A stretch of 64,000 bases of DNA from Utricularia gibba (taxonomy: Eukaryota; Plantae; Magnoliophyta): assembly GCA_002189035.1 (NCBI GenBank), contig NEEC01000010.1:2046001-2110000 (forward strand), in the 5' to 3' direction. Positions within the stretch are counted from its first letter, which is position 1. The number at the start of each line of letters is the position of its first letter. This document shows positions 1-64,000 of the stretch, one piece after another. Under the pieces are notes generated by a model. That model saw nothing but the letters and a program-made list of their open reading frames with translations. It searched no databases and had not been told where the DNA came from. Made by a program: the position numbers and the translations under genes.

Positions 1-2234
1 TGGCATCAAAGATTTGCCATGTTCCTGCTTTTCCAGTGCAAGTTCCAGGTTTACAATGACATGAGCTAGTGTTGGGCGTTTACTTGGCTCATCATGCAAA
101 CATTTCTCAACGATCCCAAGAAATACTGCCAGACTATCTGGTGATATTTCCTTTTTTATAGATTCATCAATAATCAAGTCACGTTCACCATTCCAGATTT
201 TATTCCGAGCCCAGACAATTAGACTGCGCCTATCCTCTGCTGCGAATGGCTCCACTGCTGGTCTGCCACAGAGTACCTCTAACAACACCACACCAAAGGA
301 GTAAGTGTCACTCTTGGCGGTGAATCTCTGAGTTATGATATAATTTGGGTCCAAGTAACCAGGTGAGCCCTTCACGTGTGTGCTTACTAGACTTTGCAGC
401 ACCTTCCCACTCTCCCATTTAGCTAAACCAAAATCTGAAACCTTTGCTACAAGCTTTTCACCAAGTAGAATATTTGAGGACTTTATATCACGGTGAATGA
501 TCTCATGTCCAGTGTGAAGATAGTCTAGCCCCCGAGCAGCTCCAATGCATATGCCCAGTCGTTGGATCCAGGAGAGAGAGGAGGCTTCTGCATTTTTCCT
601 AGAGAATTTATACAGATGATCAGCCAGCGATCCGCAAGGAATGTACTCATAGACAAGTATCATTTCACGATGCGCCTTGAAGTATCCAATGAGAGAAACC
701 AGGTTGAGATGCCGCAGATCAGAAAGAGCTTCAATCTCTGTCCAGAACTCACGCTTCCCTTGCTTGGAGTTTGCCTTCAATCGCTTAATGGCCACTGTCT
801 CCCTTCCATTGTCTATTGTCCCTTTGTAGACGTTGCCAAAGCCTCCCCTTCCAATCAGAAATCGGTCATGGAAGTCATCCGTACTAGATTTGATCTCATC
901 AAGTGAAAAAAGACGGCATAGCCTTTTAGCCCTTGCGGACGGCTTGTTTTCAGCCACATCTGTGAACTCAACTCCGAGGATCTTTCGCAGGAGGTGAGCA
1001 ATAACGTTGGCCAAACAAATCAAAATAACGATGACATTGGAAAATCCATTTCTACGACCAATAAGCAAGAAGAATGCATGCAGACCAATGAGTGGCGATG
1101 AATTTGGCACTGATGGCAAGATGGGATTTAGGCCTGCAAGACTGTTGTCGAAATTGCTGATCTTGAATATCTCAAATCCCTCAAAAAGATCATTTCCATC
1201 AGTGAATCCATATTCAGAATGGAAGGAAACAACAATGTCACGCTTGGCGTCCCGTTTTCGTCCACTCAGCACCACCATGTAGCTCTTTTGCCATAAGAAA
1301 CCTTCTTCTTTCCTCGACTTCAGAACGTCCTCGGCAGTGGCTGCGACTACCCCATCAATGACAACCGAGAAATCCTTTCCTCCGGCTTCTACAGTTTTGA
1401 GTCCAATCTCAGAGAAGTGAACCCTTACCATGTACCTAAATCCCACATCCACTGATGTCTTCCATGTCATGTTCTTCTCAATCGTTGATTTATCCTTCTG
1501 CTTCAAATTTCTTTTCCATGTGCGTGCAAGGTTTCCTACATCACCAACCAGGGTTGGAACTGAATCCAATTTCATGTCCACTCTTCGCACAATTTCTACA
1601 GCCACACCCCTATCGATATTCTGTCCAACTAGTGGAACCCCATTTGCTCCCCCTGACAGGACAGACCAGAAGGCAGTGAAACAATCTCAATGCCGTTTAC
1701 AAATGCATAAGCCTTGAATAATGGAGACGGTATCGGAGTAAAGATTATATCTAGCGGCTGATTTTCTTCAACCGTCAAGCAAAATTCCTTGACAACAGTA
1801 TCCAGCGCAAGTGCGCGGGCGGTGATGGAGGCACTGAAGTTATATAAAAGAGTGAAGGAACCAGCTTCAACACTGAATAAGTCGGTGATATCCTCGAATC
1901 CCTTACCAAAATGAAGACGGATGAACTTCTCGCCGGGATTGAGCCGAAATCCATACGAAAATTGCGCGCGAGAAACCCGAGCCGTGGAATACGGAACCAT
2001 ATCCGCATCGTTTTTGCACCTCATCGTCGTGGAAACGCCCTCAATGTTGAAATATTTGGAACGCAGGTCTCCCAGCCATTCCCTACCGTTGGGACCCCTG
2101 TGCGGGGTGAATGAACCGCAATTGATCGAAACGCGGTCCTCCGCGGCGGCCGTACTCGCGAGTACAATCGCGGCGCCGCCAAGAATGAGCATCAAGTGAC
2201 AACACACCTCGGAATTGCTCCCCCGCGTCCCCAT
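1..2234 (-). CDS. CrRLK1L/FERONIA-family malectin-like receptor kinase, copy 1 (3' end runs off the window; one frameshift at ~1650)
   Basis: Signal peptide, then malectin-like motifs ([36 protein letters not shown]), a TM segment and a kinase ([41 protein letters not shown]). Adding one G to the G-run at + strand ccccc ~1650-1654 joins ORF 1629..2234 to a frame that stays open to position 1. Confidence 0.92.
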
Positions 2235-2722
2235 AGTTCCTCTGGCAGGAACTCTCGAATAAGAAGAAGCGGTTGATGGCGCTCTTGCGAGCCAAAAATG
2301 AAGCGACAGTTGTGAGTTGACTCAAAGTCTTCGTGGGCGGGCCCCAAGCAAGAGACTGCGTCATATTATATGGTTATCTTTTTTGTTTGTTTCCTTTAGA
2401 TTGATTCCTGTAATTAAATCGTAATTCTCATATTTTTTTCATATACTATTTACGTATTTTAAAATTTAAAAGGACATCAAATATCAATTCTAATCATTTT
2501 TGTAAAGCATATGATTTTGATATAATTATTAATATTTTTAATTAATATACCCACATGGTGTCCAAATTACGAGTTGCGCCAAATATGTACCTGCCTACAA
2601 GACCTGGAGTCGTACTCCAAATCCCGACTGCCCGTTGACATGGTCAACTAATCGAACGTTTGAAAAATCAATTCATAATTAATTTTAGTAGAATTAAAAT
2701 TCTAATAAAATATAATTTATAC

Positions 2723-3097
2723 ATGTTTGGAATCTTATTTTAAAAAATAATTATTATAAAATTATTTAATGTTTGGAATAAAAAAATCAGAATTGATTTT
2801 TATGAGTAAATTAAATATTTATCCACATCTATTAGTAATCATAATCTTAACTAATATTATCAAATTAATATTTATTTTAAAAATGATATTAATTGTAATT
2901 CTTTATTAGCAAATGAGTATAATAGTAAATTTATTTATTAAAATTAATTCTTAAAAAAATTATGTATAATAACCTACGCATATTAGGTTATTATGTAAAA
3001 TCAATTTTCATAGAAGATAATTAGATACATATTTAAAAGATAGAATCAATTTTATGAAAATAGAATTGAATTTAATAAAATAGAATTAGCCAAACAT
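2723..3097. mobile_element. Possible degenerate Tourist/PIF-like MITE
   Basis: AT-rich ~375 bp block bounded by ATGTTTGG (2723) and CCAAACAT (3090-3097), with a second TGTTTGG at ~2770. No clear TSD. Confidence 0.3.
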
Positions 3098-3430
3098 TGT
3101 CTAATCGACACTTTTTGGGTTCTTTGGACCAAGTAAGAGCTTGTTTCATATTCTAAGGCATTTAGCTCTCTAAGAAAAAGATGATGTGGTTTAATTTTCA
3201 TGTTTATCATATTTAATTTCTAAATTTTAATGTACATCAAACAAAATTAATTCTAGATGTTTTATACCTTAAATAGTTCTCCTTTGTGGGGCATGTTATC
3301 TCGCACATCTAATTTGGATTCATTTATTATAATACATAGGAGTTAATGGTAGTTTTAAAATTTACCCATCTTTCATTTCCATCACACACACTAAAATAAA
3401 TGTATAATACATTTATTATACACTCAAGTA

Positions 3431-3827
3431 GTGTTTTGGAAAATTTTTATAATTTATTTTTACTTTTCAAAAGTAAAAATAATTTTGTTCTAAAACAATT
3501 TTAATTATAAAATTAATTTTATCAAAAATATTTTTAAAATTATAAATATAAAAGTTATTTTTGAAAAAGTAATGAATTGGTTACTCAAAAACTTAAATAG
3601 TATTCTGAAAAATTTTTTAAAACTGTTTTTATTTTTCAAAATTACTTTTAAAAAATAGAAATAAAAAGTAAAAGTAATCAATTCATTATTTTTTTAAAAA
3701 TAACTTTTATAGTTATAATTTTAAAAATATTTTTGATAAAATTAATTTTACAATTAAAATTATTTTAGAACAAAATTATTTTTATTTGTAAAAATTAGAA
3801 ATAAATTATAAAAATTTTTAAGAACAC
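3431..3827. mobile_element. Fold-back/MITE element with ~155-bp terminal inverted repeats
   Basis: 3431-3585 matches the reverse complement of 3673-3827 with about 14 mismatches by hand alignment (~90%), around an 87-bp spacer. No coding capacity and TSD uncertain. Confidence 0.85.
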
Positions 3828-3906
3828 TTATTTAAATTCATAGAATTTATTTTTCAAAAAAAAACCCAAGAGTCGGTATCAGAAACTCTCAACTCCAGCA
3901 AGATGG

Positions 3907-5988
3907 TCAACTCTCGACCGATTGGCGTTGCGTGGATCTGGATTCAAATAGCTCCCTATCTGAAATGGATCTGATCTCAACAAGAGACTCGAGGACTTGT
4001 TGCATTGAAGGCCTCTTTTCAGGGTCAGTTTGGAGGCATCTCCCAGAGAGACATGCCGTCCGGTGTGCCGCATTGGGCGTATAGTTGCCGTCCAACGCAG
4101 TATCCATGAATTCCTTCAACTTTGCTTTCTTGCGTAAGAGGGGCCGCGTCCATTCCACTAGATTAACTTTGCTGGGGTTCCGTTTGTCCAAAGGTCGGAA
4201 CCCAGTAAGCATTTCTAGCATCACCACTCCAAACCCATAGGCATCACTCTTCTTAGTTAGGTGACCTTGCCACGCAAGAACCAGGATCAAAGAAGATTAG
4301 CAAAAATGAAAAACTTTTGGCACTCCTCCCTTTTTCATTTCCAGTTCTATTTCCGGATGTGAAGGAGCATTCTTTTTTACCTGTCATAATGTACTCAGGA
4401 GCAGCATACCCAGATGTGCCCATAACCTAGTGCTTACGTGGCTGTGACCATCCATCGGACCAAGTCTCGCCAAACCAAAGTCACCAACCTTTGGGGTGAA
4501 CATCTGAGAGGCTCAAAAGGTAAGAGAAGATTTGCACAAAAGCAACGGCAAGAGTTCATAGCTGAAAGCTTAAATAATGTAACTCCCTGCTATGCGCCTG
4601 TGCAGATTTGAAGTAGAATAAATCGAATTCATGAGCTTGAATCATCATAGAACACAAAATCATTCGTCTCCATATCAACCATAACTCAGCTCGGATAGTG
4701 ATGATGTGAATCGTACCTTATCAAGCAATATGTTTGAGGTCTTCACATCCCTCAATATAATATTTATCGAGTGTAGGTACGCAACTGCTCGAGCAACTCC
4801 GGTTAGTATACTCAGCCTTGTATCCCAAGGAAGAGATGGAGCAACTGAATCCCCTGTCAAAAAAAAAAATGATGCAGCTTAATCAAAACTCATGCTTCAT
4901 GAAAGGGCGGTTGTTTAAGTGAAGAAAATAATTATTATTCACTCTTAAAAAGATGAACGTCCAAGCTTCCGTTGTCCATGAATTCATATACTAGTGATAA
5001 CTTCTCATCCTCCACGCAGTAGCCCAGTAGGTTGACAATATTAGGATGAAAGATCTTCGACAGTAATTGGACCTCGGACTACAAGTACCATCACAATTGA
5101 AACATTAAAATGGAAAAAACAACCCATCAGAAACAAGAAAAAAAAACATTTTCACTTCTAATGTACATCATAAACTTAAAGGAAAAAAATGGAGCTTTTT
5201 CTCAGTGTCCAGAATAAGTTTTTTTCCCACCAAGAACGCAAACCAACGACAAATGAGGAGAGGCAAAAATCAAATATGAGGGTCTGAAGAACCTAGCCCA
5301 GTTGGATGGCATCATTGTTAGTGATGGTTTGGAAATATACGGTTGCAGATGCACTTTGTGTATCGTGAAAGTACAGAAACAACAACACTATAGGAGGAAA
5401 GAATAGTGGAAGATTTTGATACGGGAGATGCTGATATCGTCTTCTGGAAAACCCAAAACACTGCACTATTTTGGATTCGACAAGAAGTCATGTGGGTTGT
5501 ATCCCCTTTTTTATTGTAACTTGGATCCCGTAAAAGGCCAAAAAAGAGATTTAAGGGGATTTGTAACTTGTATCCCCGATCGAACTCACAGGGAATTAGA
5601 TGTAACCCGAAGGAGCCAGGAGCCGACACTCGCCAGTGAAAAAAAAAAGAAAAAGCATTGAGATTTAAAATTACCTGCCACCGTTAATCCCTTCTGCTAC
5701 CGGAACTCAACATCTTAACAGCAACTGGGTAGCTACTTGGAATTCCACCACCAATATTTCCCTTCAGCCAACCTTTATACACTCTCCCAACCACCTCTCC
5801 TAGAAGAGTACTGAAGTTTCGCGTAGCCGCCGTCAGTTCTGAAAAGGAGAAGACCCTTCCACCGGGGGTTGAAGCCATATCCTGGAGTTCAAGTATTTTG
5901 TCGTCCAAAACACTAGCATTCTTAAAAGCAACTTTCCCTGACTGCGTGTTATTGGTGCTGAGACATATGCATTGTCAGTACAAAACAG
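3907..5988 (-). CDS. RLCK-VII-type (PBL-like) kinase module, 5 exons; probably the C-terminal second kinase of CrRLK1L copy 2
   Basis: Exons ~5988-5675 ([23 protein letters not shown]), ~5079-4941 ([32 protein letters not shown]), ~4857-4720 ([20 protein letters not shown]), ~4505-4381 ([21 protein letters not shown]) and ~4275-3907 ([16 protein letters not shown]). Several -1 lesions and an in-frame TGA at 5975-5977. Confidence 0.88.
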
Positions 5989-6120
5989 CTGAAGAGTAAA
6001 ATGATAACTAAACCTGAAAGCACAAATAATCTTCATGTTCTAAAATTACTGGTCTCCTTGAAAAAATAAGAATACAAAAACCGTGCAGGAGTGTAATATA
6101 TTATGGATAGGATTCAATAC

Positions 6121-8585
6121 CTGATTGTAAAACTTTGTCATTTCTCTTTGATGATTTTCTACTCTTCCATACCGAAGTAAAAGGCAAAACCGTGATACTT
6201 TGTGCAATGCGGTGTTGCTCCCATGTTTTTACCGTCTAATGACATTTGGGTACTGGACAGTTAGTCATCGGGGTCGTAGAATTTGGAAAACAATGGTGTG
6301 CGGTAGATGGTGGTAAAAAATCAGTTATGCTAGTTATCTCCTTCGGTACCAAAGATTTGCCTTGTTCCTGCTGTTCAAGAGCAAGCTCAAGGTTTATAAT
6401 GACTTGGCCTATTGTTGGGCGTTTCATTGGCTCATCATTCAAACATTTCTCTGTGATGCTAAAAATGTTCTTTGACTATCTCGCAGTAGCTCCCCTGATA
6501 TACTTGGATCAACGATTGATCAATTTCACCTTTCCTGATTTTATTTCGAGCCCAGATGGTTAAAGAGCGCTTCTCTTCAGCAGCCAATGGCTCCACTGCG
6601 GGTCTCCCACATAGTACTTCCAACAAAACAACACCAAAGGAGTAAGTGTCACTTTTCGTGGTGAGTTCATGAGTTATGCCATAATATGGGTCCAGGTACC
6701 CCGCTGTGCCCTTCGCATGTTCGCTTACTCTGCTTTGCAGACCTTTCCATTCTCCCATTTAGCCAAACCAAAATCTGAAACTTTAGCCAAAAGATGTTCA
6801 TCAAGTAGAATGTTTGAAGATTTTATATCACGGTGTATGATCCCATGTCCAGTGTGAAGATAATCTAACCCTCTGCAGCTCCAATGCATATTTTAAGCCT
6901 TTGAGTCCATGACAAAGTTAAAAAGGCTTCGTTCTTCTTAGCAAGTTTATACAAATGATCTGCCAGTGATCCACAAGACACGTGTTCGTAAACGAGGATC
7001 ATTTCATGTCTCTCCTTACAGTACCCAATCAGAGAGACCAGGTTAGAGTGCCGCAGCTCAGAAAGAGCTTCAATCTCTGTCCAGAACTCCCGCTTCCCTT
7101 GCCTGGAGCTCCCTTTTAATCTTTTAATGGCGACCGTCTCCCTACCATTGTCTATAGTCCCTTTGTAGACATTGCCAAATCCTCCCTTTCCAATCAGAAA
7201 TTGGAAGTCCTGTGTGGCAGCCTTGATCTCATTAAATGAAAAAAGACGGAATAGCCTTTTAGCCCTTGCAGATGGCCTGCTTTCCCCTACCTCTGCAAAC
7301 TCAACTCTAGTGATCCTTCGCAGGAGGTGTACAATTATGTTCACCACACAAATCACGGTTACGAACCCATTGGCAACAGAATTTCTTCGAGCTATAAACG
7401 AGAACAATGCATGTATATCATTCAGTGGCAGTGAATCCGAAACAATTGGCAAACTGGGATTTGGACCTGCTAGACTGTTTTCCAGGTTACTGATCTTGAA
7501 TATCTCAAATCCTTCAAACAAGCCATGTGCATCAGCGAATCCATCTTCCGCATGGAAATGGGTAACTATTTCAGGCTTATCCTTCCGTTTTTGTCCACTC
7601 ATCACCACCATGTAGTTCTTATGCCATAAGAAACCTTCTTCATTCCTTAAACGCAGTACATCAACAGTAGTAGCAGCGATCACCCCATTAATGAAAACCG
7701 CGAAATCCTTTCCCTTCGCTTCTGCAATTTTGAGTCCAATCTCACAGAAATGAATCCTTACCAAGTACTTAAATCCCACATCCACAGATGTCTTCCAGGA
7801 CATGTTCTTCTCAACCTGGAATCCTCCCTGGTACTTCCAACTTCTTTCCCAGACCCGAAAAATGGTTCCAACATCACCAATCATGTAGGTAATGGACCCA
7901 CTTTCATATCTACTCTTCGCACAATTTCTAGAGCCGTGTTTCTATCATTGTTCACCGTATCTTTCTGGCCATCAATTTGGACGGCAGTTGAGTCTCCGTG
8001 ACAGTAAGAAAGACCAGAAGACACTGACAGAATCTCGATACCGTTTACAAAAGCATACGCTCCAATGATGGAGTCTGAGTAGGAGTAAAAATTATATCAA
8101 GGGCTGATTCACTTCAACAGTCAACAAAATTCCTTGACAACAGCATCCAGAGCAAGCGCGCGGGCGGTAATCGAAGGGCTGAAGTTATGGAGAAGCGTGA
8201 AATGACCGGCTTCAACACTGAAGAAGTCAGTGAAGTACTCCAACCCCTTACTAAAATGAAGACGGATGAACTTCTCCCCGGGATTCAGCCGAAATGTATA
8301 CAAAAATTGCGATCGAGATACCCTAGCGGTGGAGTAGGTAACTAAATCAAGATCATTTTTACATCTCACCGTCGTAGACATGCCTTCAATCGTGAAAGAC
8401 TCCGGACGCGAATCTCCCAGCCATTCCCTACCGTTTGGAGCCGTGAACGGAGCGGATGAACCGCAGTTTATCGAAATCTGATCGTTCTCCGCCGCCGCCG
8501 TAGTTGCTAGTACGGAAACGACACCAAGAATCAACATCAGGTAACACAATCCACCACCTCGGCTCCCCAGCCGCCGCCGTTCCAT
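6121..8585 (-). CDS. CrRLK1L malectin-like receptor kinase, copy 2 (long first exon broken by about ten mostly -1 frameshifts)
   Basis: Colinear with copy 1. ORF pieces 8121..8585, 6865..7884, 6459..6758 and 6236..6442 encode the ectodomain, TM and kinase ([33 protein letters not shown]). The sequence continues to a CAG|GTATT donor at 6121/6120. Confidence 0.9.
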
Positions 8586-9621
8586 CGGATTCGGTGCTAT
8601 TCGATGACGAAATTCGAAAAAAAATCGCACAAAGATGCGGATGGAGTCATACCACAGATTCTGAGAAGCAGTTGACAAGTCCACACGCCGCACAGGCGCA
8701 ACGCAGATCGCGCCAAACCCCGTTTTGCTTTGTTGGACGGCCGAGAGTCAACTATCATTCTTGAGCTTTATAAATGAAGTAATTTCATAATGCTTGGTTT
8801 CTTGTGGATGTGAACCTTTGAGATTCAGCGGTGAGTACCTGGAAGGGTGTCTAGCTTTCTCCTACTTGAAGGAAGACGACTTTATATGAGATTATTTGTT
8901 TTTGTGTTGGATTTTGTGTGCGACCGACTTACGTATTAAGCTTTGGGTCTGAGATCGTGACTTTCTGTAATTATATAGAGCTGCAGAAGAGTATTTTACT
9001 TAGCTCAATAAAAACAAGTATGAAAAAGCAGAAAGATCTTAGACCATTTTATCTTTTTAATATTGATATTGACATTTCTTGAAATTAATTTATTAAGTTT
9101 TTTTATTAAATTTACTTTACGTTTGTATTTATTTTCAAAAATAATATTAAATAAATATTTTACATTATAAATCATTTCCAAAAGAAAATGACACATAATT
9201 ATTCCAAAAATAAATAAAGATGCTGTAAAAAAAGAAGATCAAATTAGATTCTGAATTGGTATTTTTGAAAACTAACCATCATAATATTTTCTTTTATACA
9301 TTGAGATAAAAATTTTACAGATAAAATGATTATTTTTCATACGTAATATAGGATTGTTACTTTTCAAAATCATTACTATCTCAATTTATGTGATAAAAAT
9401 GGCCATCATGGCTTGATTTAAACTTAAATGCAAAATTCAAAGGGTATTTTAGACTTTAGTCAAATGCAAGTTATAATTTTTTTTTTATAAATATTTATAT
9501 ATAAAATGACCCAACCAGAGGCCATCTTCATCTTCAGCACCCCAAAAACCCAATGGACAGCAGCCACCGTTGAAGGAAGAAAAAAGGTTTTTGTTCCTTT
9601 GGGCATTGCAAACAAAAGAAG

Positions 9622-12600
9622 ATGGGAACTTCAGCCAAAGCTTGAACTTCACTCTTCTTTCTTTTCCCAAACGTTTCTCTCTATTTGGCACTCTCCACTT
9701 CAGGCATACCCGTCTGTCGCCTCCGACGAATAAATTCAGAAGACTATGCACCGCGACCGCTGCCGTGGAGACCAATACTGTTGAAATCGAGTCCCTGCAA
9801 CCGTTGAAGCATTCCATTCTTTTGGAAAGACTCCGGCATAGGCATCTTAAGGAATCGAATCAGTCTTCGTCTTCCAGTGCTGCCACAGTTAGTACTGTGC
9901 CCAAGACTGTGAAGAATGTTGAAGGTGAGAGTTCGAAGAGGAAAAGGGTTGGTGGGGTGGAAATGGTTTCGAGCTTTGAGGAATTGGGTGTAAGTGAAGA
10001 GTTAATAGGTGCTCTTCAAGAGATGGGGATATCCGTTCCGACAGAAATTCAGTGTATTGGAATCAACGCCGTCCTGGGTGGAAGGAGTGTGGTTTTGGGA
10101 TCCCACACTGGCTCTGGCAAGACACTCGCATATCTTTTACCTCTTGTTCAGGTTTGTTCAATAATTACTTATTTTAAGGGTCTCTTAGATTAAGCTCTTT
10201 TGTCCCTGTTTTTGTGATTCATCATCTGGCTATTTTTTTTAATTCTTGTCAAGACATTGGAAGTATTGCAATTTATCTTCTATGCAGTGGAGCAAGAAGA
10301 TTTATATTTCTGTCCATTCAGCATGTGCATTGCTGGCTATGGAATTAACCACTAGAAATGTTTTCATTTGTTAGTTCAAATGTGTCATCTTTTTCCTTCT
10401 TGTTCGCAAGGAGTGATTGTATTTCAATTGGCTTATTAAAATTCAACCTCTTCAGTTCTAGCCATGTAAAAATTCCTCATTCCACATCATTCTTGTACCA
10501 AACCTTGTAGTTGCTGAGGAGGGACGAGGCACTGCATGGTATACTTATGAAACCTCGACGTCCTCGGGCTGTTGTACTGTGCCCCACTAGGGAGCTCTGT
10601 GAACAGGTTATTTTTGTTATTGAACATCTCATATGTATCATCTGTTTGTTCACTAAAGTCATTGTGTATGCGTAGGTTTTTCGTGTTGCTAAGGCCCTTA
10701 GTCACCATGCAAGGTTTAGATCAATAATGGTAAGCGGTGGTGGACGTTTAAGACCACAGGAAGACTCCTTGAACTCCCCAATAGACATGATTGTAGGGAC
10801 GCCAGGCCGAGTTCTGCAGCATATAGAAGAGGGGAACTTTGTTTACGGTGATATCAAGTACTTGGTAATCACATCGCTTGAGTTGTTATAATTCCATGAA
10901 ACAGCCCCTTTGCGTGTGTAGGTTTATCCTTCACAATTTCTAATGGTAAACTACATGGTAAAGGTTTTGGATGAGGCGGACACTATGTTTGATCACGGAT
11001 TCGGCCCCGATATCCGCAAGTTTCTGCAGCCCTTAAAATACCGTGCTTCAAAACCTGATGGTCTTGGATATCAAACTGTATTAGTCACTGCAACAATGAC
11101 CAAGGTATGCTTTGCTGTGTATATAGCCCTCATAAGCATGTCAGGATATCACTGCATTTTTACAGTGTTTTTTATGATCATCTCTGGACCGGCCAGAAGC
11201 ATTTTTCCATCCAGCCATGTTTCTTCTCACAGTCAAATCTTGTTTGTATCTTAGGCAGTGCAGAAACTGGTGGATGAGGAATTTCAAGGGATTGCTCATC
11301 TACGTACCACTTCTCTCCACAAGAAGATTTCTTCTGCTCGTCATGATTTTATTAAACTTTCGGGTTCAGAAAACAAGTTAGAATCGTTGTTGCAGGTCTG
11401 GTAAACATTTCTGCTTTTATCTGCGGTAACCTTATTTGGCAGCTCTTTATTCATGTTAGAATATGACTGTTGAGGAGGGTTTCCTTCGAGATTTTGAAGA
11501 ATCCATGTTTTAGAGCACAAACACTTTTTAGCAGTGGATGATCAATGTGGTTCGTTTTCCCTTTCGTGGAATGTGATGCAGTTATCTGATTACAGGTTCT
11601 TGAACCAAGTTTAGCAAAAGGGAACAGAGTGATGGTTTTCTGCAACACACTGAACTCCAGCCGAGCTGTTGATCACTTCTTACATGAGAATCAAGTCTCT
11701 ACAGTAAATTACCATGGAGAGGTTCCAGCTGAGCAAAGGTCAGCAACTCCCTTCTTTTTCTTCAGGATCCAAGTTGTCTTCTTCAGTCAGTTTCAAAGTT
11801 CATCATCTGCTTCTTGCATGCTTGCTGCATCAACAAACATTTGAGGCATTTATCGTACGCAGGGTGGAGAACCTTGAGAAATTCAAGAGCAACGATGGAG
11901 ATTGCCCGACATTAGTTTGCACAGACCTTGCAGCAAGGGGCTTGGATTTAGATGTTGATCATGTTGTCATGTTTGACTTTCCCTTAAACTCTGTAAGAAT
12001 TAAGATATGTGCTTTCCAGCGTCTGTTTCTGCTAAGAAGTGGTTTCATCTCTTTCCCTCTTGATTCTGTCAGATTGATTACCTTCATCGCACCGGAAGAA
12101 CCGCCCGAATGGGTGGGAAAGGTATGGATACAACCTGAAATACACTTGTTGAGGTCAAAGCTTGCTTATTTGCTTTTCCTTGTGCACTGTACTGAATCTC
12201 TGTTGCTCTCACTGTTTTTTCAATGAATAACAGGGAGAGTAACAAGTCTGGTTACTAGAAAGGATTCACTCTTGGCTTCCTGCATCGAGGAGGCCATGAT
12301 GAAAAACGAGAGCTTGGAGTCCATTTCTGTAGAGAGGGTGAAAAGGGATCTTGCTCGGTCGCAAGTGAATGTTCAGAAGGAGAAACATGAAAAGATGGTA
12401 AAACTTGCGAAGAAGGTGAAAGCCACTGTAGGATCAACCGTACCTCGTGACAAAGGTGTGGTTGCTAAGAAAGCCTCCATATCGAAGTCCAGCAAAGGGT
12501 CTGCTGTTGTCAAAGCTAACCAGAAGGCAAGTGGAAGAGCCATCATTTCCAAGAAACCTATGGTGTCAAAAGTTTCGAAAGCATCCATAGCTCCGAAAGC

Positions 12601-12781
12601 CGGCAAGAAGGTAGATACCAAAGTTGTCAAAGCAGGAAAGATGCCGGCCACCGGATTTTCGAGAGGTAAGCTCTCTGGTGGTAAAAGACAGTTGAGGAAT
12701 AAAGATTCAGGTGTTGCTAGAGCTACATCAAAAATAAGTGTTCCTGGATTCAGAGTTAGGAGTGCCATGAAAACTGGTTAA
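9622..12781 (+). CDS. RH39: DEAD-box RNA helicase 39, chloroplastic
   Basis: Transit-like N-terminus, [78 protein letters not shown] and a Lys-rich tail. ATG 9622 needs one added base to join the main frame. Confidence 0.93.
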
Positions 12782-13059
12782 CCGTTTTTGAATAGTACAG
12801 GTGCCTGATTTCAGGCATGTTTGCTTTCATTCTCTAAATCCTCTGCACAGATTTGCTGCTTCCTGTAACAACCAAACGAAGCAAGAGCGATGATTTGCTT
12901 GGTAGGGATGACAAACTTGGCTAGTTTCTGGAATAAAAAAAACTCACTGATGTATAAGAAGAGTTCATAACCAGCTTCAGGACAATCTACTTTGTGGTTC
13001 TTCTTTCGACACACCCGGCATTGTGCTGAGATGCTTAAAATCTGAGAAAACACAGGATG

Positions 13060-16000
13060 CTATACTGCAATTCGTTGGTACCCCGGCGAATGTTTTTGGT
13101 TGTGGTGAGAACTGGATCGCACTCCCCTCCGCATGAAAAAGCATAGAAGGGCCGATACTAGAATCAACACGAACACTACAATTTCGAAATGCGGCACTGG
13201 TAAAATGGGCATCACATGGAAGCCGCTGCTATCTTCAAAGAAACAGCCCGTATCATTCACAATCTCCTCGTCTTGATTAGCAGTAGCGGGGTCAAGAGCA
13301 AAGTCTAATCTAATTGCTTCGTCCCCAAGTGTGATGCAAGCACTCTTTGATCTGTATCCGGGCGTGCTTGCGATGACTGCATCAATGGGAAGATGATAGC
13401 ATTGATTTGTTAGTCTCACTCTGACTATCAGGGGTTTGCTCTGCAGGAAAAAAGAAACCCTACAGAGTTTTGTATTACTCATCTCAACTCACTAACCTTC
13501 ATACTTTTCTCCAGGGGCTAGTAAGCGATGGTAATCTGCAATTATTTTTGATGCAGTAACCTGTTGATAGAAAAATCAGAACGATTGTAAACGAAAAGCT
13601 GTGCAGATGGAGTGCAAGCTGTTATATGCATACATTGACATTTGTGCCACTGACAGATATGGCTGCTGGCAAGGGCTTCATATCATCAGATGAGTAAGTT
13701 CGTCCGTGTACTCCAGTCTGAATGATTCAGATGTAAAAATCAAATAGCTATAACAGCACATACATAGTTTATACAAAAATAATCTATAACGGGACAGCCT
13801 TGTTCCCCTGACGATAGACGCTATGCATAAATTCCTTGAAACTGCTGGTACCAGGGGCAGTTCTAAAGTATCAAATTGTATATAAGGACAAAAGCATATG
13901 TAGTGACTGGAAAAAAAGCTTCACAGTTCACCACAAAATTTCAGTCCGACAACTGAAGTAGTGGGATTTAGTGTGCATAATGGCAGCTTTCGACATTACC
14001 TCAATGAAAAATTAGTGATAATAATAAAATTTGAGCTAGTCAATCTCTGGAGTAAAGAGTAAGAAAATAGATGAAGAATAATTGAAGTTGCTGTAAACCA
14101 CCTTAACTAGTGAGGCAACAAGGTTAAGCATGCTCAGTCTGTTGTGCTCAAACAAAAGTGGAAGCTGAAAGTGAATATTAAAAGAATCAATCATCATAAA
14201 AAGTTGAGGTCAAGGAGTGGGTGGCTATATTATCAGAAGCAGATCTAACCTCAGTAGCATTAGGCCATTTGTTGTCACTAATCTCCAAGGTAAGTTCAAA
14301 ACATCCATAGTTGATGTAATTCCAATCTTGCATCCCTCCATATATTGGGTACCTGAAAAAAAAAATAGGAAAAGGCAAAGGCAAGTTAAGCAAAGAATGC
14401 ACTAAAATAACTCTTCACGGGAAGGCCATTCGAGAATAAATATAGGGCTCATACTTCACAGCCATACCACAATGCTCCGTTTATAATCCCCCCTGGGAAC
14501 TCCTTGCTTAGGGACATATTATAGTGAGATTTACTGTATACATTAGCCAAGTATCTGAAGGTCTTGTCATCAGGGCATCCAAAGTAGTATCTCCTGCAAT
14601 CGCTTCGTAAGATTAAAGATTATTCAAAAGTAGAAGATCAGACACAAAAACCTCGAAAACACAGATTAAGTGATCGTGCCGCACAAATGCCACTACTAGA
14701 CACTCTCACCAAAGGGCTCAACAATGTGTTCCAAAAACGACTCACTTTTTGTCTTCAGTTCCATCCCATGGGTAATTTGCAACTAATGCTCCCTATTGAA
14801 GGCAGAAAGGCATAAATAAGTTAATTAACATAGGGGTTCATATTTCATCACCTCAGAATTCAGGGAGTATTACCCTGAGCATAAAATCCGAATCGCAGTC
14901 ATTTCATCAATGCCAACTACTTACGTTCATCCTACATAATCTCAATCTTTTAAGCAACAAGAAGAATTACCCCATGCAGACTAGCGGATGCTGTGAAGTG
15001 TATATCTTCCATCCAATTCATAATTGCTTTTGTTTCAGGTTGCCTCAATTCCGTATCATCATTGACATGAAAGAACTATGATAAGAACGTCAGTTAATGC
15101 TAGCTATATTGATCGCAAACAAAATACAAGGGGAAATATGAAACTCTGACCAAAATGCTACCAATCTGGAAATAACCACACCTGGTCAGGAAAATCACGA
15201 TTCAGATCAACATTGTTAAGATTCCCTCGACGTCTTAGGGTGTACCCATCAGGGTTCATTGATGGAAGAATATGGAGGTGGACGTCATTGACAATCAAGG
15301 TTGCCTGTAAAAAGAACCCAGAAAAATATAATAATAAGACTTAGCAGACAACAATACGAGAGGGGTGAGAGCGATTTCGAATTATAAATTTCAGCCAAGC
15401 TTAAAGAACATTGACAAAACGCATATGGGGACATGAAAGGATATACTTTACAAGGAAAAATATATTCAGACCCAAGTAGCTCAATGACCCCAGTTTGCTA
15501 GGACATGAAATTAAGACATTAATGCAAACAACAAACAGAATATAAGGCAATTTATTTCATAAATGTAGTTAGATAATTACCAAAGGATTCTTCATATAAT
15601 TATCACAGAGCCAATTTGCTAGGAGCAACAGAAGCTCGCGGCCTACAGGTTCATCACCATGGACGTTACCAATGAACTGCAATAAGACACCACAAAGCAG
15701 TAGACATAAGTGATGGCATGCTCCTTAAATGGCCAACGTTAATTGAAATCTAATGCAGGACGGTATTTTCTAGGACTACAGAGTAGAAAGAATGACGCAA
15801 AATTTTAGTACCTTGAAAGCAGGTTCTGCCTCTTTACTCCCAGGCTGGTCAGATATTTCTAAAGCCCACTATGATTTTAGGAAGAAAACGAGAGATGAAA
15901 TACTAAGCAAAGCTAATCATAAATATTTGCAAAATAGAATAGCCAAATGAAGCTGCAGTACCAGAGGAACACCAGATGCACTTTTCCCAATGCTGATTGC

Positions 16001-17222
16001 GAATTCCAATAATCCCTCAAAGAGAGAATTAGGAAATGGTTAGTTCCTTGCAAGTTGTATATGACCAGTAATTAAACAACTCCATTGAGTCGCTCCTTCA
16101 TTTCATTAGAGAACTTCCAAATTTGTAAAAACACGTAGCAACTTCCTTATAGATAGACTCCCACCCAGGGTCCCAACAGGAAGTTTGCATTCTCCAAAAG
16201 CTATCATGTACCCGGTTACACAGATCTTACCTATACATTCTAGAAATGTTGCTACACCGTCCGTTGAATTCCTTCATTGCCTTCTCAAGATCAGAATTAC
16301 TCATGTAACCAAGAGCTAACTCTTCACTGAAAGGGATGCAATTTATTTGCATTAGTGCTTAATCAAGCATCGCAGAATTCCATATCAGTAACTAACTTCA
16401 CGTGAAAGGCTGAGAAGCAAACATATACTAAACAGAAATGAGGAAAGGGTTGTCACTTAACAGTTTCTGAATGTACTCCTGCTCTGACATCTGGATAATA
16501 TTTTCCAAATGCAAGCGTCTCCCTTTTCGCCAATTAATACTGTCAAGATAACCTTATTAAAAACAAGAAGAAAAACATTAAAAATCTAAAAGCTTCCCGA
16601 GTCAAATCTTACATATTCATTTAACTCTTCAAAATCAAAGAGACATATACTAGCATACAAAGACACACATACACATGAAACCAACACCGGATTTTAAAAA
16701 TTTGAAAATATTAAGTGCATTGCGAAATAGTTAACTAAATTTCTCTAAATTGATCCACCAGATTCCACAAACTGTCAATTGTATAGTTCACGCGATTTTT
16801 CTGTTTCAGAAATGCCCTGGAGACAATGAAAAAGCACAAAAAATGCGTTGTTTTTCAGCAGCACACAAGTAATGAACACTCATAACAACACATCCCACAA
16901 GTTCGCGCATGGTCACGGCCATAGCAGTAGCACAAGTATCCGGCCAAATTGCATAAACACAGACTTCAAATGTTCCTCTGGATTCTGTTCTTCGACAATA
17001 TCAACTACAAAAATCTACCCGACACTCAGAAAAAGGTTTGAGCAGTGCACTACTTCTTTTTCATCATTTACACAAAATATCCTTTTTCCTAAATTTATAT
17101 CCAAAGCAGGCAGAAATCAAATATACCGGATGCATCCGAGCGAGCCGGAGACGCTCCCTAGCAGTGGCGGAGCAGACGAGAGAAGCTACAAAGAGCGTGA
17201 CAAAGAAGACACGGAGGATCAT
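13060..17222 (-). CDS. SOL1: Zn carboxypeptidase (M14, CPD/SOL1-like), multi-exon, with signal peptide and C-terminal TM
   Basis: [83 protein letters not shown] and a terminal TM exon (13060..~13443). Confidence 0.92.
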
Positions 17223-17323
17223 CGAACCAATTTGAGAGGAATCAAATGGAATTGCAGGAGCGAATTTGGGACACTTGATCGTAAAGCGTAGCTGTTCATC
17301 GAGCGTTGACCTATTCAACACAA

Positions 17324-17759
17324 CACGTGACATGCACGTGATAACACTTACCTAATGGGAAAATTAATAAAATCTTCAGTAAATAAATAATTTCCAAATT
17401 TCAAATAAGACATGCATTTACAGTTCTCTCAAATTATTACAATTTTCTCATGCAAAACAAGCAGTGTTTTAAAATCATGGGTTGAATCCAATTCAATCCA
17501 AGATTTTTTGGATTCCGGTTCAATAATTTTTTATAAAAAATAAAAAAATCTTAAATTTCTAAATATTAAATTATAATTATTTTTATTTTTATAATATATT
17601 AATAATGAATTCAATCCGATTCAATACATCATAAAAATAATTTAATTCAAAATCAAAATCAATCAATGTGAGAAAAAAAACGGGACGCGGGGAAGGAATC
17701 AAGATGCGTTCACACGGGCCAACGGATAGACGTCACACACTTCAAAGCTGTGGCACGTG
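17324..17759. promoter_or_regulatory. Divergent SOL1/catalase promoter with three G-boxes and a GACGTCA motif
   Basis: CACGTG at 17324, 17335 and 17754, and GACGTCA at 17729. The two start codons (17222 minus, 18028 plus) are ~800 bp apart. Confidence 0.45.
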
Positions 17760-18027
17760 GCACCATCGCAGCGGCTCAAGAAGAGATTATTTTCTTTCTT
17801 TTTTGTGGCCAGGATAAACATTGAATAAATAAATATTTTGCTATTTCGATTTTTGGGTTTTCTTTTTTTTATATTATATTTGTTTACATATTTTGGGTGG
17901 ATATAGGTAGCCACACTCATGGGGCCCACACCGCCACATAATCTTTATATGCATCGGCTTCTCTGGAGAAACCCACGCTCTAGCGATTCTTATCCTTTTA
18001 GCTCTGGTTTTCCCTCCTCCTCCCTAC

Positions 18028-20452
18028 ATGGATCCGTACAGGGTATGTGTTTCTGTTTTTTTTTTTCTTGTTTACGTGAAATCGATGGATGGAATTGGGT
18101 GGATTGATTTGATTTTGTAGTTCTATGGAAAAAAAAGCCAGGATTTTGATGGATTTCTGAGAGTTTTTTATCGATTTTTCTTTTGGATTAGTCTTTGCGG
18201 GTTTTGGGTTGATGATTTTGTTTCTTCTCGGTGTGTGGGTTGGGAGGATGGGGGTGTTGAGATGTGATTTTGTGTGCAGCATCGTCCTTCGAGCGCGTTT
18301 AATACGCCTTACTGGACCACGAACTCTGGAGCACCAGTATGGAACAATAACCATTCGTTGACTGCTGGAACCAGAGGTATTTTTAATTGATTTCTGGGAT
18401 TTTTCATGTTCGTTAAGAGTTTCGAAGTGCATGCTTGCTGAATTTAGAAAGTGCACGATGATTAGGTGCTCTCGTTTTTTATTTAGCTTTTCACGCATTG
18501 ACATAAGAGGGTGATTTTCCTGATTGGTGTTGTCCTTTGATGTCTGCAGGGCCAATTCTCCTCGAGGACTACCACTTGTTAGAGAAACTTGCCAACTTTG
18601 ACCGTGAGAGGATCCCTGAACGCGTTGTCCATGCTAGAGGTGCCAGTGCAAAGGGTTTTTTTGAGGTCACGCATGATATTTCTAATCTCACATGTGCGGA
18701 CTTTCTTCGGGCTCCTGGTGTTCAGACACCTGTTATTGTTAGATTTTCTACTGTCATCCATGAACGTGGAAGCCCTGAAACTCTCAGAGATCCTAGAGGT
18801 TTTGCTGTGAAATTCTATACTAGAGAGGTATAAAATGTGTTTTTCTTTAGGCATCTTTTCGAGGAAGTTGATGAAACTTACCATCCATGACCCTCGTCAT
18901 AATGTTTTATCTAACAGATCATTTGCCTATTTTTTTTGACACAGGGAAATTTTGATTTGGTGGGGAACAACTTCCCGGTCTTTTTTGTTCGTGATGGAAT
19001 GAAATTCCCTGATATGGTTCATGCTTTGAAACCAAATCCTAAGTCCCACATACAAGAGAACTGGAGAATCCTCGATTTTTTCTCCCATCACCCAGAGAGT
19101 TTGCATATGTTCACTTTCCTCTTTGATGATCTTGGTGTTCCTCAAGATTATAGGCACATGGAAGGGTCTGGTGTCAACACCTATACATTGATCAACAAGG
19201 CCGGGAAAGCACATTATGTGAAGTTTCACTGGAAGCCTACTTGTGGAGTGAAGTGTCTCCTGGAGGATGAAGCTCTCAAGGTTGGAGGAGCTAATCATAG
19301 TCATGCAACGCAGGATCTGTATGATTCGATTGCTGCCGGAAACTTCCCTGAGTGGAAGCTTTTCATTCAGACCATTGATCCGGATCATGAAGACAGATTC
19401 GATTTTGACCCTCTTGATGTAACCAAGACTTGGCCAGAAGACATTTTGCCCCTGCAGCCAGTGGGTCGGTTGGTCTTGAACAGGAACATAGACAACTTCT
19501 TTGCAGAAAATGAGCAGCTCGCTTTTTGCCCCGCCATTATTGTCCCTGGCATCTACTATTCTGATGACAAGCTTCTCCAGACTCGGATATTTTCTTATGC
19601 GGATACACAGAGACACCGTCTTGGACCAAACTATCTCCAGCTTCCAGCAAATGCTCCAAAGACTGCTCATCATAACAATCACCACGAGGGCTTCATGAAT
19701 TTCATGCACAGGGATGAGGAGGTAATTTGACTAAAGCAGGTTCCCTTGATTCGTGAAGGAGCTTTCACTCGTTTGAATGATGCACCAATGTCATTGTTGT
19801 CTTTCCTTGCATTTGTGTGATCAACATTTTGTTTCAGGTAAATTACTTCCCTTCGAGGCATGATCCTTGTCGCCATGCTGACAAAGTCCCCATTCCAACT
19901 GCAGTGTTGCCTGGAAGGCGTGAAAAGGTATGTTTGTTCACTCACATTTTGCTACTGTTTGCTGTGATTTCAATTCTGTTTTTGACTAGAGACTCATCTA
20001 GATTCCACTGTTTAACAAAGAATGCCTAAAAAAAAGAAGTTGCGTTGGATAATATATAGGTCTGCATAGAAAAAGAGAACAACTTCAAGCAGCCAGGGGA
20101 GAGATTCCGCTCCTGGGATTCAGACAGGTAACTCTTGTTCATCAGGGAAAACTTTCTTTAGGTAGAGATCCCCTTCAATGGATTCGGAAAGGTAATCATT
20201 TTTATTGTCTTTCTGGGGTTTTCCAGGCAGGAGAGATTCATCCGTCGGTGGGTTGATGCTCTCTCTGAGCCTCGCGTCACCCCTGAGATCCGCAGCATCT
20301 GGATTTCATACTGGTCTCAGGTACACACCAACAGCTTATCAATCTCCATCATGCAGTATCAGTATCGTTAGTTTCTGTGATTTGTTGCGCAGGCGGACAA
20401 GACCCTCGGGCAGAAACTGGCTTCTCGCGTCAACGTGAAGCCTACCATGTGA
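18028..20452 (+). CDS. CAT: Catalase, 8 exons
   Basis: MDPYR|[63 protein letters not shown]; ends NVKPTM*. Canonical splice sites. Confidence 0.98.
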
Positions 20453-21083
20453 AAAAACTGTGAAACCACTGCAAGAAAAAAAATGCCGCATGTAGAGAAG
20501 TGATGGTTGATGTTGCACAGTGACTGAAGTCTGCTACAGCCTACAATACCAGTTGTTGTACTTCGCTATGTGTGGTGACTGCTGATAAAAATAAACAACC
20601 CCGAAACGCTCTGTTTCCAATAAAAAAAAAAGTTGCTTGTAAGAGTGCTGCAGTTAATCATATGTTTAACTCAACAATCAAAGATCAAGCACACAGATGC
20701 TGATTCCCATGCATTATTTGGAAGAACAGACAAACGGTCTATGGTTTTTCAATTGAAACGTGTGCCAATGATCAGTATCATCATCCTTTCAGGTAGAAAC
20801 ACTTCTGCATAGAAACTCGATCACAGCACCAAGGAGAATGTTCAAACATCAAACGCTATCAGCATCAAATAATCAATAATACGGCGATGATCTTGAATCA
20901 AGAAGAAGGAAACTTACAGATAGTGGGGTCTGCGGATCAAAACATGTAACCAGCAGAAGAAAAGCACACTCCCAAGAACATCATAGCTGAAGTTGCGTGC
21001 ATTTCGGAGTGTCATTGACTGATTTCCTCCACGCAATCTTCACAAGTATACCCCAATAGTCTTGATTTTCTATCCAGCAAGAC

Positions 21084-22101
21084 TCAGTATTTGAGTTCAG
21101 TAAACACTGCTGGATAAGGAGCGACATATTTTTCATGGAATTTCTGATCAGTATACCGGCAAGCAGCTAGAGTAGGCCATTTCTTGATCAGCTTACGCTT
21201 CTCCAAAATCTCCAACACATGCAACCTTGGCTTAATCCGTTTATCGATGCTGCACCATAGAATCGGCGGGTTTGACACTATGGATTTTACTGTGTATTTC
21301 TTGGTGGCGAGAATAATCCTTACTATTCTCTCAATTTTCTCGAGCGATGTAGCGAACACCTGGGGTGCTTTCCTGAATATTTCCAGAATATCAGCATCTG
21401 CGAAGCCCAGGTTCCGAAAAGTTCGAAACTTTAGCTGCCAAGTTTTGTCGTTCATACATGAAAGAACCCAGAGAGCATAGATATACATTTTGGAGCTTGA
21501 ATCCATCCCAAATGTTTCCCAATTTGTCAACATGCTTTCTGAGAATCTCAGGCTTCATGGATAACGCCCCTGGAGCTATACTCAAGAGAAGCATGATGCG
21601 CTGCATAGATAACCCACGAATCTTGAGGAACTCAATGTTTGGGTACAGAGTTTTTCTCAGATCACTTGTTAAGAACCTCAACCCAGGCTTCCTGATAGTA
21701 ACAACTTCACTAACGGAACCCAACAAATTCTGTAGAAGAGAGAGTGAAGGGATGAGCCTCCTGCCTGCACTGGTGCACAGAATTAAGGGTTCTGCGGAGA
21801 TAATCTTTGCAATTTGAGAATCAGAAAACCCAAATTCCTTGAATACGTTGATTTTTGGCTTGATGGATTTCTCCACATTCGCGAGACGCAGTCGCGGCCT
21901 GGCTTTCAACACCTTCTCCAATTGGGTGTCCGAAAATCCGTTCTCCTTCAAGTAAACCGCTATCGGGGTCTTCTCTTTGGCGGGTCGGCTCTCGGAGGCA
22001 GCGATGCTGGAGAAAAAATGCGGCGGAACCGCCCGCCGACAAGAACCTCCTCCCTTGGGAAACAAACAGAAGAAGCTCTTGCGGAGCTGTGCGGAAATCA
22101 T
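21084..22101 (-). CDS. mTERF family protein, copy A (intronless; one frameshift at ~21520)
   Basis: ORFs 21391..22101 and 21084..21533 join if one G is removed. MISAQLR start and mTERF motifs (GFSDTQL, PKI, RKAPQVF, PRLHVL). Confidence 0.88.
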
Positions 22102-22759
22102 GCTGAGGAAACTTGGATTCCTCCGTAAGCCCTAATTTTCTCCTTTCTCAGTCAACCCAAACAACACAAGGGCAGCAAGGAGAACACAGATTACAAATCA
22201 GGAGTTTTGTGAGCGCCGACGGGGGCTTTGACCTTAGACGAAAAACCGCATTGGAAATGGGTCTTTGAAAAACGATGCTGTTGCACAAGAAAAGGAACGA
22301 ATGCGGGACTCGTCGACGTTGCACAGTGATAGTGTCTCCTACAAGACAAACAACACCATGGCAATCACTTGCAGTGTGGACTGTTCAGATTTTCAAGTGA
22401 AACAGTCACTAGACAACACAATATGTATCAATGATCTTCCGCAAAATCCTCTACTACACAGTGAATCGATCACAAAACCAGGAGAATGCACAGATATCAA
22501 ATTCTGTGCATCATAAAAAAAGAAATGAGCTATCGATGATCTCGAATCAACAACTAAGCAAACTAGCAGCTAGTCAGGTTATCGGCCAAAATTTGCAGCA
22601 TGCTTCATTCATACAACATCGACGCCATCTAACTCTCCCATTTCACATGTAGCAAAGATCAGCCTTTTCTTCAAGCTAGTCAAAGTCCAACCAAAACAGA
22701 CAAAGTTTGATAATTTCGTCTACTTCAAGACTGTAGAAAAACCCCACCTTAAGAGAAGG

Positions 22760-23833
22760 TCATTTTGCTTCTAGCAGGATGCTTTTTTTCTCTCGTTGGG
22801 GTTTCTCAGTGAATACTCTTGGGTAAGGAGCAACAAATTTTTCATGAAATTTCTCATCCGTAGAGCCGAAAGCAACTGCAAGACTACGCCATTTCTTGAG
22901 CAGTTTATTCTTATCCAGAATCACAAGTACTTTCAGTCGTGGCTTCAAACGTTTCTCTAAGCTGAAATAGAAACACACCGGGTACCTCACTAAGGATGAT
23001 ACTGAGTATTTCTTGGTGGCGACAACAGCTTCACAGATTCCCTTAATCTTCTCCTGTGACGTAATGAACACCTGGGGTGCTTTCCTGAATATCATTAGAG
23101 CCTCAGATTCTGTCACACCCATGTCTTTAAAAGTCTGCAACTTTAGTTCCCAAACTCGGTTGCTCATAGATGCAACCGCCCATAAACCATAGATAAACAT
23201 CTCGGAGCTTGGCTCTATTCCCAATCTAGCCAATTTTTCGACACGCTTTCTGATATTTTCAGGCTTGTTGAAAAATGTTGTTGGGCATAAACGTAAAAGA
23301 CGAAGGATACTTCGCCTAGATAGCCCGAGGCCAGTGAGGAATTCAACGTTTGGGGACAGAGATTTCTTCAAGTCACATGTAAAGAATTTGATGCTCTTCC
23401 GCAGAAGTTGGAAAGCGTCGCCAGTAGAATCCAACAAATTCCCTAGCTGGGAAAGTGCAGGGTAAATTCGATTCCTTAAGCTGCAAGACAAAACTATTGG
23501 ATTTTTTGTGACAATGCACGTAATTTCATCAGCAGAAAACCCAAACTTTTGAAAAGTGTCAATCTTCGGCTTTAGGGTTTTTTCCACACTCGCGAAACGC
23601 AGACTCTGCGTTTTACTGAATATAGCCCTCAATTGGGTGTCGGAAAAGCCATTGCTCATCAAGAAGGACGCAGCTGGACAGGAATCATCGGAGTTTCTAT
23701 CACTTTTCGCAGGTGGGCGCTTGGAAGCCAATTGAGGAGCAAGGTTGGAGAAAAAATGGAGGGACGCCGACGAATCTGTTTTCTCTAGCAAACAGAACAA
23801 GCTTTTCCGCAGCTGTGCCGAAATCATCATCAC
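22760..23833 (-). CDS. mTERF family protein, copy B (intact, 357 aa)
   Basis: MMMISAQLRK start, GFSDTQL, KTLKPKID, PNVEFL, RKAPQVF, EKRLKPRL. Confidence 0.93.
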   Translation of the reverse strand: MMMISAQLRKSLFCLLEKTDSSASLHFFSNLAPQLASKRPPAKSDRNSDDSCPAASFLMSNGFSDTQLRAIFSKTQSLRFASVEKTLKPKIDTFQKFGFSADEITCIVTKNPIVLSCSLRNRIYPALSQLGNLLDSTGDAFQLLRKSIKFFTCDLKKSLSPNVEFLTGLGLSRRSILRLLRLCPTTFFNKPENIRKRVEKLARLGIEPSSEMFIYGLWAVASMSNRVWELKLQTFKDMGVTESEALMIFRKAPQVFITSQEKIKGICEAVVATKKYSVSSLVRYPVCFYFSLEKRLKPRLKVLVILDKNKLLKKWRSLAVAFGSTDEKFHEKFVAPYPRVFTEKPQREKKSILLEAK

Positions 23834-23840
23834 CGAACTC

Positions 23841-24137
23841 TTAGAATTCCCCTCGAAATCCTTTGCAATTCATAGCGATTACAGGATCCACAGAGAGCCT
23901 ACTGCACCCAAAAGGTCGATCTTCGGCTTTAAGGCCACATTGGCGAAACGCAGGCTCTGCCTTTTCCTGAACACGATCTCCAATTGGGTGTCGGAACTTC
24001 AAGAACGATGCAGCTGGTGTGAAATCATCAAACTTTCTGTAGCCCTTGGGAAAGGAGGAGAAAAAATAAGGATTCTTCGGTGAATCTCTCCTTCGAAACA
24101 AACAGCGCACGCCGTTACACAGCTGTGCGGAAATCAT
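23841..24137 (-). pseudogene. 5'-only mTERF fragment, copy C
   Basis: MISAQLC start. After a shift it reads SDTQLEIVFRKRQSLRFANV-ALKPKIDLL and then stops. It ends 7 nt before the copy B ATG. Confidence 0.8.
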
Positions 24138-24583
24138 CGTCCCCAAACTCAACAACGTTCCTTCTGAAATCACGATTCACCTAAACCCTAATCTCCAGAC
24201 TCCGCCTTCGGTGCAGTGAAACGACAACGTTTACCATTTTTAATGACTTTATTTAGACAATTTGAAATAAAATAAAAGCTTTTCAACAATGCACTTCTTT
24301 TTCATTCTAGGAAAACCTGGGCAAAAAGACTTGCTAAGCCATCCTGAACCATCACAGAATGCAGCAACATGCAAATTAAACCTCTGGAAGCAGCAACATT
24401 CAGCATGTCGAAACTGGGACGATGAGGATTCGACCTTGAAAAATCCAAATCGTCTGTAAATTGATGGTTCGGTTCAACTCTATGTTGCACTTCTGGGATA
24501 TGAATCATGGATATGTTCACTGCATCACCATTTGTGAGATGCAAATCCCTGAAACAACACAACTCAAGGCCAATTATTCCGTG

Positions 24584-25666
24584 TCAAGCAACAGTCTTCT
24601 TTCTTCTCTTGGTAGTAGAAGTGACTCTTTTGAATACTTCGGGATGTGGGGCAACGAAAAGTTCATGGAATTTTTCATCTTTTAAGAAGATCGCTGAAAG
24701 ACCAGGCCACTTCTTGATCAGTTTCCTCTCCTCCAGGATCTTTAACACTTCTAGCCTTGGCTTCCATCGGCCCTCTATGCTGTAGCCAAAGCATGCTGGG
24801 TTTGCTATGATGGATGCTCTGTTGTATCTCTTTGAAGCTAAAGCAACTTCCACCACTCTCTTAATCTTATCCGACGATATAGTGAACACCAGGGGTGCTT
24901 TCCTGAAAATGATCAGAGCTTCAGACTCTTTGAAACCAAGGCTCTTCAATGTCTCCAGTTTTAAATCCCAAACTTCATTGCTCAGAGATGTAACAGCTTG
25001 AAGACAATAGATAAACATGGTGGAGCTTGTGTTCACTCCCAACCTTTCCAATTTTTCTACCCTTTGTCTAAACATCTCATGAGAGTAGAGTAAGACTCTA
25101 GTATTCGAACTCAAGATCTTATTCATTACCTCTGTAGGGACGCCACATTTTTTTAGGAACTCGATATTTGGGTGCAGAGTTTTCTCCATATGAGTTGTGA
25201 AGATCCACCCGGTCTTCCGCAAAACCTTAAAAACTTGCTCATTGGAACCGAACAAATTATGTAGCAGAGACAGCAACCGGCGGAGGCTTTCGCTGGCAGT
25301 GCACACAAGGCCAGGTTGTCTGGTGATGATCTCCACAATCTCAGATTCCGAATACCCAAATTCCTGGAGAACATCGATCTTTGGCTTTACGGATTTCTCC
25401 ACATTCGCGAAACGCAATTGTGGCCTATGTTTTAACATTCTTTCCAACTGGGTGTCGGAAACGCCATTCTTCTTCAACAACGAAGCAAGTGACCCGGTAT
25501 TCCCCGGGTTCTTGCTCGGTGGAAGTTCAGAAACTCCCGGCGCGGCGACGGTGGAGAATAAAATCAGAGGACGCAGCAATGGAACACGAGATTCCCCCAG
25601 AAACGACGCAGCTGATTTGCATGCACACAAATTGGAGAAGTTGCTGCGCAGCTGAGCAGAAATCAT
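24584..25666 (-). CDS. mTERF family protein, copy D (intact, 360 aa)
   Basis: MISAQLRS start, GVSDTQL, VKPKID, PNIEFLK, RKAPLVF, KPRLEVL. Confidence 0.93.
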   Translation of the reverse strand: MISAQLRSNFSNLCACKSAASFLGESRVPLLRPLILFSTVAAPGVSELPPSKNPGNTGSLASLLKKNGVSDTQLERMLKHRPQLRFANVEKSVKPKIDVLQEFGYSESEIVEIITRQPGLVCTASESLRRLLSLLHNLFGSNEQVFKVLRKTGWIFTTHMEKTLHPNIEFLKKCGVPTEVMNKILSSNTRVLLYSHEMFRQRVEKLERLGVNTSSTMFIYCLQAVTSLSNEVWDLKLETLKSLGFKESEALIIFRKAPLVFTISSDKIKRVVEVALASKRYNRASIIANPACFGYSIEGRWKPRLEVLKILEERKLIKKWPGLSAIFLKDEKFHELFVAPHPEVFKRVTSTTKRRKKTVA

Positions 25667-25991
25667 TGTGATAAAAACCCCCAGATCACTCGCACTTCTA
25701 AACCACCGGAATCCTCCTGTAAACCCTAATTTCCTCCATCAGAATTCAAAAGGCACAGTTTCCCCTTATTCAACTTGGTTCCCCAAATTCCTCAGACAAT
25801 TAATTAACACATCAGCACCCTCATTCATTTTCCAAAAACATAAATAAAAATTATTTAAATCCTATTCCTTTTTTAACGCACTAAACATAATTTTACTGTA
25901 GTTTCTTGTCTGCGTAACACAATTTGGTTTAAAAAAACCTTAAAAAATGTTCATAACTTGAAACTGTTGCCCACAAACAAAATTTCCCATC

Positions 25992-28900
25992 TCAACTGAA
26001 TTGACTGTAATGCACATCCGGTACCCATTCCCAAGCTCCAGTTTGTAGTAGAACGTTAGCGGGTTGCGCCTTTGGATTTCCCCTTCATTTCTCTGAGAGA
26101 CTGCCTCTTCTCCTCTCTGAAAACACAAGGAACGATATCAGAGCATGAAGTTCAAAGCTCATGGCACACAGACACAAAAAGGGTTCCTATAGATTCCTTT
26201 CATGTGTGAGGCAAAAATATGAGAATGAACAGAAGCATAATTTGAGAAAGATGGAGGGAGGAAAACCGCAAATGGAGGAAAGGAAGAAGGCCATTTTCTT
26301 TTCACAAGTGTGTTTTTACCTGGCCTTGGCAATTTCCTCTCTAGAAGGCCATTTTCTTTTGACACGCTTTTCCTTTGCAGATGTCTTGCCTCTTGTACCA
26401 TTTGCGAATCCTTTTCCTGGTTTGCTCTCCTTTACTTTCTTTTCATGCTTCTCAACATTTTCCACGTTGACTGTTTCCTTGTCATTGGTCACTTCAGGTG
26501 CATTCTCCACTTCTCCCATTGTTTCGGGTTGCTGGGAAGTTGGCTTCGAATTACTCATTTTCTTCAGCTACAGTATTGTAAAATGCTACTGAATCAGTAG
26601 CAGCAGAGAAAATATTCTATAGAAGGCAAGGAATGTAAGCAGAAATTGAAGAGTTAATATAACTATGAGCATATCCAGTTATCCATTGCACATTCTATAC
26701 AGAACTTTGTTTGTTCCAGTGAATACCTTGGCTACAAAGAATCCATCCATATTGTGAACATGAGGATAAAATCTTCTTGTCTTTTCCAGGGAAGGGTGAA
26801 AACGATGCTCTCTGAAGCGAATGAATCTGCAAATAAGTTTGTCAGCGAAATGCTTAGAAGTCTTCAATCACCATAAAAGTAAGGTAGGCAAATACCCTGG
26901 ACGCCCGAAATCAAGGCCACATGGTACAAGTTTCACATCCCTTTTCTTGAGTGCATAGTCAATGACAGCTTCGTTCTGGGAACATTAAACGTAATAGAAT
27001 GGTAAATATAGAGCACTAGAAACGCAAAGTATTGAACAAATGTGGCAAACCTCTGCAACCATGATGGAGCAAGTAGAATACACTATGTATCCTCCAGTTT
27101 TTGAGTTGCAATCCACCATGTCTATGGCAGCAAGTATTAGTTGCTGCAGAAAACACAGACATTAGAAGTGTATACGCATGGTTCCAATTTTTTAAAAAAA
27201 AATTGACCATGTAAATTATGCAAGCAGCAGTCATTCAGTTGACAAGATCACTTCTGAACTTATTTAAGAGGGGAAATCACTCAAAGAATCAAATGCTCAG
27301 GATTTTAACCAAGCAATCAGAATCGGAATGGTCTTTCCAACTAAGCATCCCAACATACCCCACTACAAACCTCCCTCTCCCACGACAAAGTCTACCTACC
27401 TTTTGCAATTGAGCACAATTTTGTATATCCAATGCACTTTTAGAGGTTTTCACGGACTCATCCTTGGATATAACCTGAAAAAATGAATGAACCACATCAC
27501 ATTACATTAAAAATTGAACTAAAATTTTTTTCAAATCTCTAGTAGCATACACCGGTCCCACTGCAAGGTGCGTCCAACAGAACCCTGTCACAGGAGTTGG
27601 GTCCAAGAACTTTGGGAAGCTGAAATTAGGGGGGCAAATCAATCAGTATACCTGCCAAAAAACACAGTGGGCAAGAAATCAGGAGTACCTACCTCTTTGC
27701 CATCATAGGTACAAACTATGGTGTTGGTTACACCCAGACGATGTATGTTTGCAGTCAGTGACTTGAGCCTGGACTCCTTAATCTCATTTGCGTATATAAT
27801 TCCTGAGAAAATCCATTCAGTCACTTAGCCATTATAAGAGAACAGTGACCCATGTCCATCCTCCTGAAAAAGCATTGAAGAAAACCATACAGCAGAAGAA
27901 GCAACGTATTTCTCTAGAACAATGCTCTTACATTGAGCACACGGATAATTTTAAATATACCACATTCAACAGGACAAGCTAGCCATCAACGTATTACATA
28001 ACACTGCACATTGCCGCAACCTACATTTAAGCTTACCGGTATTTTTCATCAGGGCAGCAATATATGTTGTTTTACCACCAGGAGCAGCTCTGTAAAATCA
28101 GAAAAGAAACTTATGTAACCAGATACAATAAATGGAGAACATTTCCACAGCAACCAGCAGGAGATGTGCATGGTGACGATATGAAGTAAAAAAACATGTA
28201 ATTTACGTACTTTTACAATGCAATCATAGATGATAGAATACAGAGAAACATCATACAAGGTTGTGAAGTTAAGAAAAATAAAAACAGATCTTAAAAACAC
28301 TACTTCCAGTCCTTCCAGGCGAAGATTAACTGAAACAATTATACAAGCATGCTACTTTAAAAATCTGAAAAAAAAAATACTCACGCCATGTCAACGATTC
28401 TTTCTTTTTCCTGTGGAGCAAGGGCCATGACAGGCAAAAATGAACTCGCACCTTGCAGCTGTCAGAAAGATGCACTCGTAGTTATAGTGTACATCCACTT
28501 TCTAATTGATGAGAATGAAGGAACCTTGGATTACCATATAATGACCAGCCATATATTCTGGAGTCGCACCAATAGGAACTTGTGAATCATATACAACCAA
28601 ACCAACCTACGGAAATGAAGAATATCAAATTCTTTAAATTACATTGTGTATAGAAAGGTGCACCGTCCATGAGCAAAAGACTATTTACCTTGGACCATTT
28701 ACTCAATGGGTCAAGATTGACTCCTCTGTTTAAAAGAACACCTGCCAAGTCCCTTCGGCGAGTCTAGGGAGCAGAGAAAAAAATTAACAGCAAAATATCT
28801 AGTGCACACTGGAAAAATAAGTAAACTACAATATTCACAAGCATTGCTACCTTCAAGGTATTTGTTCGAATACATATAGGCCTTGGCTTTTCAAAGGCCT

Positions 28901-29969
28901 CCAATAGTTCCATTAATTCAGAAACGGGAAACATCTGTCTCACAGAAGAACACAGGTAAACTATTTTCTGGGAAAAATAATCATTACATGCAATTTGTGA
29001 CCCAAAAACAATTGTGGGATGCTGCCTGCTAAAAATTTTTTCTATTACATAGAAAAATCACCTCAACCAATACTTCCACGAGAAACTCATTATATCCATA
29101 GTAAGAACATAAGTCAGCTTTGAGTCGATCAACATAATCCTTGCGCTTACACCCTTCTTGTCTTAAAGACTTGAAATTTGTAAGCACCCGAACAACTGCA
29201 GTATTATCCAGTATCATTCAAATCAAGCAGCCGATCTTGGAAACGAATCTAAAGTCTCATGTTAAAAGCATACTTTCTTTTATCCTCCGCAGAAGATTTG
29301 AAAGATCTGGGGGCCTGTTTGCCTCTTCTTCAAGCTCCTGTTTCATTGATAAAATAGCTTGGAGCGCATTACAAACAGCTAACGCGTTCCATTTCTGTAA
29401 GCTTGCCATAACTAATTTACTCAATAAACTTAACCTCTGCAGTGGGTAATCGAAACTCGTCAGATTCTTCTCTGATATTCAGTTGTAACTCAGCTGCAGC
29501 ATCTTCTTCTTGTCGTTTCTTTTCCTCATCTAAGGCTATTGATTTCTTCTCAATGTCACCAAAATCTGAATCATCCGCAGAATCTGAATCATCCCCAGAA
29601 TCTGATGCGTCACCAGGACCTTCTAGGACAGAAGAACCATATAATAAAGACCCAAATGATTGGGAAAATGAAAATTTGAGAACTTGAAAACAGAACGCAG
29701 TAAGTACCTTCGTCATCACTTCCTTGAAGGATATCCTTAGAAAGAGGATCATCATCATCATCATCATCTGTCGACATTCCCGACTCATAATTCTCTTCTG
29801 CTTCTTCTCCATCGGACTCTTCAAATCTTTCTGGCTTATCCGACTCGTCTGAATCACTAATAAAATCTTCTTCTCCAATGTCTTTTTCCAGCACTTTCTG
29901 CTTCTTAATAGGGTGATGATTCAACGACTTCACTACTCTCTTTTGCTTACTCAGCTTAGGGCCAGCCAT
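25992..29969 (-). CDS. NOP2: 25S rRNA cytosine-C5 methyltransferase NOP2/NSUN1, multi-exon
   Basis: Acidic N-terminus, [32 protein letters not shown]...[32 protein letters not shown] and a basic tail. Position of the last exon and stop is approximate. Confidence 0.93.
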
Positions 29970-30407
29970 TACGCTACGGAATCAGAACAAACAACCAATT
30001 TTGATTTTCCGAACCCCGAGGAGAACTAACCAACACAAACACAATTCGGGTTTTCACCTGTAAGATGAATATGAAGCAAACCCTCACAGCCAACGATTTC
30101 CGTAGCAGCGGGTGACGAAGCCGCACACCACCGCTTTTGAGAGTTCAAGCGGGAGAGAACGGAAATTAGGGTTTAGCAAGGATTTTTCAACTGGAGAATT
30201 TATTATTATTATTATGTAAAAAAGTTATTCCATTAAATGTTTTACGTATATACACCCAAATACTAAAAAACATCTACCTAATATTATTCTTGTCCATTTT
30301 TTTTATTTTTTTCGTAAACCTATGATGTGATATGCGGGCTGCTGACAACGCACAAACCTCTCCCCACAGGTGTTCGACGAAAGTCCTCACACCCACTGCA
30401 GTCTTCT

Positions 30408-31831
30408 TCAAGCATCGATAAGAGAACGTGGCTGCAAAGGAGTCTGGCTCTGCGTCCACAGTTTATAAGCATCATCGTCTTCTTCATGAGAAGCAATGAA
30501 TTCCAATGCCTCGACAACTTGGCTGATCGACGGCCTCGAACTCGCTTCATCCTGAAGGCACATGGAGGTTATGATGACAGCTTGCTGCACACTCCGCGCC
30601 GAGAATCGCCCCTCGAGCGAAGGGTCGACGATCTGGAGAAGGCTTTTCCGGTGCTTGAGGTACGGACGAGCCTGCATTCCCACGATACAAGACTCAAATT
30701 GAAGGAAAGCATTTTTCCAAGAGCTTGTTGGAAAATAGTTTACCCAAGCAACGAGGTTTTGTTCGCCGTGTTTACGTGAGAAGTCGACTGCCTTTCGGCC
30801 GGTGATGAGCTCCAGAAGCACAACTCCGAAGCTGTAGATATCGGATTTCAGGGTCAGTTTACCGCTCATTGCGTACTCCGGCGCACAGTAGCCGTAGGTT
30901 CCCATCACCCGGGTGGAAACGTGCGTCTTATCGCCGACGGGGCCGAGCTTCGCCAACCCGAAATCGGATAACTTGACAGTGAAATCACTGTCGAGCAATA
31001 TGTTTGATGACTTCAAGTCACGGTAGATCACTGGAGGATTAGCTACGTGGTGTAAATATTCGAGCCCACGAGCTGTTCCAATGGCAATCTTCATCCTCGT
31101 CGTCCAGCTCAACGGTTTCTGATCCGGTTCCAGCTCTGCTACGCAGAAGAAGAGAAAGCTGCAAAGGTTAGAAGATACACAGGAGCCGGATTGGATCATG
31201 GAGCATACAGAGAGGGTATTACCGAAGAGATGATTTTCAAGGCTTCCCATCGGCATAAACTCGTAAACTAAGAAGCGATGTTCACCATGGCTGCAGTATC
31301 CGATCAAGTTCACGAGATTCGGATGATGAAGAAAGCTCAGCATAAGAACTTCCACCATGAATTCTTGATTTCCCTGAAGCCCATCAAGATTGAGCTGCTT
31401 TACTGCTACAATCTGCTTCATGTGTCCAAGTGTTTGTATCAGTAAAGGAACAGAGAGGCTTCTTCCCTTTTTAACTGGGATGAAACCGGATTACCTGGCC
31501 GGAATCCAACCGCCCTTTGTAAACGCAGCCGAATCCGCCTTCTCCGATCATATTCGATTCCCTAAAATTCTGGGTTGCTGATGCAAGCTCCTTGAACTTG
31601 AAGCTATGCGCAGATGAAGGACTTCCCTTGTTGCTGCTCCCTTTTCCTTTCGATCTCCCAGCATCTTCTTCCACATAACGAGAGAATCTTCAGACAATAG
31701 GCATTGATAAAAGTATCAGAGATTTAGCAAATGGAACCTGAAGAAGAAGCTCCTCTGGAGCTCGGAACCTTGCCCTTATCATAATCCAATGCACTTTTAA
31801 GGCGCGAGCTCATACAAGGAAAACATGCCAT
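30408..31831 (-). CDS. RLCK-VII receptor-like cytoplasmic kinase (PBL21-like)
   Basis: MACFPCM start, [65 protein letters not shown]. Confidence 0.93.
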
Positions 31832-32847
31832 TTTCATTCACCCTTTCCCGTCAACTTCCGTCGAGCAAGGATTAATCTGCTACGGTTTAGAAAAAAACGC
31901 AGAGCTTCTTTTCTTTCCTCACCGTTAGGATTTACCGTTGTGCATGATGAACAGAAGGAGAGAGAACGCCGGAATTCTCTCCCCCGGGGCCTTCTCACGA
32001 AAGCCAGACAACAGGCATGCACAACACGAAAGCGAAGCTTTCTCCCGTTTACACATAGATTCGTTGTTGCCAATGAAACTCACCAGCACCAGAGGATCTA
32101 ACTTGCTAAAAATAGCCACTCACCGGCGATTTCTATTTCTATTTCTATTTCTCTACAGACGACGTTGGTGACGAGGAACAAAACTCCCATGAAAATATCT
32201 TTTTTCTTTTTTAACACTAAAAAAATCTAGAAAATAACAATATTTATATAACACGAAATAATATATTATGTTCAGTTTCACAATTTAATATATCCATATT
32301 GTTGGTTCAACGAATCAAATTTAATAGATAATTAGTTATTATGCATTTGATTGGAAAATTATAACATAAATTGTAAAATATTATTTATTAATTATAATAT
32401 TCTTTAAGGAAATCATTTATATTTTTTATAATTAATGTAATAACATTGTATACTTTAAACAAACAATGTCGTGGTTTAAGTGGTGCGCTTGTGTAATAAT
32501 AATTAATATTGTTTTTTATTACTAAAAAAATTTAATTTTCAGAAAAAAAACTTATACTATACAATTTTCTAAAAAAAAATTGATTAAATATCCATATATG
32601 TCAACTTAGTCCAATAATAATTACTATTGTGCATGGGCAGTGTGACGGAATTATCCTCATGGCCCATTATCTATCCATTTTAGTAATTAATTGCCTAAAA
32701 TGGAAACGGAGCCTAATTTTGTTCTCAATCTCCCATTATAGAAATTCAGGACGTTGATTTGTTGTTTTTGGAAACGAAATATTCTTTAGATTTCCCGAAA
32801 GTTTGTCCGAAATTGGAACATTAATTGTATCACGTGCGAGATCATCA

Positions 32848-33602
32848 ATGGGGGGATTCACGCCGCCTACGGAGGCCTCAGATTCCATCTCATTGCGTAA
32901 TTATTCTCATTTTTTTTTAATTTAAAATCGTACCAAAAATCAACTTTTTGTCCCACCCTAAATTTAATGTACATTTAGGTGGTAATTAACTTCTGGATTA
33001 ATCTTTTCAGCCCCACCACTAGCTTTCCTGTGGTTGCTCATATATTTAAAATTAAAAAATATTTCATATATGAATTTTATAAATATGAAAATATATTTCT
33101 AATTTAGAAAATCACCGGATTAAAAAAAATTATGTAAGATAAAATTTTTTAAAAATATTATGCAAAGTGACGTAATTTTCAATGAACAAACTTACCGAAC
33201 TCATGTAGAACTGGCAAGGATTCACTCAGATCACATGTTGCAGAGCCAACCAAATCTTCATGGAAATGAACCCAAGCTCCAATGCAGCAGAAGAGAAGCA
33301 TTGGGTGATTGTGTGTGTTTTTTCTCTTTTGATGCGCACAGAGCATCAGATTCCATGAGGGGAAGCGGACAAGAGGGTGAGTGGAATACCCCAATTTTAG
33401 GTGAAGAGCTTGGCGATCAAATTCATGTGGGATGCGCCAAAACTTGCTGGTTCAACTCAAATGGGTGGGTGTTGTTTTCATTGTAGGATACGCCTGTGCG
33501 TCGTTGAATTCGAGAAGATTGATCCACAGTGCATCATCATCCATTATAACCTACTTGCTGTACTTGGCATCATTCCTGTATTTTTCAAGGCTTGGCATGT
33601 GA
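32848..33602 (+). other. Putative small spliced gene (three-exon 110-aa ORF or lncRNA), unrecognised
   Basis: Exons 32848-32896, 33209-33376 and 33487-33602 join in phase through GT-AG sites. The second intron has a strong AGG|GTGAGT donor and a TTTTCATTGTAG acceptor. Confidence 0.3.
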
Positions 33603-33918
33603 AGGGGCGAGAGGGATCAGTAGACTTCATGAAGGCGAAAGCCATAATAATACTGGGGGAAGTCTCTTTGCTTACTAGTGTAGGTGACCACAGGATATAA
33701 AGATCTGATGGCCACTGAAAAGAACCTGCTGAAAGGAGAACACTTGTTGATTAAGCAGGTGACAACGTGTTGTAATGTAAGCACAATAATTAACCTCTGT
33801 AATTATTTTGTTAAGCTACGAGCAGCGTACCAGTAATCACGTGCTTGGTGTGTATAAGTTGAGAGTCTGGATCAGATCACACTGCTAGTCATCTTCTCTC
33901 TTTCGCTAGCAGCAAAGA

Positions 33919-35085
33919 ATGTGCATCGCGGTGTTTATGTGGAGAGCTCATCCCCTTCACCCTCTTCTGCTTTTGCACAACAGGGATGAGTATCATACAA
34001 GGTGCCTCTGGCTGCGCCTTGTGTTTCAGACAAGTTTCTATGCTGGCACTGTGTTTTGATGTGTCTGCTTGTTTATCAGGCCAACGAAGGCGGTCGGATG
34101 GTGGGAATGTGGCGAGATCTTGGCCGGGAAAGACGAGGTGGCGGGAGGGACCTGGCTGGCTTGCTCCAAGATGGGGAGAGTTGCATTCTTGACCAATGTT
34201 CTTGAGCTGCATGTTCAGCCTGATGCCAAGAGCAGAGGCGATCTCCCCATTCGCTTCTGCAGGTAGTACATGTAATTCAGGAAATGAAAAACGGTTATGT
34301 TTTCATGAAACTGATTAAAAACAGACATGGTTGTTGCTTGTAACTCGGTGGCTTGCTTCCTTCTTTGCAGAGCAGTAAGGATCCAAGAGCATTTGCTGAG
34401 GAGTTGGCTAAAGATGCACATCAGTACAATGGCTTCAACCTCATTGTGGCAGATCTCATCTCTAGATCAATGGTTTACATCTCGAATAGGCCGAAAGGGC
34501 AGCCGGCATTGATTCAAGAAGTACTACCCGGCATCCATGTTCTGACAAATGCAAAGCTGAACTCCCCATGGCCCAAGGTGACTCCTCTAGGACCAAGTAT
34601 TCCGCTGTTAAACAATGGAGTTTAACTTTCATTTTTTTGTCTGTCTCAGGCAGAGAGATTGGAGCTGGGATTCAAGAACAAAGTTCATGAGTATGGTGAA
34701 GGGGAGATTCCTGCAGAAGAAATGGTGGAAAATCTAATGAGGGACACAGTGAAAGCTGATGTGAACAAGCTGCCAAACATTTGTTCTATCGATTTTGAAC
34801 TCAACTTAAGTTCCATTTTCGTTGAACTGGACACCCCATTGGTAAGTAAACCTTCAACTTTACCTGTGGTAGCAACAGAAGACCAATATGGTTTTGATTG
34901 TTGCCTGTGGTTGTGATAAGCAGGGTAAATATGGGACACGGAGCACATCGGTGATCAATGTGAAGTCGAACGGGGAAGTGAGCTTCTATGAGGCATATCT
35001 AGAAGGAGAGAAATGGGAGCAGCATGCCGTAACTTACCTTATCCAAAAGTTAGGATTTCAAAAACAAACTGAAACTCTCTGTTGA
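33919..35085 (+). CDS. TANGO2: Transport and Golgi organisation 2 homolog (DUF833/NRDE), multi-exon
   Basis: MCIAVFMW...HNRDEYHTR|PTK, GGTWL, GRVAFLTN, SRGDLP, YNGFNL, GIHVLTNA, YGTRS. Confidence 0.93.
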
Positions 35086-35545
35086 GTCTCAGTTTAGGTT
35101 GGACGTGCTGTTATTGATTCACTAATAAGGCGTTGTGTTGCGTTTAGTTAGCAACTAAACACATCACCACATGTAACATCTATTGAGCTTCTCCGAGCTA
35201 AATAGACAAATCATCTCTGTGTTTTAGTTAGCACTGACGACAATACCGGCAAATACATCAGTCAGTAGCATACGAACCCAAACATTGTCTTAAAATCCTA
35301 TGATGATCTTACAGAATAATTTGTAATCAGGTTTCTAAACTACATATTCAACTTTATGAACATGATTATCTGTTGCATTCCAGGAAATATGATGTCTTAG
35401 CATCATCCCACTATACTCCCCAATAACTCACGCATAAATAGAAAAATTAGCAATATTGAACAACGTCAAGTTTTAGAACAAAAGATCCAACTTTATGAAC
35501 ATAATTATCTATCCTCAATGAACATGTAATGTGGAGTTACATAAA

Positions 35546-36965
35546 CTAACCGGTCTTATTCATGTCTTCTTGCACCTGACGATAAGCTTGTAGTAGCAAC
35601 GTCCGCACGTTTGCTATCTCGACCAGCGTTTCCAGGGCTAAAAAGGCATGAATGAGAATGCGGATTGCAACCAGAACTCACAAAGCTTAACTGCTACCTT
35701 TCTCAAATGACAACTGCGATGACCTAAGCTTTGGAGATACCAAAGTGCCAAACATGGAGAGTGACTTCAGTCTTTCCTTTTGCGCCTGAAAAAAACATTG
35801 CTAACCAGGTGAAAAGCTTTCACACAGGCACCTAAACCAATACTGGGGAATGAACACTGGGTCGGGCAGTTCGTTCAACATAGAGTGTTTTGAGGCACAG
35901 AACGCAGGAGATCAGTGACATCTTACATGATTATTGTCATTAACCATCGACCCATCGTCTTCTGAGACATTATCCGCAAGTTCTTACAAACAGAACGGAC
36001 AAAGTAATGAGCTTTTCAATGAGGTGAATAAAATAAATGCAAGTGAAGCACTGGAGAAAGATTGATGGGAATGATGAGCAAATGCATAAAAGGATTGTGA
36101 CATCAATATTGAAACAGATTCTACATGAGCGAATTTTGACGTCCACATAATTGGAGATCGCTTTTCAGTGTCTAAATCAAAGACAAAAGGAGAGATGTAC
36201 CCTGATGACGGAATTCCAGACCTTCTTGTTGCTGAAATTCATCCTTCTCAACCTTCTTGTCCTCAGAGCACTTCTCGAGATTTTCAGAGGATATCCATTT
36301 GCGCAGCGTCAAATGTGGGAAGATTTTATCAGGGTTCGCTGTGAAAGATAACAATCTATGACAAAGACATTTTTTCGAAACATGGGAAATTAATTTAGAC
36401 TATGTTTTTGAAATGAGAAAGCCCAAAAATGAAGTTCCAAATGTAAGTACCTTGGCGTAGTTGCAGAACTGTTGAAGCATTGTGAATTTTGAGATCAAAC
36501 AAGGCACCACTCACACGAGAAGAACCCATTGAGTGTCGTGCACTGGCCAACTCCAACCATCCCTACAACAAACCTTGTTCTTTATAAAGACTAAACTTCA
36601 AAAAATTCACCTCAGATTGTGGGTAAATTCTACTATTTCCTGCTATAATATAAGGAAACGGCAAATCTTGATCAAAACCAATATCCAAAGTACGAATTGT
36701 AGCCACATTAGCAAGCCGTATATTAACTTCACGGAACACAAAAAATCATCAACTACAATGAATCAAAATCTCAAATCTACCAATCCAAATTCCCTAGATG
36801 AAAAGCGCTTCACATTCCAATAAACCGCTCAAAGGCATCCGCTTCTTCTACCTGGCGAAGCGTTGAAGACAGACTATCCAAAAGCATCAGATATCGGTCC
36901 ATAGAATCCAGGAAATCCAGAACGTGTTCATCATCCGATTCAATCCCATTATCAGAAATCTCCAT
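35546..36965 (-). CDS. CCDC115: V-ATPase assembly factor Vma22/CCDC115-like, 5 exons
   Basis: LDFLDSMDRYLMLLDSLSSTLRQ|GWLELASARHSMGSSRVS, KSLSMFGTLVSPKLRSSQLSFE, ALETLVEIAN. Confidence 0.82.
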
Positions 36966-37551
36966 TCCGATCGCCGGCAGGTTCCCCCTTCGTAATCCTT
37001 CGTCAACACACCTAGCTGAGTGAATTCCCTCACAACTCATATGCAACCATCTGCAACCCTAATTAAATGGGAAATTAACTTATTTCCACCTTTTTCCAAA
37101 ATTCGGGATTTTTTTACACCTTCAAAAATCAAAATCATTATTTGAAAATCCATATTATATTAAAAAGGAAATAATTTTTTTTTAATTTTTCAATGACGAT
37201 TGATTTCCTAATTACTATAAATGTTTGTATAAATTAAATATTATTACTTTATTTTTAAAAAATAATAAAATATGTATATTTACAAATAGAAAATAATTAT
37301 TATAAAATTAATGACTAATTATGGAATTTTAATATGCATAAAAACAAAAAGGGCGCCGCTGGTAGAATAAGCAGCAGTCTATGGTGCAGAGAAGGCCATG
37401 CCTTATCCCAATCCAATCTCCTCCACTGCATTCTGATGGAAACTGCTTGTGATTTGAGAAACTCATCGTTTTCTTTCGATTATCCACTACAAATATCTTG
37501 TTAACACTCAGTTTAGGACAAGCAGCAAACTCAAACCCCATCTCTGCCGCC

Positions 37552-39468
<1,917 letters not shown>

Positions 39469-40348
39469 TCCTTTCTCCTTCGTACCAGATCCCATACCCA
39501 AGTAAGACAACATCAGCATCAGATTCTTGGCACTCAATACAAATGTTTCTTTCTCTTCACCCCACTCAAGATCAAGAAACAGGATTTGACTCTTGCTCGC
39601 CATTTTCAAACTAACCAGAGACGAACTGTAACCATAGCGCAGCAGCAGAGATAGGCAGGCAAGCAGGCAGTAGGAGCTCCCACACTAATCCGTAGAAAAA
39701 GTACACCGCTAATGAGTATAGATTAGCAGCATAGTCAAACGATGCTTAGCCGGTCATTAGTGAATAATTAATCGACGTTGCAGCTACGAGCAGGAATCGA
39801 AGCAGATAAGGAGATCACGTCAATGGTGTTGCTTTTGTGGGTGCCATGTGCTAAAGTCTTGTAACAGCTTTGCACATTCTCCTTGTTCCCATTCCTTTTT
39901 CCAAGTCCTGTACCTTTCTTCTCCTCTCTCTCATGGTTAACTTCACCCCCCTTTTTCCTCCCCTGTGTCGCCATTTTTCTGCATGTTTTGGAGCCTCTCA
40001 GTCCCCATGTTTACCATTGAAACCAATTCCCCACACACATAAAAAAAAAAAAAAAACAGAAAAATGATCATCGTTAATATTATATTTTTATGAGAAATAA
40101 GTTTTATTTAATAAAAAATAAATAATTACTTAATAAAATAATAAATAAATAAATAATATTGTTATTTAGGGTATGGTGCTGGTTGTTGGCGATGATGGCG
40201 CCCATAGTATTGATGATGTGGGCTTGCCCTGGGATGAAAAAGATATTTATCCGTTGAATGGGTTCTGTAACAATCTTACCACATATATATAGATCGCCTC
40301 CCTGCCATAGACAACCAATTTCAACTGAAGCTCCAGCCCACATCTAAA

Positions 40349-40864
40349 ATGACGGATCACCGGCGTCTTCTCTCGCCGTCGCCGAAAGGCGAATCGACGT
40401 CGATAAAGAGCTTAGACTACGATTTCGTGGTTATCCTCGCGGTTATGCTATGCGCTCTCGTCTGCGTGCTAGGAATTATAGCTGCTGCGCGGTGTGCGTG
40501 GATCCGGCGTCTCGCCGGGGAACGAACGGCGGCCGCTAACAAAGGATTGAAGAAGAAGGTGCTCAAGTCACTGCCGATGGTTACCTTCGGCGGGAATACC
40601 GTACTGGAGGCGAAGATCTCGGACTGCGCGATTTGTTTAGCGGATTTCGTCGCGGGGGAGGAGGTGCGAGTTCTGCCGCAGTGCGGGCACGGGTTTCATG
40701 TGGTCTGCATCGATACGTGGCTTGGATCGCATTCCTCGTGTCCTTCGTGTCGTCAGATTCTCGTCGCGACACGGTGTCGTCAGTGCGGCCAGTCGACCGC
40801 CGCCGATGCCGCGAATATGCAACCGGCGCCCCGAGAGAACTACGTAAATCACTATCTGCCTTAG
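40349..40864 (+). CDS. RING-H2 E3 ligase, ATL family (ATL8/ATL80-like), intronless
   Basis: N-terminal TM, KGLKKKVLKSLP (GLD motif), CAICLADF...CGHGFHVVCIDTWLGSHSSCPSCR. Confidence 0.95.
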   Translation: MTDHRRLLSPSPKGESTSIKSLDYDFVVILAVMLCALVCVLGIIAAARCAWIRRLAGERTAAANKGLKKKVLKSLPMVTFGGNTVLEAKISDCAICLADFVAGEEVRVLPQCGHGFHVVCIDTWLGSHSSCPSCRQILVATRCRQCGQSTAADAANMQPAPRENYVNHYLP

Positions 40865-42503
40865 TCTAGCTTCTTTCTTCCGATTACTCCTCTACTCTAC
40901 ACAGAAAGAAATCCAGAACACCGGAGAAACCTCTCCCCGCAGATTACCAGAAAGATCGGTAGCTGAATACTCGAATTCAGCTCCTCACCAAGACGATGTT
41001 CAAATTCCCGTCAATCAGTATCACAATCCGAGTTCAGAATGCTTCCGACGGCGCTCGATTCCCCAAGTTCGCCCTAACCGTGTCCTCCCTCCGTCGCGTA
41101 TCGGACACCGAGAACGCATATGTATTAGTCTTTTATCCAGAATGAATGAATACTTCCATTATTCAGAGCAAACAGGAAATCGCCGTTATTTCAATTGGGT
41201 TACTACGCGCTGAATGACGGAGTCAAACTCTCCGGGTCTGCACACAAGCCATGGGCATCGTTGTCGTTGCGGGTTAAATGTCCATATCCAATGCACAAAC
41301 CATTGGCATCCCGCACAGTTCTCCGTGGGGCAAAGTAGTCAATTCACACTTGTGTCCCACCCCCCAAGGAAGAAAGAGCGTTGTGGCGGCAAGAAACCCA
41401 CCCCCACACAGTGTGCCGAGTTCCTAATTCCTTCTGCCGAGAAACCAATGACTCGAATACCCCTGTTTTTCAGTGGGGATTGAGATGCAACATGTATTGA
41501 CAAGAATACCCCCTTTTGCGACCTACACAGAAGAAGATGAGATACTTGTGTACGGATTGGTCAAGTGGTGGGAGCCGTACAGTTAGCCGCATCCGCTTTA
41601 TTCCGTATGAGTGAGTGTGGTTCCGGGTTCTTTTTAGTGAGCCCGGGGGGCTGTCCACCATGGATGGACCAACCTCCCAGAACTTCACTAGATTAAGACA
41701 TGGCATATTTTTTCAAGGAAAAGAAAGGCAAAGCGTCCCCTGATTGGTCAGTACGACGGACATAATGGTCTTTGTCCACAAGTGCCCTCTTTTATCATCT
41801 TCCCAAAGCTCCCGCTGCATACCTTTTAGGACATACTTTGTAATAACCACTTCCTCCTCCACAAAGCACTGCAAAAATAATGCACTTACCAAATACAATT
41901 AATTTTACAACTTTTCCGCAGCCATTCCATTTTACAAAAATCATTTTTTTTGGAATAAATTTTACTTAAAAAAGTAGAATTATATTTTATTGACTTTTCA
42001 AAAAAGTTTTTTCAAAAATACAAAATCCACCATAACTTTAATCTTATCTATAAAAAAAAATAAAAAATGAAGGAAAAAAGATAATATTTAAAAATTAATA
42101 AAAAAGCATCACCTCACACTTACTTTAGATTATGCGGAGGAGATAGATAAAGAACAAATCATGGAGCAAGCCTTTATTCGATTGGTTGAGATATTTTTGT
42201 ATAAAAAACCGAACTTTTACAAAAAGGATGACGGCGACTTAGTCACAAGAATATGAAATTTCATTTTGAAAAATAACCATTTATGTCTAAACACACATGA
42301 ATAAAAATGAGATGATTCTTCAAAATCACCCAGAATATCAGCATGAGCATGTGACGACAGAGTAGGGAAAAAGCATGGTTTGATTAAAAGAAAAAACTTG
42401 TATATAAATGATATGAAAGGCAGGGGTAATGCAGTACAGCACATGACTACTGGTCCGGTGAAGGGCTATTCATGGAAGTGAACTGCAATACAAGTCGTAT
42501 TAC

Positions 42504-44592
42504 CTAAGTGGGAAGCTGAACATCCACCTTGCCGATCTTCATGGCTTCGCTTGTCTCAGCACCCCTTTTATCTCTGTGGAAAAGCAAGGTTAGTTGATCG
42601 ATGAAGAGCTGGTTTTGTAGCTTCTGAAAATGCTGCCGCTTCCTCTCCATTTGGAAGTCTAGTTCCTCGAACTCATGGATCTTATCTTCAAGTTCTTTCA
42701 CCTGTTGGTGAAGAATGATGCTTGTCAGAGAAATGAGTAGGAGGGCATCGGTTTAGTTGTTATGAAATGTGGTACCTGATGTGCGATCCCAGTTATGGCT
42801 CTCTCCTGCTCTTCCTCTTCCTTTTCAAGAATTGATCTTGCCTCGTGAGTGATGTGGTCCAATGCGTTAGGTTCCTTGCTGTTGAGGGCATCCTCAGTGG
42901 CTGCATTCGCAGACATAACATACTTGGCTTGTTCCGCATCAGACTGAAAAATAAATCTTGCTACACAAAAAATGGATAATTTTCCAGAAGACTGCACACA
43001 TATGAATGAATATAAGGGAAAAACAGAACGATCACTAAACCGTCCTGCTAAATGTCAATTCCAAGCTGCATTCGTTTATTTTCTCGTAAACCAATGAAAT
43101 GTGAAAATCACCTTGCTGTTTTTCCTCACCAAGATCTGACAAAGCTGCCACGGCGGCCCTTGCAGCCACCTCTGCCACATCTACTCCAACCAATGTTGAT
43201 AGAAATGCAACCTGTGAAGATATAAACCAACGGTTAGATCATTTTTTAAGCGGAGACTGAGACCCAACAATTATATAATGTACTTGCTTCACAGCTAATG
43301 CATTCTATGAGGAAGTAACTTCATACTTGAGCCATGATTGGGTTACTTGTATCGGCAAGTGGTGATAAACACAACCTCTTGCTTGACATTGCAGCATTTT
43401 GTATTACTGAGTCAGTCTCCAACTCAACAGACTCAGGCGGACCATGAAACTGTTCTCCAAATGGGAGCATTATGAAGCGAGCCACACAATCCTTTGCACT
43501 TCTCCCACCACCAACATGATTTGCAACTTTTTTCCAGTCATCACCATAATGTAACAAAGCTTCAAGAAGTTGCAAAGTCTCCTTCTCACTCCAATCAGAT
43601 TTCGCTTCCTCACTGATCTCAATCCTCTTAAAATCTGAAGAACTTACACCCACTCTAAAATTACTACGGACATAGCACCTCGCGCATAGTGTCATATCAT
43701 GCTGCTCCAACAATAAACATAGCGTTCAGGTCTCAAATGCCATATCATGTTGTAAGGCCAAAAGACGATTAATGACTAAAGCCAAATGCTAGAATTCAGC
43801 AACTGATTAAGGCATTGACATCACATGATGCTAGATTGCAAAATGCACAACCAACACACGCTACGATTCAAAGATTATAACTTTACTGTCGAGAAAGTAG
43901 AGACGAGCACCTTCTCAGAGACGAAACAAGCAATGCTGCAAGCAGCTTTGCAACTACTGCAGTCTCTTTTAGTCTGGATAGAAATATCAGCACCACCACC
44001 ATGAAGGTCACCAGCCTGCACAGGCGTAGCCCCCGCTTTAGCCTCTTTATCGTCCCACTTCGCTTGCGGCTTCGATGGTGATGAATAATTTATCAAGCCC
44101 CAAGACTCCAGAAAATCAAATACCCTCCGAATAGAGCCCACATCACCAACTATCGTCTTCCGCACATCCGTGAAAGTTATCTTCCGGGTGGGATTTTGTC
44201 GGAAGCGCCGTATAATGGCATTCCTGTAATATTTATAAACCCTAGGGTTCTTCGACGGTGAACTTCCATCAAAGAACTCGGGCACGAACCTAGCCTCGCA
44301 TTCATGAATGGCGTTCCAGGTGAACCACCCTATGAAAAACCAAAGCCACAGAACATCACAAAGCAAGAAATCCAGAATCGAAATTTGCACAGGAAGCGTA
44401 TGCGAATAAGAGAATACGTGAATAGCTGGGAATGTGAATAGTGTCGACGTCGGTTTCTGTAGGCCGAGCTACTCCAGTGCCCGGTGTGGCAATAAAGGAG
44501 GAGGATGCGGACGCATCAGGCGTGACGGCAACTCCGGCGGCTGGGGATGGAGAGATCTCCGGTGACCGTTTGGGTGCAATTTCTGCCGCCAT
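42504..44592 (-). CDS. SWI3B: SWI/SNF complex subunit SWI3B
   Basis: SWIRM domain (IHIPSYS|WFTW, PEFFD, RRVFDFLESWGLINY), ZZ-like Cys motif, SANT domain (WSEKETLQLLEALLHYGDDWKKVA), NPIMAQ and a C-terminal coiled coil. Confidence 0.93.
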
Positions 44593-45782
44593 AGTTCAAT
44601 TAGGGCACCAACCGCAGCCAAGAACCCGCCCGGATTCAGTGTACAGCTACTAAAGCTCCACGTACAAGAATCCCTACGCCCGGCTTACTGTACACCCTAT
44701 TTAATTCAAAAGTATTTTGAATTAACATTATTTATTAATTCAAAAATGATATTAGAATCGTAATTACATTATCATTATTCATAATAAAGATTAAATTACA
44801 TTCGAATCTCTTTAGAATAAAAAAATAACTTAATATTTAATAAATAAATAAGACACCCAATTTGAGCTTATCATTTCGCATTTATTAAAATACTATGTAC
44901 AATGTATTTTTGATATGTACACACAGCATTACCAAACGACATCGTTTGGAAGGGCACATCGACGCGAAAAAACACCATGCAAGACGACTAAATGCACCAA
45001 TGCGACTCCACAGGACGGACGCTGGGGGGTACAGTAGCGTAGCACCCCCTCCATGAAGAAAAGAATCAGGTTGATTCCTCCTCCTAATCCACATGCATGC
45101 ATACATATATATACAGCATACTTCCTTTTTCACTGAGCTGGCCGAGCCAGGACCCCTAGTCCGGCCGGCCGGCCGACCACAGCTCTCCACCGGCCAGCCA
45201 CACAGCCGGCAAGGCAGAAAGAATAGTACAGGAAACTTCCCCCCCCCCCCCCCTTCAAGGTGGAAGGTACACCAGGTAATGTGTACTTACAAGGAGATGG
45301 TGTGCATTCCGGTGCACGCTCCTTTAGCGTCTCCAACGTGGGTGGGGACTGGAACCACTGAAAAGATTCTCCGGTGAGCTCGACAGACGATGTAAGAGGA
45401 CCTGCAGGTGGTCAGTATCAAGTCTCCAGCGGTTACCTTGAAATGAGAGTCATATCCAAAGAATCTATTCTGAACAGGGAGCCTGGAAAAACAGGGCGGA
45501 ATGCAGTGAATACCTCTAGAATGCGAAATGAATAGTCTGCAAGGCAAGATTTGAAGCCCGCCAATCTGGTGGCAGTGCTGCTGCTCTTGGTCCTGCTGCA
45601 GTCTAAGGGAACCTGGAAAATGGAATATGATTCACGTTACAAACTCTAAATGATCCAGACGGCGCAGACTGCAGGACATTGCTGGATCACTCAGTGATAA
45701 TGGTATGGAGACTGATATTGAAGGTTGATGGTTCGAGTTTAAAATGGCTAACCGTGACAGAGATTTTACCTTGATCAAGCTC

Positions 45783-47584
45783 TCACCCAGAATTTTGGTC
45801 AGAACCACCACCCGGCACGAACCGAGGAGGCTGTGAAGGTAGCACGAACTGGGGATGTTGTTGAGCAACGCCTGGTAGAACCATCATACTGGCACCAGCT
45901 CCACCTGTTCCACAATGAAAACATAGCCTTATTACATATGGTCGAAGGTTCGGATTCACAATGGTTTGTTTATGGACATGGTTTCCTGTCAGATTCTCTA
46001 CAAATTCATACAAAGATTACATGTTGAAATCCTTGAGCAAAACGGAGCTGCATGAGTATATATCTGGAACTGCACGATAACTAGTACAAAAAACGGAGCA
46101 AACAAAGAGTGATACCGAGGAATCAAATACATACCTGCAGGAAATGGAGCTGGAATGACTGGACTGGAAGTTGTTGTCAAAGGACTGCCATTGGTACCAC
46201 CAAACTGAACAATTTGATGGCCACCAGGCACCACAAATCTGGGAACTGAAGGATAACCATGACTTCCAGGAACAGAGGGGCTGAACTGGCTGTAAGGAAC
46301 CACACTTGGGTTAACTGTGCTCGGCATTCCATATACATGAAGAAATTGTTGATTTCCATATGGATTGTAAACCCCTGAAATCAAATCAAACTCATATGTT
46401 AAAATGGATTACATAGGTATTTGTATCCAGGTAAATTTTCCTTGTTGACCTGCGAGTATGGGTATTCTGGGCTATATGCAGCATAACTGCACGAACAAAA
46501 GGAATAAGTCTGATATCTGCCATGAGATTTCATGTAACATATCCATTTACACATTCCCTTGTGAAAAATAATACACAATCAGCCTGATCTCCTTTGTAAA
46601 ACGCACTACATTTTTTTGTTCTTTCTGATCAAACCTTCTTAGTAAGATATTGAAACATAAACAGCCCACACCTACTGGCATGTGCAAATGCACAATAAGA
46701 GATACAAAATGGTATAATAAAACAGAAAAAGCTCACCCATAGGGAGAATAAATCAACCCTTGTTGATATCCATAAGTCACAGGTTGCTGATAGCCAAAAC
46801 CCCCAACATACGGACCCCGTGGAGCTGGTAAGAAAGAGTATGTTGGTGGAGATCTAAGAGGGGGTACTACCCACGAAATATCATATAAATCAGACTTCAA
46901 CAGGTGTAATCTCCGATGTTAATATATAATATAAAAAAAACTGCATTTTCATGGTGTGCAGGGTCAAGAGGCATTTGCAATAATGCATTATGGTGCATGT
47001 AAGAGATCCTTTTACTGTCTTAATCTTCTGAAAACACAAAGAGAAATCAGAAGGCATACCAAAAGGCACTGCCGGACGGGGCCTCCCCAGAGATGCTAAG
47101 TTGCAATTTGCTCGTCTACCATCAATTACAGGAGCTGGATCAACACATGCTCTCATTGCTGATTCAGGTTCCCGGAAAGTCACCTAACCCCTCAACAAAT
47201 ATCATTTTTGGTCCCAGGTTATTCAGCTATCCCACTTTCTAGTTAAGGAAAATAGATCACATGCCTTAAAAAATCCAATGACCCCTAAACAACAATAAAA
47301 ATTGAAAACGTGTAAAAAAAAGGAAATTCATAAGAGCTCACAAATCCATATCCCTTTGAACGTCCGGTACTCTTATCCGTGATGACCACAGCCTCAAGAA
47401 TCTCTCCAAACTGTTCAAAGTACCGTCTCATCGTCTCACTTTGAGTTTCCCACGCTAACCCTCCCACAAAAACCTTGGTAAATGTGGTATCCCCAAATGG
47501 AGAATTCATATAATGGATTCCTCCAGGACCCGAACCCGATCCCGATCCTGGAGTTGGTATCCGTTGCTGCTGCTGGTAAGCCAT
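45783..47584 (-). CDS. Single-RRM RNA-binding protein (RBM24/38-like, ARP1-like), multi-exon
   Basis: [24 protein letters not shown]|[22 protein letters not shown]; low-complexity Y/P/G tail ending GGGSDQNSG*. Confidence 0.92.
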
Positions 47585-48825
47585 AATTGCTTAATCGAAC
47601 TAAATCAAAGGGATGGAGGCAAAGAATCTACAAGGGGTAGCAGCGACTCAAGTGATGCTAAAGCCGATCCTTTCAATAGATAAAACCATTTCAAATGGAA
47701 ACTCTGACGCAAGATACGATTGTAAGCGATCGGCAAGCCATATATACACACACCTAGATTATATGCCCGGGAGTACAAAAGAATTACGACAAAGAAACAT
47801 GCAGTTGCACAGAAATTGAACCAGATTGGGAATGATAAGAGATGACCAGAAGTAATAATTGATGCAGCCAGCAGGAAACTAAACGAAACCCCCCAAAAAA
47901 ACCCGGAAGCAAAAATACAACTTTACAGCAATATAGACAACAAGAACGAGGAGTAGAACTACAGAAAGGCAACAAAAAACCCTAATTTACATGAGGGAAT
48001 CCAGCGGGGGTCAAAACAGATGGGAAAACAAGTGGGGATGGATAAACATAGATATTGACCTTGATGGGGTAGTGGGTACAGGCCGAAAAGCTGAATATTG
48101 TTCATTCAAGCTTTCCCCCATCAAACCCCATCACCCCCAACAACAAAGTGATGCGCACCCAATCTCCGGCGAGGCTTTCTTTTATTCGGAGGAACCGTAT
48201 GTGGAGAGGGTTCTGGTTTTGAAACTCTGCTCAGGGAAAAGGTGGTGATGGGGGAAAGAGATAATCATCCTAAACAAGAGTGTCGTCATGATTTTTGTCC
48301 TAAACCAAATATTTTAACCTGTCACGAAACTCAATTTCAGGGATGCAATTAAGGAGAGATAGCTGGGGCAGAAAAGTAAACGATGAACTCACAGAAAATG
48401 ACAAAACGCTATTTCATGCCGTCACACAACCCAGAGAGGGAACACTGCTCGGATGGGACATCGCCGACGCCCTTCACTGTTCACCACCATCGCTCTCGCT
48501 CCAACTCCTCAAAATTTGATCTTCTTGATTGATCATTCGGTAATTTCCAAGTAGGATTTGTAGGTGATTAATAATTTGAAATATTCAACTTCATACTGAA
48601 GCCTAAAGACAGGGAACCTGCTTCAAATACAGAACCAAAAACAACGATGAAGGCATCATCTAATCCTACGGGGAAGCTGAGGAATTGGATCCAAGAAGGA
48701 AACCCTGAAGCCTGAATCAGGAACTTCAGTCATAATGCAAACTGCTTGGAAGCTTAACACCGATCCATTACCCTCGGCATAGTCGCTTAAGCTCTCGTCC
48801 TTGTGTACAAGGCTGTGATGGCCCT

Positions 48826-51800
48826 TCAGGTTTGCTTCTCGAACGGGACGCGCACGAAGAGGCGGCCGTGCATGCTAACCACCGCGGAGGTTGCTAGCGG
48901 GTCGATTCTTTCAGGTAGGCTGACAACCTGTGAGCCAAACGACCAATCATCCAAGAAGGAAAACCTGTCTGTCTCTTTGTTCCTTCTGTGTGTGTCTATT
49001 GTAAAAATGCATCATGAATGAATAAAGTTGCCTTCTTGAATGGTGTAATTCCCCATGGATTATCCAGTTGCTCCGGCTGACCGGTTATGACAATGCGTCC
49101 GGCAGGATCGGCCTGCACTCGCACCTGGAAAACGGAGAAAACATTTGAAAAGACAGACCAAGAGACGGGCGGCGGCTCCTTGAGAGGGGGGCATGTTACG
49201 GGAATAGATCACATAGACAACTCACCTCTTCACGCAGTAGCCCCGGCACCAAGGCATAAACCTCAAAGCAATCATGCTGCATTTCCAGAGGGCTATTTGA
49301 TTAATCTGACCTTCAAAAGAACATGGGAATTTGTAATCTAGCAATCATGGATGAACCCACCGTTTTCCGGACGTTTATCTTCACCCAATCAGCTGGAGAT
49401 CCATAACTAGTGACAGAGGATGCCAGTCTGCAAATTAGAACACAAAACGAAGGGGGTAAGATCTCGTAGCATAGCAGAATCAGCACACTATAAGGAAGCT
49501 TGCAACAGGCAAATAGCCAAAAACTCAACTGGTTTGATGTCTGGGAATGTTCAACATCACGTGGCCTCTTTTGCTTGAGAGAACCTAAGATTGCACAAAA
49601 GACATATCAGAAAGCTAAGTACAGCATCATATATCATCATAGTTTAGCTTACCACTGCTTTTGAAATTTCTTTCCCGCTTTGCAGCATTGTTGAAGTTCT
49701 TGTCCTAAAATGCAATTAAGAGTTAGAGCTTTGGTGCTAATGAAAGTTTAATTCCCCTAATAATTCTAAAGTTGGAATCTTTTCAGACCTTTGCAAATGG
49801 GTCAGCAGTGACAACATTTGGTGAGGGTTGCCACCCTTGAATTGCACGAGCAGCTGAATCTCTCCTAAGTCTTCCTGATCCAAACCCACCTCCTGATGCT
49901 TGATGACAGGTTTCCTGTGTATGCATAAAAAAATTTTCTAGTAATGAAGAATCCTTCAATCTCTGAACGTTGCCGCATTCTTCTTCAAACATGTGAAAGA
50001 AATACAACATCCATAAACGCGTATAAAACTGAGCGTTCAATATTTTCAAGGAAGTCCTCTGAAAAGAAATAGCAAAACTGGTAACTGGCTCTGGGAAAAC
50101 ACATTTTTGGGCCTACAAGAAAAAGTGAATGAGCTGAGGAAAGCAAAGTCACCCCTGTGTTGAATGAGACTTCAGCAATTGCTTCTGCTGGGAGTTGAAG
50201 CTCACCAATTTCCGTCTTATGTCTCTCAAACTCCAGAAGAGACTATGCAGATGGGAAACATGTATTAGCTATGCGCCTTTTCTATTTTAAATTTATACCC
50301 TTTTCTAGCCGGAGAAAAGATGTTTTGAGCACAAGATGAACATGCATCAAGGAAAATTGGAGCTTATGTAGTAAATTCCACGAGCATAAATAAGAAGTTC
50401 GAACTTGACCCTGAGCAGTGCATCTACCACACTACTTTTAAGTTTCCATAGCTATTGACAAAATGATACACCAAAAAGATACATTAAACAAAGAGCACAG
50501 AGCAGTTGGCGCACCTTCTCATAGAAAATTCGGAAGGTCCACGACACAGTTGTGCAGGTCCTGTAATCAAAGAAGGGTTTTAGAATTTAAGACATCAAAA
50601 TGCAGATAAATACTCAATCTCATTCCTAGAGTAAAGTCCCATGAACAAACAAAGTCTATGTTGAGACATGGAACTGAAGAACATGCAAGAGTCTAACTTT
50701 GGGGGATGGAAAGATTCACCCACAAGCTTCCACAACTTTGATGCGGTGACCTATACAAATACCAAAACATCAATTGGACTGAGAGAAAGAGTGAGCGTGT
50801 ACAACAAGAGTACGAGTTTCTATCACCAGGATAGAGTTGAAGGAAAAATATAGCGGGGCAATGCAGCTGCCAAGAAAGAATAAAGCACAAAAAAGGGACC
50901 CCCCACCAGAGTGTAGAGTATGTATACCTTGTCGTAGCCTCCCATCCTGATTACTGACCTCCATAGCCTAGAGAACGACAATATTGATGAAACTTCTCTC
51001 ATAGAATAGACCAAGATAATTGATAGCAGCAAGCTTACTTCAGACAATTTAAAGGTTGTCCATAGAATTTGGGTTGCTTAAAGTCTACTCCTCTCCCCTG
51101 ATGAAACACTTCCAACTCCCTTAGGAAAGATGCTTGGTCCTCTGGTGTTGCATCATCACCCTCTCCCATCTATATATTATAGGTCATCATTTCATGACTG
51201 CTTCATGCTTTACTTATTCCATTACACATATTTTCTTTACTATACTCACCACAGATATTGTTGGTGGAGTGAACGCACCCCTAACTGTTTCTATGCTCTG
51301 ACTTCCTGGATTTCTAGAAGACAGTTTGACGGGTAAATTTGGGGATGAAGTTTGACGCTCTTTAGTGACAGGAGAATCATTAACGCCATTTGCAGTGGAT
51401 GCAACAGGCTGCATTTTATCATCATATTCACAACTACGAAAAACTGCTTCATTGTGACGTCCTCCCTCATCATCTTTAGCTGCTTTATTATTATCTGAAA
51501 CAACAATGATATCCATTTCTTCACCCTTAAGGTCCAGAGAACCGACTTTGGCACACTTTTCGATTTGCAGAGCAGATAACTCAGCTCCAAGTTCACTATT
51601 TTTCTTAAAATTGCCATCTGAACTATTTTTTGTTTTCAATTCCCCTCCAGTTGGTTTAGCAAAATCACATGCGTTCTCAGCTTTCACTTCTTCCCCAGTG
51701 GGCTTAATGAAATCAGATATGTGATCCAAACCTTGCACACTGCCCATTTGGACACCATTCTCTCTTTGAGAAGCAGATAAATCAGCTCCAAGCATGCTAT

Positions 51801-52299
51801 TTCCCTTAGAATTGCCATCAAATATTTTCTCGGCTCCTATATCACCTTCAATGGGTTTGACAGAATCAAGTACCTGCTCTGGGATTTGGTTCAACCTAAT
51901 CTGACCATCATTTAGTTTGCATTCAGCCTTCTCTGAAACATCCAATCCGGGCTTCCCTTCATTCATCTCAGACTCAGTTGACTTTCGCCTCGGCACTTCA
52001 TCCTTCATACCAATAGCTTCTTGATCTTCAACATTCATGTTACTTAGATTTTCATTATCTGTCGCTGAAGCAATTCGCTTTGCACCATTCATTTTCTCAT
52101 TGGCTTTAATATCAAGTCCAGATTCATCCTTCACAGGACTCCTGACTCCATTCTTCTCTTCATCTTGATTACTTGATGTTGAAGCAGTGGCACAAGAAAA
52201 CTTTTCCCCTTCTCTGCCGTTGGAAGGATCTGAAACATTATTCCCACTATCTCGGGGACTCTGTTCTACATCATGATGTGGGTTTTCAGCATCCCCCAT
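48826..52299 (-). CDS. ARID/BRIGHT DNA-binding protein with C-terminal Hsp20/alpha-crystallin domain
   Basis: Long acidic first coding exon, ARID motifs (LWRSVIRMGGYDK|VTASKLWKLVGESFHPPK|TCTTVSWTFRIFYEK) and ACD motifs (WVKINVRKT, DPAGRIVITGQPEQLDNPWGITPFKK|VVSLPERIDP...HGRLFVRVPF). Confidence 0.92.
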
Positions 52300-53618
52300 C
52301 TCTAAGTCAGTTTGACTAATCACGAAACCTAACAAAAGAACTTAACCAAAGATGCATCCTTTACAATTAGCTTTAGCCATGTGGTAAAAGTTACATTAAA
52401 AGTTGAAATCTTCTAGCAAGTTTCCAGCATAAAATGATACATGAACTCATGACAATCACAGGGCTTAAAAACATCCAAGACAAGGAAAACCGAACGTTTA
52501 CACCCATTAACCTAATGTTGGATGCATAGGCGAACACACACAAACACACACACTGATGAAAAAAAAAACATGCACACGCCATCAGAACGGCAACTAAATC
52601 GCACCCAATGTCCCTCGTGTCGACAATGATAAGTATTCAAACCCTTGACCCCTTTACGTTTCTACCTGCACTTTTTACCGCTGGGTCATCCGCGGAATCA
52701 AGAAAACGCATGGTATCCGGCAAGCGTTCCACACACCCACTTGGAACGCCATCCAAAACATTACACAGAATGCATTGAGAAATTCAAAGCCTTGGCACAT
52801 AAAATCCCAAGCACTTCCTGGGCGCCGGCTTCCCAACTCATGAAAACCAGAAAAAAAAAATGGAGTCTCAAATGGACTCATCATAACCAGGCCGCACAAG
52901 GTTACGTGTTTTCAACTGAAAGAGTAAGTGCAACCAAGGAAATACAAATTCATAGGCGCATTAGACACTGCCCCAGATGACCTCACCAGGAAAATCATCG
53001 AACCACGTGAAAAAACAGCAAAAAACCCCCTTAAAAGTCAAACGCGACAGTTGCAACACGAATAAACTGAAGACAGCAGAAAAAAAACACTAAACCGCAG
53101 AAAACAGAACGGAAAATTTGCGTTCCCGATACAGAGAAGTCACGAATTACGTATAATTACTATGTAAACAGAAAACCGAGGAGATGGGCTTGACCACCGG
53201 AAAGTTACGGACTCACCAGCACGGTACGGAGGCGACGAACTCCGGGAGAGAAAGAGAGGGAAGTGGAAGACGGGCCGGACTCTTCCCGTTTCCGCGCCTT
53301 TGTAGTTACTTCGAAGGAACGAGCGAGCATCACTCATGATGAGCACCACGTGGATGTATTTGACCCCATTTCAAATGACTAATCTACCCCCTCCACTTTT
53401 CACACAGATTTTCATGTAATTAATTTAGTCCATTTTTAGTGGCATTATTTCCTTTTTTTAGTCCATTTCTTGGTGACATAAAATTGTCCTAAAATCAAGT
53501 TATTTTTAGAAATTGAAATCCACAGATAGATAATGTTACCGTACAAGAAGACAAAAAGAAACCGAGAAGCACCTTTAAAACAAAGGGATACAAAAGTCCA
53601 CGGGCAGAGAAACATCAG

Positions 53619-55013
53619 TCAGCAGCATGCTCCTACTTCACAAGTAGAACTAATCAACCCTAATTTCATCCTTGATCTTGTACCCCTGCATCTCTTGCTC
53701 AACACAAACGGAAGAAGTAAACCATCCAGAAGCTTATTTCCGGGCTCTTTTTGTGCCTCGCCTGCGATGCTTCGAGCCATCCGCAGGCCAGTTTTGTGAG
53801 CTTGCGGATACGGATCCAGAGGGAGCATTAGCCATATGATGCCCATGAACCCAAGCAGGGAACCCAACAGCAGGGATTCTGCATCATAGAGAACAAGTCA
53901 TTGGGACAATATTCGAAAACACACAGGTTTAGGAACGCAGCACTTGTGAAGTTCTCAAGGAGCCTCTAAGCAACACAAAAAGTAGTCAGCTAAAACTATG
54001 AAAATCATATGGGCAGAGTTACAAGAGTAGCCTTCTGGACCCCAAAGCAAATGGGGTGGAGGTGGAGACAACATTGCTTTCTAAAATCTTTAAACTTCCA
54101 TGAACTTTTTACCATTCTATTCAGCTGTTGTTCTAGTTTTTTATCAGCGTCCTTGAAAAAGTTGGATTTTTTTTTTTTTGCAAGAGAAACCAGATGATAC
54201 TATGAGAATTAAGATGCGTTGCATGACTTCTTGCCACCAGTGATTCACATGTACTATATGCAGCATTCATGTAGTGCAATAGCGTGAATAACTTACCCAA
54301 CAGGAGCACAGCAGACTCCTGCTTGGACACGGAAGCATCAAATGCCTTTTGATGGTTCATAGAAAAGCGCAAGGCTTGATTCTCAGCCACATAGTACTGG
54401 AGCATAATCCCCAGCCGTTTGCACTCAGCTTCATAATACTTGCTCTTCATCTCAAGTTCCTTTACATACTCCTTCCTCCTTTCTCTTGATCTCAGAGCTG
54501 CATCCCTGTTCCTCATTTGCCTGCAAAATCATATCAACCCTAATCATTCCAAAGGTAACAACGAGTTCAAAAACTTCAGTTTTCTAGTTATGTAAACACA
54601 GCTTTCATTAGAGTAGGATAAAAAAGTAGCAACCTTTTCCTCCTTTTAGCGGCAGGGTCATCGTTATTATCCTCAGTATCAACCGAATCGTCCTTCTCTC
54701 CCCCCTTCTCTTCAATTGTGAGATTCTCCGCCATCCGGGGAGCAGTGGAAGGATGATCCTTCGGCGATCCGGAATCCGAATCCAAAAGCGCGTCTAGCAC
54801 AAATTCGTCAACAAAAATATTCTCGCCCAATTCACCTTCATCGTTCATAAGAAACTGCTCCAGATCGTCGATGGAAAAGGCAGATCCTGAATCCGGCGTT
54901 GAGGAAAGCCCACCGCCGGTAGGCTCATCCAAGAAATCAAGATTCAGATCATCTGCTCCATCTTTCAAGAACGCAGCCAAATCCAGTTCAAATTCAGCGC
55001 TTCCCACTTCCAT
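53619..55013 (-). CDS. bZIP60: ER-stress transcription factor bZIP60 (exons 55013-54634, 54520-54297, 53878-53619)
   Basis: bZIP (KRRKRQMRNRDAALRSRERRKEYVKELE) followed by KQESAVLLLESLLLGSLLGFMGII, a TM segment that overlaps the IRE1 site. Confidence 0.95.
53871..54311 (-). other. IRE1 unconventional 23-nt intron of bZIP60 mRNA, split in the genome by a spliceosomal intron
   Basis: The spliced mRNA reads ...GAGTCTG^CTGTGCTCCTGTTGG|AATCCCTG^CTGTTGGG. That is 15 nt (54311-54297) plus 8 nt (53878-53871), with two CTGCTG loop motifs. Confidence 0.9.
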
Positions 55014-55820
55014 CGTCGATCAGTAGCACCCAATACATCCAAACTGGAGCACCCGCTGCATATTTAACCTACTAGAAGCCCGTGTGAAAAGCTGCATCAT
55101 ACCAAGGAGACAGCGACTAGGGGTCCCTACTACTTGTTTCCCGGTTACTTGCAAGTGAAGGAGAGCTCTGGAGAGCAGCCGTGGTGAAACACGTCATTCA
55201 GCCAATGAGAGAGCGCGTTTCGGGCGACTGTCTGAGCGGTGCACTGCACCATGATTCAGCCAACAACTAAGGTGATCAATTGATATTTCGTTGAATTTAG
55301 GGGCGTCTTTGTAATTTCAAGATTGTCATCACGCACCCCAACAACTCCAACCATGGCTTCAAGCAGCAAGTCTCCACAGAATCCTCTTCAGAGGAAGATG
55401 AAAACCACGGCGGAGCCGATATGATCGGAGGACGAACGGCTTGCTCATCCATCAAAGATTCAGATCAATAGAGAGTGTGCAAGATCACTTACTGGGTTCT
55501 TGCTATCTGCATTGATGCATAAACTTGATGGAAACCAAGCCATGTAGAAGAATAAAGATGTAAGAGTCATGAACACAGTACAAAGAGTAGTGAGAATGGA
55601 AAAGTCAGCTAAATAGAACAGGGACTTCCAACAATACAGGACAGCAGCAGGAACCCCAGATCCACTGATAGTGCATAAACTTCATGGAATTCCAAGTTTA
55701 AGAACCCAGGGGCATGGAAACCACCAAAGATGCAATTTTTGTTGCGGAATTGTAGCCAGCAACTGAACATAGGCATACACGAAGCATAGGCAAAGAGGGA
55801 AACACATGGGTTTAGTAGAA

Positions 55821-56678
55821 TCACATCCTTTTTTCTTCCCTTTCTCTATTCCATTGCTCAATTCTGGCCCTCCGTTCCTCGCTTCCTTCCCTCGCCGCCG
55901 GACTCCGGCTCCTACGTGGACTCCCACCGTGCCTTCTCCTTTCATTTTCATGCCTAAAACTACCACCACGACCACCACCCCTTCTCTCACCGCCGCGATT
56001 ATCACGTCGCTCGTGGTCTTTCTCCCTTTCCCTACCCTTATCCCTCTCGCGTCTGTGATTATTTGACGGGCTAGCACTTCGGCTACGGCTCCTACGACCC
56101 CAGAACCTGGTCTGCCGTCTACCGAACAGTTTCTTCCTCAAATCCCGACCGATCATCTTAACGTGCATAAAATTGCAGTACCCACCTCGAGCGCAGTTAT
56201 CCTCCTCGTACTGCCGGCATGTGGCTTCGCGGAAATCAGTGACAGGTGAAAACTCTGCGATGATTGGACGGCCGGAGTAGAATCTCCCACTCAAGGCGTT
56301 CAGGGCAGCGGCGGCATGATCCTCCTCCTTGAAATGGACATACACGTTCCCGATCATGTGGTCAGCGAGATTATCACAGACATTGAGGCTCTCGATCTCG
56401 CCAAACTTGCTGAGCTCCTCATAAATATCCTCGTAGAAATCCTCGAAATGCTCCTGAATCTTGCGCGCCTCAATCGGCTGTCCCTGAGCGTCGACGCCAG
56501 GCGTTATCATATCAGGGCGCTGATACATATTCGCAAGAAGCAGCGTCGGAGATATCGTCGGTCGGTTGTGAAGCCGTGAGCAGCGGTCCCCGTGGCGACA
56601 CGCACCGATCTTGAAATAGAAGGGGCAGTTCACCCGATCCTTCTCCGTACCAAAAATTGAAGCCAAATGCTCCGCCAT
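55821..56678 (-). CDS. U2AF35: U2 snRNP auxiliary factor small subunit (U2AF35), intronless CDS
   Basis: [37 protein letters not shown] (CCCH), UHM, a second CCCH and an RS/R-rich tail. Confidence 0.97.
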
Positions 56679-58594
56679 TGACTTCCAATCGCCTCCACAA
56701 TAACAAAACCGGGGAAACGAATCGGAGGAACGTCGGCAGCCGTCTTAAGCCTTGGGAGACGCAAACCCTAATATCTGGAAAACTGCAGAAGTTCTTCGCA
56801 AGGGCTCGAACAGGAAGCGCTACCCAGAAAAATGCGCTTTCTACACGGGAAGCTTAAATACAACATCTCCTTGTCATAATGAAGAAGCAATTAAATTGTG
56901 GTGCGGACTAATCCCCTCATTATCAACGATAATTGAAAACGTTCAAATCTGCGATTATAATACATGAAAAATGATTTTGTATTAAATAATGCACGCTAAT
57001 TAAAAAATTAATAATTCAAGTAATTTTATTATTTAATTCATATCGGAACACAGATTTATATTTTCAATTGAATAGATTATATTTTCAAATTATTTTTAAT
57101 TAAAAGGTTTTATTTTTATTAATGAATTAATTATTTATCTTCGGTACTACAAATTTTCTAGATATAATAAAAAAAATTAAATAATCATAAACATTTTAAT
57201 ATTATCCCATATAATTCCAACTATGATATTTTCGATTAAACATTGATAAATAATCTTTTTTAAACAATATTCTATATAAAACAAATTTATTTTTTTTAAA
57301 TTCCAGTATTTTTTAATCAATAAATCTCACTCATATTGGACACATTAAAGCATTCTCAAACAAATCATTCATTATCACTGAGCAATACAATTTAGGAACC
57401 TCTTGTTTCTGTGGTGTGCAACGTTCAAGGCATTTTCACAGCCCCCACAAAAAAAAGGACATTTTTACTGACAAATCGAAAGCCTAGCTTCGAATTCGAG
57501 TTAATTAGTGTTTTGATGTATCAGTGTTTTTTATTGGGATTTTACCGGAACTTTTGCTTTGCTTTTCAAATTATCCTACTTTTTCAATTTTGTTTGTAAA
57601 ATACATTATGTTTATAAATTTGTTTGCAAAATAAAGGTATTTCAATTTTAAAATCATCTATAACATATTCAAAATTTTATAAAATACTTCTTATCATTTT
57701 TTAATTCATAATTTTCAAATGAATAAATGATAAACTTAATTACAAAAAAATTTAAATATTTTCAATTAATTTAAAATGATATTGAACATGTATGGAAAAT
57801 AATTAATAAGTAAAAATTACAAAAAAAATTGAATAATTGTAATAGTTGATATAAAATAAAAAATGTTATTAATTTCAATATGATACTTGATTTTAATTAT
57901 TTTGAAAATCATTTTAAAATACAAAAAATATTTTTTATTACAATTTTGAGTGTGACATTTATTATTAAATTAAATGAATAACAATATAAAAATTAATTAT
58001 TATTTTTTTATTTCGTAAATAAATTATATCATTTATTGTATTACATTTTTGTAAATTTTTTAACTAGTTTACTAGTATAGTTTTCTTTATATCATTATTA
58101 ATAATAAATTTTACTATTTAATATAATTTTTAAAAACATTATACTTTAGATTATTTTTTTTATTTAAAGATCATTTTATTCAATATTCACGTACATCAAA
58201 AAATAAGTATATACCCATTATGACGTTTTTTTATTTAAAAAATAAAAATTCAAGTATTTTGCAAATGAAAACTTAGATTACATGTAATTTTTCAATAAAA
58301 AAAACTTCCGGTATTTTACAAATAAATATAGTCTGACACACACATTTACCAAATTTTGCCCTTCGAATTCATCACCTGCTCCTTGGCAAAGAGAAAGCAG
58401 AGGAATAGGGCGATTGCAGGGGAGGACGAGGGGCATTTTTCACCAAGTTTGCAAAAGGGCAAGGTGTTACTAGTAGCTACTTCCACTATAGAGCATCAAG
58501 TTAACCCAGTGTAGTGCCTAGCCTAGGCTTAATAAGGATATACCGCGCCAAGGGCATGAACTAACAAGAACCTAGAGACATGCAATCTGCAAAA

Positions 58595-59013
58595 ATCCAA
58601 ATTGATATGAAATGTGGATAATGTAGGGGGTGGCTGTACTTCTGGGGAATGGGGTTGAAACACAGATACAAATATGGAGAGAAAGAAAATGAGAGAAATG
58701 TGGTATTAAAACACCGGACTGTCTAGAGATGGATCGAAATAACATCACAGTTGTAAGCACAGGAAAAGGTAACGAAGGAGAGAAAAATCTCCATACATCC
58801 AAATTGATTTGAATGTGGATGATGTAGGAGGTGGTTGTGCTTCTGGTGTATGAAGTTGAAACAGAGATACACATCACGGGAGAGAAAAAAAATGAGAGAA
58901 ATGTGGTATTAAAATTCGCTCAAGATTAGTTCATTGACAACAAAGCATCCGACTGAAACAATGCTGAATCGAAATAACATCATAGTTGTAAGCAAAAGAA
59001 AGGGTAACGAAGG
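58595..59013. repeat. Diverged tandem duplication (~184 bp and ~217 bp units) in the RPL35 3' region
   Basis: Units 58595-58778 and 58797-59013 share ATCCAAATTGAT, GTTGAAACA, AAAATGAGAGAAATGTGGTATTAAAA, ATCGAAATAACATCA.AGTTGTAAGCA and GGTAACGAAGG. Confidence 0.88.
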
Positions 59014-59039
59014 CTGCCTTCAACATATGACAAAAAAGC

Positions 59040-59577
59040 TCAAACCTTGACAGCATACTTTCTCAAAGGGAAATACATATCCTTCTTCCTCTGTTTTTCA
59101 GTCTTCAGTGATGCCTAGCAAATTCAAACCATTCGAATTTCATCAAGGTTCAAGCACATAAACAATTGGTTTTGTTTTCACAACACTGAGAAGAACATGC
59201 GGAAGAGAACCTGATGCTTGGTAAGACGGCGGCGGATGGCACGCGTCTTCTTAGGGCGGAGATCCAAAGGCAGATACTTTTTGTTCTTGTACGCTTCCCT
59301 GAGAGCCCCTTTCTGCTTCTGCGAAATCACGGTGAGCACCTGAGCAATCGAGAGCCTAACTACCTTGATCTTGGCGAGCTTGTTAGGGGCGCCGCCGGTG
59401 ACTTTTGCCACCCGGAGAAGCGATAACTCCGCCTTCAGGTCTTTCAGCTGCGCCAACAGCTCCGCCTTGTTCTTCTGCCGAAGCTCGTGAACCTTGATCC
59501 GAGCTGCAAACAACGAGCCTATCAGAAGGAACCATCTTGGGGCGAATCAACATCCAGTACATGCTTTTCTTACCCAT
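59040..59577 (-). CDS. RPL35: 60S ribosomal protein L35 (uL29), 3 exons
   Basis: ATGG|CTCGGATCAAG gives [10 protein letters not shown]...[20 protein letters not shown]|[24 protein letters not shown]. Confidence 0.97.
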
Positions 59578-59616
59578 CTCCTTTTCTCTTCGACGAGAAG
59601 AAGCAGCCTTCACACG

Positions 59617-59768
59617 AACCCTAATTTAATTTTTATACAGCATCAACAGGCAGGCCTATTGGTTTGGGCCTTTGGTTCGGTTATTGGGTTATATTTTGGG
59701 GTCTAAAACGAAATAAATAAACTTAGGAGGCAGAAAAAGAAAATTGGGAGGAATTGAATTATTGGGCT
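59617..59768. promoter_or_regulatory. Short divergent promoter with a telo-box-like motif and site II motifs
   Basis: AACCCTAA at 59617, TGGGCC at 59665 and TGGGCT at 59763. Only 281 bp separate the RPL35 ATG and the 59859 ATG. Confidence 0.6.
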
Positions 59769-59858
59769 GCAGGTTGAAAGCATAACGGCTCTCTTCTGTG
59801 TTCCATTACAAAATCCAACGGTCGTTTTCTTGAGCTTTGATGTCTGCACTTTAGGGAC

Positions 59859-61807
59859 ATGGATGCCGAAAGAAGGCGGAGAAGAGCAAAGTTTACATCT
59901 CCTTCGAATCGGAATCCGCTACAAGAAAATGTCTGCAGGGTTCAAATCCCTAAACCGAACGGAAAGCTTGGCTCAAATCGATCGGCGTCGTCATCATTTT
60001 CTTCGTGTCATTTTCCCTTAGAAGCTTTAAGAAAAGCGAAATCGGAGGTGAAGCCCAAGAAATCGGAAGCAATTGAGGTGAAAAGGAAGCCCTTTTCGCG
60101 AGGAGGGATCAGGAGTCTTAGCGAGGAAAAGAGCTTGAAGAGCAATGGCAATTTCGGTGGCAAATGTAGAAAGATCCCGTCTCGCATTCCTGAGAAGAAA
60201 CTGAAAAAGGGGTTTGAGGATTTTGGTAAAAATATGAAAGATAGGAAAATACAGGGTTTATTTAAACAGCAAGCGGCCTCAGCTGAGAAATGTACTCCCA
60301 TGGTGAAAGCGGTATTTGTTGGCGATTTCGATTTTGAGAGATCTGTAAACTCGAATGGTGATTGTGGTAATAATTCTGATTCGGTGAAGACTCCTCCTGT
60401 TGAGGCTTCAATATCTCCTGAAATTCAGTTTCAGTCCAACTGTGAATCTCTGGTTTTGAAGTCTGGAGCTGCACCTGTCGTCTACGGTGCTGGACACCTT
60501 TTATCCGGGGTAACTGATAAGAGGAAGTGCCGTCGTAGAGGCAGCCTTCGAGGTGGCGTTGAGAAACCAGTTATATGTAACGATATAGATGGAACAAGTT
60601 TATTCAATGATTCCATTCCAGACAAGTCCACGGTTCCTCTGCTTGGTGAGGCTTCAGTTAGATGGCTTCCATCTGACTGTATGGTATCACCTTCTTCTTC
60701 CTGCAGAGATGATTCTGACATGTTTCCAGGTGAAATTAGCTTTGGAAGCAGCGTTGTTCATTCAGAAGCAGAACCTTTAGGTGAAACCTTGGAAAGGATG
60801 AGCTTTTCCACAAGCTGCAGTTCCTCGGGGGAAAAGATTTTGGTTTGAGTTTGCATCTTCCAAGAGTGTCCGGCTCGTGCTCATCCGATGGTGGAGTGGA
60901 GAATATGAGCCTGAAAATATCATGGCAGGACAGTTCAGTTGGTAGAACAGCATTAGCTAGTGAACTTGATAATTGCTTCTTATTGAATGAAGACGAATTT
61001 GGGGTAGAACCTGAAAAAACATATCTTGATTCTTGGGAATCGGCTACTTTTTTGGAAACTATGGTGCAGCCCCGCTCGAGCATACCATTGCAGAAGAATT
61101 CAGTTGTGAGTACAATATGTGATGAACTTGACAGCTGCTGCTTATCTGATGAAAAGATTAGCAATAATAGCTGTAGTGGCAGCTTTGATGAAAGAACAGC
61201 GAAAGAAGAAACCTATCTTCCTTCATGGCAATTTGATGCCTCAGTAGACACTACAGCGCAACACCAAGTGAGGATTCCAAGGCAGGATAAATCATTTTAC
61301 AGAACAAGTGAAAATGCTGAGTCTGATCCCCACCGTTTATCTAATGAAGAGATCAGTGAGCAGAGCAACGTCCAAGTTCCCCTTAAAGCGAGGGAAAGTT
61401 ATCTTTCTTCTTGGGAATCTGATGCTACAGTAAAAAGCATGGAGCAATTCAAGTTGAGGATATCGTGGAAGGACAATCCAATTGATAGAACTTGCAGGAC
61501 AAACATATTTGTCCCCTGCTGCTTATCCAATGAAGGGAGCATTGATCAGGGCTCCAATGAATCTGATTTCCAAGCCAAAGAACCTGATTTTCAAGCAGAA
61601 CTGGATGAAGATCGAGATAATTGTGTAAGGCTAGACACTGATCTGTCCCCTGTTGTTCTTGACTATGAACCTATCATTCCCTCAAGAACAAAGGAGAAAC
61701 TGTTAACACAAACAGGTAGTGATGAATGTGCTGAATCTATCATCTTGAATGCCGGAAGCTTGGCTGCTTCCAACGATTCAGATTGGTGTCACTTCTATGC
61801 ACATTAG
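59859..61807 (+). CDS. Uncharacterised plant protein (~650 aa if one A is added at ~60832) with internal repeats
   Basis: ORFs 59859..60848 and 60845..61807 abut at GGGGGAAAAG. Motifs include VKTPPVEASISPEIQ and GHLLSGVTDKRKCRRRG, plus repeated YLxSW and ELDxCxL units. Confidence 0.8.
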
Positions 61808-63499
61808 TAGTTCCTCTAAGAGTGTCTATTGTTCTTGCTCCATGATGCAAGACTGTATGACTTGACAGTTGTAGTACTTCTTTAACTTCATTTGGTTATA
61901 GCGCCTCCCCTGGTTTACCTTAGCATCTCTGTAATATCTAGGCTTTGTGATGTGATGTTATGAACTCAAACGTTTATCATGAATGTGTAATAGAATGTTA
62001 GTTCTGGCAACAATAGAACTGTTTTCAAGTTTAGTTTAGTTTCATTTTGCAATAGTATGTATAAATGGATCCTGACTGGATGTCTTACACATCAAATTTA
62101 TAACCTTTCTTTCGACTTCTACTTATTGTATGAAGTTAATAAGTTTTTAGATGCCTTGATGATTTCATATAATATTGATTTACTGTTTCGTATGTTTCAT
62201 TGATATATAATGGTTTTTATTTTTATTAGTAAATTTTTAAAATCATAAAAAAACCAAACTAAAACCCCAAAATGATGATAAATGACTCTTATCATTTAAA
62301 TTTTTAATTTTTTTATAGTTTTTTATTGTTTTAAATCCTTTTTATCTAGCTTTTTTTATACTCTTTAATGGTTTTTGTATATTTGCTATCCATTTAATTT
62401 TTTTAGATCTATGGTGCCTAAGGATCTATTTAATTTAATTTATTTTTTTGTTATCGATTTAATTTATTCATTAAGGATCCATAATGAAGCCATATCTCAC
62501 AAATTCTTGTGTTAATGTTTTAATATGTTATTTGATATTTAATTTGAAGTTTTTATTTTATTTTATATAAAGTTTTTTATTATTGTGTTTCTCATTATTA
62601 TTAAACCCTAAAAGCATGTGAGAAACTCTAGTATTAGGCTCAAACACTTAAGAAGAATGACTCGATTAAACATCATTTTCGAATTACATTTGATAGTTAT
62701 AGTAGTTAAAATCAAATATAATAAAAATTTCAAAATCGAAACCAAACCAACAACCTAAATTACCAATTAATTATTAATTGATATTGTCTATTTAATCCAT
62801 TTTCAATTCAAAATATATATCCACAGTTTATTTTCAGGAATTTCAATATAAAACTGATGCTAAACCAATTTCCAATCAATATGTTATTTTTTTTTTTCAA
62901 AAAAATGTATCAACTCCAACCAATTTCCAGTACGAAATAAATATCATAATTTATGGAGCATTTATTATTTAATGAGTCAATGGAACAAGTCAATAGTGTC
63001 CCCTCCTTAGCAACTTGGTTGATGGATATGAAGAGCATTAATCGAAAAAAAAAACCTCAAGTCAACGATGTCTGAATTGGTTAAGTTAAATGGTGGAATG
63101 GGTTTTGGCAAGAGACATTTTCTGTCAAAAAACGACAATAAGAAGTACAGTTTTAGAACTCAAAAGACAAGATACTACTGATTCTGTGCACACACAACAA
63201 TAAGACATAAGAAACTATGGGCATCGTCTTCCCGTCGAAGCCTTTATGGGATGAAAGCATTTTGAATGAATCTGATAGTAGAAATTGATGCACACTGCCC
63301 CAGCGGGTGTTATTGAATAGAATGTATGAATGCGGTCTTGGCCTTCCCTCCCCTTGGGAACCTTGTCTTGCTTTAAAATTGTTAGGGGATGCTGCAAGTA
63401 AGAGAGGCAGGAAGTTAGACAAAGAAACATGTAGGTTTTGAGTTTATAATGGGAGTTACTTACAGGAAGGATCAGCGGAAGCACTGACTTCCTTGTAGC

Positions 63500-64000
63500 T
63501 TAGTACTTGTATGGTGGAGGTGGGGATGAATAGATGTATGTGGGAGGTGGGGGAGGAGATGTGTAAGGGTAAGGAGGTGGTGGTGATGGGGAGGGAGGTG
63601 GAGGCGATTTGTATACATATGGAGGTGGTGGTGAGGGTGATGGTGGAGGAGGAGACTTGTAAATGTAAGGAGGTGGAGGTGATGGAGATGGTGGAGGAGG
63701 AGACTTGTACACATAAGGAGGTGGTGGTGAGGGTGATGGTGGAGGAGGAGATTTGTAGATGTAAGGAGGTGGTGGTGATGGAGATGGGGGAGGTGGAGAT
63801 TTGTAGACATAAGGAGGTGGCGGTGAGGGTGATGGGGGAGGCGGAGATTTGTAAATGTAAGGAGGTGGTGGTGATGGAGATGGTGGAGGTGGAGATTTGT
63901 AGATGTAAGGAGGCGGCGGTGAGGGTGATGGTGGAGGCGGAGATTTGTAGACATAAGGAGGTGGTGGTGATGGAGATGGGGGAGGAGGAGACTTGTAAAC
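63500..64000 (-). CDS. Extensin (Ser-Pro4 HRGP), C-terminal part; 5' end lies beyond the window
   Basis: Open frame from the window edge to TAA at 63500, with nine 16-aa repeats (V/I)YKSPPPPSPSPPPPY followed by TYIYSSPPPPYKY*. Confidence 0.95.
   Translation of the reverse strand, partial: VYKSPPPPSPSPPPPYVYKSPPPPSPSPPPPYIYKSPPPPSPSPPPPYIYKSPPPPSPSPPPPYVYKSPPPPSPSPPPPYIYKSPPPPSPSPPPPYVYKSPPPPSPSPPPPYIYKSPPPPSPSPPPPYVYKSPPPPSPSPPPPYPYTSPPPPPTYIYSSPPPPYKY

Follow-up and report, generated by a model that had tools for sequence, protein, structure and literature searches.

A transcribed receptor gene of Utricularia gibba that probably joins a CrRLK1L receptor kinase to an RLCK-VII-type kinase in one chain

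The window, a 64,000 nt stretch of Utricularia gibba DNA (contig NEEC01000010.1, positions 2,046,001 to 2,110,000), was analysed at 8585-3907 on the minus strand, which we read, with a probability of roughly 80%, as a single transcribed gene of six exons and about 1,170 codons encoding a membrane receptor with two kinases in tandem. The order of parts is best read as signal peptide, malectin-like ectodomain, membrane helix, CrRLK1L kinase (kinase 1), short basic linker, and RLCK-VII-type kinase (kinase 2). This gene is copy 2 of a tandem pair, and the features of the locus are as follows, in window coordinates.

6121-8585, minus strand: exon 1, start codon 8585-8583, from the signal peptide to the first part of the linker; defined by three-frame reading, read letters and RNA depth
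8585-8490, minus strand: signal peptide, about 32 residues
7369-8489, minus strand: malectin-like ectodomain
7321-7368, minus strand: putative membrane helix, a hydrophobic stretch followed by RR (to 7315), read from the translation
6377-7242, minus strand: kinase 1, CrRLK1L type, with Pfam kinase matches and DFG kept
6121-6376, minus strand: first part of the linker, carrying the conserved motif ALHKVSR as well as the apparent stop TAG (6238-6236)
5958-6120, minus strand: intron 1, 163 nt, GT..AG, containing TGA 5977-5975 and the acceptor proposed earlier (5990-5989)
5675-5957, minus strand: exon 2, last part of the linker plus kinase 2 N-lobe (glycine loop, VAVK, QGxKEW)
4943-5078, minus strand: exon 3, kinase 2 (...HLFK); RNA joints 5080/5694 and 4851/4942 in runs X1 and X5
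4717-4853, minus strand: exon 4, kinase 2 catalytic loop; RNA joints 4851/4942 and 4503/4717
4381-4503, minus strand: exon 5, kinase 2 DFG plus activation loop (...HSHVSTR(V)); RNA joints 4503/4717 and 4263/4379
3907-4265, minus strand: exon 6, kinase 2 C-lobe with stop TGA 3909-3907; open frame, Pfam kinase C-lobe
1-2234, minus strand: receptor half of copy 1, an older tandem duplicate that extends beyond the left end of the window

The ectodomain was matched by the solved ectodomains of FERONIA and ANXUR1 (6a5b, E-value 6.5e-15; 6fig, E-value 5.6e-12). Pfam Malectin and Malectin_like matches on pieces of the window stayed under the curated cut-off, and both PF12819 and PF11721 are present in the collinear relatives. 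Judged by these similarities, the receptor half carries the malectin-like ectodomain of CrRLK1L receptor kinases, and the putative membrane helix aligns with the same hydrophobic stretch in the relatives. The nearest solved chains to kinase 1 were those of the FERONIA kinase (7xdv and 9ubi, E-value 1e-36), with Pto, SYMRK and BRI1 ranking behind them, which suggests a place in the FERONIA clade.

For kinase 2, the exon 6 sequence was closest to RIPK (2e-22), BIK1 (9e-21) and PBL2 (6e-19) among the solved chains, followed by BAK1 and SYMRK at 1e-12 or weaker, and the second-kinase domain of a relative scored 370–395 bits against PBL2, BIK1 and RIPK versus at most 242 bits against others. Kinase 2 is thus probably nearest to the BIK1/PBL/RIPK group, and because it is spliced onto receptor exon 1 and not free-standing, it is referred to here as an RLCK-VII-type domain and not as an RLCK. 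Once the read-supported letters are counted, both kinases keep the glycine loop, VAxK, the catalytic Asp/Asn and DFG, and with the catalytic Lys, Asp and DFG in both domains the arrangement looks like kinase-kinase and not kinase-pseudokinase. The AvrPphB-type cleavage motif (GDK-SHVS) was absent from the activation loop of kinase 2, where the window reads DGHSHVS, and this lends no support to the idea of an AvrPphB-type decoy.

The exon structure, the splice between the two halves and the transcription of both are given by RNA contigs. Record 3 of RNA run X1 (581 nt) covers 6492-6121 and 5957-5757, joined at a GT..AG intron, and runs unbroken from the 3′ coding part of kinase 1 past the apparent TAG into exon 2; this linking splice was seen in the contig of one run (X1), and X5 is without a contig on 6118-6279. 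The donor is exactly that of the original prediction, a CAG|GT with 6121 as the last exon base, closing the frame-2 text of the linker. The acceptor had been placed at 5988, but the RNA instead joins 6121 to the exon 2 start at 5957, with the AG at 5959-5958 as acceptor and 16 letters at the joint 5942/6121 that match window 5957-5943. The TGA at 5977-5975, which like the TAG at 6238-6236 is present in the window as had been claimed, is therefore intronic. Linker and kinase 2 do fit in phase as predicted, though only thanks to one additional RNA letter in 5943-5957, and the argument that about 250 nt leave no room for a promoter is moot, since the gap is mostly the 163-nt intron. The predicted division of the downstream kinase into five exons was borne out, as the four internal junctions (5080/5694, 4851/4942, 4503/4717, and 4263/4379) were all present in RNA of two studies. 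All five introns of the gene have GT..AG splice dinucleotides. In X1, RNA depth was 12–30 over most exonic bins of both halves, continuous in exon 1 and zero in the long introns; intron 1 had zero depth in both RNA runs and was covered by DNA run X12.

In the window the gene is interrupted by about 16 frame breaks, each a loss of one or two bases. The missing letters were present in RNA (including X1 and X5) and DNA (including X11 and X12) contigs of four runs at all breaks among the indels listed, and all but one of these indels were letters added by the reads, at the break sites and usually at the full depth of the covering contigs. Eight read letters, at 8122, 8101, 8059, 7885, 6874, 6740, 6519 and 6458, produce a 785-codon open frame over 8585-6239. 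In exon 2 the reads insert AG (5790) and T (5795), giving back GEGGFGRVYKG, and at the joint 5080/5694 20 RNA letters spell out ..SQGIKEWQ in place of an in-frame TAA of the window. In exon 5 one base is missing from the window near 4425; all five alignments to relatives place a frame event at 4425, and X5 record 21 and X11 record 8 each carry one extra letter in this exon. The broken look of 8585-3907 was very probably caused by single bases dropped by the assembly. The read contigs are 95–99% alike to the window with many transitions, and are not of the same haplotype. An origin of the intact reads in copy 1 was considered but discarded: over 2.2 kb its DNA, which has a single frame break near 1640, is 77.6% identical to that of copy 2, against at least 95% for the reads.

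Continuity of the protein depends on the linker. Frame-aware alignment to the linkers of relatives scored 80 versus 54 for single-frame alignment (z 9–11 against shuffles, three relatives), and the conserved linker motif before kinase 2 aligned to AMHKLSRLLPWNAVWSSVKPSKKKDPV of the relatives (z 9–11, three relatives). This homology needs a one-base shift at 6186-6189, and further one-base shifts occur in the alignments to relatives near 6244-6256 and 6218-6224. X1 record 3 holds four extra letters in 6121-6492, one of them located at 6458, and X5 record 23 has one gap over 6301-6493, which equals the 6458 letter if the tables agree; given this single gap, the three remaining X1 letters almost certainly fall within 6121-6300, provided that X1 is like X5 there. 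The open frame needs exactly three shifts (from frame 2 through 1 and 0 back to 2), which is the number of the remaining X1 letters, and the three one-base shifts that homology locates near 6250, 6220 and 6188 would take the TAG out of frame. From these three RNA letters, sitting where the homology needs them, we infer a continuous protein across the linker. The linker DNA gave no match in an exact-pattern scan of metagenome contigs. Protein fragments called on RNA contigs of the organism itself gave no match to the exon-2 piece or to 6239-6442 either, a blank that, for want of a positive control, carries no weight.

The earlier, tentative statement that some Lamiales CrRLK1L-like models carry a second kinase was verified: the nearest relatives, RefSeq models included, have a Malectin_like domain and two kinase domains. 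Five Lamiales proteins (1,206–1,270 aa) align from about residue 5–46 to near their ends at about 50% identity. For two of them (1,254 and 1,270 aa) the end-to-end alignment crosses the linker without meeting a stop, and for the three others it has at most three stops there; in all, three of the five alignment paths are without a stop across the linker, and two without any stop. The single-chain two-kinase model is found in dozens of relatives, for instance in Erythranthe guttata (P0158, 1,254 aa), Paulownia fortunei (P0155, 1,270 aa), Orobanche gracilis (P0151) and Striga asiatica (P0004), with RefSeq labels in Sesamum, Salvia and Andrographis of “putative receptor-like protein kinase At5g39000” or “FERONIA”. 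One family member (P0011) forms a single uninterrupted 3.6-kb frame on transcript-like contigs of three runs (intronless, flanks of about 0.25 kb). The Lamiales models share with the present gene the order of parts, the linker motif (..HKLSRLLPW.A.W...KPSKKK..SAP..) and the RLCK-VII-type second kinase. They differ in that the linker here is about 100–170 residues shorter, with one “EITS..D..P” unit versus several, in the catalytic loop of kinase 2 (ILRDVK here, IYRDFK in the models), and in that the gene here belongs to a tandem pair.

The locus might instead hold two neighbouring genes, a receptor that stops at the TAG 6238-6236 and an RLCK-VII kinase that has a transcript of its own or is initiated internally, for example at the ATG at 6224 or at another Met. 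The TAG does lie in the receptor frame of the window, alignments of two relatives run through it rather than pay for three shifts, and the ATG 12 nt past it opens MGATPHC.., like RLCK N-termini; moreover, a contig over both halves is not proof of one mRNA molecule, as assemblers can merge overlapping transcripts. Against this, coding homology of the linker extends on both sides of the TAG, the count of RNA letters supplies the frame changes needed, and the many relatives are modelled as a single chain. The frame of the ATG at 6224 meets stops in the window, and the corrected path quits that frame after about three codons; a separate RLCK with this acylation-like N-terminus was rejected, since the extra RNA letter in 5943-5957 joins the kinase to the frame of the linker. 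An RNA end or start signal between the halves was not seen in the contigs, which cannot show one. We hold two genes to be improbable.

Slightly more improbable still is that copy 2 is a decaying pseudogene in the reference plant, and that the intact reads stem from an almost identical allele or from other accessions. The density of breaks, about 16 in 4.7 kb versus one in 2.2 kb of copy 1, would suit decay, and so would the divergence of the read contigs, which points to another haplotype than that of the window. However, at the listed places the state of the window was found in no contig of the four runs, which include two DNA runs (one of about 45x), the listed indels all but one run in the same direction, with the window short of letters, and the locus is transcribed and correctly spliced.

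A real fusion, and an expressed plant gene, is thus very probably what the locus represents. The original prediction of a malectin-TM-kinase-kinase chain, a CrRLK1L joined to a complete RLCK-VII-type kinase, is supported by the bridging spliced RNA contig, the relatives aligned end to end, the linker homology and the letter count. Within this genome, the chief value of the result is a correction, in that a seemingly shattered gene is intact and expressed, and with one-base losses of this kind in the assembly, gene models in this genome need reads at hand.

With the frame across 6186-6260 inferred, two kinase domains lie in one polypeptide, as in tandem kinase proteins. The layout is not a new kind of gene, as it is already annotated in many asterids and work on tandem kinases has catalogued this pairing: according to a preprint (bioRxiv 10.64898/2026.02.12.705495), the sunflower OrDeb2 candidate RLK-2 is a tandem kinase protein of CrRLK1L-1 and RLCK-VIIa-2, a pairing confined to eudicots (Reveguk et al. 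2025, cited therein). The sunflower protein likewise chains these two kinase families in this order, but it is described without a transmembrane or membrane-targeting motif and with a pseudokinase as its second domain, whereas the present gene has an ectodomain, a putative helix and catalytic residues in both domains. Tandem kinase resistance proteins of cereals (Rpg1, WTK1/Yr15 among others; PMC8761531) likewise have two kinase domains per polypeptide; unlike the gene here, they are cytoplasmic, of other kinase families, and mostly kinase-pseudokinase. The protein departs from the soluble form of WTK1 and sunflower RLK-2 by its signal peptide, ectodomain and hydrophobic stretch. The gene is a probably membrane-anchored relative of the tandem-kinase proteins now emerging as resistance genes.

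FERONIA and RIPK similarly pair a CrRLK1L receptor kinase with an RLCK-VII kinase. According to one account (PMC7747976, citing Du et al. 2016), FERONIA recruits the free kinase RIPK upon ligand binding, the two being separate proteins, whereas here they form one chain. As a natural “Rosetta stone”, the fusion speaks for direct action of a CrRLK1L receptor on an RLCK-VII kinase. By family knowledge, the ectodomain would sense a ligand or the cell wall, kinase 1 would become activated, and it would then phosphorylate the covalently tethered RLCK-VII domain rather than recruit a free one.

A role as immune receptor or integrated decoy is a guess. It is also conceivable, though we consider it unlikely, that the family forms a modular platform of receptor plus plug-in kinase, in which a conserved linker cassette (W.W.A.W..KP.KK) at the end of a CrRLK1L receptor gained different second kinases by lineage and the tethered RLCK-VII domain serves as bait for pathogen effectors that target free RLCK-VII kinases. 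Should the bait reading be true, the gene would be the equivalent, at the cell surface, of the tandem-kinase resistance proteins of the cytoplasm. The second kinases that this reading would embrace are of RLCK-VII type in the present gene and CRK/SD1-like in P0011 and P0014, with degenerate pseudokinases in other cases.

All features of the gene (copy 2) are on the minus strand, and in the window they are arranged together with its tandem duplicate as follows.

8585-6236, minus: receptor-kinase reading frame in the window sequence, from the start ATG (8585-8583) to the apparent TAG (6238-6236)
6120-5958, 5674-5079, 4942-4854, 4716-4504 and 4380-4266, minus: five GT..AG introns, from RNA junctions
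ending at TGA 3909-3907, minus: RLCK-VII-like kinase (kinase 2) of five exons, beneath the receptor frame
2234-1, minus: copy 1, older duplicate of the receptor half, with 77.6% DNA identity to copy 2 and leaving the window at its left edge

The two halves of copy 2 were linked by a 581 nt contig of the public RNA run X1 (record 3), which lay on 6492-6121 and 5957-5757, running from the 3′ coding part of the first, CrRLK1L-type kinase (kinase 1) past the apparent TAG as far as the donor at 6121, and into the first exon of kinase 2. The linker, the CAG|GT donor, the five exons and the two stop codons were found in the window sequence and RNA junctions as described in the original prediction, and the donor was used exactly by this contig. 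The acceptor proposed there (5990-5989) was replaced in the RNA by the AG at 5959-5958, 31 nt downstream, and TGA 5977-5975 is therefore intronic. RNA depth over the intron 6120-5958 was zero in X1 and in the second RNA run, X5, and the intron was covered by the DNA run X12; X1 depth was alike (12-30) across most exonic bins of both halves.

As assembled, the receptor frame is split by frame changes near 8122, 8101, 8059, 7885, 6874, 6740, 6519 and 6458, and in the kinase 2 exons the glycine loop is damaged, a TAA falls in frame near 5690 and the frame changes near 4425. Contigs from two RNA (X1, X5) and two DNA (X11, X12) runs, representing four studies of the same organism, were placed on 3850-8700. 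With one exception, the listed indels were letters present in the reads and missing from the window; they fall at these same eight receptor positions, usually at full depth in the covering contigs (DNA at about 45x included), and the window state at the frame-break places was found in no placed contig of the four runs. With the eight read letters alone, 8585-6239 becomes a single 785-codon open frame with every receptor-kinase motif. In kinase 2, the reads insert AG at 5790 and T at 5795, restoring the canonical GEGGFGRVYKG, 20 RNA letters at the joint 5080/5694 give SQGIKEWQ where the window has TAA, and one extra letter around 4425 was present in both an X5 and an X11 contig.

Because the read letters were tested directly at the locus, the frame breaks are attributed to assembly errors and not to decay. 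The placed contigs were 95-99% identical to the window, with mostly transitions as differences, so the samples do not carry the same haplotype as the assembly; this difference leaves a small residual probability that the reference allele of copy 2 is truly decayed. Copy 1 has one frame break, near 1640 (LSCQG|GANGVPLVGQN), which is probably a further one-base loss in the assembly; from about 1650 to the left edge its frame is open, and its level of identity to copy 2 indicates that the tandem duplication is old.

At the splice joint, 16 RNA letters correspond to 15 window letters (5957-5943), and with this one extra letter the kinase 2 frame joins the linker frame as originally read; the junction is ..LQS|AP.., and orthologs have ..S(V/L)SAP... 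In 6121-6492 the X1 contig has four letters more than the window, one of them placed at 6458. Over 6301-6493, X5 record 23 shows one gap, which corresponds to the 6458 letter provided that the tables agree, so that 6121-6300 is the most probable location of the remaining three X1 letters. Ortholog linkers were aligned to the window frame-aware and scored against shuffles: three linkers reached 62-80 versus shuffle means of 23-24 (z 9-11), and the alignment score was 80 frame-aware versus 54 in one frame. Coding homology was located in window frame 0 at 6228-6190, against the ortholog K(D/H)G.K.AMHKLSR, and then in frame 2 from 6186, against the ortholog LLPWNAVWSSVKPSKKKDPV. Since stops occur in frame 0 (6231-6229) and frame 1 (6263-6261), an open path needs exactly three one-base shifts:

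within 6260-6239: frame 2 to frame 1
near 6224-6215: frame 1 to frame 0
at 6189-6186: frame 0 to frame 2

The number of shifts equals that of the X1 letters with inferred places, and on this path TAG 6238-6236 is out of frame. On the letter count and the required shifts, we consider the frame continuous across the linker with a probability of roughly 0.8.

At 6229 (minus strand) the X1 RNA contig has G where the window has A, which on the inferred path turns DGKN into DGRN, nearer to the ortholog DGRK. The linker 6376-6121 contains one EITS..D..P unit, with three or more in Erythranthe, Paulownia and Striga proteins, and is about 100-170 residues shorter than their linkers, which fits the compact genome.

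A 339-residue piece (7884-6868) was queried against 1.84 billion representative proteins. Most of its closest relatives had a length of 1,150-1,250 aa and two stretches of kinase sequence; ordinary CrRLK1Ls of ~870 aa ranked lower, and a Pfam scan identified Malectin_like plus two kinase domains in 7 of 8 proteins. A second query, the 1,251-aa protein P0004 of Striga asiatica, matched dozens of 1,150-1,270 aa proteins over at least 95% of its length, from the Lamiales genera Orobanche, Paulownia, Erythranthe, Castilleja, Buddleja, Sesamum, Salvia, Andrographis, Penstemon and Henckelia and from Rhododendron (Ericales); other long models, of partial coverage, came from Olea, Actinidia, Cornus and Nyssa. 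Among these are several RefSeq models under the names "putative receptor-like protein kinase At5g39000" or "FERONIA". Five relatives align to the spliced window at ~50% identity, starting at residue about 5-46 and reaching almost to their C-termini, three of them with a stop-free path across the linker. The linking RNA splice, the two-kinase relatives and the frame arithmetic together support the originally proposed single receptor with two kinases, and the U. gibba gene joins a known, already annotated kind. Another member, P0011, has a 3.6-kb frame without interruption, on contigs of 3.8-4.2 kb in three runs of unreported type, a layout that looks like a transcript; if so, at least one plant transcribes the two-kinase layout as a single mRNA.

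The second kinase varies within the 1,050-1,350 aa malectin/two-kinase family (P0008, P0011, P0014, P0016 and others): by a crude motif count, the catalytic loop is RLCK-VII-like in at least 24 and HRDxK in at least 22. P0014 has a CRK/SD1-like second kinase behind the linker motif W.W.A.W..KP.KK, P0011 one behind a weaker form, and several second kinases are degenerate (MHRHVN, LHRNLK). From sequence, this variety suggests that the second kinase was swapped or captured more than once.

The nearest solved relatives of kinase 2 were RIPK, BIK1 and PBL2, well ahead of the rest, and those of kinase 1 with the ectodomain were FERONIA and ANXUR1. Both kinases retain the glycine loop, VAxK, catalytic Asp/Asn and DFG; the catalytic loop of kinase 2 reads ILRD, as opposed to the YRD of most RLCK-VII kinases. 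The sunflower OrDeb2 candidate RLK-2 is a tandem kinase protein in which a CrRLK1L-1 kinase is paired with an RLCK-VIIa-2 pseudokinase, described without a membrane-targeting motif (bioRxiv 10.64898/2026.02.12.705495), and this pairing is eudicot-only according to Reveguk et al. 2025, as cited there. RIPK, a free RLCK-VII kinase, is both recruited and phosphorylated by FERONIA once RALF1 has bound (PMC7747976, citing Du et al. 2016). FERONIA and RIPK are separate proteins, whereas the U. gibba gene looks like the same pair as one chain. The ectodomain would sense a ligand or the cell-wall state, kinase 1 would then phosphorylate the tethered RLCK-VII domain, and the latter would relay the signal onward. 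A putative bait role toward effectors attacking RLCK-VII kinases is possible; the AvrPphB cleavage motif is absent from kinase 2.

About 80 nt past the stop of the gene there is an AT-rich foldback with two 183-nt arms (3430-3612 and 3646-3828; 85% complementary), which looks like a MITE. RNA and DNA contigs from three runs diverge from the window at 3867-3871 into unlike sequence, so that the 3′ UTR of the assembly is structurally different from that of the sequenced samples.
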